Source: Bacteroidales bacterium
GTDB lineage: Bacteria; Bacteroidota; Bacteroidia; Bacteroidales; Tenuifilaceae
Reading direction: 5' to 3'
DNA: 64,000 bases
NCBI GenBank assembly: GCA_017454165.1
Contig: JAFTDN010000023.1
Span: 4,325 to 68,324 of the forward strand
The notes below the pieces were generated by a model. The model was not told where the DNA came from and did no database searches. It worked only from the letters and a program-made list of their open reading frames with translations. The first letter of the stretch is position 1. Each line of letters begins with the position of its first letter. Shown here in pieces: positions 1-64,000 of this stretch. The position numbers and the translations under genes are program-made.

Positions 1-1185
1 GACAGCCTGTACGGCGATGACTTCGACATCGACGACATCATCTGGATGGGCCCCCAGCCCTCGCTCAGCGAGCTGGGTGGACGCGTGGGTGTGCTCAGCA
101 CACATCCGCACCGCGACCTATTCGGGCTCGTGAACCGGTCCATCCAGCAGGGCCGGCGGGTGCACATCCTGCCGCCCTACCGCCCCGACAACATCATGCT
201 GCTGGAGCGCCTGTTGGGCATCAACCAGCTGATGGTGAAGAGCTACGCATCGCTCGACCTGGTGAGGGCCGTGGTGGCCCTGCGCTCCATAAAGGAGGAC
301 TGCGAGATTGAGGAGCTGGAGCGGGCCGCCACCGTGGGCTACCGTATGCACGTGGCAGCCATGCGCATGGCCAAGCCCGGGGCCACCGAGCAGGAGCTGG
401 CCGGCCACCTTGAGGGCCTCGCCATAGCCCACGGCTACATGCCCTCGTTCCCCATCATCCTATCGCAGAACGGCGAAACGCTCCACAACCACGACCACTC
501 GCAGGTGCTCACCGAGGGCCGCCTGCTGCTAGTGGACGCCGGTGCCGAAAATGGTATGCACTACGCCTCCGACAACACGCGTACCATGCCCGTGGGCGGC
601 AAGTTCAGCTCGCGGCAGAGGGACATCTACAACATAGTGCTGGCGGCCAACAACAAAGCCATAGAGCTGGCCAAGCCCGGAGTGCCCTACCTCGATGTGC
701 ACCGCGCAACATCGGGGAAGGTAATCACCGAGGGACTCAAGGCCCTCGGGCTGATGAAGGGCGATGTGGACGAGGCCGTGGCCAACGGAGCCCACGCCCT
801 ATTCCAGCCCCACGGACTGGGCCACATGATGGGCCTTGACGTGCACGACATGGAGGACTTGGGCGAGAACTACGTGGGCTACGATGATGAGATCACCCGC
901 GTGAATCAGTTCGGCACTGGCTCGCTACGGCTGGGCCGCCGCCTACAAAAGGGCTTCGTGCTCACCGATGAGCCAGGCATCTACTTCATCCCAGCGCTCA
1001 TCGAGAAATGGAAGGCCGAGCGCATCAACGAGGCGTTCATCTGCTACGACAAGCTGCAGGACTACTACAACTTCGGGGGCATACGGCTCGAGGATGACCT
1101 GCTGATTACGGACACCGGCTGCCGCATCATAGGCAAGCGCATCCCCATCACAGTGGACGAGGTGGAGGCCACCATGTCCCAGTAG
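1..1185 (+). CDS. Xaa-Pro aminopeptidase, M24B family (5' end cut by window edge)
   Basis: Frame 1 is open from nt 1 (DSLYGDDFDIDDIIWMGPQP...), so the Met at 46 is probably internal. The translation has the M24 pita-bread metal-ligand context: VDAGAE, HGLGHMMGLDVHD, TDEPGIY, GGIRLEDD. Confidence 0.85.
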   Translation, partial: DSLYGDDFDIDDIIWMGPQPSLSELGGRVGVLSTHPHRDLFGLVNRSIQQGRRVHILPPYRPDNIMLLERLLGINQLMVKSYASLDLVRAVVALRSIKEDCEIEELERAATVGYRMHVAAMRMAKPGATEQELAGHLEGLAIAHGYMPSFPIILSQNGETLHNHDHSQVLTEGRLLLVDAGAENGMHYASDNTRTMPVGGKFSSRQRDIYNIVLAANNKAIELAKPGVPYLDVHRATSGKVITEGLKALGLMKGDVDEAVANGAHALFQPHGLGHMMGLDVHDMEDLGENYVGYDDEITRVNQFGTGSLRLGRRLQKGFVLTDEPGIYFIPALIEKWKAERINEAFICYDKLQDYYNFGGIRLEDDLLITDTGCRIIGKRIPITVDEVEATMSQ

Positions 1186-1244
1186 CCCCCTAGGGTCATC
1201 GACACGAGCGGGCGCACGGCAACGGTGCGCCCGCATTTTTTCGC

Positions 1245-1252
1245 TATCTTTG
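1245..1252 (+). promoter_or_regulatory. Bacteroidota -7 promoter box TATCTTTG (TAnnTTTG), 5 nt upstream of the MATE ATG
   Basis: Exact match to the TAnnTTTG consensus. The next ATG is at 1258, which implies a near-leaderless transcript. Confidence 0.5.
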
Positions 1253-1257
1253 CGCCC

Positions 1258-2577
1258 ATGTCGCAGGAGCGTTTAGGCAGGGCTATAGCTAAGCTGGCCG
1301 TACCCAACATAGTGAGCAACATCACTGTACCGCTGCTGGGCCTAGTGGACATGGCCCTGATGGGCCACATGGATACCGCCGCGTATATAGGGGCCATAGG
1401 GCTGGGCGCCACCATATTCAGCGTGCTGTACTCCGTTTTCAGCTTCATGCGGGCGGGCACCACGGGCTTCACCGCACAGGCCTATGGCGCGGGCAACCAC
1501 ACAGAGGTGAGCTACGCTTTCTACCGGGCCTTGGGCATAGCCCTATTAGCGGCAACGCTAGTGCTATCGCTACGCGAACCCATAGAGCGGGTGAGCCTGA
1601 TGCTGCTCAACGGCAGCCCCGAGGTGCTGGGGCTCACCGCTAGCTACTACCGCATCAGGATATGGGCCGCACCGGCGGTGCTATGCCTCTACGCCTTTAA
1701 TGGCTGGTACATCGGTATGCAGAACACAGTAATCCCCATGGCCATAGCCATACTGATTAACGTGGTGAATATCGGGCTAAGCGTACTATTCGTGGGCCAG
1801 ATGCAGATGGGCATCGAGGGCGTGGCCCTGGGTACGGTGCTGGCGCAATACGCGGGGATGGTGCTGGCCATCGGATTCATGCTCACCAAGTACCGGGTTA
1901 GGCTCATAGCCATTGATTGGGGACAGCTGCTACAGCCCGATGTGCTGCGGCGCTTCTTCAGGGTGAACGCCGATTTCATGGTGCGCAGCATCCTGCTCAT
2001 CCTCAGCATCGCATTCTTCACCAACCAGTCGGCCCGCCTTGGTGACAACATTCTGGCCGTAAACATGATACTGATGCAGCTCTTCTACATCTTCTCGTAC
2101 TTCACCGATGGTTTCGCCTACGCAGGTGAGGCGCTGGTGGGCCGCTTTAAGGGCGCGGGGCAGCAGGCCGAGCTACGCCGCACGGTGCGCTTGCTGCTGC
2201 TATGGGGGGCTGGGCTATGCGTTCCGTTTACGGTGCTCTATGCGCTATTCCCGAGTGCATTTATTGGGCTAATATCGAATCAGCCCGATGTGGCCATACA
2301 GGCAAAGCCCTTTTTGGCCTACATGGCGCTTATACCACCCATCACCTTTGCGGCCTTTCTATGGGATGGTATCTACATAGGGGCCACCGCCTCACGTGCC
2401 ATACGTAATACCATGCTTATAGCCTCGCTGCTGGTATTCCTGCCCGCCTGGCGCATTCTGATGCCCATTTTGGGCAACCACGGGCTGTGGGTGGCCTTCT
2501 TGCTATTCATGGCGGCCCGTGGAATTTGCATGACGCTTATGGCCCCTAGGGCCATATTCGGCAGCAACAGACGGTAG
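1258..2577 (+). CDS. MATE family efflux transporter (DinF-like)
   Basis: Multi-TM hydrophobic protein. The N-terminus LGRAIAKLAVPNIVSNITVPLLGLVDMALMGH is typical of MATE/DinF. ATG 1258 is preferred over the GTG at 1225 because of the promoter box at 1245. Confidence 0.85.
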   Translation: MSQERLGRAIAKLAVPNIVSNITVPLLGLVDMALMGHMDTAAYIGAIGLGATIFSVLYSVFSFMRAGTTGFTAQAYGAGNHTEVSYAFYRALGIALLAATLVLSLREPIERVSLMLLNGSPEVLGLTASYYRIRIWAAPAVLCLYAFNGWYIGMQNTVIPMAIAILINVVNIGLSVLFVGQMQMGIEGVALGTVLAQYAGMVLAIGFMLTKYRVRLIAIDWGQLLQPDVLRRFFRVNADFMVRSILLILSIAFFTNQSARLGDNILAVNMILMQLFYIFSYFTDGFAYAGEALVGRFKGAGQQAELRRTVRLLLLWGAGLCVPFTVLYALFPSAFIGLISNQPDVAIQAKPFLAYMALIPPITFAAFLWDGIYIGATASRAIRNTMLIASLLVFLPAWRILMPILGNHGLWVAFLLFMAARGICMTLMAPRAIFGSNRR

Positions 2578-2591
2578 ATTGGCTGCGCCAG

Positions 2592-4745
2592 CTACACGCG
2601 GAAGCCCATCAGGGTGATGTCGTCCACCTGCTTGCGTCCACCGCTCCATTGCAGCACATCGGTATGCAGCCGTTCGAGCTGCTGCGGCATGGGCTCCCCG
2701 CGCATCTGTTCGAGGTTGCTCTTGATGCGGTTGTAAGAATATTTCTGATCATCGGAGTTGAACAAATCTTTCAGCCCATCGCTCATCATGTAGAACGTGT
2801 CGCCAGGCTGCAGCTGCAACGTTTGGTTGGTGAAGGGCTTCATGTTGTGGTGGTACGATATGGGCTGCCTGTCGCCTTTTATGGTGTAGGGCTCTCCCTG
2901 ATTGGGTACAACGAGCAGGGGGTTGTAGGCCGAGGCGAACTGCAGCTCGTGGGTGCTGGTGTTGAGCTTGCACATGGTGAGGTCCATGCCATCGCGCTGC
3001 TCGCCAGCGGTGCCTGTCTGATCTAGCGAGCCGATAATCATCTGGCGCATGAGGTCGAGCATCTGCGCTGGGGTGCTGCCGATATGGGAGATGCTGAGCT
3101 CGCGCAGGTACGACAGGCCGAGCATGCTCATGCATGCACCGGGCACACCATGGCCCGTGCAGTCGGCCACGGCCAGCAGGAGCGTGCTGCCATGCCGTGA
3201 GTACCAGTAGAAGTCGCCCGACACGATGTCGCGTGGCAGGTACAGCACGAACATGGGTAGGTCATCGGGGAGATTGGGCAGCACGGCGTTCTGCAATCTT
3301 TTGGCGTAGTTCACGGAGTTCATGATCTCCATGCGTTGCTTGCTGGCGAAGTCGCGCTGGGCCTCCACCTCCTCTTTTTGCAGCGTAATCAGATCCTTCT
3401 GTTCTTTGATTACATCGCGCTGCCTGCTCACGGTGCGCATCCGCTGGTAGATGAGCAGCAGCATTACGAGGAGCAATATGGAGCCCACCAGCACGATGAT
3501 GAGCGTGGTCTCGCGCTGCTTCATGAGCTTGGCGGCATTCTCCTTGTCGCGCTCCAGCAACTGGTTGTGCTCCGATATGTACTTGTTCTCCACCTTCAGC
3601 GTACTCTCCATTATCTCATTCATGCGCATAGAGTCTGTGAATCGTTGGTTGAGAACCATGTATTCAAAGGCTTCCTTATAGTTGTTTTGCCTCGCCGCCG
3701 CATTGGCAATGGCAATGGAAGCATCTAATTTAGCAGCAATAGATTTTACTTCATTGGCGGCTCTCATTGATTCCAAAGCGTTTTGCTTGGCCAGCTCGTA
3801 GTACTTGCTTTTTTGCGGCTCACGCGATCTGTCGCCCATTTTTATGTATGTATTGGCCACCGAACTCGAGTTAGCAGAGTATTGCACCATGTTGCCCACC
3901 TGCTTTGAGTACATCTGCGCACGCAGTCTATGGGATAGTGATTTATCCATCAGAGAGTCCTGCTCGTAAAGGTCAGCGAGGTTGCTCATACACGATGATA
4001 GGCTACGGCGGTCGTTGAGCTTTTCATAGATTGGTATGGCCATCTGTATGTAATGACGTGCGCTGTCGGGATGACTTTTTATGTATATCGAAGCTATGTT
4101 CGCATAGCAATTGGCCATCGATCGATTATCGTCTATTTCGCGGGCTACAGCCAATGATTGACGTAGATAGCCCAACGCCTTTTTAACATCGTGAAATGCA
4201 TCATCGCGGGTATAGAATACACCTAGATTGTTGCAGAAGCTGGCAATGGCCTGCTTATAGTTTGCCTTTTTGGCTATGGCAAGACCGCTTAGGTAGTATT
4301 CAAGCACTTTTTCGTATTCGCCAAAGTTATTGTAGATGACGGCCATATTGTTAGTGTTTTTCACTATATTTATTGTATCGTGTAGACGATGTGCCATGTC
4401 TACAGCGCGGGTGTAGTGCAGCACTGCCGAGTCGAGATTGCTCTTTATGGTATATACCACGCCCATTCTCGATTCAAATACAAGCTCTATACGCTGAATG
4501 GAATCGCTGGAAAGTGATTTCTTTATTTCCCTTGATTTTATTAAATCAGACACCTCTATAAGGTATCTATATGAGCTATCAGGCTGCGTAAACAGGTAAT
4601 CTTCTACTTTGTCCATGCAAATCTTCAGCCTGCTGAGCTGCGCCTGGGCATTAGCCGATGGGCAGCAGAACACAACTGCCATGTTCAACAGCAGGACAAT
4701 GCGGAATAGGCTAGGTTTCTGTAGCATACTAGGTCGGTAGGTCAA
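2592..4745 (-). CDS. TPR-repeat sensor with one TM helix, coiled coil and C-terminal PP2C/SpoIIE phosphatase domain
   Basis: Signal peptide followed by TPR-like repeats (YNNFGEYEKVLEYY, ANCYANIASIY). TM segment TTLIIVLVGSILLLVMLLLIY. C-terminal SpoIIE hallmarks VSGDFYW, VADCTGHGVPGA, DGMDL, SDG..D, DDITLMGFRV. Confidence 0.8.
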   Translation of the reverse strand: MTYRPSMLQKPSLFRIVLLLNMAVVFCCPSANAQAQLSRLKICMDKVEDYLFTQPDSSYRYLIEVSDLIKSREIKKSLSSDSIQRIELVFESRMGVVYTIKSNLDSAVLHYTRAVDMAHRLHDTINIVKNTNNMAVIYNNFGEYEKVLEYYLSGLAIAKKANYKQAIASFCNNLGVFYTRDDAFHDVKKALGYLRQSLAVAREIDDNRSMANCYANIASIYIKSHPDSARHYIQMAIPIYEKLNDRRSLSSCMSNLADLYEQDSLMDKSLSHRLRAQMYSKQVGNMVQYSANSSSVANTYIKMGDRSREPQKSKYYELAKQNALESMRAANEVKSIAAKLDASIAIANAAARQNNYKEAFEYMVLNQRFTDSMRMNEIMESTLKVENKYISEHNQLLERDKENAAKLMKQRETTLIIVLVGSILLLVMLLLIYQRMRTVSRQRDVIKEQKDLITLQKEEVEAQRDFASKQRMEIMNSVNYAKRLQNAVLPNLPDDLPMFVLYLPRDIVSGDFYWYSRHGSTLLLAVADCTGHGVPGACMSMLGLSYLRELSISHIGSTPAQMLDLMRQMIIGSLDQTGTAGEQRDGMDLTMCKLNTSTHELQFASAYNPLLVVPNQGEPYTIKGDRQPISYHHNMKPFTNQTLQLQPGDTFYMMSDGLKDLFNSDDQKYSYNRIKSNLEQMRGEPMPQQLERLHTDVLQWSGGRKQVDDITLMGFRV

Positions 4746-4899
4746 AATTGGTAGGTATGATTTTTACGGAAAAAGCCCTTTTGGGGTTCATGTAGGGCCA
4801 ATAATATTCATAAATTGCAAGTGAATACATACACAACGCACATCTGCACAACTAAAACAGATGAACACCGTAAACTAAAAGCTGCCCAAGAACCAGAAT

Positions 4900-6033
4900 A
4901 TGCACATAGCCCTAAGAATAGGCCTTCACATGGCCATAGCCCTGAGTGCCATGGCAGCAGCGGCACAGCAAACAGCCGATACGGCCACCATTGAGCTAAG
5001 GCTCGATGCAATGGCCTTCTTCGACAACAAAGAGCTCACCAGCAATATAAAGAAGGGCTACACGCTCCCAGGATTCTACCTGGAGCCCATATTGGGCTAC
5101 GGCATTGGCGCGTTCGACCTGCAGGCCGGCATACACACCGCCCACTTTGCAGGGTCCGACACCGCAAAACGCCTAACACCAATACTGCTAATTGGTTACA
5201 CCCCAACGCGATGGTTTAAGGTGCAGCTGGGCTCGCTTTCACGCTCGCAGCGTGGCCTACCCGAACCGCTCTACAAGCCAGAGAGGGTATTCGCCGAAAG
5301 GCCCGCAACAGGGCTTGAATTGGCACTAAATCGTCCACAAGTATCTGGCAACATGTGGATTAACTGGGAACGATACATCGAGCGTGGAAGCCCATTCCAA
5401 GAGGAGTTCATGGTGGGCCTTAGCAGCCAATACAGCCCCAACGGATATTCGAGCACATCGAACCCATTGGGGTTTAGCGCCAACCTATACGCCGTTGTAA
5501 CCCATGCTGGCGGACAAATAGACTCCACCAACCTGCCCGTTACATCGATAGCCAACATAGGGACGATGCTGGCCTATGGCATATCGATAGGCACGGGCAC
5601 CACGTTCGGCGCATCGGTGGCCGCCTACATCTCAGCCGACATATCGCCCAACCCGCACATCGACTACAAGCGCGGACACGCCGCCCACTACACCCTATGG
5701 CTCAAAGCCCTCAACGGACTGACGGCTCAGGCCGGATTTTGGCAGGCGCACAGCTTCATAAATCCACGTGGCGAGGAGCTATTCGGATCGGTTTCAATGG
5801 TTAGCAAAAATTTCAACCAAACGCACCGCCACCTCATCACCGCGCAGGCCACCTACACCCGCAGCCCCATGCATGGATTTGAACTACGCTTCGCTGCTGG
5901 ACTTTATGCCGACCTATGCCAGATAAAAGCCCGCAGCAGCCAGGGTGCAGCCGACTACTTCTACACGCTCACCATACGATTTAACGGCCCGCTGCTCGGC
6001 AAGCGCATGGCTAAAACGCCTCCGCTGCCGTGA
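4900..6033 (+). CDS. hypothetical secreted / outer-membrane beta-barrel-like protein
   Basis: N-terminal signal peptide (AIALSAMAAAAQQ). Alternating aromatic/Gly-rich composition. No family recognised by eye. Confidence 0.4.
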   Translation: MHIALRIGLHMAIALSAMAAAAQQTADTATIELRLDAMAFFDNKELTSNIKKGYTLPGFYLEPILGYGIGAFDLQAGIHTAHFAGSDTAKRLTPILLIGYTPTRWFKVQLGSLSRSQRGLPEPLYKPERVFAERPATGLELALNRPQVSGNMWINWERYIERGSPFQEEFMVGLSSQYSPNGYSSTSNPLGFSANLYAVVTHAGGQIDSTNLPVTSIANIGTMLAYGISIGTGTTFGASVAAYISADISPNPHIDYKRGHAAHYTLWLKALNGLTAQAGFWQAHSFINPRGEELFGSVSMVSKNFNQTHRHLITAQATYTRSPMHGFELRFAAGLYADLCQIKARSSQGAADYFYTLTIRFNGPLLGKRMAKTPPLP

Positions 6034-7087
6034 AGTAGAAACCAAATCGACCCGCAGCATTTATGGCTACATCGGCGCGTAGGTGCACACCAGCATCGTT
6101 GGCCCGCAGGCGCAGACCCGCACCTCCAACCCACTTAAGCACCGATACCTCAAAAAGGCTAGGCGCAACACCACCAGCCGAAACGAACGTCACACCACGC
6201 AGACGCTTATATATGTTGAACCGAAGCTCGGTCTGCAGGCAGAGCATAGCCTGGTCGCGGTACCTGCCGCTGTAGTAGCCACGTAGCACATCGGCACCGC
6301 CCAGCATGGGCAAATCCTGAAACGGCAGCTGCCCCACCACCGCATCGACCAAGAGCTGACCTGCCCACACCACACCACCGCGCTGCATACCCACAAAATA
6401 TCGAGCATCCACGCCTATGCGAGTAGCACCAAATGAGCTGCCCACCAGCCGCCCGTAGCGCATTGCCGACATCTTGACGAACTCCCCGTTAGTGGGCCAA
6501 AACCTGTTATCGCGCCGGTCGAACAGCACCAGCAGACCCAGCCCCACGCTCCTGCACCCTGGCTGCATGTTCGCCAGCGAATCCACCAGCCCGCCATCCA
6601 CCACCTGCGCATAGCCAAACGCAGCGCCCCGCGCCTGTATACCTACCATAAGACCATCGGCCAGCACCCGCTGCTGCCACTCCACATGTGCCAGCACCGA
6701 CCGCAGCGTGTAGCCCTCGGCCACATCGGACGACCTTGGCCCCAAACCGAACACCCTGTCGGGATAGTGGCTCACCACAAAGCGCCCCGACAGCAGGCCG
6801 CTACCCCCACGCACGTACACACGTGGGCTAACGGCCACCCGCGCCTGCCGGCGCAGCGTACCCACAGCCATGCCCATCACACTCGATGTGGGGCCGCTGG
6901 GCGAACCGAAATAATAGCCACCCGATGCTCCAAACCCCCAGCTGGTCTCCTGTCCATAGAAAACCACAGGAACGCCCAACAGCGAACGGCCCACAGAATC
7001 AACCCCCTCGCCACGAGCGGCACAAAAACCAGTCAGCATCAAAAGCACCGTGCAACCGAACCTACCCATACCACAAATGTACAACAA
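6011..7087 (-). CDS. Omp85/BamA-family (bacterial surface antigen D15) outer-membrane protein
   Basis: Signal peptide. C-terminal barrel motifs typical of the family (GGADVLRGYYSGRYRDQAML, FVSAGGV, GGAGLRL, terminal aromatic F). The 3' end overlaps the convergent gene by 23 nt. Confidence 0.6.
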   Translation of the reverse strand: MLYICGMGRFGCTVLLMLTGFCAARGEGVDSVGRSLLGVPVVFYGQETSWGFGASGGYYFGSPSGPTSSVMGMAVGTLRRQARVAVSPRVYVRGGSGLLSGRFVVSHYPDRVFGLGPRSSDVAEGYTLRSVLAHVEWQQRVLADGLMVGIQARGAAFGYAQVVDGGLVDSLANMQPGCRSVGLGLLVLFDRRDNRFWPTNGEFVKMSAMRYGRLVGSSFGATRIGVDARYFVGMQRGGVVWAGQLLVDAVVGQLPFQDLPMLGGADVLRGYYSGRYRDQAMLCLQTELRFNIYKRLRGVTFVSAGGVAPSLFEVSVLKWVGGAGLRLRANDAGVHLRADVAINAAGRFGFYFTAAEAF

Positions 7088-7543
7088 AATTCAGCAAAAA
7101 ACGTACACACAACCAACACATTGCATAAAAGAACCCTACCGCATCCGACATCTTGAAAACTCGACCAGTATATGTTCACCACCTGTTGAAAACTAGTTCG
7201 CACAAATCCTGTAAATAGATTTGGAACCGATGGCCATCGATGCTATTACAAAAATTTTTGAGCAAACAGTGTTCATACCAACAATTTTTACCATCAAATT
7301 CTCCATACGTTACCAACACCCACAGCCACCAACGCGCACAAAAACTTATCAACATCACGCCGCACCAACACCTGTTAGTAATAACGTAAATACCTATAAA
7401 TCAATATGAATTCAAAAAAAATGTGTTTATAATTTGTTATTCCAATTTTAATAAGCATTTTTGCAAGCCGATTGAGAATAAGTTATCAACCCAGCTAACA
7501 CCCCATCATCATCATCAACATATTGCTCTTTTAAAAGAATAAG

Positions 7544-8527
7544 ATGAATATGAATAGCACAGTTGAAACACTCGGATACGTTGATGCCGAGATTCCAGAA
7601 ACGCTCAACCTAGCTGTTGAGATAGCGCGACTGAAGGAGCAGAAGCAAGCCGTAATCATGGCCCATTACTACCAGCCCGCCGAGGTGCAGGCCATCGCCG
7701 ACTTTGTGGGCGACAGCCTTGCCCTCTCGCAGCAAGCCGCCCGCCTCGATAGACCCATAATTCTCTTTGCTGGTGTGCGTTTCATGGCCGAAACGGCCAA
7801 GATACTGGCCCCGAGCAGCAAGGTGCTGCTGCCCGACCTCAATGCTGGATGCAGCCTGGCCGACTCCTGCGGCTACGATGCTTTTAAGCAGTTTGTAAGT
7901 CAACATCCTGATCACAAGGTAGTTACTTATGTAAACACCACAGCCGAGATCAAGAGCCTCTCCTACATCTGCTGCACATCGAGCAATGCCGTGCAGGTGG
8001 TGGACAGCATACCGGCCCACGAACCCGTGATATTCGCCCCAGACCGAAACTTGGGTAGCTACATCAAACGTCTGACCAACAGGCAGAACATGCTCGTATG
8101 GGATGGCGCATGCCACGTGCACGATCAGTTTTCGGTGCAGCGCATCTTGGAGCTCAAGCAGCAGCATCCCCAGGCCAAAATCATCGCCCATCCGGAGTGC
8201 AAGCAGCCCGTGCTGTTGCTGGCCGACTTTGTCGGCTCAACGGCTCAGCTCTTGGCTTACACCCAGCAGCAGCAAGCCACCGATTTTATTGTGGCCACCG
8301 AGGCGGGCATCCTCACCGAGATGATGAGGGCCAACCCCAGCAAGAACTACATCCCAGCCCCGCCCGATGACTCCACCTGCGCCTGCAACGAGTGCTCGTA
8401 TATGAAGCTCACCACGCTCAAGAAGATGTACCTCAGCCTGAAATACGAGCTGCCAGAGGTGGAGGTAGAGCCCGATCTGGCCCGGTTGGCCCGAGTGCCC
8501 ATAGAGCGCATGTTGAGCGTAGTGTAA
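7544..8527 (+). CDS. nadA: quinolinate synthase
   Basis: Full-length match to the NadA pattern ([65 protein letters not shown]). Confidence 0.9.
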
Positions 8528-8540
8528 TATAGCCCTGCAT

Positions 8541-9557
8541 ATGTCCGACGTTCTAAGAAATGCCTCGCCCCTCGATCGCGATTTTGAGGGAACTATACGC
8601 CCTGTGGAGTTCAGCGAGTTTCAGGGGCAAGACGATATTATCCAGAACCTGACCATTTTCGTGAAGGCGGCCAAGCAGCGTGGAGAACCGCTCGACCACG
8701 TGCTCCTCCACGGCCCCCCTGGCCTTGGCAAGACCACGTTGGCCAATATCGTGGCCCGCGAGCTGGGCGTGGGCATGAAGACCACATCGGGGCCAGTGCT
8801 CGAGAAGCCAGGCGACTTGGCAGGTCTGCTCACCAACCTAGAGCCCCACGATGTGCTGTTTATCGATGAGATTCACCGCCTCAACCCCATCGTCGAGGAG
8901 TACCTCTACTCGGCCATGGAGGATTTCAAAATCGACATCATAATCGATAAGGGGCCCAGCGCCCGTAGCATCCAAATCGACCTCAATCCGTTCACGCTCG
9001 TGGGGGCCACAACGCGTAGCGGGTTGCTGACCAGCCCGCTGCGGGCTCGTTTTGGCATAAAGTTCCACCTAGAGTACTACGAAGTGGACACCCTGTTGGG
9101 CATCATCATGAGGTCGGCCTCCATAATAGGAGTGGCCATCGAGGCCGAGGCCGCCAGGGAGATTGCTATGCGCAGCCGGGGTACTCCGCGTATTGCCAAC
9201 GCCCTGCTGCGGCGCATCCGCGACTATGCCCAGGTTATAGGCAATGGCATGGTCGATTGCTCCATCGCCCGCCATGGCCTCGACGCGTTGAAGATAGATT
9301 CGCGTGGCCTTGATGAGATGGACAACAAAATCTTGCATACGATTATAGACAAGTTCAATGGGGGACCTGTGGGCATCAACACCATATCTACCGCCGTGGG
9401 TGAGGATGCCGGTACGATTGAGGAGGTTTACGAGCCTTTCCTGATTAAGGAGGGCTTCCTGAAGAGGACTCCACGGGGGAGGGAGGTGACCGATTTGGCC
9501 TACAGGCATCTTAACGTTAGCGACAGGCGGATGCCAAGTCTTGATTTGTTCTCTTGA
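8541..9557 (+). CDS. ruvB: Holliday junction branch migration helicase RuvB
   Basis: LRP..F.EF.GQ, Walker [12 protein letters not shown], Walker [10 protein letters not shown], sensor [26 protein letters not shown]. Confidence 0.95.
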
Positions 9558-9582
9558 GCGATGATGTGGCCTGGCTGGGTGC

Positions 9583-10269
9583 TCATATCGATTCTGATAT
9601 GAGCTTTATGCGTTTGTAGTCGTTTATTTTTATCTTCCTGTTCTCTAGCGTTATATAATTTTTGCTATTGAAGTCCCTTAGTATTCTTATTACTGATTCT
9701 GTAGCGGTTCCGATTATGTTTGATATGTCGTCTCTGGTGAGGTTGATGTTGATGAATCCCTCTTTGTTCGTCCCAAACGTATCGTGGAGCATTAGCAGTA
9801 TCTCGGCCACGCGCTCCTTCACCGTTTTTTGTGCTATGTCGGTGATTAGGGAATTGGCGCGGTCGAGCTCTTTGCAGGTTTGCTGTATGAGCAGGAGCGC
9901 AAAGTCGGGGTTGTGCTTTACTAGGTGAAATATTATTTCTGATGGTATGAAGCTTACGTTCGATTCTTCTAATGCCTCCACTGTGGTGCAGGCTGGTTCG
10001 TTGCTGAGCACTGAGCGGTAGCCCTGTATATCGCCAGGTACTGTAAATGCTATTATCTGCGGTTTTTGATCAACACCAGTTTTATAAATTTTAAATTTAC
10101 CCTTTGTAACTTGGTAAATTCCAAGTATTTTGCTGCCCTCTTTGTATACAATTTCTCTTTTTCTGTATGTAAGGTGCACCTGGTTGTCTTTGACAAGCTG
10201 CTGCTCCTCTTCTGTTAGGGCTTTGAATACGTCTAGCACCGAGTATGGTTTTCCTACTGTGTTGGGCAT
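9583..10269 (-). CDS. Crp/Fnr family transcriptional regulator
   Basis: N-terminal cNMP-binding beta-roll followed by a C-terminal HTH (LTRDDISNIIGTATESVIRILRDF). The gene has lower GC than its neighbours. Confidence 0.85.
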   Translation of the reverse strand: MPNTVGKPYSVLDVFKALTEEEQQLVKDNQVHLTYRKREIVYKEGSKILGIYQVTKGKFKIYKTGVDQKPQIIAFTVPGDIQGYRSVLSNEPACTTVEALEESNVSFIPSEIIFHLVKHNPDFALLLIQQTCKELDRANSLITDIAQKTVKERVAEILLMLHDTFGTNKEGFININLTRDDISNIIGTATESVIRILRDFNSKNYITLENRKIKINDYKRIKLISESI

Positions 10270-10311
10270 GGTAAATGTGAATAGGTGAATGTTGTGTGCT
10301 GGGGTTGTGTC

Positions 10312-11331
10312 TTAGTAGTTTGTGAATTGGTTTAGAAATCTGACATCATTTTCGAAGTATAGGCGTAGGTCTTTCACCGAGTATTTGAGCATCGCTATTC
10401 GTTCTACACCTAGGCCGAATGCGAATCCTGAGTATATATTGCTATTTATGCCGTTGGTTTCTAGTACGTTTGGATGTACCATTCCGCATCCAAGCACTTC
10501 GAGCCATCCGGTGTGCTTGCACACCGAGCAGCCCTTTCCTCCGCAAAGCTTGCAGCTTACGTCCATTTCGGCAGAGGGCTCGGTGAATGGGAAGTACGAT
10601 GGCCGTAGCCTTATCTTGGTGTCCTTGCCGAATACCTCTTGGGCGAAGTGGAGCAGGGTTTGCTGTAGGTCGGCAAACGACACGTCTTTGTCGATGTACA
10701 GGCCCTCTATTTGATGGAATAGGCAGTGGGCGCGGGCCGATATGGCCTCGTTGCGGAATACCCTGCCGGGGCATATCACCCTTATGGGCGGTTTTTGCTG
10801 CTCCATGCAGCGCACCTGTACCGATGAGGTGTGCGTGCGCAGCAGCACATCGGGGTGCTTTTCTATGAAGAACGTGTCCTGCATGTCGCGTGCTGGATGC
10901 TCATCGGGGAAGTTCAGCGCAGCGAATACGTGCCAATCGTCCTCTATCTCTGGCCCATCGTATATGGTGAATCCGAGCTTTTTGAATATGTCGCATATCT
11001 CATTTTTTATCAAAGACACTGGGTGCCGTGTTCCGAATTTGGCCTCTATTTCTTGCTGGGTGAGGTCGATGCTGCTATGGATGGGCTGTTTTTTTATCGA
11101 TAGCCCGTTTTTCCATTCCTCTAGTTTGTTCTGTATGCTTACCTTTAGGTTGTTTATCTCTTGGCCTATGCTCTTTTTCTGGTCGGGGCCAACGTTTCTA
11201 AAGTCGTTGAATAGGGCTGCTAATTCGCCCTTTTTGCTGAGGTATTTTATTCTGATGAGCTCTACTTCTTCAGCCGTTTTGGGCTCAAGCTCATCTATCT
11301 TGGCTTTTATCTGCTTTATCTTCTCAATCAT
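10312..11331 (-). CDS. pheS: phenylalanine--tRNA ligase alpha subunit
   Basis: Class II aaRS motifs (HP..D.QDTF, LLRTHTS.VQ, PGRVFR.E, H...FHQ.EG, R.RPSYFPFTEPS.E, GCGMVHP, FAFG.G.ER). Confidence 0.95.
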   Translation of the reverse strand: MIEKIKQIKAKIDELEPKTAEEVELIRIKYLSKKGELAALFNDFRNVGPDQKKSIGQEINNLKVSIQNKLEEWKNGLSIKKQPIHSSIDLTQQEIEAKFGTRHPVSLIKNEICDIFKKLGFTIYDGPEIEDDWHVFAALNFPDEHPARDMQDTFFIEKHPDVLLRTHTSSVQVRCMEQQKPPIRVICPGRVFRNEAISARAHCLFHQIEGLYIDKDVSFADLQQTLLHFAQEVFGKDTKIRLRPSYFPFTEPSAEMDVSCKLCGGKGCSVCKHTGWLEVLGCGMVHPNVLETNGINSNIYSGFAFGLGVERIAMLKYSVKDLRLYFENDVRFLNQFTNY

Positions 11332-11346
11332 GGCTTTTTCGGGTTG

Positions 11347-12150
11347 CTATTTTACGCTGATTTTCATTTTTACGTCGGTGAACGGGCGATCGTTGTCATC
11401 GGTGCTGACCTTCGATATTTTCTCCACCACGTCCATGCCCTCCACCACCTCGCCGAATACGGTGTAGTGCCCATCGAGATGGGGCGTTCCGCCTATGGTG
11501 GTGTAGATTTTGCGTTGTTTCTCGCTGAATCGGAATGGTGCTTGGGCGGATAGGGCCGAGTCTACCTTTTGAGCTATCAGCGCGTTGTCCATGATGCCCT
11601 TGTCGAGCATGGCCACGCTGATTTCGTTTCTGATGCGATTGACGCGGTTCTGCTCCATGCGCTGTTCGAGCTTGTCTAGCTCCTCGGTGGTGAACACCTT
11701 GCCCACCACGATGTAGAATTGGGAGCCCGATGACCGCTTCTCTGGGTTCACGTTGTCGCCCTCGCGGGCCATGGCTATGGCGCCCCGTTGGTGTATTATG
11801 GTGTCGCAGAATTCGGGGTCGATTAGGTATCCGGTGTCGCCATCGCCGTAGCGTGTGCCTGGTTCGGGGTTGCGGCTGTTGGGGTCGCCGCCCTGAATCA
11901 TGAACCCGTCTATCACGCGGTGGAATATCAGCCCGTCGAAGAATTTTTCATGGCTCAGCTTCAGCATGTTATCGCTGTGGTTGGGCGTTTGCTCGTAGAG
12001 CTTCACCTTGATATTCCCCATGTTCGTGCTGATTGTGAGCGTCTTTGGGCTGTTACTGCCATTCGCACACGATGCCAGCACCATTGCGCTGGTTATGTAA
12101 ATCGCTGGTTTACAGATAAGTGTTACCATTGTCTGTGGTATGTGCTTCAA
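11347..12150 (-). CDS. cyclophilin-type peptidyl-prolyl cis-trans isomerase, lipoprotein-like
   Basis: Signal/lipobox (VLASC). Cyclophilin motifs FHRVI.GFMIQGGDP, GA.AMAR, SQFYIV, LDG.YTVFGEV..GMDVV. Confidence 0.9.
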   Translation of the reverse strand: MKHIPQTMVTLICKPAIYITSAMVLASCANGSNSPKTLTISTNMGNIKVKLYEQTPNHSDNMLKLSHEKFFDGLIFHRVIDGFMIQGGDPNSRNPEPGTRYGDGDTGYLIDPEFCDTIIHQRGAIAMAREGDNVNPEKRSSGSQFYIVVGKVFTTEELDKLEQRMEQNRVNRIRNEISVAMLDKGIMDNALIAQKVDSALSAQAPFRFSEKQRKIYTTIGGTPHLDGHYTVFGEVVEGMDVVEKISKVSTDDNDRPFTDVKMKISVK

Positions 12151-12241
12151 ACGGCAAAGTTACCAAAAAATTTTGGCTGTACACAACTATTTGTTTGTGT
12201 ATGCGATCAAATCTGCAATTTTTGAGTAATTTTGCGCCGCT

Positions 12242-13714
12242 ATGGCATCATTGAGACAGCTCTTTTCGCAGTCAGTGGTTTATGGGCTCAGCACGGTGGT
12301 GCCCCGATTGCTGAACTATCTGCTCGTGCCCATCCATACCAGGGTGTTCACCAATCCGGCCGGCTATGGTGTCATCACGGAGCTTTATGCTTACATCGCC
12401 TTTCTATTGGTGCTGCTCACCTTTGGTCTCGAGACGGGTTTTTTCCGTTTTGCCTCCAAACGCAGTGGTGCCCAGGGGGTTTACTCCGCCGTTTTCTACT
12501 TCATGCTCATCACCTCCAGCGTGGCGGGGCTGGTGTTTTTTTCAATATCGGGGGGGGCTTCACGGCTGCTCGGCTCGGAGTTCAGCCCGGGCTATATCCA
12601 GATTTTGGGCTTGGTAGTGGCTACCGATGCATTTATGGCTATACCCTTCGCTAAGCTCAGGCTCGATGGCAGGCCGCTGGCCTTTTCGGCTGTTAAGATA
12701 GCCGGAGTAGCCGTGAATGTTTGTCTCAATATTCTGATTTACTTATGTTTACGTCATAGTTTGTGGCCTCATATCATCAATGAGGGCTCCCTGCTGATGC
12801 TCATATTCGCGGCCAATCTGGTGCAGAACTTAGTGACCCTTGCTCTGGTGCTGTGCCTAGCGGGGGTGCCTAGGCCAGCGCTCAATGCCCGCCTGCTGCG
12901 CGATATGCTAGGCTACTCTATGCCATTGCTCATAGCTGGTTTGGCTGGCACCACCAATGAGGCCATGGATCGCATCTTCATCAGATACCTGCTGCCCGCT
13001 GGTAGCAATGCGCTCTACGAGCTGGGCATATACAGCTCGAATGTGAAGCTGGCAGTGCTCATGCTCCTATTCATACAGATGTATCGATTTGCCGCTGAGC
13101 CTTTCTTTTTCAATCTGAATGCCTCCAAGGAGGGTATAGCTGGGATATTCCCGAAAACACAAAAGTATTTCATAGTTTTTTGCATCATAATATTTTTGGG
13201 CATAACGTTTAACCTTCCCATACTTAAATATATAGTGGGCAATGAGTATAGGACTAGCCTGTACATTGTGCCCCTATTGCTAATAGCCAACATATTGTAC
13301 GGCACGTATTTCAACCTATCCTTTTGGTATAAGCTGAAGGATAAAACTATTTATGGTATAAAATACGCTCTGATAGGGGCGTTTATCACCATAGCATCGA
13401 ATGTGATCATGATACCGCTGATGGGCATATACGGTGCGGCGGTTTCTCGCATAGTGTGCTACGGTGCCATGAACCTAATCAGCTTTCGCGATGGGAGAAA
13501 GGCTGGGTTTGTGGGCATAGAAACCAAGCATCTATCTCTCTATCTGCTCGTTGCCTTGGCTATTTCAGCCATTGGCGTATCAACGCTTTGGCTCAACGAG
13601 TGGCTCTCGCTGCTGCTGGCCGATGCGCTCATACTTGCATTCGTGTGTCTATTCATAAAAAGGGAGGGAGTGCAGGTACCCAAACTGGCTGATTTCAAAC
13701 GATTATCGATATGA
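12242..13714 (+). CDS. MOP-superfamily polysaccharide/oligosaccharide flippase (Wzx-like)
   Basis: About 12-14 TM segments. The N-terminus LRQLFSQSVVYGLSTVVPRLLNYLLVP is typical of polysaccharide biosynthesis flippases. The stop overlaps the dut start (ATGA). Confidence 0.75.
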   Translation: MASLRQLFSQSVVYGLSTVVPRLLNYLLVPIHTRVFTNPAGYGVITELYAYIAFLLVLLTFGLETGFFRFASKRSGAQGVYSAVFYFMLITSSVAGLVFFSISGGASRLLGSEFSPGYIQILGLVVATDAFMAIPFAKLRLDGRPLAFSAVKIAGVAVNVCLNILIYLCLRHSLWPHIINEGSLLMLIFAANLVQNLVTLALVLCLAGVPRPALNARLLRDMLGYSMPLLIAGLAGTTNEAMDRIFIRYLLPAGSNALYELGIYSSNVKLAVLMLLFIQMYRFAAEPFFFNLNASKEGIAGIFPKTQKYFIVFCIIIFLGITFNLPILKYIVGNEYRTSLYIVPLLLIANILYGTYFNLSFWYKLKDKTIYGIKYALIGAFITIASNVIMIPLMGIYGAAVSRIVCYGAMNLISFRDGRKAGFVGIETKHLSLYLLVALAISAIGVSTLWLNEWLSLLLADALILAFVCLFIKREGVQVPKLADFKRLSI

Positions 13715-14148
13715 TAGAGGTAAAAATCCTGAACAAATCGAGCTTCGACAATCCGAGCTACTCCACGCCGCAGAGCAGCGGTGTGGATCTGAGGGCCAAC
13801 ATCGATGCGCCCATCCCAATAGCCCCGCTTGAGCGGGTGCTCATCAAAACGGGGCTGCATCTCGAAATACCGGAGGGCTACGAGGCGCAAATCAGGCCGC
13901 GCAGCGGGCTGGCCCTGAAAAAAGGTCTCACGGTGCTCAATACGCCGGGCACAATAGATTCAGACTATAGGGGTGAGGTAGGTGTGATACTCATAAACCT
14001 GAGCAGCACCGAGGTTACGGTGGAGCCGGGCGAACGCATATGCCAGATGGTCTTTGCCCCCTATGAGCAGGTGCAATTCATGAACACTACCTCGGTGGAG
14101 CAAACCGAGCGCGGCGAGGGTGGATTTGGGCATACAGGTACATATTAA
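13711..14148 (+). CDS. dut: dUTP diphosphatase
   Basis: dUTPase motifs: SAGVDL-like (SSGVDLRA), RPRSGLA, GTIDSDYRGE, GERI.Q, R...GFG.TG. Confidence 0.95.
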   Translation: MIEVKILNKSSFDNPSYSTPQSSGVDLRANIDAPIPIAPLERVLIKTGLHLEIPEGYEAQIRPRSGLALKKGLTVLNTPGTIDSDYRGEVGVILINLSSTEVTVEPGERICQMVFAPYEQVQFMNTTSVEQTERGEGGFGHTGTY

Positions 14149-15343
14149 ACTGCACAGCGTGAGAGAGATAGCCATATCGGTAATGATACTCCTGACATCG
14201 GTAGCGGCATTTGGCCAGCAATCGATAAAAGATTTGAACGCCAAGCGGAAAAAGATAGAGAACAACATAAGCCGCCTGAACGGCCTCATAGCCGATAGCG
14301 ATAGGTCGAGGAAGATAACGGTCGAAAATCTGAACCTTATATCGCAAAAGCTGGGCCTCAAGAACCAGCTGATAGAGCAGATTGGTAGCGAAATTAATCA
14401 TCTCGAGGGGCAGATAAAAGTATCGAGTCATAGCATCGACTCCCTAAACGTGCTCCTCGATGCCAAAAACGAGCAGTTCGCGAGCGTCATACAGAAATCA
14501 TTTAAAAACAGGAACAGCGAACAGCACCTCTTCTTATTCCTGCTATCATCGAGCTCCATGAGCCAATCGTACAGCCGCATAAAGTTCTACAAGCAGATAA
14601 TGGCCTACCAGACCAAAGAGCTGGAGGAGATCAAGACCCTGATAAATGAGCGCTACATGCGCTCAATGGAGCTACAGGGCAACGTCAAGGAGCTACGCTA
14701 CAAGCAGAACGAGCGCCTGCAGGAGGCCGAAAACTACCGTCAGGAAATCAGGCTCTACGAAAAAAGGATAGACGACTACAAGAGCAGGGGCAACGAGCTC
14801 AGGCAGGAGCTCAAGCAGGAGGTGAGGAAGGCCGAGGAGATCAAAAACCAGATAAAACGTTTAATCGCCGAGGAGAGCAAGAAGCGGAAGGCCGATGGCC
14901 GTAGCAGCAGCGATGTGAAGCTGAGCAAGAACTTCAGCGACAACGTGGGCTTGTTGCCATCACCCGTTAAAAATGGACTGGTTACCAAGAAATTCGGGAC
15001 ATCACCCCACCCTGTGCTCAAAGGGGTGAAGGTGAACAACAACGGTATCGACATCAGCGTGGCCAAAGGCAGCCCCGTTTACGCCGTCTTCGAGGGCGAG
15101 GTGAGCAAAATATTCAATGTACCGCTTGGCGGCTTGGCCATCATTGTGCGCCATGGCAGCAGCTACTTTACGGTTTACTCTAACCTTAAAAACGTGAACG
15201 TAAAGGTAGGGCAGCGCATCATCAAAATGCAGAAAATAGCTGAAGTTGAAGGCGATAGCGGCGCGAACCCCAGCCTACACTTCGAGCTGTGGAACGAGAG
15301 GAACCCCGAGAATCCGGCCAAATGGCTCAATGAGTTCAAGTGA
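14120..15343 (+). CDS. M23 family metallopeptidase with N-terminal coiled coil (EnvC-like murein hydrolase activator)
   Basis: Long coiled-coil region, then the M23 LytM core (NNGIDISV..GSPVYAVFEG.V, GLAIIVRHG..YFTVYSNL, LHFELW). The true start is probably GTG 14159 or ATG 14183, just after the dut stop. That gives the signal peptide ...ISVMILLTSVAAFGQQ. Confidence 0.8.
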   Translation: MDLGIQVHIKLHSVREIAISVMILLTSVAAFGQQSIKDLNAKRKKIENNISRLNGLIADSDRSRKITVENLNLISQKLGLKNQLIEQIGSEINHLEGQIKVSSHSIDSLNVLLDAKNEQFASVIQKSFKNRNSEQHLFLFLLSSSSMSQSYSRIKFYKQIMAYQTKELEEIKTLINERYMRSMELQGNVKELRYKQNERLQEAENYRQEIRLYEKRIDDYKSRGNELRQELKQEVRKAEEIKNQIKRLIAEESKKRKADGRSSSDVKLSKNFSDNVGLLPSPVKNGLVTKKFGTSPHPVLKGVKVNNNGIDISVAKGSPVYAVFEGEVSKIFNVPLGGLAIIVRHGSSYFTVYSNLKNVNVKVGQRIIKMQKIAEVEGDSGANPSLHFELWNERNPENPAKWLNEFK

Positions 15344-15406
15344 AACGTAACAAAACGCACCGAGGCGGAGTAAAAGGGACGTATAGTACATAAACATGCC
15401 AGATCC

Positions 15407-15805
15407 GTGTTCAGAAAGACCGTCATAATGCCCAGCAACTTGGAGACCATCAGCAATGTAGAACGCATCGTCGATGAAATCTCCGAGCAGGTGGGCGTAC
15501 CGCAAGATCTATACGGAAAAATCCTTATAGCCACCATAGAGGCGGTGAATAACGCCATATCGCATGGCAACAACTTCGCCCCCGACAAGCACGTAAAAGT
15601 CGGCTTTTGCGTAAAGGACAACCTGTTCACCATCACCGTAGAGGACGATGGTAACGGGTTCAACCCCGCCGCCATCCCAGATCCCACGGCCCCGGAGAAC
15701 ATCGAGAAAATATCGGGAAGAGGCGTATTCATCATGCGCCAATACGCCGATACGCTGGAATTCAACGAGACGGGCACGAAAGTCTCCATGTCATTCCTCC
15801 TTTAG
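15407..15805 (+). CDS. RsbW/SpoIIAB-like anti-sigma regulatory factor (HATPase_c serine kinase)
   Basis: Small GHKL ATPase: E.V.NAI.HGN (N box), ITVEDDGNGF (G1), GRGVFIMRQYAD (G2). Its TAG stop at 15803-15805 directly abuts the ybeY ATG at 15806. Confidence 0.75.
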   Translation: MFRKTVIMPSNLETISNVERIVDEISEQVGVPQDLYGKILIATIEAVNNAISHGNNFAPDKHVKVGFCVKDNLFTITVEDDGNGFNPAAIPDPTAPENIEKISGRGVFIMRQYADTLEFNETGTKVSMSFLL

Positions 15806-16258
15806 ATGCCCATCAGCTTCAGCAAAATCGATGTGCGCTTCATCCCGACCAGCAGGGTCGTCCTGAAACGCTGGATTAAAATGGTGGCGGAGCGCCAGGG
15901 ATACAGGGTGGGCACCATCGCCTACGGCTTTTGCTCCGATGCGCACATCATAGAGGCCAACCGCCGCTACCTGCAGCACGACTATTTCACTGACATCATC
16001 ACCTTCGACTACTCTCAGCACGGCCAGCTCGATGGCGACCTGCTCATCTCCATCGACACCGTCCGCTCCAACGCCGATGCGCTAGGCATCCCCTTTTCCG
16101 ATGAGCTGCACCGGGTGATGATACACGGCGTGCTCCATCTCATGGGATATAATGATTCATCTGATAATGAGATGCTTGAGATGAGAGCGCAGGAGGATGG
16201 TGCCTTAAATCTCCTGAAGGCCATCTTCCAGGAATGGAACTCAGCAGAGGGCGTTTAA
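15806..16258 (+). CDS. ybeY: rRNA maturation endoribonuclease YbeY
   Basis: DIITFDY and the zinc motif [15 protein letters not shown] (H..HG.LHL.GYDH-type). Confidence 0.9.
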
Positions 16259-16268
16259 TTTTCAATAT

Positions 16269-18149
16269 TTGGAGGCTTTATTCGACATAGTGGTGGTGGG
16301 CGGGGGCCATGCTGGCTGTGAGGCCGCCGCCGCCGCCGCCCGCATGGGCTCCAACGTGTTGCTGGTGTCGATGGACCTGAACCGCATGGCCCAGATGAGC
16401 TGCAACCCGGCCATCGGGGGCATAGCTAAGGGCCAGGTGGTGCGCGAAATCGATGCCCTCGGCGGCCTCTCGGGGGTGGTGGCCGACCTCACCACCATAC
16501 ATTTCCGTATGCTCAATCGCTCAAAAGGTCCAGCCATGTGGAGCCCCAGGGCGCAATGCGACAAGATGCAATTCTCGCTCCGATGGCGTGAGATGCTCGA
16601 GCGGCTGCCCAACCTGCACCTCTTGCAGGACACGGTTACTTCCATCGATATCGATGAGCGCACTATGAGCGTGCGCGGAGTGGGCACCATGAATGGATTT
16701 GCCTTCGCGGCCAAGGCCGTAGTGCTCACGGCGGGGACCTTTCTTAACGGCCTAATCCATATAGGCGCGGTGAGCTACCCCGGCGGGCGGATCGGTGAGC
16801 ATGCCGACCATCGCCTCACCGCCCAGCTCCGCTCTATAGGCTTCAGCTCCGGGCGCATGAAGACGGGAACCCCCGTTCGCATCGATGCCCGCTCGGTAGA
16901 CCTCACCGCCCTACCAGCCCAGCTACCCGAGCCTGGCGATGGAAAATTCTCCTTCGACCTGAGCGTCCAATCCGCCCTCCCACAGCGCAGCTGCTACATC
17001 CTGCGCACCAACCCCGATGTGCACGATGTGCTACGTTCGGGCTTCCCGCAGTCCCCGCTGTTCACGGGCCGAATAAAGGCCGTGGGGCCGCGCTACTGCC
17101 CCAGCATAGAGACCAAGATTGACACCTTCCCTGATAGGGATTCCCATCAGCTTTTCCTGGAGCCCGAAGGGGTTTCGACCCACGAGATGTACCTGAACGG
17201 ATTCAGCTCCTCGTTGCCGCTGGGGATTCAGCTCGATGCCCTGCATCGAGTGCGTGGCCTTGAGGATGCCGTGATAACTCGCCCCGGCTACGCCATCGAG
17301 TATGACTATTTCGACCCCACGCAGCTCAAACATACGCTGGAGACCAAGCTGGTGGCTAACCTATTCTTTGCTGGGCAGATTAATGGCACCACGGGCTACG
17401 AGGAGGCAGCGGGGCAGGGCCTGTTGGCTGGAATCAACGCGCACCAGAGCATAAACCAGGCCGACCCCCTGATCTTATCCCGCAATCAGGCCTATATCGG
17501 TGTGCTGATTGACGACTTGGTGGTACGCGGTGTCGATGAGCCCTACCGCCTTTTCACCAGCCGAGCCGAGCACCGCACCATCATCCGTCAGGACAATGCA
17601 GATGAGCGGCTATCGGACATCGGACATGCTATGGGGCTTATTGCTACCGAGCGGCTCGGTGCCACCCATCAGAAGTACCAAATGGTGAACTCATGCATTA
17701 GCATCATCAAGAGCACCTCGGTGAATCCCGCTGAGGCCAACCCGGTGCTGGATGCTCGCGGATCATCGCCAATTACCCAGCGTCGCAACCTTCACGACCT
17801 ACTGCTGCGACCAGAAATATCGCTCTGTGACCTCATGCCCCTCATCCGCACCATGCCCCCCATTGCTACCAGCACCTTCTACACCCCCAGCATAGTGATG
17901 CAGTCTGTGGAGCTGAGTATGAAATATGAAGCATATATAGGCAAGGAACGGATGATGGCCGAAAAATATAACCTCCTCGACCATGTACCCATTCCCCATG
18001 GCTTCCACTTTGACCAGCTAGAATCGTTGAGCACCGAGGCGCGGCAAAAGCTTGGCAAAATAGCACCCCGCACGGTGGGCGAGGCAAAGCGAATCCCTGG
18101 CATATCGCCTAGCGATATTAATGTCCTATTGGTATATTTCGGACGGTAA
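16269..18149 (+). CDS. mnmG: tRNA uridine-5-carboxymethylaminomethyl synthesis enzyme MnmG (GidA)
   Basis: FAD fold [68 protein letters not shown]. It apparently uses a TTG start at 16269. Confidence 0.95.
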
Positions 18150-18186
18150 ATGTTCCACGTGGAACAAGTTCTAAAAATATAAAGTT

Positions 18187-19815
18187 ATGAACAACCCCGC
18201 TTTTGCTCTATCAGGGGTCATCATCGACCCCATCGCACGTCAGTCCTATGGGGCCGACATGCATATCGCCGATGGTCGCATCGCCAGCATTTCCCGCAAC
18301 GATGCTGTGAATGGGCCGTACATCATGCCAGGGCTTGTCGATGCGCATGTGCACGTGGAGAGCTCGATGCTCACACCCGTCCACTTCGCCCGCGCCGCCG
18401 CCGTCCATGGCACCGTGGCCGCCGTGTGCGACCCCCACGAGGTGGCCAATGTGGCTGGAGTGCCTGGGGTGCTATTCATGCTCGACAGCGCCCGGTCAGC
18501 ATGTATCAAGCTGGTGTTCGGTACCCCTTCATGCGTACCCGCATCGCCATTCGATGAGTGCTTCCAGCCATTCTCCCCGCAGGTGGTCGAGCAGCTGATG
18601 GCCCGCAGCGACATCCATTTCTTGGCCGAGATGATGAATTTTCCCGGGGTGATAGCTGGGGATGCACAGGTGGAACAAATTATCTCTGCCGCCCGCCGAT
18701 ACGGCAAGCCAATCGATGGTCATGCCCCAGGCCTGATGGGCCCAAATCTCAGGGCATACGCCGCTGCTGGCATATCCACCGACCACGAGTGCTACTCCAT
18801 GCCCGAGGCCATGCAAAAATTGAACCTCGGTATGCACATTTTGATACGTGAGGGAAGTGCTGCCAAGAACTTCGATGCGTTGCACGGGCTGATCGCTTCG
18901 AACCCCGATCGGGTGATGCTCTGCACTGACGACTGCCACCCCGATGAGCTCGAACGTGGGCACATCAACCGACTGCTGCAACGGGCCTTGGCCTTGGGCC
19001 ACAGCATCTACGATGCGCTATGGGCCGCCGCCGTAAACCCCGTGAGGCACTACGACCTCAGCGTAGGCCTGTTGCAACTAGGCGATAGTGCCGACTTCAT
19101 CGTTGTCGATAATCTACGCAGCTTCAATGTTTTGTCCACATTTATCGATGGTGTCGATGTCCTCAAGCTCCCATCCCCTACTGGCGTACAGCCCACACCG
19201 CCAACCTATGTCTTCCCAACAAGTACGTCCACTCTCGACCTCAGCGTTGTGGCGCAAACCAATCGCTGTAGGGCCATCGGCGTGATCCCCGACCAGCTCA
19301 TCACCGAGCCCTTCGTATTCGATGTGACCCCGGGACTCCCCGTGGAGCCTCAACCTGCCAGCGACCTGCTGAAGATGGTAGTGCTGAGCCGGTACTCCGC
19401 GCCCAGGCTCAGCGTGGGCTTCATACATGGTCTGGGGCTGAATCGCGGTGCCATCGCCAGCAGCATCGCCCACGACAGCCACCATATCGTGGCCGTGGGG
19501 GCCGATGATGCCTCCATCAACCGCGCCGTGGCCTACATCATCGAGCATGGCGGGGGGCTTTCTTTCGCCCCCTCTCCGCAGCGCGCCGTGGGCATCCCCC
19601 TTCCAGTGTTCGGCCTGATGGCCGATACCCCTGTCGCCGACATGGCCAGGGCCTACTCTCAGCTCAACGCCGAGGTGCTGGCTAATGGCTGCACCATCAG
19701 GCATCCGTTCATGACCATGGCCTTCATGTCGCTGACCGTCATCCCAAAGCTCAAGCTCACTCCTAGCGGCCTGTTCGACGGGGAGGCTTTCCGCTTCACG
19801 GATATGTTTATCTAA
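18187..19815 (+). CDS. ade: adenine deaminase
   Basis: Amidohydrolase metal site PGLVDAHVHVESSM, DPHEVANV, IDGHAPG, TDHEC, TDD.HP. The length and C-terminal domain fit Ade. Confidence 0.85.
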   Translation: MNNPAFALSGVIIDPIARQSYGADMHIADGRIASISRNDAVNGPYIMPGLVDAHVHVESSMLTPVHFARAAAVHGTVAAVCDPHEVANVAGVPGVLFMLDSARSACIKLVFGTPSCVPASPFDECFQPFSPQVVEQLMARSDIHFLAEMMNFPGVIAGDAQVEQIISAARRYGKPIDGHAPGLMGPNLRAYAAAGISTDHECYSMPEAMQKLNLGMHILIREGSAAKNFDALHGLIASNPDRVMLCTDDCHPDELERGHINRLLQRALALGHSIYDALWAAAVNPVRHYDLSVGLLQLGDSADFIVVDNLRSFNVLSTFIDGVDVLKLPSPTGVQPTPPTYVFPTSTSTLDLSVVAQTNRCRAIGVIPDQLITEPFVFDVTPGLPVEPQPASDLLKMVVLSRYSAPRLSVGFIHGLGLNRGAIASSIAHDSHHIVAVGADDASINRAVAYIIEHGGGLSFAPSPQRAVGIPLPVFGLMADTPVADMARAYSQLNAEVLANGCTIRHPFMTMAFMSLTVIPKLKLTPSGLFDGEAFRFTDMFI

Positions 19816-19844
19816 CTAGCTGATAATTTAAATTAGGTAAGTAT

Positions 19845-21653
19845 ATGCCCAATGCTGATATTCATGATATTATACGCGATCTTCCAGAGCAGCCTGGGGT
19901 GTATCAATACTACGATGCCGATGGTAAGCTGCTTTATATAGGTAAGGCTAAGAGCTTAAAAAAGAGGGTAGCATCATACTTCAACAAGGTGGACTCCGCC
20001 AACGCCAAGTTGCGTGTGCTGGTGAGGAAGATCGCCCGCATCGAGTACGTGGTGGTGAACTCCGAATCCGATGCCCTGCTGCTCGAGAACAACCTTATTA
20101 AGCAGTATCAGCCCCGCTACAACATCTTGCTGAAGGACGACAAAACCTATCCGTGGATCTGTATCAAGAACGAACGTTTCCCGAGGCTCTTCTCTACCCG
20201 CCGCTACGTGCGCGATGGTAGCCTGTACTTCGGCCCATACACCTCGGGTAAGCTTCTGCATACCCTGCTCGCGCTGTTCAAGGAGCTGTTCCCCATCAGA
20301 ACCTGCTCGCTCGCGCTCGACCAGTCCGCCATCGATGCGGGCAGCTACAAGCCCTGCCTTGAGGCGCAAATCGGGAACTGCCTAGCACCATGTATCGGTA
20401 TGCAAACTCATGATGATTATTTAGATAATATTGAGGCAATTAAGAGTATACTGAAAGGTGATATTAGGGAGGTTATCAGGGGGTTGCAGGAGCAAATGCA
20501 TGCCGCTGCCAAAGAGCTCGATTTCGAGCGGGCGCAGTTGATCAAGCAGAAGATCGACATCCTGAACTCTTTCCAGAGCAGGACCACCATCATCAACCCG
20601 CAGATCAAGGACCTGGAGGTGTACTCCATTCTCCAAAGGGAGAACCTCGCCCTGGTGAACATGCTCAAGGTGTTCAATGGGGCAATCATACAGAGCTACA
20701 CCCTGAGGGTGAACGCCCAGATAGGGGAACCCACCGATGAGATTTTCTCCTCGGCCATCTCCGAAATCCGCGATAGGCTAGGTATAGCTTCTAAAGATCT
20801 GGTGCTCAATGTTATGCCAAGCTTTAAGCTCGATGGTGTGAGCTATTCTGTTCCTATCAGGGGCGACCGCAAAAAGCTGGTGGAGCTGAGCTTGAGGAAT
20901 TGTTTCGCCTACCACTCCGAAATGATTAAAAAAGAGGAGGCTAAAAATCCGAAAGAAAGGCAGGAGCGAATCCTGAACACCCTGATGAAGGATTTGAATA
21001 TGACGGTACAACCCGTTCATATAGAGTGTTTTGATAACTCTAACCTACAGGGAACAAATCCCGTGGCTTCGTGCGTGGTGTTCAAGAACGCCAAGCCCTC
21101 GAAGCGCGACTACCGACATTTTATGATCAAAACCGTGGAGGGTCCCAACGATTTTGCCTCCATGAGAGAGGTCGTGTTCCGCCGCTACCATAGGCTAATC
21201 GCCGAGCAGCAGCCCGTTCCCCAGCTCATCGTTATTGATGGGGGTAAGGGGCAGCTTGCCGCCGCCATGGAAAGCATCCGCGAGTTGGGGCTCGATGGCC
21301 AGGTTACCGTCATCGGCTTGGCCAAGCGGCTCGAAGAGGTGTTTTTCGCCAACGACCCCGTGCCTTTCTACCTCGACAAGCGCTCGACATCACTCAAGGT
21401 CATACAGCACATCCGCGATGAGGCCCACCGATTCGGCGTGCGCCTCCACACCAAGCGCAGGAGCCAGGCGCAGGTTCAATCTATATTCGACACTATCGAT
21501 GGTGTGGGGCCAAAGTCGGTGGAGATGCTCTTTGCGCACTTCAAGTCCATTGACGCCATCATGGCCGCATCGGTGGCCGAGCTCGAGCCCATCATCGGCA
21601 GGAAGAGGGCCGAAATAGTATTTAGCTACTTTAATAAAGATAATAACACATAA
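19845..21653 (+). CDS. uvrC: excinuclease ABC subunit C
   Basis: GIY-YIG (GVYQYYDADGKLLYIGKAKSLKKRV), UvrBC interaction helix (ELDFERAQLIKQKI), endonuclease V-like domain (IECFDNSNLQG, IDGGKGQL), C-terminal HhH. Confidence 0.95.
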   Translation: MPNADIHDIIRDLPEQPGVYQYYDADGKLLYIGKAKSLKKRVASYFNKVDSANAKLRVLVRKIARIEYVVVNSESDALLLENNLIKQYQPRYNILLKDDKTYPWICIKNERFPRLFSTRRYVRDGSLYFGPYTSGKLLHTLLALFKELFPIRTCSLALDQSAIDAGSYKPCLEAQIGNCLAPCIGMQTHDDYLDNIEAIKSILKGDIREVIRGLQEQMHAAAKELDFERAQLIKQKIDILNSFQSRTTIINPQIKDLEVYSILQRENLALVNMLKVFNGAIIQSYTLRVNAQIGEPTDEIFSSAISEIRDRLGIASKDLVLNVMPSFKLDGVSYSVPIRGDRKKLVELSLRNCFAYHSEMIKKEEAKNPKERQERILNTLMKDLNMTVQPVHIECFDNSNLQGTNPVASCVVFKNAKPSKRDYRHFMIKTVEGPNDFASMREVVFRRYHRLIAEQQPVPQLIVIDGGKGQLAAAMESIRELGLDGQVTVIGLAKRLEEVFFANDPVPFYLDKRSTSLKVIQHIRDEAHRFGVRLHTKRRSQAQVQSIFDTIDGVGPKSVEMLFAHFKSIDAIMAASVAELEPIIGRKRAEIVFSYFNKDNNT

Positions 21654-22384
21654 AATACTTATAATAAGTAATTTATAATATAAATGGTGTATGTGTTATG
21701 GTATGAATATCTATTATACGTAAGTATATATATTATTTATATAGCTATTACGTATCGAACATCCCCCTTATGATGGCCCCGCTATATCGCCATGCCCTAT
21801 GGATTAATCGTGTGGCGTTGTGACATTGGCGGTCGACTGGCTGAGTACACACCCCCGCCTCCTCCCGTTGGGCCATGGGGCATTGATGCATGGGAATGTG
21901 TGCCGTTCGATGCTTGTGTGTGTGGGGGCTATTTTTTGCTGTAGTTAAAATGACAAGCTATTGTCCAATATAAATGATAAATCATTATGTATTAGGTATT
22001 TAATTCAATACGGCACACACGTTGATTTGTATCACAAGGGAGTTGCGCCCTAGTTCTCAGCCTATTCCGCGCCCCCGCGCCGGTGGTCTTGGTGTCAGCA
22101 ACCTGAGCGGTGCAGGCCCAGGGGGCTCAAAGCTCCTCATACGATCTGGTGCGCGGATGGCGCCGACAGGCAGACCACACATCCTGCACTTCCCCCGTTT
22201 GTTTACCTCACGTTCTCAAGAATGCGCTATTGAGGGCGCGACGAGCTTTTCTTGGGAAATACGTGAACCCCTCGCATGGGCATGGCATGTTAAGGTTCAG
22301 CTGCTTGATATATTGGAACTGCTACGCAGTGCGGTGGTCCCACCCAGCACATGCGATGTCTCCCCCTGTATAGGTCATAGCAGA

Positions 22385-22927
22385 CTATACCGCGCACACC
22401 ACCTGATTCACAGGAACATCGTGGGGTTCAACTGGTACGTTGGGAAGCAGCTGAAAGCTGTATCCCACGCCCACTACATGGGCATGCTGTAGCTGGGGCA
22501 GCAGGCGATCGTAATATCCCTTGCCTCGCCCCAGGCGGTGGCCCTGCGCATCGAATGCCATGCCAGGTACGATGGCAAAATCGACCTGAGAGGGGTCGGC
22601 CAGCTCGCCCGTGAGCGGTTCGCCCACGCCAAAGGCGTTGCGGGTTTGCAAACCCGCAGCCCCATCAAATCGTCGTATCTCAAGGGTTTCGCCTACCATT
22701 ACGGGTAGCAGCATCCGCTTGGCGCTGGCCCAACGGGCCACAAAGCCATGTGTGCACACCTCATCGGGCAGCGACCAAAAAGCCAGCACCACCTGCGCCT
22801 GCTTAAATTCGGTCATCCCCTCAATGGTGGCGAACACCATGTCGGACTGCAACTTGGCCTTGGCGGGTGGCAGCATCTTGAGCTGCGCCCGTATTTGCGC
22901 CCTGATATACTTTTTTTGACTGTACAT
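22385..22927 (-). CDS. 5-formyltetrahydrofolate cyclo-ligase (MTHFS)
   Basis: MTHFS pattern: KK.IR, E..T......W......LP, vPG.AFD..G.RLGRGKGYYDR, P.EPHDV.V..V. Confidence 0.85.
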   Translation of the reverse strand: MYSQKKYIRAQIRAQLKMLPPAKAKLQSDMVFATIEGMTEFKQAQVVLAFWSLPDEVCTHGFVARWASAKRMLLPVMVGETLEIRRFDGAAGLQTRNAFGVGEPLTGELADPSQVDFAIVPGMAFDAQGHRLGRGKGYYDRLLPQLQHAHVVGVGYSFQLLPNVPVEPHDVPVNQVVCAV

Positions 22928-22950
22928 ATCATCGCTCCATTATGCAACGG

Positions 22951-25770
22951 CTATCTCGCATAGCTGTATGTAAATCCAAAATTGTAGTAGAACTTGCCAC
23001 CATCGGGCCAAGCAGCGGTGAAGGTGAGCCGCATAGGCACCCGTATGCGCAGCAGGTGGAAATCGACCGATAGCTCGGCCCCCAGCGATTGCATCTCCTC
23101 CCTGTACAGTTCGGTTTGCTCGGCCCGCCGCATATTGTGTGCATAGTCACAGAACATGTTTATCCATAGTCGTTTGATATACATGAACTGACCTAGATTT
23201 AAATCGGGATACACCAACGGCATGGCATAGTTCAAGTTAATACCGACAAACCGTTCCGACAGACGCTCGGTATAGCCCCTGGGCAGCGCAACCCTGCTGC
23301 TCAGGTAGAACCCGTTGGGCCACTGCTGTTGAAAGCTCATCCCAACACGGGCGGAGTGATTGCTCAGCAAACCGGGCATGTACAGCATTGAGGTAATTGC
23401 AGCAAGAGAACCCATGCGGGCCCAAGGCGAAAGGCTGTAGCTGTGCAACCCCTGAAAGGTGCAGCCCCAACGAGGATACAAATCGCGGTGGGCTTTAGCC
23501 GATAGTGCACTGACATACAAGCCATTAGTCTGCATCAAATGCCCTGCGCGATAGATGTCGAGCTGTGAGCTGAAGAAACGGTCGTTGTTGTAGGACAAGT
23601 TGCTATATGGCTTTATGTAAACACTTGTTTGACCGATGTTTATGCGCAACGGGAGATGAATATTCAGCGCAAAAACGCGCTGCTGCGTTGTCGTAATCTG
23701 TGTGCCTAATCGGCTATAGCTCTTGGCGCTATGCGGTTCAAGGTCGAAGCTGAGACCCACCACGGGCCACCAGCCTTGGTATTGCACGGTGGCATTAAAC
23801 ACGTGGTGATGGGTGCTCTGCGGGGTGTATCCATAGCCCGCAGACATCACGGCGCTGCCAAGCAGGTTCTGCGATATGGCCGTAAGGCCAATGCCGATGC
23901 CCTCCATCTGTCCCTGCACCATCTCGGTGGGTTTTATGAACAATGGGGCCCAGCTGTGCACGTTGATCAGGTGCGACAGCTTGCGATACCGGGAGGGCTC
24001 GGAGAGCGGGACCACGCTGTCGGAGGGGAACAGCTGCGGGCTATGTCGCACACCAGAGCGTAGCTGCGCCAGCTCGAACGGTTCGTGCGAAAGGCATCGC
24101 GCATGGCCAATGGCGTAGCCCATCGGGGTGTAGTTGGACACCACCATCCCCCCTGTGGGGGTGGTATGCATGTATTTTGAACCAAAAGATGAACTAACTA
24201 CACGAAACGTAGTGTTGTTATTGAAATTATAGAAGAAAACATGCTCAGCGTAATTGTGCGAGGCCGAGAAGAACACCCCCGAGTCGGCCATGCTGATGGC
24301 CGAAATATCGGCCATGATGGGGGGCATTAGCACCCGCTGCGGCCCAGGCCACACCCGCATGAGCTGCTTACCCCATGGGGTGGTAGCAAGGGCGTATAGG
24401 CTATCGCCATGGGAGGCCAGCTCTGTGGGCTGCGTATTGACATCAAATAGACATAGCGTATCGGCTGTGCCATTGCTATTTAGCCTAACAGCCGCCATGC
24501 TACCATCGGGGTTGAAGCAGATGGCCACCACTCCAGCTGCCATGCAGACGGGCGATGATAGCATCCCCCTGTGGGGCAGCGTGGAACGCTTCCCCGTGCG
24601 GTGGTTGTACACCACCACGCGGCCATAGCTCACCTGCTCCCAGCGCAGATGCGGGCGGTACTCGGCCCATACAATCAGGCTGTCATCGATGTGGGGAAAG
24701 CCGAGCATGCTGCCCGGGCGGGCTAGCACCCGCTCGCGCCCAGTGGCGGTGTCGAGTGCAACGAACGCTTGGGTGCGTTTGAGCGAAGTTTTGAGCACCA
24801 CCAGCCGCCCATCGGCGAGAAGGTGGGGATGCATGTAGCTGGTGTAGGTCCGGGCCGTTGGGCTGAGCTGTTCTATGGGGGTGGGCGCAACGGGCTGAGC
24901 TGCTCGCCACACGCTGTCGGCGTGGGCGAACATGGTTTCGCACAGCTTGGCCTGCCCCATTCCCACCTCGCGGCGCAGGGCCCAATAAATGGGCGGCACG
25001 GCGAAAGGGCGGCGCCCCACAAAGTTCGCGATGTTGCTCACCGACTTAATACCATGCTTTAAATCTATATATTCAACAAGCTGATATCCTAGCGAATAGA
25101 AATTTGGCGTGTAATGTCGGAATGAGCCATCGCGCCATTTGTCGAAGCTGTATCCCTTGTGCCCCGATAGCAGCATGGCGCGGTAGTGCTGGTAGAATGC
25201 TGCGCTCCGCCCCCGCCCCGAAGCAGACTGCTTGGTTTCGGCAAACACCGCATCGCCCTCGAGCAGCCATAAGGGCAACAGGGCAGCGGCCATGCCCACG
25301 CTCTGCTCGCCCAGCAGCACCGAGGCCCCCCTCACTAAGCCGGTATTCAGCGCGTACATCTGCTTCACGTGGCGCATCTCGTGCAGGGTGAGCATGTTAG
25401 TCCAAGGCTGCGCGTCAAGGGCGGAGGGCGATGGGTGAGCTACAAGCTCCATGCGGCGCGGAGTCCAAGCTACATAACCGTTGGACAGCACATTGCGATT
25501 GTGCAGCACCACATCGATACGGCTGCCGAGCAGGCCGTAGTCGGCTCCGGCGAGGCTGTCGGCTGAACGCAGGGCGGCCATGTAGCGAGCGGCCAATGGT
25601 AGGGCCTCGGCGGGGAAGACCAAGTTGATAGACCCGCTTCGGTAGCTCAACCAACGCGTACTGGCGGCATCGGTGCCCGTGGTGTAGTACTGCCCCCATG
25701 TGGGTAGCGATGCAAATATAAGTGTTACAAATAAATATATTTGCTTTATTTTCATGTGTTTATGAATCAT
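22951..25770 (-). CDS. large secreted protein: peptidase-MA-like HEXXH domain, beta-propeller-like middle, barrel-like C-terminus
   Basis: Signal peptide (LFVTLIFASLPTWGQ). HEMRHV followed about 40 aa later by LWLLEGDAVFAE, which is the HExxH...W.xEG.A.y.E arrangement of MA-clan peptidase domains. The rest is Gly/aromatic-rich and ends in aromatic residues. Family not firmly recognised. Confidence 0.5.
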   Translation of the reverse strand: MIHKHMKIKQIYLFVTLIFASLPTWGQYYTTGTDAASTRWLSYRSGSINLVFPAEALPLAARYMAALRSADSLAGADYGLLGSRIDVVLHNRNVLSNGYVAWTPRRMELVAHPSPSALDAQPWTNMLTLHEMRHVKQMYALNTGLVRGASVLLGEQSVGMAAALLPLWLLEGDAVFAETKQSASGRGRSAAFYQHYRAMLLSGHKGYSFDKWRDGSFRHYTPNFYSLGYQLVEYIDLKHGIKSVSNIANFVGRRPFAVPPIYWALRREVGMGQAKLCETMFAHADSVWRAAQPVAPTPIEQLSPTARTYTSYMHPHLLADGRLVVLKTSLKRTQAFVALDTATGRERVLARPGSMLGFPHIDDSLIVWAEYRPHLRWEQVSYGRVVVYNHRTGKRSTLPHRGMLSSPVCMAAGVVAICFNPDGSMAAVRLNSNGTADTLCLFDVNTQPTELASHGDSLYALATTPWGKQLMRVWPGPQRVLMPPIMADISAISMADSGVFFSASHNYAEHVFFYNFNNNTTFRVVSSSFGSKYMHTTPTGGMVVSNYTPMGYAIGHARCLSHEPFELAQLRSGVRHSPQLFPSDSVVPLSEPSRYRKLSHLINVHSWAPLFIKPTEMVQGQMEGIGIGLTAISQNLLGSAVMSAGYGYTPQSTHHHVFNATVQYQGWWPVVGLSFDLEPHSAKSYSRLGTQITTTQQRVFALNIHLPLRINIGQTSVYIKPYSNLSYNNDRFFSSQLDIYRAGHLMQTNGLYVSALSAKAHRDLYPRWGCTFQGLHSYSLSPWARMGSLAAITSMLYMPGLLSNHSARVGMSFQQQWPNGFYLSSRVALPRGYTERLSERFVGINLNYAMPLVYPDLNLGQFMYIKRLWINMFCDYAHNMRRAEQTELYREEMQSLGAELSVDFHLLRIRVPMRLTFTAAWPDGGKFYYNFGFTYSYAR

Positions 25771-25921
25771 AATATAATACTTTAGTTAGTATAGCTAGCA
25801 TACAGTACGTATGAGCTATGTGGTCAATAGTTGGCAAAGGTAGAAAAAAAGCATACGCACATCAATTCCCCAAATGGAGGTATGGCTACCCCCAACACCG
25901 TATGCCATGCCGATGTCGGCC

Positions 25922-26251
25922 TTAGCCAGAGACCTTAACCCCGTAGCCCAGCTGGCGCAGGTGCTCGGCTACGGCTTGCTTTTTGTCGCCCTGAATAAGT
26001 ATTTCCCCTTCCTTGACGCTTCCCCCCACGCCGCATCGGGTTTTTAGCACCTTGCACAGCACCTCGATGCCTGGGCCCCTAAAACCCCGCACCCAAGTAA
26101 CGGTTTTGCCCCCGCGCCCCTTGCGCTCAATGCCCACAACTAGGCGCTGCGCTGAGGGCGGCTCTGATGACTCGGGCTCCGATGGGGTGTCGCTGTGAGC
26201 GCTGGGGTGGGTGGTGTACACAAGGTGGAGCTTATCCTTCCAATCGTCCAT
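25922..26251 (-). CDS. translation initiation factor SUI1/YciH family
   Basis: RKGRGGKTVT.V.GF, LK..CG.GG.V, I.IQGD....V...L...G are classic SUI1 motifs. The start is taken at the internal Met (MDDWKDKL). The upstream part of the listed ORF has no coding character. Confidence 0.85.
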   Translation of the reverse strand: MDDWKDKLHLVYTTHPSAHSDTPSEPESSEPPSAQRLVVGIERKGRGGKTVTWVRGFRGPGIEVLCKVLKTRCGVGGSVKEGEILIQGDKKQAVAEHLRQLGYGVKVSG

Positions 26252-26433
26252 GCTTACCGTACTGGTTGATGCGGGCAAATATACACAAAAGCGCGATGCG
26301 GACAAAAACATGGTCAACCCTGCGGCGTAATCGATGAGAAACGCCAATTTTTTTGTACCTTTGGAGTTGATTAAAATAACCTGTGTGTGGTGTAGTATAC
26401 TACATGACAATAGGTTATGCATCGTCAAAGACC

Positions 26434-27666
26434 ATGTCGGAAGCAGCCTCAAACGACCGCTTAAAGCTATCGACCTACAAGCTCAACACCCTGCTGGGCA
26501 TGGCGCAGGCCATCAGCAGCGACCTGCGCATCGAGGGCCTGGTGGAGCGGTTTAGGGGCATACTGAACGATGATCTGGGCATCGACCGCATACTGCTCTA
26601 CAAACGTGAGGGAGAGGCGTGGGAGCTGCTGCTGAATAGCAATTGCGCCCCCGACATGGTGGAGCAAATCGATGTGGAGCGCGACCTGCTCCCCTACGGG
26701 GAGATTACCTTTGTGGCCGCCACCTACAACACCCTGCTGCTCGACTTGGATGTGCTCATCCCCATAGAGCAGAACAACAGCGTGGTGGGCTATGTGCTGA
26801 TTGGCGACACCAAGGAGTACGAAAAGGGCGTGAGCACCACCATCCGGCACCTGAACTTCGTGCAAACGCTGGCCATCATCATATTCGTGGCCATGGAAAA
26901 CATGCGGCTGTTCCGTAAGATGCTCGACCAGGAGGCCATGCGCAAGGAGATGGAGCTGGCGTCGCGTATGCAGAACATGCTGATACCATCGCCTGATACC
27001 ATGCCGCGCTACCCGGGCATCGACATGGCCTCGTACTACAACCCCCACTTCGAGGTGGGAGGCGACTACTACGACGTGGTACCCCTCGGCGAGGGCGAAT
27101 TCGGGTTCTGCATCGCCGACGTATCGGGTAAGGGCATATCGGCCGCCCTGCTGATGTCGAACTTCCAAGCCACCCTGCGCGCCCTTTTCGACCGCAACAT
27201 CGCGCTCAACGAGTTCATCGCGAAGCTCAACGAACGCATGATGTCCGCCGCCAAGGGGGAAAAGTTCATCACCCTATTCGTGGCCCGCTACAGCTGCGTC
27301 AATCGGGTGATGGAGTACGTGAATGCGGGCCACAATTCGCCCATCCTCTATACCCCCCATAACGGTGCGATAGAGCACCTGCAACGTGGCAGCGTGGGCA
27401 TAGGGATGCTCGATGAGATTCCGGTAATCAACGTGGGGCAGCTGCATGTGCCGTCGGGGGCCAAGCTGGTGTGCTACACCGATGGGCTGGTGGAGCGCAC
27501 CGATGGTAATGCCGTGCTCTACGACACCAATCTGGTTGAACGTTGCATCAGCACGGGGGGCAGCATCGCCAACATCTTGGCCATGATTGCCAAAGAACGG
27601 GGCGTAGACGATCACCCCGAGGATATATTCGATGACATATCGATGCTCGGCTTCGAGTTTAAGTGA
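26434..27666 (+). CDS. GAF-domain PP2C/SpoIIE family protein phosphatase
   Basis: N-terminal GAF-like sensor, then SpoIIE motifs EVGGDYYDV, ADVSGKGISAAL, TLFVARY, AGHN.P, YTDGL.E. Start taken at MSEAASNDRL. Confidence 0.8.
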   Translation: MSEAASNDRLKLSTYKLNTLLGMAQAISSDLRIEGLVERFRGILNDDLGIDRILLYKREGEAWELLLNSNCAPDMVEQIDVERDLLPYGEITFVAATYNTLLLDLDVLIPIEQNNSVVGYVLIGDTKEYEKGVSTTIRHLNFVQTLAIIIFVAMENMRLFRKMLDQEAMRKEMELASRMQNMLIPSPDTMPRYPGIDMASYYNPHFEVGGDYYDVVPLGEGEFGFCIADVSGKGISAALLMSNFQATLRALFDRNIALNEFIAKLNERMMSAAKGEKFITLFVARYSCVNRVMEYVNAGHNSPILYTPHNGAIEHLQRGSVGIGMLDEIPVINVGQLHVPSGAKLVCYTDGLVERTDGNAVLYDTNLVERCISTGGSIANILAMIAKERGVDDHPEDIFDDISMLGFEFK

Positions 27667-27772
27667 TGCGGAGCCAATGCAGCTCTACGGCGTATGTGTG
27701 GAAAGGAAAAATTAAGAGGGGCAAAATGCCAATCGTTTGCCCCTCTTAACAATGAAAAAGCACTAGGCTTGG

Positions 27773-30700
27773 CTAACGCCCGCGCTGGAACAGATCCACG
27801 TAGCGGCTGTAGGATTGGCCCAGCGATTCGCTGAGATCCGCTTGCGCGTAGTGGTTGGCGATGGCCAGCAGCTGCCCCAGCATCTGTATGCCTATCTGCT
27901 TCTCCTGGGCCAGCGCGGCGGCAAATCGAGGTTCGAGGCTGAATAGGTACTGCAAATCCTGCTCCATGATGCCCGCGTAGCGCTGCATCAGGGCCGAGGC
28001 TTTCTCGGTTTCGCCCAGCTGGTAGTAGCACTCTATGATACCTGATATGAAGTAGTCGTGCTGAAAGTTGTAGGGGAACTTTTCGTGTGGCATCAGCTCC
28101 ATTATGCGATCCACAACGGCTATGGCCTTTTCGGTCTGCCCTTCCTGATGGAGCTTCTCGGCTAGCCTCACGAATGTGTTGCGCAGGCGCAGCACCATGG
28201 CGGTGCGCTGCACGTTGTAGTCGATGAACACATCGGGTTCGTTCATGCGTCCCCAGGTGAACTTTTCCATCAGGTTGTGGTAGAGGATGTCGGTGTTTAT
28301 CCTGCCTATATCGAGGATGTCGGCGGGCCGATGCCTGATGGGCACCAAGCGGTAGGCGAAGCCTTCGAGCTGTAGGTAGTGGCTCAGGCCCACATCGCCA
28401 TCGCCGTAGGGCGAAACGAAGTAGATGGGTCTCTCCCAGTTGTTGTTGGCGAGGATTTCGAGCACCATCATGGTGTTCTTTTGGAAGTAAGACTTGTTGA
28501 AGGTCCACTCGAGCTGCGGCACAATGAGGGCAGAGTCCTTTTGGGCGACGGTGCCGTTGGTGAGCACCTTTTGCCGATCTACGGGCAGCGAGAGCTGCTT
28601 GGCGGGCAGAAAGTCGATGGGCCGCCTATCGCCCTGGGCCGAGAGGCGGGTGGCGGGGTTGTCGCTGGCCACAAAGCCCATGGCCTGCTTGAGGTCGGTG
28701 CGCTCCTTGATTTTTTCCACGGTGTAGATTACATCGCGGGTGCCCTGCACATACTTATCGTGGCCCATGCTGATGGGTGCTGGGGGGGCATCGTTGATGC
28801 GGCGCTTCATCTGGTCGCAGTACCAATCGGTGCTGAGCAGCGACAGGTTGATGATGAGCACATCGGGGCGTATGCCCTCCACCTCTTGGGCGTACCAAAG
28901 GGGGAAGGTGTCGTTGTCGCCGTTGGTGAACAGGATGGCATTTGGGGCGCAGGTTTCGAGGTAGTTGCGGGCGAAGTCGCGGGCGATATATCGTCCCGAG
29001 CGGTCATGGTCGTCCCAGTTCTGGGCGGCCATCTGCACGGGCACCGCTAGTCCCAGTGCGGCGGCAATGGCGGCGGACGGCAGCTCGGGGAGCAGGCGGC
29101 GGACGGCCTTGGCTAGGGCCAGTACGCCGAGGCCAATCCAGATGGCAAAGGCGTAGAACGAGGCGGCGTAGGCGTAGTCGCGCTCGCGGGGTTGCAATGG
29201 GTATTGGTTGAGGTACACCACGATGGCCACGCCCGTGAGCACGAACAGCATTAGCACCACCCAGAAGTTGCGCAAGTCGTTGGATTTTATCTGGAAGAAT
29301 ATGCCCAGCAGGCCGAGCAGCAGGGGCATAAAGTAGTACACGTTGCGCGAGGGGTGGTGTTTGGCCTCGTCGGTGAGCTGGCTCTGGTTGCCCAGAAACA
29401 GAGCGTCAATGGGCTTTATGCCGCTAACCCAGTTGCCGTGCAGGTTGCCGCCATGGCTCTGCACATCGTCTTGCCGGCCCACGAAGTTCCACATGAAGTA
29501 GCGCACGTACATGAATCCTACCTGATACCGGAAGAAGAAGCGCAGGTTCTCGCCAAACGTGGGCACGTACTGTACCTCATTGTTGCCCTCGCGGTTGCGC
29601 ACCGTAACGGGCTTGCCCTTGATGTTGGCCCATTTTTTGTACTCGGCCACGTGGTCATCGGTGTAGCCGTGGTACATGCGTGGGAACACGGTCTCGAAAC
29701 GGGGGTCGAACTTATACGTGTGCTTGAGGTAGGTCTCCACGTATCTGCCATCGTGCTGGGCGTAGGTTTGCTTCTCGCTCGACTCGATGGCCGGGGCGTT
29801 GTAGTATTGCCCTCGGAATAGGGGCCTGTCGCCGTACTGCTCGCGGTTCAGGTAGTGCACGAGCGCGAAGGCGTTGTTGGGCTCATTCTCGTTGATGGGC
29901 GTGTTGGCGTTGGAGCGAATGATGATCATGGCGAACGATGAGTAGCCAATCACAATTACCGTGGTGCATAGCAGCACGGTGTTGAGCAGAGCTTTGCCCT
30001 TTCTGTGCGAGGTCCATATGCCCCAGCCCAGCAGGCCGAATATGAGCGCGGAGTAGAAAATGAGGCCCACGTGGTAGGGCATTCCAAATCCGTTCACGAA
30101 CATGAGCTCGAACATGGAGCCCAGCTTGAAGGAGCCCGGTATGATTACGTAGAGGATGACCAGCATGATGACGCAGGCCAGCAGGAACGACACGATGAGG
30201 CCCCGGCGGGTGGTTTCGTATTTCTTGAAGTAGTACACGAACACGATGGCCGGTATTGCCAGCAGGTTGAGCAGGTGCACACCGATGGAAAGGCCCATCA
30301 TGTAGGCTATCAGCACCAGCCATCGGTTGGCGTAGGGCTCGTTGGCCTGCTCCTCCCATTTCAGAATCATCCAGAACACGATGGCCGTGAAGAACGAAGA
30401 CAGGGCGTACACCTCGCCCTCGACAGCCGAGAACCAAAACGTGTCGGAGAACGTGTAGGCCAATGCCCCCACAGCCCCACTGGCCATGATGGCCACCGTT
30501 TGGCCAAGGCTGAGCTCGCTGGCTGGCTGGCGAAACAGCTTTCGCGCCAGATGCGTGATGGACCAGAACAGGAACAGGATAGTGAACGCGCTGGCCAGTG
30601 CCGACATGACGTTCACCATCATGGCGGCTTTTGTAACATCGCCAAACGACAACAGGGTGAATACCCTCGATATGATCATGAACAGCGGAGCACCGGGTGG

Positions 30701-30850
30701 GTGCCCCACCTCGAGCTTGAACGCGGTGGCTATGAACTCGCCGCAGTCCCAGAAGCTGGCCGTGGGCTCAATGGTGAGCAGGTAGGTGATGGCCGCCACC
30801 ACGAACACGGCCCAGCCACTGATGTTGTTGATAATCTTATACTTACCCAT
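27773..30850 (-). CDS. DUF2723 family membrane protein (GT-C-like glycosyltransferase fold) with C-terminal TPR-like region
   Basis: The N-terminus [36 protein letters not shown] is the signature of Bacteroidota DUF2723 proteins. Many TM segments. Start taken at MGKYKIINN (30850). Confidence 0.8.
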   Translation of the reverse strand: [1025 protein letters not shown]

Positions 30851-31428
30851 TGTGTAGTAGTTTTTATAGACAGCATTGTGGCGCAAGGCGCACAACGGGG
30901 CCAAAGGTAGCACTTTCTGCTTAAAACTGAAAACATCGCTTTGTGATATGCCCTTTTTGTCCTTCGCGTAGTGCTAGATGAGCCGATGCCGAACAGGGCG
31001 ATTGCAGGGTGAGGGATTTCGTATTCGTAAAAGCTGCCCTGCTGCTCGGCACCTGGCATTTGTGCGGCGGGTGGTTTTCATGTTGAAGTAATAGTTTAAT
31101 ACACAATATATATAACACTATTAAATCTACTGTTACACAATATTGTGTGAATTATTACATTACCTATATCGCCAGCCCACCACTCTCACCGCCATCCTCC
31201 GCTCCATCTCATTGAAACACGACAAAACGATAGCGCAAAGAGTCCGGTGTTATCGATTTGAAAAAGTGAATTTTTGGAAGGTTCTAAATGAATTTTTGGA
31301 GATACCCATATGATAAAGAATGAAGAAAACAACGTACAGAAGCTGTTGAATGAAGCCAATACCATTTTACAGCAAGAAAATCAGCCAGCGGAGGCTCGAT
31401 AGCGGCAAGAAGTGAATCAGAGAACAGA

Positions 31429-31950
31429 ATGGATGTGTACTACGTACAAAAAACCATGGATAACTTTGCCGCCATAGACTTCGAGACCGCCAACAACGAG
31501 CGCACCAGCGTGTGCAGCATGGGCGTGGTGATTGTGAAAAACAACGAGATTGTCGATTCATTCTACTCGCTCATCAAGCCCGAACCCAACTACTACAACT
31601 ATTGGAATACACAGGTTCATGGCCTCACACGTGCCGACACCGATGGCGCACCGCTGTTCCCCAACGTTTGGCGGCAGATTGAACCGCTGATTGAGGGTTT
31701 ACCGCTGGTGGCCCACAACAGCCCCTTCGACGAGGGCTGCCTGAAAGCCGTAATGCGCTGCTACGGAATGGACTACCCCGACTACGAGTTCTTCTGCACC
31801 TGCCGCGCTGCACGAAAGCATTTCAACTACCAGCTGCCCAACCATCAGCTGCACACCGTGGCCGAGGCCTGCGGCTACCATCTGGCCAACCACCACCACG
31901 CCCTGGCCGATGCGGAAGCCTGCGCTTGGATCGCGCGGGAGATTCTGTAG
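31429..31950 (+). CDS. DEDDh 3'-5' exonuclease (DnaQ/epsilon-like, stand-alone)
   Basis: ExoI AAIDFETAN, ExoII LVAHNSPFDEGCL, ExoIII HHHALADAEACA (H-x4-D). The likely start is MDNFAAIDFE at 31456. Confidence 0.8.
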   Translation: MDVYYVQKTMDNFAAIDFETANNERTSVCSMGVVIVKNNEIVDSFYSLIKPEPNYYNYWNTQVHGLTRADTDGAPLFPNVWRQIEPLIEGLPLVAHNSPFDEGCLKAVMRCYGMDYPDYEFFCTCRAARKHFNYQLPNHQLHTVAEACGYHLANHHHALADAEACAWIAREIL

Positions 31951-32004
31951 ATACCGCCTAATTCGCCAACCTAAGCAAAACTTGCCGCTATCGGCAAAAA
32001 TTGC

Positions 32005-32012
32005 TATCTTTG
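32005..32012 (+). promoter_or_regulatory. -7 promoter box TATCTTTG upstream of the Fic / UvrA-like operon
   Basis: Exact TAnnTTTG match 32 nt upstream of ATG 32044. It is preceded by a small hairpin, TTGCCGctatCGGCAA (31982-31997). Confidence 0.5.
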
Positions 32013-32043
32013 CGGATGAAAATGGTCAAAATCTTGCCGATAG

Positions 32044-32925
32044 ATGAAGTACATCTCAGCCAGTCAGTTTGCCGAAAAATACGGCATTAGCGAGCGCACA
32101 GCACGTAACTATTGTGCCACGGGAAAGATAGCAGGTGCATTTCTGACGGGGAAGACCTGGAACATCCCCGTCGACGCCGTTCCGCCCAAGCGTCGTAAAA
32201 GGAAAATATCGCCCCTGCTCGCTACCCTGCTCGAACAGAAGGAAGCACGGCTGAAAGGTGGCATCTACCACCGCATTCAAATCGACCTGACCTACAGCTC
32301 CAATCATATTGAGGGCAGCCGCCTGACCAAAGAGCAAACGCGCTACATCTTCGAGACCAACACGCTGGGCATCACCACGGAAAACACCAGCATCGATGAC
32401 ATCATGGAAACGGTAAATCACTTCCGCTGCATCGACTATGTTATTGACCACGCCACGGAAAAGCTTACCGAGTTGCATGTCAAGCTGTTGCATCAGATAT
32501 TGAAGACCAACACCAGCGACAGTCAAAAGCCATGGTTCGCCGTGGGCGACTACAAGCGGCTGCCCAATTCCATCGGCGACGAGCAAACCGTCCAGCCCAA
32601 GGATGTGCGCCGACAGATGAAGTTGTTGCTAATGCACTACAATGCCAAAAGGCAGATTGCGTTCGATGACCTGCTCGACTTCCACGTGCGCTTTGAGCGC
32701 ATCCACCCGTTCCAGGACGGCAACGGACGTATCGGAAGGCTGTTGATGTTTTGGCAATGCCTGCAAACGGGTGTCGTGCCGTTCATCATCACCGAGGATT
32801 TGCGCCTATTCTACTACCGAGGCATCCAAAACTGGGGCAAAACAAACGGCTACCTGCGTGACACCTGTCTAACAGCGCAAGATAACTTTAAGGATTTCCT
32901 TAATTATTTCAAAATCAAGTATTAA
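32044..32925 (+). CDS. Fic family protein (AMPylase-type motif) with N-terminal HTH
   Basis: Canonical Fic motif HPFQDGNGRIGRLL (HxFx[D/E]GNGRxxR). An upstream SNHIEG matches the (S/T)xxxE(G/N) auto-inhibitory helix. The N-terminus ISASQFAEKYGISERTARNYC is HTH-like. Confidence 0.9.
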   Translation: MKYISASQFAEKYGISERTARNYCATGKIAGAFLTGKTWNIPVDAVPPKRRKRKISPLLATLLEQKEARLKGGIYHRIQIDLTYSSNHIEGSRLTKEQTRYIFETNTLGITTENTSIDDIMETVNHFRCIDYVIDHATEKLTELHVKLLHQILKTNTSDSQKPWFAVGDYKRLPNSIGDEQTVQPKDVRRQMKLLLMHYNAKRQIAFDDLLDFHVRFERIHPFQDGNGRIGRLLMFWQCLQTGVVPFIITEDLRLFYYRGIQNWGKTNGYLRDTCLTAQDNFKDFLNYFKIKY

Positions 32926-32937
32926 TAGATTATCAAA

Positions 32938-35193
32938 ATGCAATATCACGATTTCATCCTCATCAAAGACACCACCGAAAACAACCTGAAGCACGTTACG
33001 GTGCGCATCCCCAAGCGACAGATTACCGTGGTTACGGGCGTTTCGGGGTCAGGAAAATCATCGCTGGTGTTGGACACCATCGCGGCCAAGTCGCGGCGCG
33101 AGCTCAACGACACCTTCCCCTCGTTCACGCAGCAATACCTGCCCAAGTATGGCCGCCCCCACGTGGGCGAAATCGTCAATCTGCCCATCGCCATTGTGAT
33201 TGAGCAGCGCAAGCCCACATCGAACTCGCGCTCCACTGTGGGCACATACACCGACATCTACGCCCTGCTGCGACTGCTGTTCTCGCGCATCGGGCAGCCG
33301 TTTGTGGGCTATTCGGATGCATTCTCGTTCAACCACCCCTCGGGCAGTTGCCCGCGCTGTGCCGGGCTGGGCGAGATACGCGAGCTCGACATCCACAAGC
33401 TGGTAGACTTCGACAAGTCGCTCAACGACGAGGACACCATCCACTACATCGCCTTCGGCAAGGGCGGCTGGCGCTGGATTCGCTACGCTCACAGCGGTCT
33501 GTTCGACCTAAACAAAAAGATTAAGGACTACACGACCGAGGAGCTGGACCTCTTCTTGAACTCGCCCCAAATAAAGCTAAAAAATCCTCCAAGCAACTGG
33601 CCAAAAAGTGCTAAATACGAGGGACTTATACCGCGCATGTACCGAAGCATAATCAACTCCGAGGAGGGGCTGCTCCATGCCGCCGTGCTCAACCCCATGC
33701 TCACCATGGGCACCTGCCCCGACTGCGGCGGCACACGCCTCAACGAGCGCATACGCTCGTGCCGAATCAATGGCGTAAGCATAGCCGAGGTAGCTGCCAT
33801 GAGCATTGCCGATTGCCGCCAATGGATGCAAAGCATAGACAACCGACTGGCCGATGACATCCGCCGCGCCACCACCGAGCGCCTCACCGCGCTGGAGGAG
33901 ATTGGGCTGGGCTACCTAACGCTCGACCGCGCCATCGGCACGCTGTCGGGCGGCGAGGCGCAGCGCTGCAAGATTGCCAAGTACATCAACTCGCCGCTCT
34001 CGGACGTGATGTACATCCTCGATGAGCCCAGCGTTGGCCTGCACAACCACGACATCCGACTGATGCAGAAATCGGTGCAGAAGCTCAAGAACCACGGCAA
34101 CACCGTGATTTTGGTGGAGCACCACAAGGAGATGATACGCATTGCCGACCACATCATCGACATGGGACCAGGCGCGGGCATGAACGGCGGCGAGGTGGTG
34201 TTCGAAGGTAGCTACGCCGAGTTGCTCGATGCTCAAACGCCTACTGGTGCATCGCTCAGCACCAAATGCAGCATAAAGGAGCAGGTGCGAGATGTTAAAG
34301 CATCATTTCAACTAAACAATGCTACACTGCATAATATAAGAAACTTAAACATAAGCCTTCCGCTTGGCGTGATGTGCGGCATTGCGGGCGTGGCCGGCTC
34401 GGGCAAAAGCTCGCTGATGGAATGCTTCCGTAGGGCCTACCCAAAGCCCGACGAGATTGTGCACATCAGCCAAAAAAACATAGGCATAAGCCTACGCTCA
34501 ACGCCCGCCACCTACCTCGATGTGGCCGACGACATCCGCAAGCTGTTCGCCAAGGTCAACAAGGTTAAGGCCGACCTGTTCTCGTTCAACGGCAAGGGCG
34601 GCTGCCCGGTGTGTCAGGGTAAGGGCGTGATTGTGATCGACATGGCATTTATGGATACCATCGAGACCACATGCGAGGCCTGCGGTGGGCTACGCTACGC
34701 GCCCGAGGTGCTAACCCACATGGCGCACGGCCTAAACATCGCCGAGGCTATGGACCTGACGGCCAACAGGGCATCGGAGGTGTTTGTCGGCACGGCCATC
34801 GCCGACAAGCTGGAGCCGCTGCGCAAGGTGGGCTTGGGCTATTTGCATCTAAACCAATCGCTCTCCACCCTTTCGGGAGGCGAGCTGCAGCGCATCAAGC
34901 TGGCCTCGTACCTGCGCGATGCGGGCAAAATCTTCATCATGGACGAACCCTCTGACGGCCTCCACCCGAGCGACATCCGCCGCATACTCAATCTATTTGA
35001 AGCGATGGTTGAAGCAGGCAATAGCATCTTCCTCATTGAGCACAACTTAGATATGCTAAAATCGTGCGACTACCTCATCGAACTGGGCCCAGGCGGCGGC
35101 AACATGGGCGGCAGGGTTATCTTCAGCGGTACGCCCAAGCAAATGCTTGCCTGCAAAGGTTCAATCACTGGGTCATATATGGTTGAGGAATAG
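32938..35193 (+). CDS. short UvrA-like ABC ATPase (UvrA paralogue, 751 aa)
   Basis: Two ABC modules: Walker A GVSGSGKSS and GVAGSGKSS, signatures LSGGEAQR and LSGGELQR, Walker B YILDEP and FIMDEP. Zn-finger pairs CPRC, CPDCGG, CPVCQGKG, CEACGG. The start is 12 nt after the Fic stop. Confidence 0.85.
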   Translation: MQYHDFILIKDTTENNLKHVTVRIPKRQITVVTGVSGSGKSSLVLDTIAAKSRRELNDTFPSFTQQYLPKYGRPHVGEIVNLPIAIVIEQRKPTSNSRSTVGTYTDIYALLRLLFSRIGQPFVGYSDAFSFNHPSGSCPRCAGLGEIRELDIHKLVDFDKSLNDEDTIHYIAFGKGGWRWIRYAHSGLFDLNKKIKDYTTEELDLFLNSPQIKLKNPPSNWPKSAKYEGLIPRMYRSIINSEEGLLHAAVLNPMLTMGTCPDCGGTRLNERIRSCRINGVSIAEVAAMSIADCRQWMQSIDNRLADDIRRATTERLTALEEIGLGYLTLDRAIGTLSGGEAQRCKIAKYINSPLSDVMYILDEPSVGLHNHDIRLMQKSVQKLKNHGNTVILVEHHKEMIRIADHIIDMGPGAGMNGGEVVFEGSYAELLDAQTPTGASLSTKCSIKEQVRDVKASFQLNNATLHNIRNLNISLPLGVMCGIAGVAGSGKSSLMECFRRAYPKPDEIVHISQKNIGISLRSTPATYLDVADDIRKLFAKVNKVKADLFSFNGKGGCPVCQGKGVIVIDMAFMDTIETTCEACGGLRYAPEVLTHMAHGLNIAEAMDLTANRASEVFVGTAIADKLEPLRKVGLGYLHLNQSLSTLSGGELQRIKLASYLRDAGKIFIMDEPSDGLHPSDIRRILNLFEAMVEAGNSIFLIEHNLDMLKSCDYLIELGPGGGNMGGRVIFSGTPKQMLACKGSITGSYMVEE

Positions 35194-35273
35194 TGTATAA
35201 GTGTTGGTTTACTGAAGATTTTCTTTAAGTTGATGCTGTATAGATGCACACAATCATTCTCTCTATGCTGTAC

Positions 35274-35293
35274 GGACGCGATTTATCGCGTCC
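35274..35293 (+). terminator. perfect 8-bp hairpin GGACGCGA-ttta-TCGCGTCC downstream of the UvrA-like gene
   Basis: Read directly from the sequence. A second 8-bp hairpin, ACAAGGGG-catgc-CCCCTTGT, lies at 35331-35351. Neither has a clear U-tract, so terminator function is only inferred. Confidence 0.35.
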
Positions 35294-35580
35294 ACTATAC
35301 TGTTGTAGGCTTACGGCGCTGTTGGTATTGACAAGGGGCATGCCCCCTTGTTTCGCCTACGGACGCGGTTGCGGCGCGTCGAAGTGCAAGCCGTATATGG
35401 AAAGGCAGATTAATTCAAAATATCGCTTTGAATATTTACAGCGTAATTCAAAGCCCAGCAACTAAATTCCCCCATCGATTAGTTAAAATGGAGCATATAA
35501 TGGAGCATATAAATGCGCTACTAATTTCCATTTTCATCGCATTTAGCCAGTAAAATGGGACTAAAGCGGATACTCCATTG

Positions 35581-36916
35581 CTACTCCCGCACCACAACAT
35601 GGTGCTCCGTGCCGTTGATGAGCAGGTGGTAGGTGCCAGGGCGCAGCGGCGATAGGTCGAGCTGCGCATTGGGCGTACTTGCGGGAAAGCGCCGCTCTAG
35701 CTCCAGCCGACCATCGGAGGAGAACACCTGCACCATATGAAGCGTTGCAGAGTTAGGCTTGGCAGTACGCATTATCGTGGCTTCTCCACCATCGGCCTGA
35801 TACGGGCGCAGCTCTATCGGCCCAGGTGTGGGGTTGGGGCCTATGCCCCATTGGCGGCAGCAGTTGTCGTGGAAGTAGATGGGCAGCTCCACCTCCTCGC
35901 TCCAGCCACAGCCCTCTTGGTACTGCTTGCAGCGTATATGGGCGTAGCGTGCATCGGGGCCCATCTGGAAGGGCATGCTACGGCTATTTTTCCCCAGCAG
36001 GGTGATGTAGGGCGAATCGTCGACCAACTCCCAGTGGTAGCGGGTGATACCAGGCGCAGTGGCGGCCTCGTAGTGGGCCGACTGGCAGGCGCAGATGCCC
36101 GCCATCACATGTCCGTTTTGGAAAGGCCCGTAGATGCTGGGGGCGGGGGTGCCCACCTGCACCGTGTTGCTGAGCGTGGTGCTTGTGCCCAAGTAGCTCA
36201 CCGTGGCCGTGTAACAGTAAACTTTCCGCTGCCCGTGACACCGTAGGTGCCCTGCGCTGTTCCTTGGCCATGCGATAGCTGCAGAGCATCCCATCGTGTG
36301 CCCTCGCCCCACTGTACGGTGGCACCTGGGGGTAGGTTGCTGAGCGTGAACATGCCAGTCGCAACGCAGATTTGAAAGGGCCCGTTTAGCACGGGCTTAA
36401 ACTTTACGAAATAGCGCAATCTCGAGCTTTCGTATGGACAATAGTTATTTTCGTGTCTCACCAATGGCCATGCCCCCCATTTTGAAATAAAAACATTCAC
36501 CTCATCAGTTACAACGGCAGAATGATTGTCATTCGCATACGAAACCTTTGCTCCCTCTATCGGATTGCTAATCTCAACATAACTACCATCAGTCCAGTAA
36601 ATTGAAGTTGTATTGGTATATCTACCAATCCACACCGCACTTCCGCCCTCACTCACATCACATGCCATGCATATGCATGACAATTATATGTAGTTGTTGC
36701 TGGCCTCAACACAATAGCCCGTGGATACTCGATTTCCATCCTGTTATTGATATATTCGACATCCGCTGCACTGAACTTCTCTGGCATAACATAGGTGTCT
36801 GCCACTATGCTCCCTTGCGGAGTTTGCACGGTAACTGGCCGCTGGGCAACAATCCAATTCGGTGCCACCAAAAACAGCCCCAAAATATAAAGTATTCTTT
36901 TCGCAAAACACATCAA
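35581..36916 (-). pseudogene. T9SS-secreted protein with papain-like Cys/His motifs, split into three frames by two indels
   Basis: Three overlapping minus-strand ORFs (36916-36653, 36683-36198, 36312-35581) read through as one protein. It has a signal peptide (LGLFLVAPNWIVAQ), YNCHAYAWH | SEGGSAVWIG, DNHSAVV, and a C-terminal T9SS-type tail (QLDLSPLRPGTYHLLINGTEHHVVVRE). The frame changes are near 36655-36683 and near 36213-36231. Confidence 0.6.
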
Positions 36917-37266
36917 TTACCCCAAACAAAAATGAATTTGTCAATATTATCCATAAATTTTTGATAATCTTCCGTCCCAAATTCATAGCGTTTTCCTCTG
37001 CAGTCAAAGAACATAAACGCATCATTCCAACAAGAGTTTACCTCATCAATTACTAACACAATATCATCGCCAAATGCAGAACACTTTTTAATCATAATGG
37101 GTCTATGATTTTTCGACAACCCCTCTATCCTTGTTATTTCATCTTTTAACCACTTCGGATGATTTTCCATTCCGCACACACATGTTGCACAGATTTCTTC
37201 GCTTTTTTTGCCACACGATGAAAAGCAAAATATAACCCAAAATAAAGAAATTATAAATACTCTCAT
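36913..37266 (-). CDS. small hypothetical lipoprotein
   Basis: Lipobox FCFSSCG. Overlaps both neighbours by 4 nt (operon). Low GC. No family recognised. Confidence 0.5.
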   Translation of the reverse strand: MRVFIISLFWVIFCFSSCGKKSEEICATCVCGMENHPKWLKDEITRIEGLSKNHRPIMIKKCSAFGDDIVLVIDEVNSCWNDAFMFFDCRGKRYEFGTEDYQKFMDNIDKFIFVWGN

Positions 37267-37973
37267 AGTTCAATATGTTTTAAGATTTCTACAAGTTCTG
37301 ACAAAGACTTACCATCCATCGAATACTGTTCTTTCGAGCTAACCACGCCTACACGCTCGTTTTGTAGTAACGCCTCTTGCGTATGCTCTATAAATTTCTT
37401 AATTAACTTTGTGCTAACATCAACCGACATTTCACTATAAACGCCCTTGTTTGTCAACTTTTCAGTAGAAGTAGCTATTATCTTTTGTTGCAATGGTTTC
37501 ATTGCGACAGAATTTTTTTCACCTCCATCATCCAATACTCTCAATAAAATAGCTTCTATAAGTGTGTTTTTAAAAATTCTTTCACCTAAATCTTTTCTTT
37601 CTCCTCTAAATGCTATCGTCTGTAACTCAGCATTGTAATTATTAACCAATACTTCAAAACAATCGGAACGACTAATAAACTCCTGTAGCCCATTAAACTG
37701 CGATAAGACAGCGCGTAGGCCTTCGGCCTCCGTATTATAGGCATAAAAGTCAAATTGCAGCGGATAATCCAATAACCCAAGCAAATCCTCTGTACAAATG
37801 CTCTCTGTCACTTCATTCGGAATCTGACATGCCCGCACCATTTCTCTATGCGTTCTAAACTCTTCCCATTCTTTCTGACCTGGTTTTACAGGATAGTCCC
37901 ACACCTGTGCAGAGAGAGAAGTGCTTCCCAAACAAAACACCGCAAACAACGTGGTACTGAATATAGTTGTCAA
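37263..37973 (-). CDS. hypothetical secreted protein (first gene of the low-GC operon)
   Basis: Signal peptide LFAVFCLGSTSLSAQV. Apparent TTG start. No family recognised. Confidence 0.5.
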   Translation of the reverse strand: MTTIFSTTLFAVFCLGSTSLSAQVWDYPVKPGQKEWEEFRTHREMVRACQIPNEVTESICTEDLLGLLDYPLQFDFYAYNTEAEGLRAVLSQFNGLQEFISRSDCFEVLVNNYNAELQTIAFRGERKDLGERIFKNTLIEAILLRVLDDGGEKNSVAMKPLQQKIIATSTEKLTNKGVYSEMSVDVSTKLIKKFIEHTQEALLQNERVGVVSSKEQYSMDGKSLSELVEILKHIEL

Positions 37974-38103
37974 AGTTCTTATAATGTGACACTTATGGTG
38001 ACTTCCAAAAATTCATTATTTTAATTTAGTGGTGTCGATGTGAAGTTCCCTTTACTACTGACGACCGCTCTTCGAAGATGCATCATTAGTAGCTTCAACG
38101 CGA

Positions 38104-38111
38104 CAAAGATA
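38104..38111 (-). promoter_or_regulatory. -7 promoter box (TATCTTTG on the minus strand) for the 37973-35581 operon
   Basis: The plus strand reads CAAAGATA, which is the reverse complement of TATCTTTG. It lies about 130 nt upstream of the operon start. Confidence 0.4.
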
Positions 38112-38309
38112 GAGCATGCCAATCGCATGTGCAAATTTTCGGATAACTTTTTTGTTTGTATTTGAGCACCAGTGTATTATGTCGATGCTATTTTCGGAAC
38201 AAACCGCGCTAATTGCTTGTAGAGGTTGTTTAAAGCCCGCATAAATAATTGAAAATCAGTATACTACTCTGGTGTTTTTCGTATCTTTGTGGTTGTCAGA
38301 TGTATAGGC

Positions 38310-38438
38310 ATGAACGGCGAATACCCAACCAACCTTACCGATTGCCTATGGCAAATGTTGCAAAGAATTATTGAACCCACAACGGTTCGTAGACGAAAAT
38401 ATCCTCTACGCAACATCGATGGAGATAGAAGAGTTTAA
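38310..38438 (+). mobile_element. remnant of an IS5/IS1182-type transposase N-terminus (42 codons, then stop)
   Basis: MNGEYPTNLTDCLWQMLQRIIEPTTVRRRKYPLRNI resembles the N-terminal DUF4096-type domain of IS5-family transposases (LTD.qW..i..lLP....rgR....lR.i). The ORF then breaks off. It has its own TATCTTTG box at 38282-38289. Confidence 0.5.
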
Positions 38439-38493
38439 GATGAGAATCAAGTGGATTGATACGCAAATATTCTTACCCCAGCAATAAGGCGCA

Positions 38494-39240
38494 TCACCGT
38501 AGTGCCCAGCGCAGGTGGGCTAATCTTTTAAGTGAGCCATGGCCAGGTAAAAATAGCCGACAGTGCGTTTTAAGCAGCTTTTGCCACGAGCTTCGCATCA
38601 GCTCTGGGCTTTCGGCGAAGGGGTTGTTGATGGAGAAGCTGAACACGCCCAGCAGCACATCGCCCACTAGGGCCACGTGGCCATCCACAATGGCCGATAT
38701 GGAGCCGGAGGTGTGGCCAGGGGTGTGCATCAGGGTTATGCCCGGCCCATCGAGCTGGTGGCGGTCGTCCACCACGATGTCGGGGGGGCAGGGCTCAAAG
38801 GTTGGGTTGAAGCCGTAGGCCGAGCGCATGAGCCACCGCCACAGCTTGCTGGCTCCCACGAAAGGGGCCGACTGCCCCCGCGCCAGCATCTGGGCCTCGG
38901 CGCGGTGGATTACCACCTGTGCCCCATAGGCTCTGCGGATGTGGGCGGCGTTGCCCGCGTGGTCGAAGTGGGAGTGGGTGAGTACCAGGTAATCGATGCG
39001 CATCACCCCGTAGCGGCGCAGCCGCTTGTCGAGCTTGGCCCTACGTTGCGCTAGGCCCGAGTCTACCAGCACGGTGAGCCCATCGCGTTGCACGAGGAAC
39101 ACATTGCTTAGGCGCGACAGGATGCAGGTAACGGCGTATCCATTGAGGGTGCCCCAGGTGCGGTGCAGCAGCTTGGCGCGGAATAGCACGTTGAGCGACA
39201 GCAGCAGGGAGGCAAGAAGTATTGTCGTTAGCAGAATCAT
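38494..39240 (-). CDS. MBL-fold metallo-hydrolase with N-terminal TM anchor
   Basis: LTHSHFDHAGN (HxHxDH motif), HTPGHTSGS, and a later H. The N-terminal helix is ILLTTILLASLLLSLNVLF. Confidence 0.8.
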   Translation of the reverse strand: MILLTTILLASLLLSLNVLFRAKLLHRTWGTLNGYAVTCILSRLSNVFLVQRDGLTVLVDSGLAQRRAKLDKRLRRYGVMRIDYLVLTHSHFDHAGNAAHIRRAYGAQVVIHRAEAQMLARGQSAPFVGASKLWRWLMRSAYGFNPTFEPCPPDIVVDDRHQLDGPGITLMHTPGHTSGSISAIVDGHVALVGDVLLGVFSFSINNPFAESPELMRSSWQKLLKTHCRLFLPGHGSLKRLAHLRWALR

Positions 39241-39411
39241 GATATATAATACTGTTTAATAACAAACTAGCATGTGATACATTGCTTTATAAGCAGCTTT
39301 AATAGACATAACGATATGTATATTAGCTATGTAATAGCTAAAACATATCATATTGGGCAGGTACTATCAATGGTGTAGCATAAGTTGGGTAGTACACAAT
39401 CGTATATGGCG

Positions 39412-40278
39412 TTAGTTTTCGTTCACCGTCAGATAGTCGGAGCCATCGGCATGGCGCACCCATTTCAGGTTGTGCTGGGCTAGCACTTCGGGCTGCCCAA
39501 AGCTAGGCCCTAGGTATGCGAAGTGGGCAAAATCGCTCACTATGCAGCGGAAAAATCCGTGCTTGGCCATGATGTCAAGGGCCTTGGCATGCCTGAGGGT
39601 GACGATGTCGAGGTCGATGGCGATGCCTAGGGTGTGGTGCGAGGTGCCAGGGGCCGCGCAGCTGGCGTAGAGCGGGCCTTTGTGCAGCTTGCCAAACATC
39701 ATGGGACTAGGGGAGTTGCGCTCCTGCCAGAATATAAGGGCGGCCTGGTCGATGTACTGGCCCCGGTGGCCCCAATCGGCAATGGCATTGAGCAGGCGGT
39801 GGGCGGCTGTGTCGGACAGGGGCCGCTGGGCGCGGTGGTGTGTCAGCTCACGTTCCATGCGGGCGAGCCAGATGCTGCGGGCATCGGCGTAGGAGCGGAA
39901 CACACCATCGGAGCCCCGGATTTTAAAGGGGATGCCCGCCGACCTGAGGTCGGCGATGGCCTGCTGGAGCTGTTTGGCCACAAGGGGTTGCAGGCGATGC
40001 TTGCGCCCCGAACCATCGAGGTCGAGCTCAACGAACGGGGTGCGCTGCCAAAATTCATCGTATTGCCGCTCGGAGAGCAGGAACAGCCCCTGCGGGATGC
40101 GCACCTGGCCGGTGGTGTCGGCATGGGCCATGGCAGGGATGCCGTACTGTTGGCCGAGGAAGCTGAGGAATTGCTCTTTGAGCACCTGGGGCTTCGGAGG
40201 TTGCGGAGGGGAGGGGGGAGCGGGCTCTGCTCGAGCTAGAATGAATCCTATGAGCACCCAACTAAACATTGTGTTCAT
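39412..40278 (-). CDS. M15/LAS-superfamily D-Ala-D-Ala carboxypeptidase-like (VanY-like) protein
   Basis: Signal/anchor followed by a Pro-rich linker. SHHTLGIAIDLD matches the SxHxxGxAxD metal-binding motif of VanY/M15B, with a downstream D.AHF. Confidence 0.6.
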   Translation of the reverse strand: MNTMFSWVLIGFILARAEPAPPSPPQPPKPQVLKEQFLSFLGQQYGIPAMAHADTTGQVRIPQGLFLLSERQYDEFWQRTPFVELDLDGSGRKHRLQPLVAKQLQQAIADLRSAGIPFKIRGSDGVFRSYADARSIWLARMERELTHHRAQRPLSDTAAHRLLNAIADWGHRGQYIDQAALIFWQERNSPSPMMFGKLHKGPLYASCAAPGTSHHTLGIAIDLDIVTLRHAKALDIMAKHGFFRCIVSDFAHFAYLGPSFGQPEVLAQHNLKWVRHADGSDYLTVNEN

Positions 40279-40426
40279 GATATATTTTATTGTTTATCAG
40301 GATGTTGATTGTGCTTATGTCGAAGTGCAACTGAGGTTATACCCCTGCTCAAAAATAGCACAAAAGGGCCGAAAATCCAAGCGCTGGGCGGACAAATTGC
40401 CGCTCCTATGGAGCCGGGCAGCTGGG

Positions 40427-41059
40427 TTATATGGCCACGAGCCCGGTTTTAACGGCAAAGCGGATTAGGTCGAGGTTTGAGCTCATGCCCAAACGTTGGC
40501 ATATGGCATCCTTGCAGCGGTTCACCATCTCGGGGCCGATGCCCAGCTTGGCGGCAATCTCCTTGGCTGTGAGCCCCTTTGAGCAGAGGGCCACCACATC
40601 CTGTTCGGTAGCGCTCAGCCCACTGGGGTCGAGCGAGTTGGCGATGCTCACGCCTTGTATAATCTTGGCCACATCTTGCCCAAAGTAGGTCAGCCCGCAC
40701 ATCACGGCCTCTATGGCCTGTTCGAGCCTGGCCGAAGGTTCCGATTTGGCGATGAAGCCATTGATCCCGAGCTCCACGAGCGTCTCGATGGTGCCCAGCG
40801 AGGTCTCCGATGACATGATCAGGATGCGCAGGTCGGGGTACATCTCACGCAGCCTGCGGCTGATCTCCACCCCGCTGATGTCGGGCAGCACGATGTCGAG
40901 CAGCACGATGTCGGGCATAACCGACCCGAGCAGGGTGAACAGCTCGTTGCCCGTTTCGGCCTCGCCCACCACGCTCACCGATGGGGAGCCGCCAAGAATG
41001 GCCTTGAGCCCCATGCGGAATAGCGGGTGGTCATCGACGATGATCACTTTGGTGTCCAT
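40427..41059 (-). CDS. response regulator, NarL/FixJ (LuxR-type HTH) family
   Basis: REC domain (IVDDHPLF, LLDIVLPD, K near the end), then LuxR HTH (LSATEQDVVALCSKGLTAKEIAAKLGI). No histidine kinase is adjacent. Confidence 0.9.
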   Translation of the reverse strand: MDTKVIIVDDHPLFRMGLKAILGGSPSVSVVGEAETGNELFTLLGSVMPDIVLLDIVLPDISGVEISRRLREMYPDLRILIMSSETSLGTIETLVELGINGFIAKSEPSARLEQAIEAVMCGLTYFGQDVAKIIQGVSIANSLDPSGLSATEQDVVALCSKGLTAKEIAAKLGIGPEMVNRCKDAICQRLGMSSNLDLIRFAVKTGLVAI

Positions 41060-41253
41060 GTTTTGGTGTTTAGGTCTCGTTTATACGATGGCGATGCGAA
41101 AACGTTACCCTTCGCTGCAGCTTTTGCAATTACGCAAAATATGCCTACCTTTGGGCACCTAATGCTCTGAAGCCCTATTGCATATAAAGTTTTTACTTTA
41201 AATGTGTGCGGTTAGTTCAGATAATAGCATGTAAATTGCTAAAACACATTGAC

Positions 41254-42276
41254 ATGTTCGTTGTAAATAAAATCACTATGCCCCCAGCCATCCCTATGGT
41301 GGCCGCAGCCCTCTGGGCCGTCCTCAGCATGGCGGCCTGCCGTACCAATGGCCCCCTACACACAGTGAGCGTTACGATACGCCCCGAACAGGCCGGTAAG
41401 GTGCACGGCATACGGGGCCAATTCGACGATAACACGGCAGTGCTAGAGGTGGAGGCCAACGATGGCTACGCATTCTACCGCTGGAGCGAGCAGAGCCGCA
41501 CCCTATCGACCAATCACGAGCTCAGGCTCGACCTTCCCCACGATCGTGCCATTGTTGTAGAATTTGTTGAAGTGATAGATGTTAATGGCATCAGCATCAA
41601 TATGGTAAGCATAGATGGCGGGGAGTTCGACATGGGGGCCCAGGCCGATAGCCCCTTGGGCACCAACTACGATCCATTGGCCACCAAATACGAGGTTCCC
41701 GTGCATAGAGTGAGGTTGGATAGCTACAAGATAGGCCAAACAGAGGTAACCCAACAGCTATGGCAGGCCGTGATGGGCAGCAACCCCAGCCATGTTAAGG
41801 GCGACAGGCTGCCCGTGGAGGGCGTGAGCTGGAACGACATAGTGAACGATTTTCTGCCAAAGCTCAATGCGCTCACTGGCAGGCGGTTCCGCCTGCCCAC
41901 CGAGGCCGAGTGGGAGTATGCTGCCAGGGGAGCGTCGCAAACGCGGGGGATGGTGCATCCGGGCAGCAGCAACCTGCGCGATGTGGCCTGGTTTGAGGCT
42001 AACAGCGAGAAGCGGTTGCAGCTGGTGGGCCAGCTGATGTCCAATGAGCTCGGGCTGTACGATATGTGCGGCAATGTGTGGGAGTGGTGCGCCGACTATT
42101 ATGCCCGCTACAGCGCCGATGCGCAGACCAACCCTGCTGGCCCCAGGAGCGGTAGCGAGCGGGTGCTGCGCGGAGGCAGTTGGTACAATGCGGCTACGCG
42201 CTGCCGCGTATCGGAGCGCGATAGCTACAGGCCCAACTACCGGTTCAACGATGTGGGGTTCAGGCTAGCGTTATGA
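41254..42276 (+). CDS. formylglycine-generating-enzyme (SUMF1) family protein with N-terminal Listeria-Bacteroides repeat; lipoprotein
   Basis: Lipobox LSMAAC. InlB B-repeat-like segment (VTIRPEQAGKVHG...ANDGYAFYRW). FGE-sulfatase motifs (VTQQLWQAVMG, PVEGVSWND, RLPTEAEWEYAARG, GNVWEWCADYY, RVLRGGSW). Confidence 0.8.
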   Translation: MFVVNKITMPPAIPMVAAALWAVLSMAACRTNGPLHTVSVTIRPEQAGKVHGIRGQFDDNTAVLEVEANDGYAFYRWSEQSRTLSTNHELRLDLPHDRAIVVEFVEVIDVNGISINMVSIDGGEFDMGAQADSPLGTNYDPLATKYEVPVHRVRLDSYKIGQTEVTQQLWQAVMGSNPSHVKGDRLPVEGVSWNDIVNDFLPKLNALTGRRFRLPTEAEWEYAARGASQTRGMVHPGSSNLRDVAWFEANSEKRLQLVGQLMSNELGLYDMCGNVWEWCADYYARYSADAQTNPAGPRSGSERVLRGGSWYNAATRCRVSERDSYRPNYRFNDVGFRLAL

Positions 42277-42356
42277 TTAAGGATAGGTGTATGCCATCGT
42301 TTGCCGATTCTCTGTGCGATGGAGCAGCGTAGAACGAGCAGACGGAACGCTATAAA

Positions 42357-42389
42357 GGAAAGAGGGGCGATAGATTCGCCCCTCTTTCC
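42357..42389. terminator. bidirectional hairpin: perfect 13-bp stem GGAAAGAGGGGCG / CGCCCCTCTTTCC with a 7-nt loop
   Basis: Read directly. It sits between the convergent stops at 42276 (+) and 42417 (-). Confidence 0.8.
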
Positions 42390-42416
42390 TTGGTTATTCA
42401 TATGAACGCGCAATCT

Positions 42417-45400
42417 CTACAGCTTCACCACCTTGGCGGTGGCCCCGCCTGCCTGCACTATGTAAACACCCGATGGCAGGCCTCCCAGATCGATGCGGGT
42501 TCGGCTGCCGATGGTGGTATACTGGCGAAGCACCAGCCGTCCGTTGGCTGTGTACACCTGCATCTCGACGGGCGATGAGCTTGCCGAGGTGCCGAATGGG
42601 GTGTCCACCCAAACATCGCCCGTGGTGGGGTTGGGGTAGAGCGTGAGGGCTATAGGCTGAAGCAGCTCTTGCTTCTCGATGCCGCTCACTGTACCCACCC
42701 AGCGGAAGCATACGCGTAGGGTGCGCGATTTGAGGACAGGGAAGGTATATTCGGCGCTGCGCGACACCGTATCGCGCCCTTCAATCCAAGCAACGAAGGT
42801 GTAGCCCGTGTTGGGCTGAGCCCGCAGGGTGAGCTGTTCGCCATGGCCATGCTGCTCGCGGAACTGTTGCTGCTCGTTCACCTGCCCGTCTTTGATGTTT
42901 GCCCCGCCATCGGTGCTGAGCACCACTATGTTGTACTGCGCTTGGGTGAAATGCGCCACCGCCGTGAGCGGCTCTGTGGCCTCAAAGCTATAGGAGGCCA
43001 ACGATGATACCTCAACGCCATTCACCACCCAGCTGCTGAAGCTGTAGCCAAAGTAGGGCGTGGCTATGAGGGTAACTGTTTGGCCGTGGCTGTACGAGCC
43101 TGTGCCCGAGGTGCGCCCGTGGGCTATGTCGGACACGTTGGCCCTGATGAAGTACGTCTGCGGGACGAATATGGCCTTTACGCTGACATCGCCCGTTACG
43201 GTGAAACGGTAGGTGGGGTTTATCGACACCATACGGCCCCCCATTTCCCAGCCTAGGAATAGGTTGTGGGCTGCGGGGGTGGCGTTCAGTGTTGCCAGCT
43301 CTCCATAGGTGTAGGAGTTGCCTCCGGTTACGTCGCCCATGCCATCCACGTCAACGGTAACTATGCATGGAGCAGTGGAGCAGCGTAGGGTCAGACTGCG
43401 GTTCACGGTGGCCACGAACTCGTATATGTTCGAGGTGGATACCTCGGTGGCCCCTTCGAGCCATGCCTCCACCCTATAGCCCTTGTTGGGCATGGCCGAT
43501 AAACGCACGGTCTCCCCGAAGCTGTAGCTGCTCTGTAGTCCGACCACCGAGCCGTTCTCAACTAGTACGGTGATGTATACCTTGTCGGTTTTGTCGATGC
43601 TCAGCGGGACTATTCTCACGGGCAGGCCGCCATGTTTGAGCACCAGCGTGTCGGCACCTGAGGCTTGAGGTGTGGCCTTGCCTGCCACGGCAAGGTCGAC
43701 AAGTGCCGTAGTGCTGCTCCATGTAGCTCCTGGGGTTAAATCGATGGCCTGCGACACCCGCGCTACGGTTTCGTTCGGATTGAGCATGATGGGGGTTGCT
43801 GCGGCCACGATATGCTCCATGTCCTCCACCGCCATCAGTTCGAGCATGGGGTACTGTTCGGAAGCGGTGTGCCAGATGCGCTTGTCGAGCATCACCTGGG
43901 CATCGAGCCCTAGCAGGCTGGCCGTGGGTAGACCTACGATTCCTTCGGCATCGGTATCGTTTTGGCCCCGAACGGTGCTCAGCTGGCTGTCATAGTAGCA
44001 CATGCTGATGGTGGGTGCTGCGTAAACCGATGAGGAGGAGTACATCTGGCCCACAACGGCTCCGCTATACCATTCGCTGCTCACGGAACCCACGTTCAGG
44101 CACGAGTCCACACCACCAGCTAGGGCTACAAAACCGCAGATACCGCCAGCATATGAGCCGTTGGCCCTTACCAAACTGGCGTTGAAGCAGTTGTTCAGGA
44201 TGGAGTTCACCACGCTATAGCCACAGATGCCACCTGCCTGCGAACCATCTGCCACCACTACGCCCGAGCTGGCGCAAGCGGTAATAGCGGTGCTATTCAT
44301 GGCGTAGCCGCAGATGCCGCCAGCTGCAAATTCGCTGGCCCGTATGCTGCCCACATTCGAACAGCTGTGTATGATGGAGTTCTGCGCCATGCCGCAGATG
44401 GCCCCCACGTTGCTACGGGCGCTGATGTTGGTGCCCACCATGGTGAGCTTCTCCACGCGAGCATTTACCACGTAGCCGAATAGCCCCATGTTTTCGCTGC
44501 TTGGGTCATCGATGCTGAGGTCCGTTATGGTGTGGAGGCCACCGTTGAACGCCCCTTTGAATGGAGAGCTGATGTGGCCGATAGGCTCCCAGTTGGGTTC
44601 AGCCGATAGGTCAATGTCGGCATCGAGCCTGAAGTATTTGCCTTCGGCACCATTGGCCATGTCGATGCCCTTGAAGGTTCCCGAGCCGGCGTTCACCGCA
44701 TTGCGGAAGTCCTTGAGCTCGGCCAGCGAGCTGATGCTCACTGGGTTGAACTCCGATCCCGCAGGGGCGCTGCTCGCATCGATAAACTCCAGCCATAGCT
44801 CGGTGTTCTCGGTTAGGCGTAGCCTAAATGTGGGCTCGGTGCTGAGCACTTTGCCGCTGGCATCTTTCCAGCATTTGAAGAGGAAGCCCGAGCTGGGCAT
44901 GGCCTGTAGCGTTATGATGGTGCCCGCTATGTAGGTGTCGGCTGGGTCGAAGCCCGATGCTGTGCCGTTTCCATCATCGTGCACGGTGATGGCGTAGCGC
45001 GGGGCCTCGAATATGGCCACGCACACCACGTTATCGGCAAGTGGTGGTAGCTTGTAGGAGGTCTCGGTGCTGACTGATAGCCCATTCACCAACCACTCCT
45101 TGAAAGTGTAGCCGGGTTGCGGGGTGGCCTCGATGATGACCTCGGTGTTTTCGAGGTAGTTGCCCCCTCCCGTAACCACGCCTCCCGCTGCAGGATCGGC
45201 GCTCACGGTGACTGTGTATGAAGGGATGAGCTCGAATTTGGCCACCCAGTTTACATTGTCCGTTATGTTGAACGTGTACTCTCTGTCGGTGCTCACCGTG
45301 GCGAGGCTGTTGTCGGCATCGAGCCAGCTGACGAAGCGGTAGCCCGTGTTGGCTGTGGCCACCACGGTAACGGGGGTGCTCTGTGCGTAGGAACCATCGC

Positions 45401-46673
45401 CCGTAACCACGCCTCCCGCTGCGGGGTCGGCGCTGAGGGTTACGGTATAGGTGGGGGCCAGCTTGAATCGGGCCTCTAGAGTACGGCTGGCGGTTACGGT
45501 GAAGCTGTAGGCCATGTCGGTGCTCTGGAGCACATCGCTTTCGAACCAACCCTCGAATAGGTAGCCGGGGTTGGGATTGGCCTCGGCGGTGGCGGTGGTG
45601 CCCTCGGTGTAGATGCCCGATCCGGTAACTGTGCCGCCCTCGGTAGGCTCGGTGCTCAGGTTGATGGTGTGCTGGGGTAGCGTGGTGGGTTCAAATATGG
45701 CCACGTAGTTGACATTGGCGGCTATGCTGGCTATGGTGTAGCTCGGGCTGGTGCTCACCTCGGCGTTGCCGTTGTCGGCATCTGCCCAGTGCACGAAGCT
45801 GTAGTTTGGATTTGGGGTGGCGGAGATTAGCACATTGGTGCCTTCAGTGTAGGTGCCGTTGCCGCTCACAGCGCCGCCCTCGGCGGGTTCGGCGGAGAGG
45901 GTTACGGAGAAAGAGGCGATGGGCTCAAACTCGGCCACGAGGGTACGGTTGGCGGTAAGGGTGAAGCTATAGGCAGCATCGTTCGAAACCCCGCTACCAC
46001 TCTCGGTCCATCGCACGAAGCGGAAGTTAGGGTTGGCTGTGGCCGTGGCCGTAACGTTGTCGCCATCGAGGTAGGTTCCATCGCCGCTGACGGTGCCGCC
46101 CTCAGCGGGGCTGGCGCTCAGGCTGAGCGAGAGCTGCTGCACGAACACAGCGGTGTAGCTCACATTCTCAATAAGGCTGAAGGTGTAAGGGTTTTCTGTT
46201 GCGCCGATGGGGGCCCAATGCTTGAAAGCCCACCCCGTGTTGGCTGTGGCCTCAATGGTTATGCTGGTGCCCCTGTCGAAGGTTCCCGTGCCGGTAATAC
46301 TTGGGGTGGCAGTAATGGTGCCGCCCTCGGTGGAGCTGGGGGCCAAGGTTACGGAGAACTGCTCGGTGGCCGATTTGGTTTTGAACCTTGCCATTAGGTC
46401 GTAATCCTTGTCAATGTTGAAGGTGTAGATAGGGTCGGTTGAAAATTGGGCATTCGCTGTTTTGTCCCACCAGTCTACGAATTCGTTGTCGCCAATGGGA
46501 GAGGCGGTTATGGTAACCATCTCCCCTGCGCTGTATTGGGTTTTCGAAGGGCTTTTGGTGGCATTCCCTTTGCTCGGATCATTTGTGCTAACAGTCAGGC
46601 TGTACTCAGCTTGGCCCAGGGCAGCCCCAACCGTTCCGAACAGCAGAGCTAATACGAACAAGATCTTTCTCAT
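42417..46673 (-). CDS. 1418-aa cell-surface protein: about a dozen Listeria-Bacteroides (InlB B-type) repeats, central GLUG-motif region, T9SS C-terminal sorting domain
   Basis: Signal peptide. About 70-75-aa units recur (..TV..S..P..GG.VTG.G.Y..GT.VT..A.PN.GY.F..W). The central region has repeated AGGICG(Y/F) (GLUG-like). The C-terminus LTLYPNPTTGDVWV...LPSGVYIVQAGGATAKVVKL is a T9SS CTD. Confidence 0.85.
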   Translation of the reverse strand: MRKILFVLALLFGTVGAALGQAEYSLTVSTNDPSKGNATKSPSKTQYSAGEMVTITASPIGDNEFVDWWDKTANAQFSTDPIYTFNIDKDYDLMARFKTKSATEQFSVTLAPSSTEGGTITATPSITGTGTFDRGTSITIEATANTGWAFKHWAPIGATENPYTFSLIENVSYTAVFVQQLSLSLSASPAEGGTVSGDGTYLDGDNVTATATANPNFRFVRWTESGSGVSNDAAYSFTLTANRTLVAEFEPIASFSVTLSAEPAEGGAVSGNGTYTEGTNVLISATPNPNYSFVHWADADNGNAEVSTSPSYTIASIAANVNYVAIFEPTTLPQHTINLSTEPTEGGTVTGSGIYTEGTTATAEANPNPGYLFEGWFESDVLQSTDMAYSFTVTASRTLEARFKLAPTYTVTLSADPAAGGVVTGDGSYAQSTPVTVVATANTGYRFVSWLDADNSLATVSTDREYTFNITDNVNWVAKFELIPSYTVTVSADPAAGGVVTGGGNYLENTEVIIEATPQPGYTFKEWLVNGLSVSTETSYKLPPLADNVVCVAIFEAPRYAITVHDDGNGTASGFDPADTYIAGTIITLQAMPSSGFLFKCWKDASGKVLSTEPTFRLRLTENTELWLEFIDASSAPAGSEFNPVSISSLAELKDFRNAVNAGSGTFKGIDMANGAEGKYFRLDADIDLSAEPNWEPIGHISSPFKGAFNGGLHTITDLSIDDPSSENMGLFGYVVNARVEKLTMVGTNISARSNVGAICGMAQNSIIHSCSNVGSIRASEFAAGGICGYAMNSTAITACASSGVVVADGSQAGGICGYSVVNSILNNCFNASLVRANGSYAGGICGFVALAGGVDSCLNVGSVSSEWYSGAVVGQMYSSSSVYAAPTISMCYYDSQLSTVRGQNDTDAEGIVGLPTASLLGLDAQVMLDKRIWHTASEQYPMLELMAVEDMEHIVAAATPIMLNPNETVARVSQAIDLTPGATWSSTTALVDLAVAGKATPQASGADTLVLKHGGLPVRIVPLSIDKTDKVYITVLVENGSVVGLQSSYSFGETVRLSAMPNKGYRVEAWLEGATEVSTSNIYEFVATVNRSLTLRCSTAPCIVTVDVDGMGDVTGGNSYTYGELATLNATPAAHNLFLGWEMGGRMVSINPTYRFTVTGDVSVKAIFVPQTYFIRANVSDIAHGRTSGTGSYSHGQTVTLIATPYFGYSFSSWVVNGVEVSSLASYSFEATEPLTAVAHFTQAQYNIVVLSTDGGANIKDGQVNEQQQFREQHGHGEQLTLRAQPNTGYTFVAWIEGRDTVSRSAEYTFPVLKSRTLRVCFRWVGTVSGIEKQELLQPIALTLYPNPTTGDVWVDTPFGTSASSSPVEMQVYTANGRLVLRQYTTIGSRTRIDLGGLPSGVYIVQAGGATAKVVKL

Positions 46674-46819
46674 GGCCTATTACTCGTTTAAGTTATGCAA
46701 ACAATGAACTTGCGCTAGGTTTAAAATTGGGCGCAAGTATTATGTGTTTAAACCACTTAAGCGGCCTATAGGTTACAGTTTGGCCTAATATTTGGGTGCT
46801 AGTATGGCACAAAAAGCGT

Positions 46820-46827
46820 TACTTTTG
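46820..46827 (+). promoter_or_regulatory. -7 promoter box TACTTTTG upstream of the AsmA-like gene
   Basis: Exact TAnnTTTG match 29 nt upstream of ATG 46856. Confidence 0.45.
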
Positions 46828-46855
46828 CGCTAATAAAGGCCCATAGCATCAGCCC

Positions 46856-49285
46856 ATGTTCACCTTTCGGTATTTTATCAAAGTATTCATAATCACCACA
46901 ATAAGCATATTGATGCTCCTTGTGGGGCTCATGGGCTTGGTGGTGATGCAGCGGCAGAAGATTGCTGACCGGTTGCTGCTCGCGCTCAGCGAGCAGGTGT
47001 CCATCCCGCTTTCGCACACATCGTTCGATTTCAGCCTAGCCAAGAGCTTCCCATTGGCCTCCATGGTGCTCAATAATGCTGTTGTAATGTATCCAAATTC
47101 AGATACTGATACATTATTGTGTATAAATGAATTATCTGTTGCATTTAATCTAATAAATACGATAAATAGAGATTATAGAATAAAGGCAATCAAGCTGAAT
47201 GGTGGATTTGTGAAGTTAAAGAGCGCCCGTTTGCGGCAGCTGAGCGGCCAGCTTGGCATGGGGCAGGGAACGGCTCCCCGAACGCCTGACAGCACCAAAA
47301 TACAGTTCGACCACATCGCCATAAGCGGCCTGCTCCTTTCTCATTTCGACAATAGCGATAGGTTGAGCAATAAAGTTCTTATAGATAAAACACATGTAAA
47401 CTTAAAATTAGATAATGAAACAGTATATTTTCATTTAAAAGGAATAGCACAAATAATTGTTCCACAATGCTCTATATCTGATAATCCTTTAAATATAGAG
47501 GCCGCCATTACAAAACATGGTAGGCAGTGGAATATCGGGGCGCTGAACGTTGCGCACAGGCATATAGCGTTACGCACCAGCGGGCGCTACATCGACCAAA
47601 GTTTGATGCTACAATTTGCCTCCAACACATTTAAAGCCAAACGATTGGCCCACATGCTGGGCATCAATGGAGTTGAGGGGGGGAGCTGTCGGGCCAATGG
47701 GCGGCTGAGCTACCTATTCGACAGCGGCACGTTCGGCCCGGTGTCCGTGAGGCACAGCAGCCGCAATCTAGTGGTGAAAGTTGGCGATGAAAAGCTGCAC
47801 ATAGACGAGCTGGATGGGCACAGCACCCTGTCGGATAACTTTAAGCAGCACAGCAGCCATATAGAGCGCATCGCGATGCGTCTAGACGGAGCCAGCGCCC
47901 AGGGCAGTATGCGCCTGAAAGGGCTCAAGCGGATGGCGTTGCTGGCCGACATGGAGCTCAACGCGCCGGGCATTCCCATGGTGGAGCTGCCAGGCTGGGC
48001 GCTCAGCGCCCATGGCCATGCCAAAGCGCTGGCCCGGCTCGACCTGAGCGCCCCCGACTGCCCGCAGCTGGAGGTGAGGGCGGTCGGGGGCCAACTACAG
48101 GTGGACATCCCCAAGAACCCGCTGCTTCCATCGCTCTCTCACATGCGGGCCACGGCCACGCTGGGCCGCCACATACAGGTGGAGGCCCAAGGGGTGCTAC
48201 AGGGTAGCCCCGTAACCGCCACAGCCCTGATGTACAACACGCAACGCATCATCAACACGGGGCAGGTCTCCCGCATCGAGACGTCGATCGCCTGCCGCAC
48301 CCTCAATTTAGGCGGACTACTCGATGAGATTGAGCGCATAGAGCGCAGCGATGACAAAAAAAATAATATGCAATATGTTATTAATTATAATGTAGATACG
48401 CTTTTATTTATGAATAAAACTATCAAGCATGTAACGGGCCGCCTCTACGAACGGCACGACACCCTCTACGCCGATAGGCTGAGGGGGGAGATGTACTCGG
48501 GCATGCTGGCCGGAGATGTGGCCATGCACAACGGACGCTTCAACATCGATGGTAGGCTTCAGCAGATGGACGTGGCGGTGCTGTTCGCCGACAATCAAAA
48601 CTTTAATCAGCAGATAGTTACCTCCAGCAACATCAGCGGCAGGCTCAACGCCAGGCTGCGGCTACATTTCGCCAGCCACGAGGAGCCCCCAGGTATCGAC
48701 CCCAACTCCTTGCGCCTAGCCGCCGATGTGGAGCTGCTCCAAGGTAAACTTAGCGGAATGGACAAAATAAAACAGTTAGATAAATGGTTGAACCTCAGTG
48801 CTGTTAAGTCTATCGACTTTAATACGATGCATAATACGATAGTTATTGACACTGGCTGGGTGCAGATCCCCTCGATGAGCATAAGCTCCAACGTGCTGAA
48901 CATCACGCTAGACGGCGCGCACTCATTTCAGGGCAGCTTCGACTACCACGTGCGCCTCAATTTGGCCCAGCTGCTGGCCAACCGATTCATGAATAAAAGC
49001 GGCGCAGCGGACTTTGATCGGCAGAGCGATAACGGCATACATATCAACTTGATAATCAGCGGAGATAGCAGTGGTTATCAAATCAAACGAGATAGAGCTA
49101 GGGCGAAACAGCATTTGCGCGCCGAGGTGGAAAAGGAGCGCGCTCAGCTCCGCAACGTGGTGCTGGAGGAATTCGGGCGCAAGCGCGACACCATAGCACC
49201 AGCCCGCGATACGGCCAAGGCCGCGCCGAAACCCACGCAGAACACGGGCTACCGCGTGGTTTGGGACGACGATGAGGAAGAGTAG
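46856..49285 (+). CDS. AsmA-family outer-membrane biogenesis protein
   Basis: N-terminal TM anchor, then a long beta-rich periplasmic region. The C-terminal region (ITLDGAHSFQGSFDYHVRLNL) resembles the AsmA/TamB C-terminal module. The call rests on architecture only. Confidence 0.6.
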   Translation: MFTFRYFIKVFIITTISILMLLVGLMGLVVMQRQKIADRLLLALSEQVSIPLSHTSFDFSLAKSFPLASMVLNNAVVMYPNSDTDTLLCINELSVAFNLINTINRDYRIKAIKLNGGFVKLKSARLRQLSGQLGMGQGTAPRTPDSTKIQFDHIAISGLLLSHFDNSDRLSNKVLIDKTHVNLKLDNETVYFHLKGIAQIIVPQCSISDNPLNIEAAITKHGRQWNIGALNVAHRHIALRTSGRYIDQSLMLQFASNTFKAKRLAHMLGINGVEGGSCRANGRLSYLFDSGTFGPVSVRHSSRNLVVKVGDEKLHIDELDGHSTLSDNFKQHSSHIERIAMRLDGASAQGSMRLKGLKRMALLADMELNAPGIPMVELPGWALSAHGHAKALARLDLSAPDCPQLEVRAVGGQLQVDIPKNPLLPSLSHMRATATLGRHIQVEAQGVLQGSPVTATALMYNTQRIINTGQVSRIETSIACRTLNLGGLLDEIERIERSDDKKNNMQYVINYNVDTLLFMNKTIKHVTGRLYERHDTLYADRLRGEMYSGMLAGDVAMHNGRFNIDGRLQQMDVAVLFADNQNFNQQIVTSSNISGRLNARLRLHFASHEEPPGIDPNSLRLAADVELLQGKLSGMDKIKQLDKWLNLSAVKSIDFNTMHNTIVIDTGWVQIPSMSISSNVLNITLDGAHSFQGSFDYHVRLNLAQLLANRFMNKSGAADFDRQSDNGIHINLIISGDSSGYQIKRDRARAKQHLRAEVEKERAQLRNVVLEEFGRKRDTIAPARDTAKAAPKPTQNTGYRVVWDDDEEE

Positions 49286-49303
49286 GAGGCTCCCATTTTT
49301 CGC

Positions 49304-49311
49304 TATATTTG
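49304..49311 (+). promoter_or_regulatory. -7 promoter box TATATTTG, 4 nt upstream of the topB ATG
   Basis: Exact TAnnTTTG match. The context CATTTTTCGCTATATTTGC closely resembles the box at 1245. Confidence 0.5.
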
Positions 49312-49315
49312 CAGC

Positions 49316-51691
49316 ATGATTGTGTGCATTGCCGAGAAGCCCAGCGTGGCCGCCGAGATAGCCCGTGTGGTGGGGGCCCGCTCCCGACACGATGGCTACT
49401 TCGAGGGCAATGGCTATGGGGTTACATGGACTTTTGGCCATTTATGCACACTCAAGGAGCCCCATGACTACAGCCCTAGGCTGAAGCGCTGGCACCTGGG
49501 CGACCTGCCCATAATCCCATCGCGATTTGGCGTGAAGCTGATAGCCCAGCAGGGCTACGAGCGGCAATTCCGGGTAATCGAAAGGCTGGTGCAGTCGGCC
49601 ACCGAGGTGGTGAACTGCGGCGATGCCGGCCAGGAGGGTGAGCTGATACAGCGCTGGGTGCTGCACAAGGCCAAGTGCCGGTGCCCCGTGAAACGGCTGT
49701 GGATCAGCTCGCTCACCGATGAGGCCATAGCCGAGGGCTTTCGCAATCTGCATCCAGCCGAGCGCTACGAGCGTCTCTACCAAGCTGGGGTATCGCGGGC
49801 CATAGGCGACTGGCTGCTGGGAATCAACGCTACGCGCCTCTACACCATGCGATACGCCCAGCCCAAGCAGGTGCTTTCGATAGGCAGGGTGCAAACGCCC
49901 ACGCTGGCGCTGATAGTGTCGCGGCAGGCCGAGATAGACAGCTTCGTGCCCGAGCCATTCTGGGAGCTGAAGACCCGCTACCGCGATGTGGTATTCAACG
50001 CGTCCAAGGGGCGCTTCGCCACGAAGGAGGAAGCCGCGCAGATGCTCGAAACGATAACCGATAAGCCGTTCTCCATAAGCAGCTTCACCACCAAGAATGG
50101 CACCGAGGCACCGCCACGTCTATTCGACCTCACATCGCTACAGGTAGAGTGCAACCGCAAGTTCGGCATGTCGGCCGACCAAACCCTGCGCACCATACAG
50201 TCGCTCTACGAGAAGAAGCTCACCACCTACCCCCGCGTCGACACCACCTACCTGAGCGATGATATATACAAAAAAGTACATACAATACTCAAAGGATTAG
50301 TAAATTACAATCAGTTTATTGAACCATTACTTAAAGATAAAATACGTAAGTCGAAGCGGGTGTTCGACAACAGCAAAGTAACCGACCATCACGCTATAAT
50401 ACCCACTGGCATAAATCCCAGCGCATTGCACGGCTCCGAATACGATGTGTACGACCTAGTGTGCCGCCGATTTATAGCCAATTTCTATCCCGACAGCAAG
50501 ATACTCACCACCAACGTGGAGGGGGAGGTGGAGGGCCTTCCGTTCAAAACATCGGGCAAACAGATAGTGGAGCCGACCTGGCGGGTGCTATTCCCCCAGC
50601 AAAAGCTACAGACCGATGAGGATGCCATAATGCCGCGATTTGCTGTGGGCGAGAGCGGCACCCACACCCCTGAGCTGCAGGAGAAGCTCACTCAGCCCCC
50701 GAAGCCCTACACTGAGGCCACCCTGCTGCGCACCATGGAAACGGCGGGCAAGCAGGTGGACGATGATGAGATACGCGAGCTGATGAAGGACAACGGCATC
50801 GGCAGACCCTCTACCCGTGCCGCCATAATAGAGACCCTGCTCAGCCGAAACTACATACGCAAAGAGCGCAAAAATCTAATACCTACCCTCACAGGTACCC
50901 AGTTGATAAACATAATTAAGAACGACCTGCTAAAATCTGTGGAACTCACAGGGATATGGGAGAAAAAATTGCGTCAAATAGAGCTGGGCAGCTATGAGCT
51001 GAACACCTTTTTGGCCGAGATGAAGCAGATGGTGTCCGATATGGTAACCGCTGTGCTTTCGGACAACAGCGGCCAGCGAGTGCAGAGCGTACAGCCAGAA
51101 CCCATCCCAATGGGTAAAACCCAGAGGAAAGACAGACAACAACCAAAGTCAGCATCTGCTCCGCAGCTGCTATGCCCGCGTTGCGGACAGGCTCAATTCG
51201 TAAAAGGCAAAACTGCATGGGGCTGCGCAAATTACAAAAACGGCTGCCACACCACCATCCCATTCCAATTTGCTGGTAGAAGGCTGTCGGATAATCATAT
51301 ACGCCAGCTGCTTAAAAACGGCAAAACGAACCTTATAAAGGGGCTGAAACACGATGGACAAACCGTTGATGGGTTTGTGGTGCTAGCATCTAGCTTCGTC
51401 CTTAAAACCGAGGTTGCCGAGGAGAAAAAGCTGATCTGCCCGAAATGCAGCGAAGGCTACCTAATACGTGGCAAAACTGCATGGGGTTGTTCAGCATACA
51501 AGCAGGGGTGCAGCTTTCGTATACCTTTCAGGGTGTACGGCAAGCAGCTGTCGGCGGCCAATGTGGAGCAGCTAGTGTTGCGCCGCAAAACCGCCAAGCT
51601 ATCGGGGTTTGAACTGCCAGATGGCAGCACGGCGAGCTGTGTGCTGAAGCTGGCACCTGATTTTAACATCGAGCTGGAAAGGAAGGGATAG
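49316..51691 (+). CDS. topB: DNA topoisomerase III with two C-terminal zinc-ribbon repeats
   Basis: Toprim start MIVCIAEKPSVA, T.T.GHL, active-site region TYPRVDTTYL, GIGRPSTRA. Duplicated C-terminal module CP(R/K)C...GKTAWGC..YK.GC...IPF. Confidence 0.9.
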   Translation: MIVCIAEKPSVAAEIARVVGARSRHDGYFEGNGYGVTWTFGHLCTLKEPHDYSPRLKRWHLGDLPIIPSRFGVKLIAQQGYERQFRVIERLVQSATEVVNCGDAGQEGELIQRWVLHKAKCRCPVKRLWISSLTDEAIAEGFRNLHPAERYERLYQAGVSRAIGDWLLGINATRLYTMRYAQPKQVLSIGRVQTPTLALIVSRQAEIDSFVPEPFWELKTRYRDVVFNASKGRFATKEEAAQMLETITDKPFSISSFTTKNGTEAPPRLFDLTSLQVECNRKFGMSADQTLRTIQSLYEKKLTTYPRVDTTYLSDDIYKKVHTILKGLVNYNQFIEPLLKDKIRKSKRVFDNSKVTDHHAIIPTGINPSALHGSEYDVYDLVCRRFIANFYPDSKILTTNVEGEVEGLPFKTSGKQIVEPTWRVLFPQQKLQTDEDAIMPRFAVGESGTHTPELQEKLTQPPKPYTEATLLRTMETAGKQVDDDEIRELMKDNGIGRPSTRAAIIETLLSRNYIRKERKNLIPTLTGTQLINIIKNDLLKSVELTGIWEKKLRQIELGSYELNTFLAEMKQMVSDMVTAVLSDNSGQRVQSVQPEPIPMGKTQRKDRQQPKSASAPQLLCPRCGQAQFVKGKTAWGCANYKNGCHTTIPFQFAGRRLSDNHIRQLLKNGKTNLIKGLKHDGQTVDGFVVLASSFVLKTEVAEEKKLICPKCSEGYLIRGKTAWGCSAYKQGCSFRIPFRVYGKQLSAANVEQLVLRRKTAKLSGFELPDGSTASCVLKLAPDFNIELERKG

Positions 51692-51755
51692 GCGCAACAC
51701 CGTTGCACCTTGCAATGCCGCAGGCGGGTAAATCAGACCGCCCGCAGCATCACAA

Positions 51756-51785
51756 AAATGGGGGCGGAGCAATCCGCCCCCATTT
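51756..51785. terminator. bidirectional hairpin: perfect 13-bp stem AAATGGGGGCGGA / TCCGCCCCCATTT with a GCAA loop
   Basis: Read directly. It sits between the convergent stops at 51691 (+) and 51812 (-). A/T runs on both flanks fit an intrinsic terminator for either strand. Confidence 0.85.
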
Positions 51786-51811
51786 AGAGTTGATGTTGTA
51801 CGGCCCTTGCG

Positions 51812-54055
51812 CTACAGCCTCACCACCTTAGCGGCGGCGTTGCCCAGGCGCACCACGTAAACGCCTGTGGGCAGGCCGCTCAGGTCAATGCGGAGGTGAC
51901 CCGCAGGGAGGCTGAGCCTGCCGAAGCCCTCTGCGTGGGGGACGCGCAGCGCCAGCTGGCCGTTGATGCTGTACACCAGCACCTCAGCGGCGGCGGTGCC
52001 TTCGACGGGGCCTGAGCCTGTCGAAGGCACCGTTAGCCACAGCTCGCCTAGGGTGGGGTTAGGGCGGAGCATGAGGGCCATGAGCTGGACGTTGCGCAGC
52101 CCGGTGGCCCTTTCGAACACCGCCACTAGCGAGCTGTCGGCGGTGACGGTGATGTCGAGCGGGTTGGCCGCGCTCAGCTCGATGCCATTGCAATCCCAGT
52201 GCACGAAGCGGTACCCCTCGGCGGGCGTGGCCGTGAGCGTGGCGGTGGTGCCCGCGCTGTGGGCTCCTGCGCCAGCCACCGTGCCGCCCTCGGCGGGATG
52301 GGCCGTGGTGCTGATGGTGTATTGGGATGGCGCATCCTGCTCAAATTCAGCTGTAACGATGATGTTGGCGGCGACGTTGTTGTCGGTGCGGGGGGTGTCA
52401 GTGCGGCCATCGCTCCACTGCTTGAAGCGGTATCCCGCGTCGGGCAGGGCCTCCACCTCGGTGCCGCTATGGCCGTGTGCCACAACCTGCGAGGTGATGC
52501 CCGTGATGCTGCCGTTTGCTCCTGCGATGTAGATGAGCTTGTAGGTAAGCAGTTCAAATTCAGCCACTACGGCGGCATCGCCCGAGACGATGAACGAGTA
52601 GGTGGGGCTTGTCGAAACCTCGGCTCCGCCCACCGTCCAGCGCACGAAGCGGTACCCCTCGGCGGGCGTGGCCGTGAGCGTGGCGGTGGTGCCCGCGCTG
52701 TGGGTGCTCGCGCCGGCCACCGTGCCGCCCTCGGCGGGAAGGGCCGTGGTGCTGATGGTGTATTGGGTGGCAACGCGTACAAAATTACGCACTGCGCGTA
52801 TTTTGTACTTCTCATCGCGCTTGCTCTCGGGGTAAACCCCTCCCCACTCTGATATGCTCCAGGCCTCATTGGCTTTTACAGGTATGCTGCTCCAGTAGTC
52901 GCACCAGGCCAGAGGTTCTGCGTTTTCGATTTTGGCGAGGCTCTCGGCGACAAAGCTGTACAGACCCCACAAAAGCTGTAGCTGGCCGATGGAGGGCAGA
53001 TACCATCCGCGGTTGGCCGAGTCGGGGCTGATGGAGTGGGCGGCGGGGTAGTCGGCACTGGGTAGGGCTTGCAGGGTGGCGAAAGCAGAGCTGCCGTCCA
53101 TTACATTGAGCAGTCCCTGGAAGTGGGCCTCCCATCGGTCTTGGCAGTCTGGCACATTGAAGCTCGATGTTGCCGTTTCGAAGAACGCAGAGGCCCAGCT
53201 ATAGCGAGTGCCATTGTTCTGGTCACGTAGAGCCATGGCCCAGCCCCGTGTGCCGCCATGCGAGGTGAAGCACACCACGCCCACATCGCCATCGGCAAAA
53301 TGTATGGAGTCGCCCACATGCAAGGCCTTTTTGGGCTGCGTTTGGGTGGATGCCATGAAGGCGAGCACCGCACGGGCACCAAATTCGAAACGCTTGCTGC
53401 TCTCGTAAGCTGAGGCTCCATGGCTGTAGACAAACCAAGCATACTCTTTGTCATACTCTGTGCTGCTCCGATAAACACGATTTCTCATCGTGCTTGATAA
53501 TCCGTTATTCCTTGCTGCTATGGCCTTGATGGCAGGTTCCACCATGGCGTAGTGGGCGTAGAGCAGGCGGAGCTCTCCCAGAGCGGGGAGGTACCAGCCG
53601 TTGTCCCATTCGGCATCCGATATGGCGTGTGCAGCGGGGTAGTCGGCCTTGGGCAAGGCTCTTAGGATGGCGGTGTTGGCCCGGCCATCGAAGTCGTGCA
53701 AGGCGGCCTCTCGCGTTTGTTTGTTAAGGAGGCTGGGCACATCTTCCTCCTTGGTGCTATATGGCAGGTTACCCAGGTCTTTCAGGGCTACGGCTAGCCC
53801 CTTGGTTGGGATGCTTGGGTTCACCCAAAACACCACGCCGTGAGCGGTTTTGTTGGTTGCGTCAGCCCATTGAGCTGGTGGCACAAATGAACCATCGGTG
53901 CACAGGATGTCGCCAATCTCTGGCAGCTTTTGTGTTTGGGCCTGTGCGGCCCATGAGATGGAGGCCGCTATCAGGGTGCCCCAAAAAAATTGAAATAGCC
54001 TATGAATTAGGCTATTGGCCCTGCATCGTATGTGGGGGTTAATGTGTTGATACAT
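51812..54055 (-). CDS. surface protein: two DUF1566 (Lcl C-terminal-like) domains, four Listeria-Bacteroides repeats, T9SS C-terminal domain
   Basis: GWYLPALGELRLLY and GWYLPSIGQLQLLW are DUF1566 hallmarks. Repeats AEGGTVAG...TATPAEGYRFV.W. The C-terminus LRPNPTLGELWL...LPTGVYVVRLGNAAAKVVRL is a T9SS CTD. Start taken at Met 54055 (signal peptide follows). Confidence 0.75.
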   Translation of the reverse strand: MYQHINPHIRCRANSLIHRLFQFFWGTLIAASISWAAQAQTQKLPEIGDILCTDGSFVPPAQWADATNKTAHGVVFWVNPSIPTKGLAVALKDLGNLPYSTKEEDVPSLLNKQTREAALHDFDGRANTAILRALPKADYPAAHAISDAEWDNGWYLPALGELRLLYAHYAMVEPAIKAIAARNNGLSSTMRNRVYRSSTEYDKEYAWFVYSHGASAYESSKRFEFGARAVLAFMASTQTQPKKALHVGDSIHFADGDVGVVCFTSHGGTRGWAMALRDQNNGTRYSWASAFFETATSSFNVPDCQDRWEAHFQGLLNVMDGSSAFATLQALPSADYPAAHSISPDSANRGWYLPSIGQLQLLWGLYSFVAESLAKIENAEPLAWCDYWSSIPVKANEAWSISEWGGVYPESKRDEKYKIRAVRNFVRVATQYTISTTALPAEGGTVAGASTHSAGTTATLTATPAEGYRFVRWTVGGAEVSTSPTYSFIVSGDAAVVAEFELLTYKLIYIAGANGSITGITSQVVAHGHSGTEVEALPDAGYRFKQWSDGRTDTPRTDNNVAANIIVTAEFEQDAPSQYTISTTAHPAEGGTVAGAGAHSAGTTATLTATPAEGYRFVHWDCNGIELSAANPLDITVTADSSLVAVFERATGLRNVQLMALMLRPNPTLGELWLTVPSTGSGPVEGTAAAEVLVYSINGQLALRVPHAEGFGRLSLPAGHLRIDLSGLPTGVYVVRLGNAAAKVVRL

Positions 54056-54282
54056 AATAAGTTGCTGGATTATAATTAGTACAGTTGTACGATAACAAAG
54101 GTATGGCGACCCATAAAACTGCACAATCCCCCAAAGGTGGGTTTTTAGGAGTTTGGGGTAGGACATGCCGTAGTCGGCACCACATCGCAATGCGTTGCCA
54201 ACCCAGCGTTCTCCATGGTGTAGTGGGAGGTACGTAGGATGAGTGGAGCTCACCCCTTAAAATCACGTGAGTGTTAGATGTA

Positions 54283-55290
54283 TCATAGGCTGGCCATCCG
54301 CTTTACCAAATCGACAATGCGCGAGGCGTACCCGTACTCGTTGTCGTACCAGGCGAGTACCTGCACCATGTTGCCCCCCAGCACCTTGGTCGATAGCGCA
54401 TCGAATATGGCCGAGTGGGGGTTGTTGGTGATGTCGCTGCTCACCAGCGGGTCGGCGGTGTATTCGAGGTAGGGGGCCAATGGGCCGTTGGCCTGTAGCC
54501 TGAAGGTCTCGTTCACCTCATCGGCGGTGGTGCTGCGCTTGAGCAGGGCCGTGAGCTCGACAAACGAGCAGTCGGCCACGGGTACGCGGGTGGCGAAGCC
54601 ATCGAAACGCCCTCGCAGCTCTGGCATCACGCGTTCCACGGTGCTTATGGCGCTCGATGTGGTGGGGATGATGTTATTGATGGCGCAGCGGGCGCGGCGG
54701 GGGTCGGGGTGGTAACCGTCTTGCAGGTTTTGGTTGTTGGTGGTGGGGTGCACGGTGTTCATGAATCCGCGCTCGAAGCCGAACGTATCGCGCAGCACCT
54801 TGAGCACGATGGCCGCGCAGTTGGTGGTGCACGAGGCATTGGACACAATGCGGTCTGATGGCCGCAGCAGGTGGTCGTTCACGCCCAGCACCACGGTGCG
54901 CTCTATGGAGCTGTCGTCGGGGGGGCAGCTGAGGATGACGTGCTGCGCGCCGTTGCGCAGGTGCCCCTCGAGCAGGGCGGCGGTCTTAAAGCGACCGCTG
55001 GCATCCACCACTACATCGACCCCGCCCGTGCGGCGGTCGGCGATGCGGTCGGGCGCGGGCTCGTGTGTAACCACGATGGCCCTCCCATCGATGTACACGT
55101 GCTGCGCATCGTGCTCCACGTGGTGGGTGAAAGTCCCGTGGAGGCTGTCGTATCGGATTAAATGGGCCATAAGCTCGGTGCCCATCATGTCGTTGACCTG
55201 CACTACCTCGATGTCATCGTGCCCATGCGCCAAGCGCAGCACCAGCTTGCCAATGCGACCTAATCCGTTGATGCCTAATCTGATAGCCAT
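54283..55290 (-). CDS. gapA: type I glyceraldehyde-3-phosphate dehydrogenase
   Basis: GINGLGRIG NAD fold, SNASCTTNC active site, WYDNEYGY. Start taken at MAIRLGINGLGRIG. Confidence 0.95.
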   Translation of the reverse strand: MAIRLGINGLGRIGKLVLRLAHGHDDIEVVQVNDMMGTELMAHLIRYDSLHGTFTHHVEHDAQHVYIDGRAIVVTHEPAPDRIADRRTGGVDVVVDASGRFKTAALLEGHLRNGAQHVILSCPPDDSSIERTVVLGVNDHLLRPSDRIVSNASCTTNCAAIVLKVLRDTFGFERGFMNTVHPTTNNQNLQDGYHPDPRRARCAINNIIPTTSSAISTVERVMPELRGRFDGFATRVPVADCSFVELTALLKRSTTADEVNETFRLQANGPLAPYLEYTADPLVSSDITNNPHSAIFDALSTKVLGGNMVQVLAWYDNEYGYASRIVDLVKRMASL

Positions 55291-55474
55291 TATTCGTGCG
55301 TGTTTTGAGGTATCGTCGAGCGGTGCGTTGCCGCAGGGCGGCAAAGTTACAGCATTTTGTATTGCTCCGTACCCCCCAGCGGCAACCGTTGGCCTAGGTG
55401 CTGTTTTTCACACATTTTGGAAAACCATTAGCCCCGAGCAGCGTAAAGCATGTAGGCCCATAGGGAAATATGCC

Positions 55475-56992
55475 ATGCGACAAACGGTTTTCAGACGGAT
55501 CTCCATTCTGCTGCTGCTCGACATTCTGCTGCTGCTGCTGTCGTTCTGCGTGTCGTGCAGGCTGTTTAAGGCTACCAGCATGGTGGAGTACCTATATGAC
55601 TACCGAGTGGCCCTTGTGGCCTTTGCTGCCATCCTTACCGCCACATCGTACCGCTGCAAGAAGTATTTCTTCGAGTCGTACTCATTAATGCGGATAACCA
55701 TCGGGGTGCTACGGTCGCATCTGATGGCGTTGGCTCTGGCCACCATGTGCATGTACCTAGTGGGTGATGTGCACTACTCGCGCCTGCTGGTGCTATCGAC
55801 CATAGGCGGCGTTACGTTGTTCGACCTCGTGCTCTACAACCTCTGGGCCTCGCTCAAGCGGGCCAAGGTGCTGCCCGACAACATACTCATCTCTAGGTCT
55901 GTTCGGCAGGAGCTGGATGTGGATCAGCCCCCCGTCGATCCGCTGCTACAGCAGTTCATAAAGGAGGCCGTGCTGCAAGAGACGAGCCCGGCCATGCTTA
56001 GCTTTCTAGAGGCACAGGTGAACCTGTACTCGGCCAAAACATCGGTGATGTATGCCGAGAAGCTGTTCAACATCAGCAAGCTGCCGAACAATGTTTACTC
56101 GTGCGTGGTGAACTTGGCCAGGATGAACGATGTGCGCTTTGTGAATAAGTTCTTCGAGACCGTGAATTCGAAGCTCCCCGAGGGAGGTATTTTCGTGTGC
56201 CAAGCCGAGACGCAGGAGCAGCACAAGGTGAGGATGTTCAATAAATATCCGCCGGGTATCAACTACGTTGTGTACTCGGTTGAGTTTATAGTTAAGCGCA
56301 TCATGCCCATCCTTGACATCACCAGGGGGCTGTTCTTCTCTATCACAAAGGGTAAAAACCGGGTCATAAGCTTGGCCGAACTTCTTGGGCGGCTATATTC
56401 CTGCGGTTTTGCCGTGCTGCACGTGGCCCCAATAGAGGGTAAGACCGTGGTGGTGGCGCAGAAAAAACGCGAGCCATACTTCGACACCGCCCCCACCTAT
56501 GGGCCTTTGATTAGACTAGTGAGGGTTGGCAAGGGGGGGCGGCTCATCAAGGTGTATAAGATACGCACCATGCATCCCTACTCCGAATACCTACAGGAGT
56601 ACATCAGCCAGAAGCATGGCCTGCAGGATGGCGGCAAGTTCAAGGACGATTTCCGCGTATCGACCTTGGGGCGCATCATGCGCAAGCTATGGATTGATGA
56701 GCTGCCCATGTTCATCAATCTGCTCAAGGGCGAGCTGAAGCTCGTGGGCGTGCGCCCCCTGAGCCAGCAGTACTTCGGGCTGTACACCCCCGAGATGCAG
56801 GCTCGGCGCATCAGGTACAAGCCCGGGTTGGTGCCCCCGTTCTACGTGGACAATCCCCGCACGATTGAAGAGATAATGGACTCTGAGCGCCGTTATTTCG
56901 ACCTCTACGACAAGCATCCACTCCGCACGGACATCAGCTATCTGTTCAGGTCGATGTACAACATCGTGTTCAAAAAGCGGCGCAGCATGTAG
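55475..56992 (+). CDS. polyprenyl-phosphate glycosyl-1-phosphate transferase (WbaP/bacterial sugar transferase family)
   Basis: N-terminal TM block, then the C-terminal sugar-transferase core (KVYKIRTM, DFRVSTLGRIMRKLWIDELPMFINLLKGELKLVGVRP). The listed ORF start (54734) is an antisense read-through of gapA. In-frame ATG 55475 is preferred. Confidence 0.85.
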   Translation: MRQTVFRRISILLLLDILLLLLSFCVSCRLFKATSMVEYLYDYRVALVAFAAILTATSYRCKKYFFESYSLMRITIGVLRSHLMALALATMCMYLVGDVHYSRLLVLSTIGGVTLFDLVLYNLWASLKRAKVLPDNILISRSVRQELDVDQPPVDPLLQQFIKEAVLQETSPAMLSFLEAQVNLYSAKTSVMYAEKLFNISKLPNNVYSCVVNLARMNDVRFVNKFFETVNSKLPEGGIFVCQAETQEQHKVRMFNKYPPGINYVVYSVEFIVKRIMPILDITRGLFFSITKGKNRVISLAELLGRLYSCGFAVLHVAPIEGKTVVVAQKKREPYFDTAPTYGPLIRLVRVGKGGRLIKVYKIRTMHPYSEYLQEYISQKHGLQDGGKFKDDFRVSTLGRIMRKLWIDELPMFINLLKGELKLVGVRPLSQQYFGLYTPEMQARRIRYKPGLVPPFYVDNPRTIEEIMDSERRYFDLYDKHPLRTDISYLFRSMYNIVFKKRRSM

Positions 56993-57027
56993 CGGGCTCA
57001 GGGTAGCAGGGTCGTGTGGGCTGCCTT

Positions 57028-57665
57028 TTAGCAGGCGGGGCTGGAGGAGCCCTCCCATTCGGCTTTCAGCTGTTGGTAGAATCCCACCTGTGCCATTCTC
57101 ATCCAAGGGGCCACCCATAGCAAACCGATGCCTAGGGATAGCAAACCGAGGAAAATCCAGCCGATAAAGCTGAGGCGGAGCAGGAACAGGTCGACCTTGT
57201 GGCCTTGCATCATATCGATGCTGCGGTTGATGCACTCGTTGGGGCTGAGCTCAGGATGGTCGTTGGCGATGTAGAAGGTGAGCGCGTAGGAGTAGCCCTT
57301 TACAATGCCAGGTATTAACAGCAGCAGGCTCCATAGCACGGCGAACAACATCGTGAGCAGCGTTACGCCGAGCACTCGGCCATAGTTCTCGGCAAAGCCA
57401 GCTTTGAACATCTCGGAGACGGTGTTCTCGCGGCCTTGGCCAAAGCGGAGCAAGGCCACCTCGAGGCCATAGGATAGATTAAGCATACCGAGGAGCAGCA
57501 ACACCACCCCGATGGAGGGGAAGGGGTGGCCGCTATAGCAGCATTGCTTCCAGCCAGCGAAGATGGTGACGAAGACAAGGTGGCCAAAACGGGTTGCAGC
57601 CATTTCCCCTTGAGGGTGCTACGGGCATTCTGCCGGAGGGCTGATCGTGGTAGCATAGGTTTCAC
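57028..57665 (-). pseudogene. DUF975 family membrane protein interrupted by a 1-nt frameshift
   Basis: The N-terminal DUF975 signature (RSALRQNARSTLKGKWLQPVLATL) is in the frame starting at 57665. The rest of the protein (VFVTIFAGW...GYSYALTFYI...) is in the frame of ORF 57603-57028. The frames meet around 57565-57580 (GCC ACC TTG TCT TCG versus C CTT GTC TTC). Confidence 0.6.
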
Positions 57666-57806
57666 GGTTATGGTTTAGGCAAAGGTAGTAAATTTCTCAT
57701 GTAATGATAGATACTTTGGGCGAAAAGTTATATTTTTGCAATAGCTATCAAGAGCTTATAGCCAACGGGCGATGCGGCCCATAGAACATACACAAACATA
57801 ACGGAC

Positions 57807-58373
57807 ATGAAACAGACACTTGAGGTAACCGAGGGCATCTTCCCAATGCCGGTGCTGCTAGTTGCCACGTACAACGCCGATGGCAGCATCGATGTGATGA
57901 ACGCCGCATGGGGCACCATGCTCGACCGCAATAGGGTGGCGCTGAACCTAACCGAAACCCACCAGACGGTGGAGAACATCAAGCGGCGCAAGGGCTTTGT
58001 GGTCCACATTGCCGATGCAGCGCATGTGGTGGAGGCCGACTATTTTGGCGTAGTGTCGGGTAGGGTAGAGAAGGACAAGTTCGCCAAGAGTGGCCTCACT
58101 GCGGCCAAATCCACGCTGGTTGACGCACCTATCATCAACGAACTGCCCGTGGCACTGGAGTGCGAGTTCATTGAATACCAAAGCGATGATACGGGGCTAG
58201 GTGTCATCGGTAAGGTGCTGCAAACCTCTGTCGAGGCCAGCAAGATGAAAGACGGCAAGGTGGATGTGGAAGCCCTGCAAGCCATTGCCTTCGACCCCTA
58301 CACGCATGGCTACTACCGCGTGTCGGAGCGCGTGGGCGAGGCGTTTAAGGATGGCCTACGGCTGAAGCGGTAA
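57807..58373 (+). CDS. flavin reductase-like (FMN-binding split-barrel) protein
   Basis: PMPVLLVATYNADGSIDVMNAAW, and overall similarity to flavoredoxin/flavin reductase domain proteins. Confidence 0.75.
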   Translation: MKQTLEVTEGIFPMPVLLVATYNADGSIDVMNAAWGTMLDRNRVALNLTETHQTVENIKRRKGFVVHIADAAHVVEADYFGVVSGRVEKDKFAKSGLTAAKSTLVDAPIINELPVALECEFIEYQSDDTGLGVIGKVLQTSVEASKMKDGKVDVEALQAIAFDPYTHGYYRVSERVGEAFKDGLRLKR

Positions 58374-59149
58374 TGCTGTTCCACACCTACGGCGACAGAA
58401 CGAAGTTCAGCCTGATGCTGCTGCCCGGGCTGGGTGTTTCGTATGAGATATTCCTGCCGCTGATAGAGCGGTTGCAGGGCCAATTCCACATAGCGGCGGC
58501 TGAGGTTGATGGCTTTTTGCTCGGCGGGCACTCCGAATACACCAGCGTGGCCGACCAAGCGGCGCAGGCCATTACCCATGTTAAACAGCACCTGGGGGGG
58601 CATTTAGACTGCGCTTACGGGCTGTCGATGGGCGGAAAAATACTGTCGCGGATGCTGGAGGATGGCGGTCTCGACATCGGCCACGCTGTTTTGGATGCCG
58701 CCCCGCTGCTGCCCCTGCCCCGATGGCTGGTGGGGCCGCTGCGCTACTTCCAGTGCGCGAACGTGTGGACATGCTACCACTGGACGGGCTTTTGGAAAAG
58801 AGCGTTCCGCTCGCACTATTTCGACGTGCTGCTCGATGAGTGCAAGAAGGTGTGGCCCTACGGCAAGAGCCGTGCCGTGCTCGATGGGTATAAGGACATA
58901 TACACCCACGGGCTGGAAGCCATTGCTGGCCGCCCCGACATCCATTTTTGGTATGGCACCAAAGAGGCTTTTGTGGCTAAACCCCAAGTGAAGCACCTGC
59001 TGAAACTCTACCCAGAGACAAGGGTGGAGGTTTTTCGGGGCATGAACCACGGCCAACTTCTGGTGGATAAACCCGATGAGGTGGCTGAACGCCTTATAAA
59101 CCTTGTGAGAAAGCGTCAGGCACTAGATGGCTCTATTACGCATGGATAA
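58373..59149 (+). CDS. alpha/beta hydrolase
   Basis: Nucleophile elbow GLSMGG (GxSxG). A C-terminal H is present (NHGQLL). The start overlaps the previous stop by 1 nt (TAATG). Confidence 0.75.
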   Translation: MLFHTYGDRTKFSLMLLPGLGVSYEIFLPLIERLQGQFHIAAAEVDGFLLGGHSEYTSVADQAAQAITHVKQHLGGHLDCAYGLSMGGKILSRMLEDGGLDIGHAVLDAAPLLPLPRWLVGPLRYFQCANVWTCYHWTGFWKRAFRSHYFDVLLDECKKVWPYGKSRAVLDGYKDIYTHGLEAIAGRPDIHFWYGTKEAFVAKPQVKHLLKLYPETRVEVFRGMNHGQLLVDKPDEVAERLINLVRKRQALDGSITHG

Positions 59150-59211
59150 ACATTAATATAACACGATAAAAACCAATCTGTTATGCCGTGTTGTTTAAAC
59201 AATGATGTGGG

Positions 59212-60066
59212 CTACTCGGTTTCAATTGCGGACGTTTGGGCGGGTTGCTGACGCTGGCGGCGGACTGCCTGCACGGTGAACCACAAACCCAGCCCCAGAC
59301 CAACTACAATGGCCACCACCGATGCCTCGGCACCGAACTCGCCGCCGGTGAGCCACTGCGGGCCGGTGAGCGTGGGCTTGATAAGCGACACGCCACCATC
59401 GGTGCCCGAAACGCCAAAGCCAAAGATGCTGCCCTGAGTGAAGTTCCAACCCCAATGCATGCCAATGGGCAGCCACAGGTTGCCCGCATATCGGTAGGCC
59501 GCGCCCAGAAGCAAACCAGCCTCAACGGCTATGGCCAAACACGATAGCAAATCGCCCTGCCCAACGTGGATTAGCCCAAAGAGCACCGACGACACAACCA
59601 ACGCCGCCACAAAGCCAAAACGGCTGTCGATCCAACGGAACATAAAGCCCCGGAAGGCAATCTCCTCGCCCACGGCCACAAGCAGATAGTAGCTCAGCGC
59701 TTGGAGCATGGGCATGAACGATTCGCCAAAGCTGCTGACCCGATAGGCCCCAACAGCGTAGAGAACGGCCACCACCACAAGGAAGTATGCCGCACAGATG
59801 CCAAAGCCCTTGAGCGTGGAAGACAGCAACTGCGACATAGGCAAATCGGGCGCACCATGGTCGCCAAACATCCTGAACGTTAGCTCGTAGGCAACTAGCA
59901 TGGCCACAGCGGCCAGCACGCCCAAACCGCAAACCACGCCAACAGGAAGTCTATCTGTTGCCACATAAAAAACCCCTTGCGCTATGCCATACATAACGAG
60001 CGCACCAAATGCCCCTACAATAAGCAAGCCAAGCCACGCGGCGATGTTCATCTGTTTGATGTTCAT
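59212..60066 (-). CDS. CPBP family intramembrane glutamic endopeptidase (CAAX protease-like)
   Basis: Motif 1 GEEIAFRGFMF, motif 2 FGLIHV, motif 3 HWGWNF. Multiple TM helices. Confidence 0.85.
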   Translation of the reverse strand: MNIKQMNIAAWLGLLIVGAFGALVMYGIAQGVFYVATDRLPVGVVCGLGVLAAVAMLVAYELTFRMFGDHGAPDLPMSQLLSSTLKGFGICAAYFLVVVAVLYAVGAYRVSSFGESFMPMLQALSYYLLVAVGEEIAFRGFMFRWIDSRFGFVAALVVSSVLFGLIHVGQGDLLSCLAIAVEAGLLLGAAYRYAGNLWLPIGMHWGWNFTQGSIFGFGVSGTDGGVSLIKPTLTGPQWLTGGEFGAEASVVAIVVGLGLGLWFTVQAVRRQRQQPAQTSAIETE

Positions 60067-60360
60067 AGTTTGTTTTTGTTCACCTTTTTATGGGCAACAA
60101 CGCCCATGCAATTGGGCGGCAAAGATAACAAAAATAACATGGCATAAGCTTGGGGCTTTGCCTGATAGCCCACATACTTTGGGGCATTGCCCAAAAAATA
60201 TGCAAAAAAAATCGAGAAACTAACAATTGATACACAACGAAAAAAAGTTTATCAGTTAAACAAAATTATAGCCACACTATCTGCGCATATGCGGGAAAGC
60301 GGGCGCAGCTACAGCAATGCCACTGCTATACAGTATTAGCGTACAGGCAGTTTCTTGTTT

Positions 60361-60840
60361 CTATAACGTTAGGCTAACGTTACTTCTTAATAAGTCTATT
60401 TTGTAAGCAAATTGTATTGATAACAAACGAAGATTTTCACTATGTTCATCTCCAACCAATACAATTTGCTCCGCCATCTCGCAAACATATTTGTTCCGCG
60501 CCAATGCCGTTGCCCTTGATTGCCTTGCCGCATTGGAAGTGGAAATGATGAGCAAACGGTTTTGCTCCAACGCCTCTTTCAAATCTGCAGGAACAACTTT
60601 ATACATCTGCCTTCCCAACACCATAATGATTGGTTGCTCCCCTTTCAGCAGAAAATGCAGCACATCTTTCTCCAGCTTGGAGCTGAATCCACTCACCACG
60701 CACCTACTTTGACGGCGCATTTCTGTAGCCCAGTCATAACAACGCAGTACGATTTCCGAAGAAATGGTGTTTGAGGCTAAAAATGCCGTTTTGGGCAGTT
60801 TAAGCAGATCTTTGTTTCCGAGATAATTCAATTCGATCAT
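60361..60840 (-). CDS. DprA/Smf-like (SLOG-fold) protein, short stand-alone form
   Basis: VVSGFSSKLEKDVLHFLLKGEQPIIMVLGRQMY...LLIISTSN....SRATALARNKYVCEMAEQIVLV parallels the DprA core (SG.A.GID..aH..aL..gg.TIAVLg.G.d..YP...LisE......fp.RNRiia.ls....vvEa). Low GC. Confidence 0.6.
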   Translation of the reverse strand: MIELNYLGNKDLLKLPKTAFLASNTISSEIVLRCYDWATEMRRQSRCVVSGFSSKLEKDVLHFLLKGEQPIIMVLGRQMYKVVPADLKEALEQNRLLIISTSNAARQSRATALARNKYVCEMAEQIVLVGDEHSENLRLLSIQFAYKIDLLRSNVSLTL

Positions 60841-60906
60841 ATAGTTTTATTCACTCATTTATTCCCCAAATTATTCCCTCAACAGTTTCTGAATCTTCTT
60901 TTTTTA

Positions 60907-60958
60907 TTCATCTCCCATCCGATACTTGATGTCGTAATTGATGATGAAGTCCAGCTCC
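60907..60958 (-). repeat. R1: orphan copy of the methyltransferase 3' coding end (encodes ELDFIINYDIKYRMGDE-stop)
   Basis: 60919-60958 matches 62156-62195 at 39 of 40 positions (hand alignment). It begins 3 nt after the stop of the DUF1016 gene at 60962. Confidence 0.8.
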
Positions 60959-60961
60959 CTG

Positions 60962-62014
60962 TCAATGTTTGCGAATGTAGTGTTCGCTTGCCACAGCGAT
61001 GGCTTTCTTCAGTTTCTGCGCCAGCACTTTCTTGTCGGGTAATTGCGTGTAATATTGGGCGACCTTGATTGGGCTGTTATCATCCAACATAAGATACTCG
61101 ATATGTTCTGTGTTGCCTTCCGAACATAGAATGAGGCCAATGGGCGATTCTTCCCACCCTTTTCTTTCGTTCTGATTCAAATAGCGAAGATACAGGAGCA
61201 TTTGCCCCTCATGTTCGGGTTTGAACTTGCCCAATTTCAAATCTATGGCCACCAAGCGTCTCAATTCCCTGTGGAAAAACAACAAGTCAAGATAATAATC
61301 GGTTGCATCCACGGTTATACGCTTCTGTCTGGCCACAAAGGTAAAGTCTGACCCTAGTTCCCTTATGAAATCCTCTATTTGGGTGATAATAGCACCTTCA
61401 AGGTCTTTCTCCGTGAAAATATCGGGGAGACCAAGCATATCAAGAAAATAACTGCTTCGAAACACCATGTCGGGCAGCAATTGGTTTCCATCCCTAGCCT
61501 CTTCCAGTTCCTGCCTAACAACCTCTTCGGGCTTACGGCTAATGGCCGTCCGCTGGTAAAGCTGCTGGTCTATCTTCTCGTCCAATGTCCGCGTGTCCCA
61601 ATGTTCGATGCCACACATTTGGGCATAGAATTGGCGTTCAAGAGGGTCTTTAACGCTCATGAGTGTTCGCAGATGTGTCCATGTCAATTGTGTACGCGTT
61701 GCGTACATAATCTCTTCCTCCGAAAAAGTGTACGCAGCGCGTACACAATGTTGGGGCTTGTATAGGCTCCAGCCGCTGCCGTATTTCTCGGCCAGCCGAG
61801 CGGAAAGATTCATGAGGATTTGCTTCCCATATTGGGCGCGTTGATTGTATAGCACATCCTCCTTGATACGTTTGCCTACATACCAGTTTGTCATGCAAAC
61901 TTCTGTATTCAAGTAGGTGGCAATCCGGTTTCTTGCGCCGTCAATAATTTGACACACATCCCCATACAGGGTTTCCTCTGCTTGTGGTTCGCCAATTTGA
62001 ATCTCGTGTTTCAT
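60962..62014 (-). CDS. DUF1016/YhcG family PD-(D/E)XK nuclease (copy 1)
   Basis: Family-typical N-terminal region (NRIATYLNTEVCMTNWYVGKRI, YGKQILMNLSARL, LTWTHLRTLMSV.DP..R.FY) and nuclease core (RQKRITVDATDYYLDLLFFHRELRRLVAIDLKLGKF, PIGLILCSEGN). Confidence 0.85.
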   Translation of the reverse strand: MKHEIQIGEPQAEETLYGDVCQIIDGARNRIATYLNTEVCMTNWYVGKRIKEDVLYNQRAQYGKQILMNLSARLAEKYGSGWSLYKPQHCVRAAYTFSEEEIMYATRTQLTWTHLRTLMSVKDPLERQFYAQMCGIEHWDTRTLDEKIDQQLYQRTAISRKPEEVVRQELEEARDGNQLLPDMVFRSSYFLDMLGLPDIFTEKDLEGAIITQIEDFIRELGSDFTFVARQKRITVDATDYYLDLLFFHRELRRLVAIDLKLGKFKPEHEGQMLLYLRYLNQNERKGWEESPIGLILCSEGNTEHIEYLMLDDNSPIKVAQYYTQLPDKKVLAQKLKKAIAVASEHYIRKH

Positions 62015-62133
62015 ACCATAATAACCATTTGTCCGTTCAGATTATTGCTTTCATTTCTATTCCTCCCCCAACTGGGCTTCGCCCGATTTTCCTCACGCTC
62101 GGCAAAGAAAGCAAGCTTTCTCTGCTCTCGCTT

Positions 62134-62242
62134 AATCGGAAAGTTCATCCCCCATCCGATACTTGATGTCGTAATTGATGATGAAGTCCAACTCCTCCTC
62201 CGTGAATCCATAGTGCTTCGCTAATACTTTGTCTATCTCGTC
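62134..62242 (-). repeat. R2: orphan copy of the methyltransferase 3' coding end (encodes DEIDKVLAKHYGFTEEELDFIINYDIKYRMGDELSD-stop)
   Basis: 62156-62242 matches 63334-63420 at 77 of 87 positions (hand alignment). All 10 differences are synonymous in the shared frame. The stop of the DUF1016 gene at 62233 lies inside the repeat. Confidence 0.85.
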
Positions 62243-63279
62243 CCATGCTCTTTTGCGATTAGTATTGAACGGTTCAACTTATCAATAAACCACTGCTTGT
62301 CGGGCAAGAATGTGGTATATTGCCCCACCTTTATGTGCTCTTCATCCAGCATCAAAAGTTCTATATGCTCGGTATTGCCCTCACTGCAAAGCAACAAACC
62401 GATAGGAGGATTTTCGCCAGGCTGCATGTCATATTTTTGCAAATACTTCAGATAAAGCTCCATCTGTCCTTTGTAATGCGGTTTGAACTTACCCAACTTC
62501 AAGTCTATTGCAACCAAACATTTCAACTTCCTATGGTAGAAAAGCAAGTCAAGATAATAATCGGTTCCATCAATTGTTATGCGTTTTTGCCTTTCCAAAA
62601 AAGCAAATCCTTGTCCCAATTCCAAAATGAAATTCTCCAGTTGCGCTGCAATGGCGTTCTCCAACTCGTTTTCTGTATAATATCCGCTTAAGCCAAGAAA
62701 ATCAAGCACGTATGAACTTTTAAGCACCACTTCGGATTCAATGTGTTGCGGGTTGATTCTTTCAAGCGTATGCACTATTTCATCATCAGGCTTGACGGCA
62801 ATCAGCGAACGCTCGTATGCCATCTCGTCCTGTTTGGCCCGCAATTGCTTAACGCTCCAGTGCTCGGCCATTCCCATTTGTTGATAAAAGAGCCTCTTTG
62901 TCGGGTCTTCTATGGTGACCAGTTCAAGGAAATGACTCCAACTTAATGTTTGCGACAGCATCGCAAACATTTCCTTGTCGCTATAAATGCGAGCCACCTT
63001 CATCATTCTTGTCAGCGCTGAATAAGTGTAACCTTTACCGTAGCGTTCCATCAATCTTTGCGACAGTGTCGCAAGAATTTTTTGTCCGTATGCCGAATAG
63101 GTCTGGTAATTCATATCGTTGGTAATGTATGTGCCTACATTCCAGAACGTCATACTCGACTGGGCATTGACGTAAACAGCCACCTGGCGCATGGAATCGT
63201 CAATAATTTCAGAAACGCCTTGATAAAGCCTGTCGCTGATTTGACCAATCTTTTTAATGTCCAATATTTCGTCTGCCAT
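62233..63279 (-). CDS. DUF1016/YhcG family PD-(D/E)XK nuclease (copy 2, divergent paralogue)
   Basis: Same architecture as copy 1 (RQKRITIDGTDYYLDLLFYHRKLKCLVAIDLKLGKF, PIGLLLCSEGNTEHIE). Elsewhere it has less than half identity to copy 1 by eye. Confidence 0.85.
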   Translation of the reverse strand: MADEILDIKKIGQISDRLYQGVSEIIDDSMRQVAVYVNAQSSMTFWNVGTYITNDMNYQTYSAYGQKILATLSQRLMERYGKGYTYSALTRMMKVARIYSDKEMFAMLSQTLSWSHFLELVTIEDPTKRLFYQQMGMAEHWSVKQLRAKQDEMAYERSLIAVKPDDEIVHTLERINPQHIESEVVLKSSYVLDFLGLSGYYTENELENAIAAQLENFILELGQGFAFLERQKRITIDGTDYYLDLLFYHRKLKCLVAIDLKLGKFKPHYKGQMELYLKYLQKYDMQPGENPPIGLLLCSEGNTEHIELLMLDEEHIKVGQYTTFLPDKQWFIDKLNRSILIAKEHGTR

Positions 63280-63303
63280 AATTCTCTTGCAAAGTTAATG
63301 TTT

Positions 63304-64000
63304 CTATTCCTCCCACGATAACTCAGCCCCAATCCGATACTTGATGTCATAATTAATAATGAAGTCCAACTCCTCCTCCGTGAAACCGTAGTGCTTGGCC
63401 AACACCTTGTCTATTTCGTCGATGATGGGCTTGGATTTATATATTTTATACTCATAAATATCACCACCTGCCCGTTTGTCAAATCGAATAATTCTATTAT
63501 CCTTCATCGAATTAGCAAGTTTTGCAGATGCTGGAACCTGAACATCTTCAATACTAATAGGAAATTCTGAAAGATGCCAAGTGCCCAAATGCCAACAATC
63601 AGAAATCGCAGTATGGAAAATGTAAAATGTTGATGAGTTTAGCACGGAAAAAATATCATCTATATTATTATCAAAAGACAATGTCTTATATGATTTTACT
63701 GGTGTTAAACAAGGGTCAAAATTGAAAGGGAAAACCCAATACGTCTCTCCATAATCTTTGAAGTATAAACGCTCAGAAGAACTTGTCCTACAATGCACCA
63801 TAATATCCTTTTTCTTGGATTGTATTTTTGAAAATATCGATGAAAAAATAGAATCTCCGATTTTTGGGATAATGTCACCTCTATCATTATCAAAAACAGC
63901 CTTTTGATATTTCAGGGTCTTAAACAAATTTGGCTGATGTTTTGTTCGAAGATAGTTTGTCGTATATAAATCTACATCAGTAGAAGAATTATTCATAAAA
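63304..64000 (-). CDS. C-terminal target-recognition part of a restriction-modification methyltransferase/specificity protein (5' part lies beyond the window)
   Basis: The frame is still open at nt 64000. The C-terminal tail EIDKVLAKHYGFTEEELDFIINYDIKYRIG is, from memory, typical of Type IIG/Eco57I-like N6-adenine methyltransferases with a TaqI-like C-terminal specificity domain. Very low GC. Confidence 0.55.
   Translation of the reverse strand, partial: FMNNSSTDVDLYTTNYLRTKHQPNLFKTLKYQKAVFDNDRGDIIPKIGDSIFSSIFSKIQSKKKDIMVHCRTSSSERLYFKDYGETYWVFPFNFDPCLTPVKSYKTLSFDNNIDDIFSVLNSSTFYIFHTAISDCWHLGTWHLSEFPISIEDVQVPASAKLANSMKDNRIIRFDKRAGGDIYEYKIYKSKPIIDEIDKVLAKHYGFTEEELDFIINYDIKYRIGAELSWEE

Follow-up and report, generated by a model that had tools for sequence, protein, structure and literature searches.

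The conserved 3' end (tail) of a Type IIG restriction-methylase gene is present in three direct copies on the minus strand of the window (the whole 64,000-nucleotide stretch of Bacteroidales DNA analysed here), one within the intact gene (R3) and two as orphans (R2 and R1), and each copy is followed by a different accessory gene. We give an even chance to the reading that this array grew by acquisitions that need no recombinase and are anchored on homology of the tail, each of them leaving behind a truncated tail that decays.

Three copies of a methylase gene tail

A Type IIG-like restriction-methylase system forms the core of a defence island, whose downstream end is the region described here. 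It contains the following features:

63304-64000, minus strand: Eco57I-like Type IIG restriction-methylase gene, 3' part (specificity region and tail); ORF, PADLOC
63319-63435, minus strand: R3, the tail copy that belongs to the intact gene, SKPIIDEIDKVLAKHYGFTEEELDFIINYDIKYRIGAEL; tblastn search by tail consensus, pattern match at 63335-63366
62233-63279, minus strand: DUF1016-2, YhcG-family PD-(D/E)XK nuclease gene; PF17761 and PF06250, PADLOC PDC-S02 (E 7e-111)
62134-62242, minus strand: R2, orphan tail relic beginning at tail codon 6, DEIDKVLAKHYGFTEEELDFIINYDIKYRMGDELSD and stop; alignment with R3
62071-62137, minus strand: 67-nt insertion in R2 relative to R3; alignment of R2 with R3 and with the L133 and L004 alleles
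62054-62069, minus strand: distal patch of R2, GGGGGAGGAATAGAAA; matches the R3 end including the stop codon and 3 nt past it
60962-62014, minus strand: DUF1016-1, second YhcG-family nuclease gene; PF17761 and PF06250, PDC-S02 (E 1e-115)
60907-60958, minus strand: R1, orphan tail relic beginning at about tail codon 20, ending ELDFIINYDIKYRMGDE and stop; alignment with R2 and R3
60361-60840, minus strand: small DprA/SLOG-like gene; PF02481 (E 4.9e-8), PADLOC PsyrA-like (E 3.5e-12)
60067-60360, strand not applicable: right edge of the low-GC island; composition profile and ORF list

The methylase reading frame runs past the end of the window; its stop codon lies at 63304-63306 and the Met at 63996 is internal. 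Where the contig extends further (L001), the ORF reaches 455 aa and carries IIGNPPYV. The protein matches PADLOC REase_MTase_IIG (PDLC03628, positions 621-1098 of 1100, E 7e-60) and its homologues carry PF07669. Thus, the 63304-64000 product is related to restriction-modification (RM) proteins as originally predicted, being the C-terminal part of an Eco57I-like N6-adenine methylase/Type IIG enzyme. The tail, SKPIIDEIDKVLAKHYGFTEEELDFIINYDIKYRMG, comprises the last ~40 codons and is near-invariant in a family of ~1100-aa enzymes spanning many phyla; the specificity region directly upstream is hypervariable. Between unrelated alleles the tail DNA has a mean identity of 74% with a nearly identical peptide, synonymous sites varying freely. 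Related systems consist of three genes, encoding a PLD-nuclease/SNF2 helicase, the ~1100-aa Eco57I-like methylase/specificity protein and a ~150-aa DprA/SLOG-like protein, and in relatives the last of these genes abuts the methylase stop codon.

The predicted three direct copies of a methyltransferase 3' end were confirmed by pattern match, repeat search and alignment. A degenerate pattern for DFIINYDIKYR matched the window three times, always on the minus strand (63335-63366, 62157-62188 and 60920-60951), and none is expected by chance (100 shuffles). The repeat search returned a single 98-nt family, in which R3 (63323-63420) and R2 (62145-62242) are 88% identical and R1 is a short copy. In local alignments 86 of 98 positions were identical between R3 and R2 and 44 of 51 between R3 and R1, and R2 and R1 share 96% identity over 52 nt. 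Copy lengths had been put at 40-87 nt and are corrected to 98-109 nt and 51-52 nt. Because just 12 (R2) and 15 (R1) in-frame codons are open upstream, both copies are orphans and, as had been claimed, not the ends of intact genes. The 67-nt insertion in R2 holds an imperfect hairpin (GCAGAGAAAGC/GCTTTCTTTGC) and occurs a single time in the window and the fetched loci; the distal patch beyond it matches 63301-63314 at 14/14 positions (blastn-short).

The array sits within a low-GC island (G+C ~40-47% in the composition profile), and G+C climbs to 55-61% from the Rce1-like/CPBP gene (59212-60066) onwards. The layout is not an assembly artefact, as at least six samples (L001, L002, L133, L134, L136 and L137), assembled independently, show it too.

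Both nuclease genes combine DUF1016_N with YhcG_C (E 1e-34 to 1e-48), and PDC-S02 is a PADLOC candidate defence gene. At 46.7% identity, and with closer relatives (80-87%) in other genomes, they are divergent paralogues and not a recent tandem duplication, in agreement with the original prediction. The DUF1016-1 stop codon (60962-60964) lies 3 nt ahead of R1. That of DUF1016-2 (62233-62235) falls within R2, and the last residues of this protein (GTR before the stop) are tail codons D-E-I-D read in another frame. A probable role of the accessory nuclease genes is that of a co-transcribed second line of defence. The DprA-like gene is the commonest immediate downstream partner of the Type IIG family, being the next ORF after an intact tail in 17 of 69 loci; 47 of 126 loci have it somewhere downstream of a tail, and it is probably the tail's original neighbour.

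Alleles become near-identical at the first tail codon

Over the 30 nt preceding the tail, three alleles (window/L002, L133 and L004) agree at just 6-12 positions; upstream of the tail, window and L133 share 36% aa identity. From the first tail codon on, the same alleles match at 26-30 of 30 nt (87-100%), through an identical DUF1016-2. Because alleles with unrelated specificity regions turn near-identical at this codon, the tail is an active homologous-recombination arm in this population. Other strains carry a different position-1 gene (DUF1016-3, 37% identical), joined to R2 27 nt further in. R1 has suffered a 12-nt slippage deletion in L135; in L131 DUF1016-1 has lost 660 nt and DUF1016-3 is frameshifted, and the L133 methylase gene is 5'-truncated. 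R1 and R2 are non-coding relics now decaying. Deletion or excision variants had been predicted from the direct repeats; the best 10 of 17 contigs with the same DprA-like protein held no R3xR2 or R2xR1 deletion, circle or single-cassette variant, nor any empty-site allele in the same species. A metagenome scan with the R1 spacer gave no match.

Tail copies in other genomes

Another 140 tail copies were found in 126 other loci, making 143 with those of the window, in at least 10 phyla; 52 of the 143 are orphan-like. About 44 are short relics, and ~44 of ~50 measurable truncated copies keep ≤430 nt. Copy lengths are strongly bimodal (≤430 nt versus ~3300 nt), six copies being intermediate. All same-locus tail pairs (17/17) lie on the same strand, and the relic is downstream of the intact gene in every locus holding both. 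Truncation of relics is always on the left, with boundaries ranging from tail codon 4 to 28, whereas the right end is always intact. Inter-tail segments either lack any methylase-gene body (18/20) or hold a complete gene (2/20), without intermediates. One locus (L128) repeats the window's layout of IIG gene, tail, DUF1016, relic and DprA-like gene, and arrays stack up to four tail copies.

Cargo elsewhere includes MNT-HepT and HicB toxin-antitoxin modules, PIN, Schlafen/AlbA_2, RhuM, GmrSD, STAND-Mrr and DUF1016, which bears out the expectation that the segment precedes varied accessory genes in other genomes. The gap between tail and cargo start is -4 to +25 nt for intact tails and relics alike. 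This is the spacing of a native operon junction, and cargo genes therefore formerly adjoined such a methylase gene on its downstream side. The stop codon of the upstream gene lies ≤25 nt from the relic in about one third of other cases. Within-locus copies are well above the 74% baseline in L114 (95/95 over the aligned stretch) and L128 (93%), and no more alike than unrelated alleles in L098 (70%) and L027 (78%); array origins are therefore heterogeneous. In L082 and L071, genes including DUF1016 separate the methylase gene from the DprA-like one, yet no relic is present. A survey of 16 array loci revealed no recurrent integrase or resolvase, and the tail contains no hairpin (z = +0.1 to +2.2 for R3 and R2, -0.97 for R1).

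Origin of the arrays

Since the near-invariant tail adjoins the hypervariable specificity region, it would serve as the right-hand homology arm during allele exchange by ordinary homologous recombination. Exchange may at times be imprecise, the incoming DNA bringing the donor tail together with the donor's downstream accessory gene. We infer that the far end of the import would then be joined by illegitimate recombination at the paired-tail border, and not by a clean crossover within the tail, in a step resembling homology-facilitated illegitimate recombination. The product would carry, in this order, the new gene with its tail, the accessory gene that came with it, a truncated copy of the former tail and the former downstream gene. 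In the window two such rounds may have separated the methylase gene from its DprA-like partner, in the inferred order DUF1016-1 first and DUF1016-2 second, with R1 and R2 as their leftovers and without involvement of a dedicated recombinase.

Some observations count against this mechanism. The DUF1016 genes end 0-10 nt from the relics, tighter than random illegitimate joins would give. Such ends would fit if shorter imports were favoured or if the junction travels with the cargo, and the latter has some support, as DUF1016-2 relatives (86%) in another species and at another locus end in the same tail-derived GTK and stop; this would suit a cassette travelling along with its relic, as in the rival model discussed next. 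The relic-free intervening genes of L082 and L071 and the near-baseline tail pairs of L098 and L027 also speak against it, as does the lack of an empty-site or deletion variant of this species among the best 10 of 17 contigs. Repeated insertion at the 3' end of an RM gene had been predicted as either site-specific or homology-driven; the variable boundaries speak against the former, and the latter agrees with alleles that recombine at the tail. That new modules displaced older ones, as also suggested, is among the best-fitting alternatives, given allele recombination exactly at the tail.

A possible though rather unlikely explanation is that the tail is an attachment site that is portable and needs no recombinase. 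Units made up of a partial tail and a downstream gene would move from locus to locus and from genome to genome with inherited junctions, looping out as circles via homologous recombination between direct tail copies and re-entering by a single Campbell-type crossover or, as linear tail-cargo-tail DNA, by double crossover. The resulting topology is exactly that observed, the orphan beginning where the circle closed, and relics are limited to the conserved tail, the gene body being absent between tails. Moreover, the junction of DUF1016-2 and tail (GT[KR] and stop, from tail codons) is common to 15 of 120 closest homologues, including 86%-identical genes at an A2M-PBP1C hotspot of another species, which lacks this methylase family; in L163, whose island has no methylase gene, a relic separates GmrSD from an AAA_15 gene; and some within-locus copies are far above baseline (L114, L128, and R2/R1 with 96% over 52 nt). 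However, no circle, excision junction or single-cassette variant occurred in the best 10 of 17 same-species contigs, and homology arms of 43-136 nt, ~74% identical between unrelated alleles, are very short. Illegitimate recombination would still be required for the founding joint of cargo and tail, similarity alone does not make the relic behind the L149 gene significant (P ~0.08), and relic decay speaks against selection keeping active sites. Pure decay, in which tandem complete modules of methylase and accessory gene lost the older methylase genes by deletion and tail homology is irrelevant, we consider distinctly unlikely. Tandem complete genes do exist (L126, L099), genes are commonly split or 5'-truncated (L133, L144, L146), six copies have intermediate length, and IS transposases and housekeeping genes are among those upstream of lone relics. 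The 20 inter-tail segments nevertheless contain no intermediate between absent (18) and full (2) gene bodies, and lengths fall at ≤430 or ~3300 nt. Relics are left-truncated and right-intact, often with an upstream gene ending within a few nt, and random deletions would rarely give such close gene ends twice per locus.

Direct repeats round single-gene units behind a fixed gene end superficially resemble an integron array, or the attL/attR of elements targeting gene 3' ends, and the segment had been proposed as an attachment site. A dedicated integron-like or integrase system using the tail as att or attC, with its recombinase nearby or in trans, is highly improbable and largely refuted by left boundaries spread over at least 25 codons (4 to 28), by 16 array loci in which neither an integrase nor a resolvase recurs, and by a tail without hairpin or other inverted-repeat structure; the 1.2-kb units hold the DUF1016 ORF only, and tail DNA is free at synonymous sites (mean 74% identity with a nearly identical peptide). 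Tandem paralogues, each after a tail copy, are the classic layout of a local duplication of one unit of tail and DUF1016 followed by divergence of the nuclease genes, and L019 shows duplicated units of tail and MNT (71-84% identity). Its prospects here are very slim: the DUF1016 genes are 46.7% identical, yet non-coding R1 and R2 are 96%; each gene has far closer relatives (80-87%) in other genomes, and other strains carry a third DUF1016, 37% identical, at position 1. Homologue searches show that neither of the window's DUF1016 genes is the other's nearest relative. It is scarcely credible that DUF1016 is a homing-type nuclease that cuts the conserved tail and copies itself in with a replacement tail, even though it is a PD-(D/E)XK nuclease, is strongly enriched beside RM specificity genes (odds ratio 17; PMC9881135) and abuts tail relics in both copies. 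Inter-tail cargo elsewhere is mostly non-DUF1016 (TA modules, PIN, AlbA_2, unknowns), and DUF1016 also occurs beside the methylase without relics (L082, L071) and in unrelated contexts. Given this cargo diversity, a cargo-encoded mechanism is unnecessary.

Comparison with known systems

The earlier statement that no described mechanism has this layout was too strong. Among described phenomena, the nearest is a class of insertion with long target duplication seen at RM loci (Nobusato et al. 2000; Furuta, Abe & Kobayashi 2010, PMC2853133), the mechanism of which is unknown. Those inserts are gene-sized, RM-associated, of deviant GC and devoid of a mobility gene, and are flanked by direct repeats of 24-420 bp that often cover the stop or start codon, leaving the target gene intact (PMC2853133). 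The arrays share gene-sized inserts without a mobility gene between direct repeats at RM genes. There, however, the insert is an RM system and the target differs per site, whereas the present arrays always have the conserved tail of one Type IIG family as target and accessory defence genes as inserts, and events recur in many phyla and stack up to four copies. The known phenomenon is defined by a same-species empty site; here the best 10 of 17 contigs held none.

Allelic diversity of target-recognition domains (TRDs) in Type IIG genes has also been described (PMC2853133). TRD allelic exchange in Type IIG or Type I specificity genes, which proceeds by homologous recombination in the conserved flanks, is similar in that a hypervariable specificity region lies between conserved segments, with alleles of one population breaking exactly at the tail; clean exchange gives no duplication and no extra gene, and the arrays need an additional imprecise step. 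Homology-facilitated illegitimate recombination, laboratory-defined in naturally transformable bacteria (de Vries & Wackernagel 2002), reportedly adds 1-3 kb of foreign DNA by a one-sided homologous anchor with a non-homologous join opposite, and is said normally to yield replacement or deletion, not anchor duplication. It needs no recombinase, involves similar insert sizes and may apply here. Integron cassette arrays likewise consist of promoterless single-gene units in one orientation at a fixed point, bounded by repeats, but the arrays described here lack IntI, an attC hairpin and a fixed crossover point, and what repeats in them is part of a coding sequence.

RM operons can have accessory genes embedded in them, such as PrrC in EcoprrI, and DUF1016 or RhuM placed between hsdM and hsdS. 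DUF1016 and RhuM are enriched beside RM specificity genes (PMC9881135). Such embedded genes and defence hotspots resemble the arrays in having DUF1016 and RhuM in or by RM operons and variable content at a fixed position; duplicated gene-end relics as boundaries are not reported in their descriptions. Phase-variable RM shufflons also use conserved specificity-gene ends as recombination sites, with silent partial copies nearby, but work with inverted repeats, alternative specificity domains and an invertase. The original prediction set the array apart from them, and rightly so: all 17 same-locus pairs are direct, the relics lack a specificity domain and no invertase was found. The end of this methylase gene appears as a recurrent recombination joint present in many bacterial phyla.

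Three direct copies of a methylase tail in the window

Within 60361-64000, a single coding segment occurs in three direct copies on the minus strand, which form one 98-nt repeat family. The segment is the tail, i.e. the conserved end, of a Type IIG restriction-methylase gene. A degenerate DFIINYDIKYR pattern had its sole matches in these copies, with a chance expectation of none. The features are arranged as follows.

63319-63435, minus, tail copy R3 in the intact methylase gene (stop 63304-63306)
63335-63366, minus, DFIINYDIKYR match in R3
62233-63279, minus, nuclease gene DUF1016-2, between R3 and R2
62134-62242, minus, tail copy R2
62157-62188, minus, DFIINYDIKYR match in R2
62071-62137, minus, 67-nt insertion within R2, by comparison with R3 and with the alleles of the same-species contigs L133 and L004
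60962-62014, minus, nuclease gene DUF1016-1, between R2 and R1
60907-60958, minus, tail copy R1
60920-60951, minus, DFIINYDIKYR match in R1
60361-60840, minus, small DprA/SLOG-like gene

R3 and R2 were 88% identical by repeat finding. Local alignment gave 86/98 identical positions for R3/R2 and 44/51 for R3/R1, and R2 and R1 were 96% identical over 52 nt. R3 is the end of an open reading frame. Upstream of R2 and R1 only 12 and 15 codons, respectively, are open, hence both are orphans. DUF1016-1 stops 3 nt ahead of R1. DUF1016-2 extends into R2, and its last residues (GTR*) are therefore read from tail codons in another frame. Each inter-tail unit consists of a DUF1016 ORF only, so that direct repeats longer than 30 bp (98 and 51-52 nt) enclose no mobility gene, as in insertion with long target duplication. 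The G+C content of the block is 32-47%, compared with 51-61% in most of the flank, starting at an Rce1-like gene (59212-60066). Since the identical layout recurs in independent assemblies from several samples, an assembly artefact was rejected. The 67-nt insertion in R2 holds an imperfect hairpin, GCAGAGAAAGC-TT-GCTTTCTTTGC; apart from same-species contigs, no further copies of it were found in the window or the fetched loci.

The tail closes a family of Type IIG methylases

The original prediction that 63304-64000 encodes a relative of RM methyltransferases was borne out. The window product matched positions 621-1098 of the 1100 in the PADLOC model REase_MTase_IIG (PDLC03628, E 7e-60), and homologues carry the Eco57I methylase domain PF07669. 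Extension of the contig past 64000, proposed at the same time, succeeded in part: 1368 nt were gained by exact-protein look-up, and the full gene was not reached, as the assemblies stop inside the methylase. On the longer contig (L001) the first ORF grew to 455 aa and includes IIGNPPYV, an NPPY N6-adenine methylase motif. The window allele is thus known from its C-terminal part, the N-terminal ~650 aa lying outside every assembly. Relatives are 1050-1140 aa long and match the full Type IIG model, for example from position 1 to 1098 of 1100 with 1145 bits (L027). A PDB sequence search returned just remote matches to the BREX PglX/BrxX methylase domain (E about 1e-6), none of which explains the tail.

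Nearly all of the best 120 homologues of the C-terminal 230 aa close with SKPIIDEIDKVLAKHYGFTEEELDFIINYDIKYRMG and a short, usually acidic end; the window gene accordingly carries ..HYGFTEEELDFIINYDIKYRMG and an acidic end. The ~190 aa preceding the tail are only ~35% identical among homologues. Tail DNA from unrelated loci is only 74 +/- 6% identical. Therefore, conservation acts on the protein, and extra constraint at the DNA level shows no sign. DNA folding gave no tail hairpin of the attC type (z for R3 and R2, either strand, +0.1 to +2.2; for R1, -0.97), and no inverted repeat was detected within the tail.

The ~1100-aa methylase is regularly paired with a gene for a ~1110-aa PLD-nuclease/SNF2 helicase, as noted for Pelobacter pPRO1 (L143), Synechocystis pSYSX (L142) and at several other loci (L027, L126, L135). 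A plasmid search gave 10 records, every one with a single tail copy, and served to show the helicase partner. A VapC toxin-antitoxin pair separates the helicase gene from the methylase gene on pSYSX. Milman et al. (PMC9881135) recorded Cj0031-like Type IIG genes that have PLD and SNF2 as a neighbour. Because the methylase and helicase genes are usually paired, the nuclease of the methylase family may be a separate subunit.

The window methylase C-terminus has its closest relatives in other gut Bacteroidales (L144, L146). They are split or 5'-truncated pseudogenes, with pieces of 140, 135 and 201 aa at one locus and of 769 and 222 aa at the second; hence the family appears to decay quickly. Assemblies of the window locus (L001-L004, L138, L140) all break within the methylase gene, and two contigs begin inside R1. 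Such breaks at the joints are consistent with co-existing strain variants.

Tail arrays recur across phyla

A pattern scan with one genome per species gave at least 120 tail loci, to which six were added from viral contigs; the latter held only 6 tail matches and nothing distinctive. By tblastn, 143 tail copies were obtained (126 loci among the matches listed, plus the window), 91 of them ending a long ORF and 52 orphan-like. In at least 14 loci, between one and three orphan tails come after an intact gene, or several orphans are present. The arrays occur in Chloroflexota (Dehalococcoidia, Caldilineaceae and others), Syntrophobacteraceae, Cyanobacteria, Nitrospirota, Nitrospinota, Ignavibacteria, Poribacteria, Binatia and Armatimonadota. 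Same-locus tail pairs were direct in 17 of 17 cases, and wherever an intact gene and a relic (a truncated tail copy) share a locus, the relic lies downstream of the intact copy.

Loci with tail copies and the genes that adjoin or separate them
L019 (cyanobacterial MAG), 1566-3862: four tails in a row, spaced by two MNT-HepT pairs and a HicB gene
L048: PIN toxin gene between tails
L085: gene for a TPR-AlbA_2 protein between tails
Elsewhere: several unknowns between tails
L128: methylase, tail, DUF1016 (43% identical), full orphan tail and DprA-like gene, the layout of the window
L163/L164, 4756-4863: relic ..LLASHYSFTEEELDFIISYDIKYRMCDEL, beginning 12 nt past a GmrSD stop and ending 28 nt short of an AAA_15 ATPase gene

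The expectation that the segment would be found in other genomes with varied genes downstream was therefore confirmed (MNT-HepT, HicB, PIN, TPR-AlbA_2, DUF1016). The tail and MNT units of L019 are 71-84% identical to one another, which indicates that local amplification also occurs. The island of L163/L164 has a clear relic and no methylase gene of the tail family, and no relics were found between the DUF1016 and DprA-like genes of L082 and L071.

DUF1016 genes lie between the methylase and its commonest neighbor

The small gene after R1 encodes 159 aa and partially matches PsyrA in PADLOC. It scored 24 bits against the TIGR00732 cut-off of 191, and its Rossmann/SLOG part alone matched PF02481 (32.9 bits, cut-off 29.6). 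Hence, it is a DprA/SLOG-like domain protein and not DprA. Such genes were the commonest directly after an intact tail (17/69 among the matches listed), their start often overlapping the stop codon. They lie downstream of the tail in 47 of 126 loci (among the matches listed), abutting it or following 0.4-3.6 kb of variable genes. Direct abutment is seen in other genera (e.g. L018, L037, L063, L084), which represent analogues, not alleles. Since the DprA-like gene is the commonest tail neighbor, this part of the window is best read as a methylase separated from its DprA-like partner by two intruding DUF1016 genes. Together with the PLD-SNF2 helicase, the methylase and the ~150-aa DprA/SLOG-like protein may constitute an uncharacterised three-gene restriction-like system.

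Both DUF1016 genes encode DUF1016_N (117-118 bits) and YhcG_C (162-165 bits) at Pfam cut-offs of ~32.5, and match the PADLOC candidate defence family PDC-S02 (E 1e-111 and 1e-115). DUF1016 and RhuM were reported to be enriched next to RM specificity genes (Milman et al., PMC9881135). The two genes are 46.7% identical to each other, and each has thousands of relatives, many of them 80-87% identical and from gut Bacteroidales. A simple tandem duplication of the DUF1016 unit, already discounted as a recent event in the original prediction, was thus rejected. Near-perfect short palindromes were noticed in the DUF1016_N coding regions of both genes (61687-61749, 62945-62972 and 63053-63080), one with 21-nt arms that are 95% complementary and two of the form TTGCGA..GTCGCAA, encoding ..A.LSQ... 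These may be a simple outcome of codon choice.

The tail-derived ending GT[KR]* is present in 15 of the 120 closest relatives of DUF1016-2. Relatives with 86% identity come from another species, from a hotspot between A2M and PBP1C genes without this methylase family; their stop is followed by ACGAAATAG and a weak HYGFT-like stretch. After the DUF1016-2-like gene of L149 the relic is collinear, the similarity alone being not significant (P about 0.08) and suggestive only. These relatives and the L163 relic suggest that relics can travel with neighbouring genes. In L149-L158, from another Bacteroidales species, the defence hotspot between the alpha-2-macroglobulin and PBP1C genes has strain-specific content (an MmeI-type enzyme; a DUF4011 helicase and a TPR protein; DUF1016 and Vpar_1526), the final gene being DUF1016-2-like in every case.

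Alleles are exchanged at the tail within the species

Contigs with an identical DprA-like protein all keep the order R2, DUF1016-1, R1, DprA-like gene and differ upstream. The methylase alleles of the window (and L002), L133 and L004 have unrelated specificity regions and are 87-100% identical from the first tail codon. Type IIG specificity domains have been described elsewhere as diverse among alleles (PMC2853133). In L135-L137 a 93%-identical DUF1016-2 comes directly after the PLD-SNF2 helicase gene, the methylase gene being absent, and R1 of L135 has lost 12 nt by slippage. L131, L132 and L139 carry a frameshifted third DUF1016 (~37% identical), whose junction with R2 lies 27 nt deeper than that of DUF1016-2, and a 660-nt deletion in DUF1016-1.

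L133 (contig k141_71001) is 96% identical to window 59235-63438, a stretch that runs from the tail across DUF1016-2, DUF1016-1 and the DprA-like gene into the Rce1-like/CPBP (PF02517) gene. Beyond it the neighbours differ (GSHPx, acyltransferase, HNH and Dcm RM genes). Although its GC is host-like, the Rce1-like gene may thus be part of the transferable unit. Deletion or excision variants, which the direct repeats had been expected to yield, did not appear: among 10 places listed, out of 17 contigs with an identical DprA-like protein, there was no R3xR2 or R2xR1 allele and no empty site, and a metagenome scan for the R1-DprA spacer, aimed at empty sites or junction variants, gave 0 matches.

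Junctions and models for array formation

Remnant lengths were derived from chained-homology and inter-tail analyses. Over all copies, retained lengths are bimodal, with ~44 relics of at most 430 nt, 6 intermediate and ~45 full length; 18 of 20 inter-tail segments lack a methylase-gene body, the remaining 2 holding a complete gene. The left ends of relics are spread over tail codons 4 to 28. Their right ends are intact through the stop codon, and the next gene is spaced as tightly as after intact tails. In about a third of cases the upstream gene stops within 25 nt of the relic. Genes upstream of lone relics are mixed (helicases, IS transposases, housekeeping genes), hence relics are not all of one origin.

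Insertion with long target duplication is the described class closest in form. Furuta, Abe and Kobayashi (PMC2853133) reported insertions of RM genes in which 24-420 bp of the target are duplicated, often across stop or start codons, with no mobility genes and the mechanism unknown. There the inserts are R and M genes, whereas those of the window are DUF1016 nuclease genes and those of other arrays are TA modules, PIN, AlbA_2 and others. Limited literature searches found no published description of tail-relic arrays or of the tail motif (NYDIKYR).

The tail is firmly supported as a homologous-recombination arm and recurrent boundary for gene gain, and relics as non-coding, decaying scars. Use of the tail as a site-specific attachment site, one option of the original prediction, is unlikely: an element targeting a gene 3' end (attL/attR) would have a fixed core or crossover site common to all junctions, whereas left boundaries vary here and two cargo genes abut R2 27 nt apart in different strains. 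An integron-like or other site-specific system was rejected; integrons possess an attC hairpin that the tail lacks. Among the top 25 families listed for 61 ORFs of 16 array loci, no integrase or resolvase family was recurrent, the window locus being covered upstream as far as its contigs reach. Phase-variable RM shufflons combine inverted repeats, an invertase and silent alternative specificity domains; the tail pairs are direct throughout and the relics carry no specificity region, which led us to reject this model as well. Homing of DUF1016 genes is contradicted by the TA modules, PIN and AlbA_2 genes between tails elsewhere. These four models, like stepwise decay of tandem modules and tandem duplication, are excluded or unlikely.

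We favour imprecise allele replacement, in which the donor's downstream gene would be imported along with the new allele and joined at the edge of the paired tail. Two points speak for it: exchange of alleles at the tail was observed directly in this species, and cargo starts resemble native operon junctions. Movement of tail-plus-gene cassettes through recombination between tails remains as the alternative, supported by the DUF1016-2 junction common to another species. Tail identity within versus between loci, compared to test for local duplication, is mixed, some pairs lying far above the baseline and others at it, and does not discriminate between the models. The copies are 95/95 identical in L114 and 93% identical in L128, two arrays regarded as young. 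In both homology-based models we infer the joining step.

Implications for defence islands

Defence islands have a known mosaic structure. How single genes enter them at given points is mostly unknown, and the conserved methylase end offers a concrete, recurrent joint. About a third of the tail copies (among the matches listed) are relics of past acquisitions, and the arrays can therefore be read as strata of successive events. They provide a sequence-defined case of insertion with long target duplication and make its mechanism, a question that dates from 2000, testable. A bolder and, in our estimate, rather unlikely reading is that the nearly invariant 3' tail serves as a recombinase-free 'universal joint', a short and portable patch of homology by which defence genes would be captured, stacked and exchanged as tail-plus-gene cassettes between unrelated genomes, relics staying recombination arms after loss of the methylase. 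If true, this would in functional terms be an integrase-free integron. Orphan tails can be scanned for cheaply to find defence-gene cargo, and also to date RM specificity turnover, and the conserved helicase-methylase-DprA/SLOG-like trio is a candidate system that may be uncharacterised.
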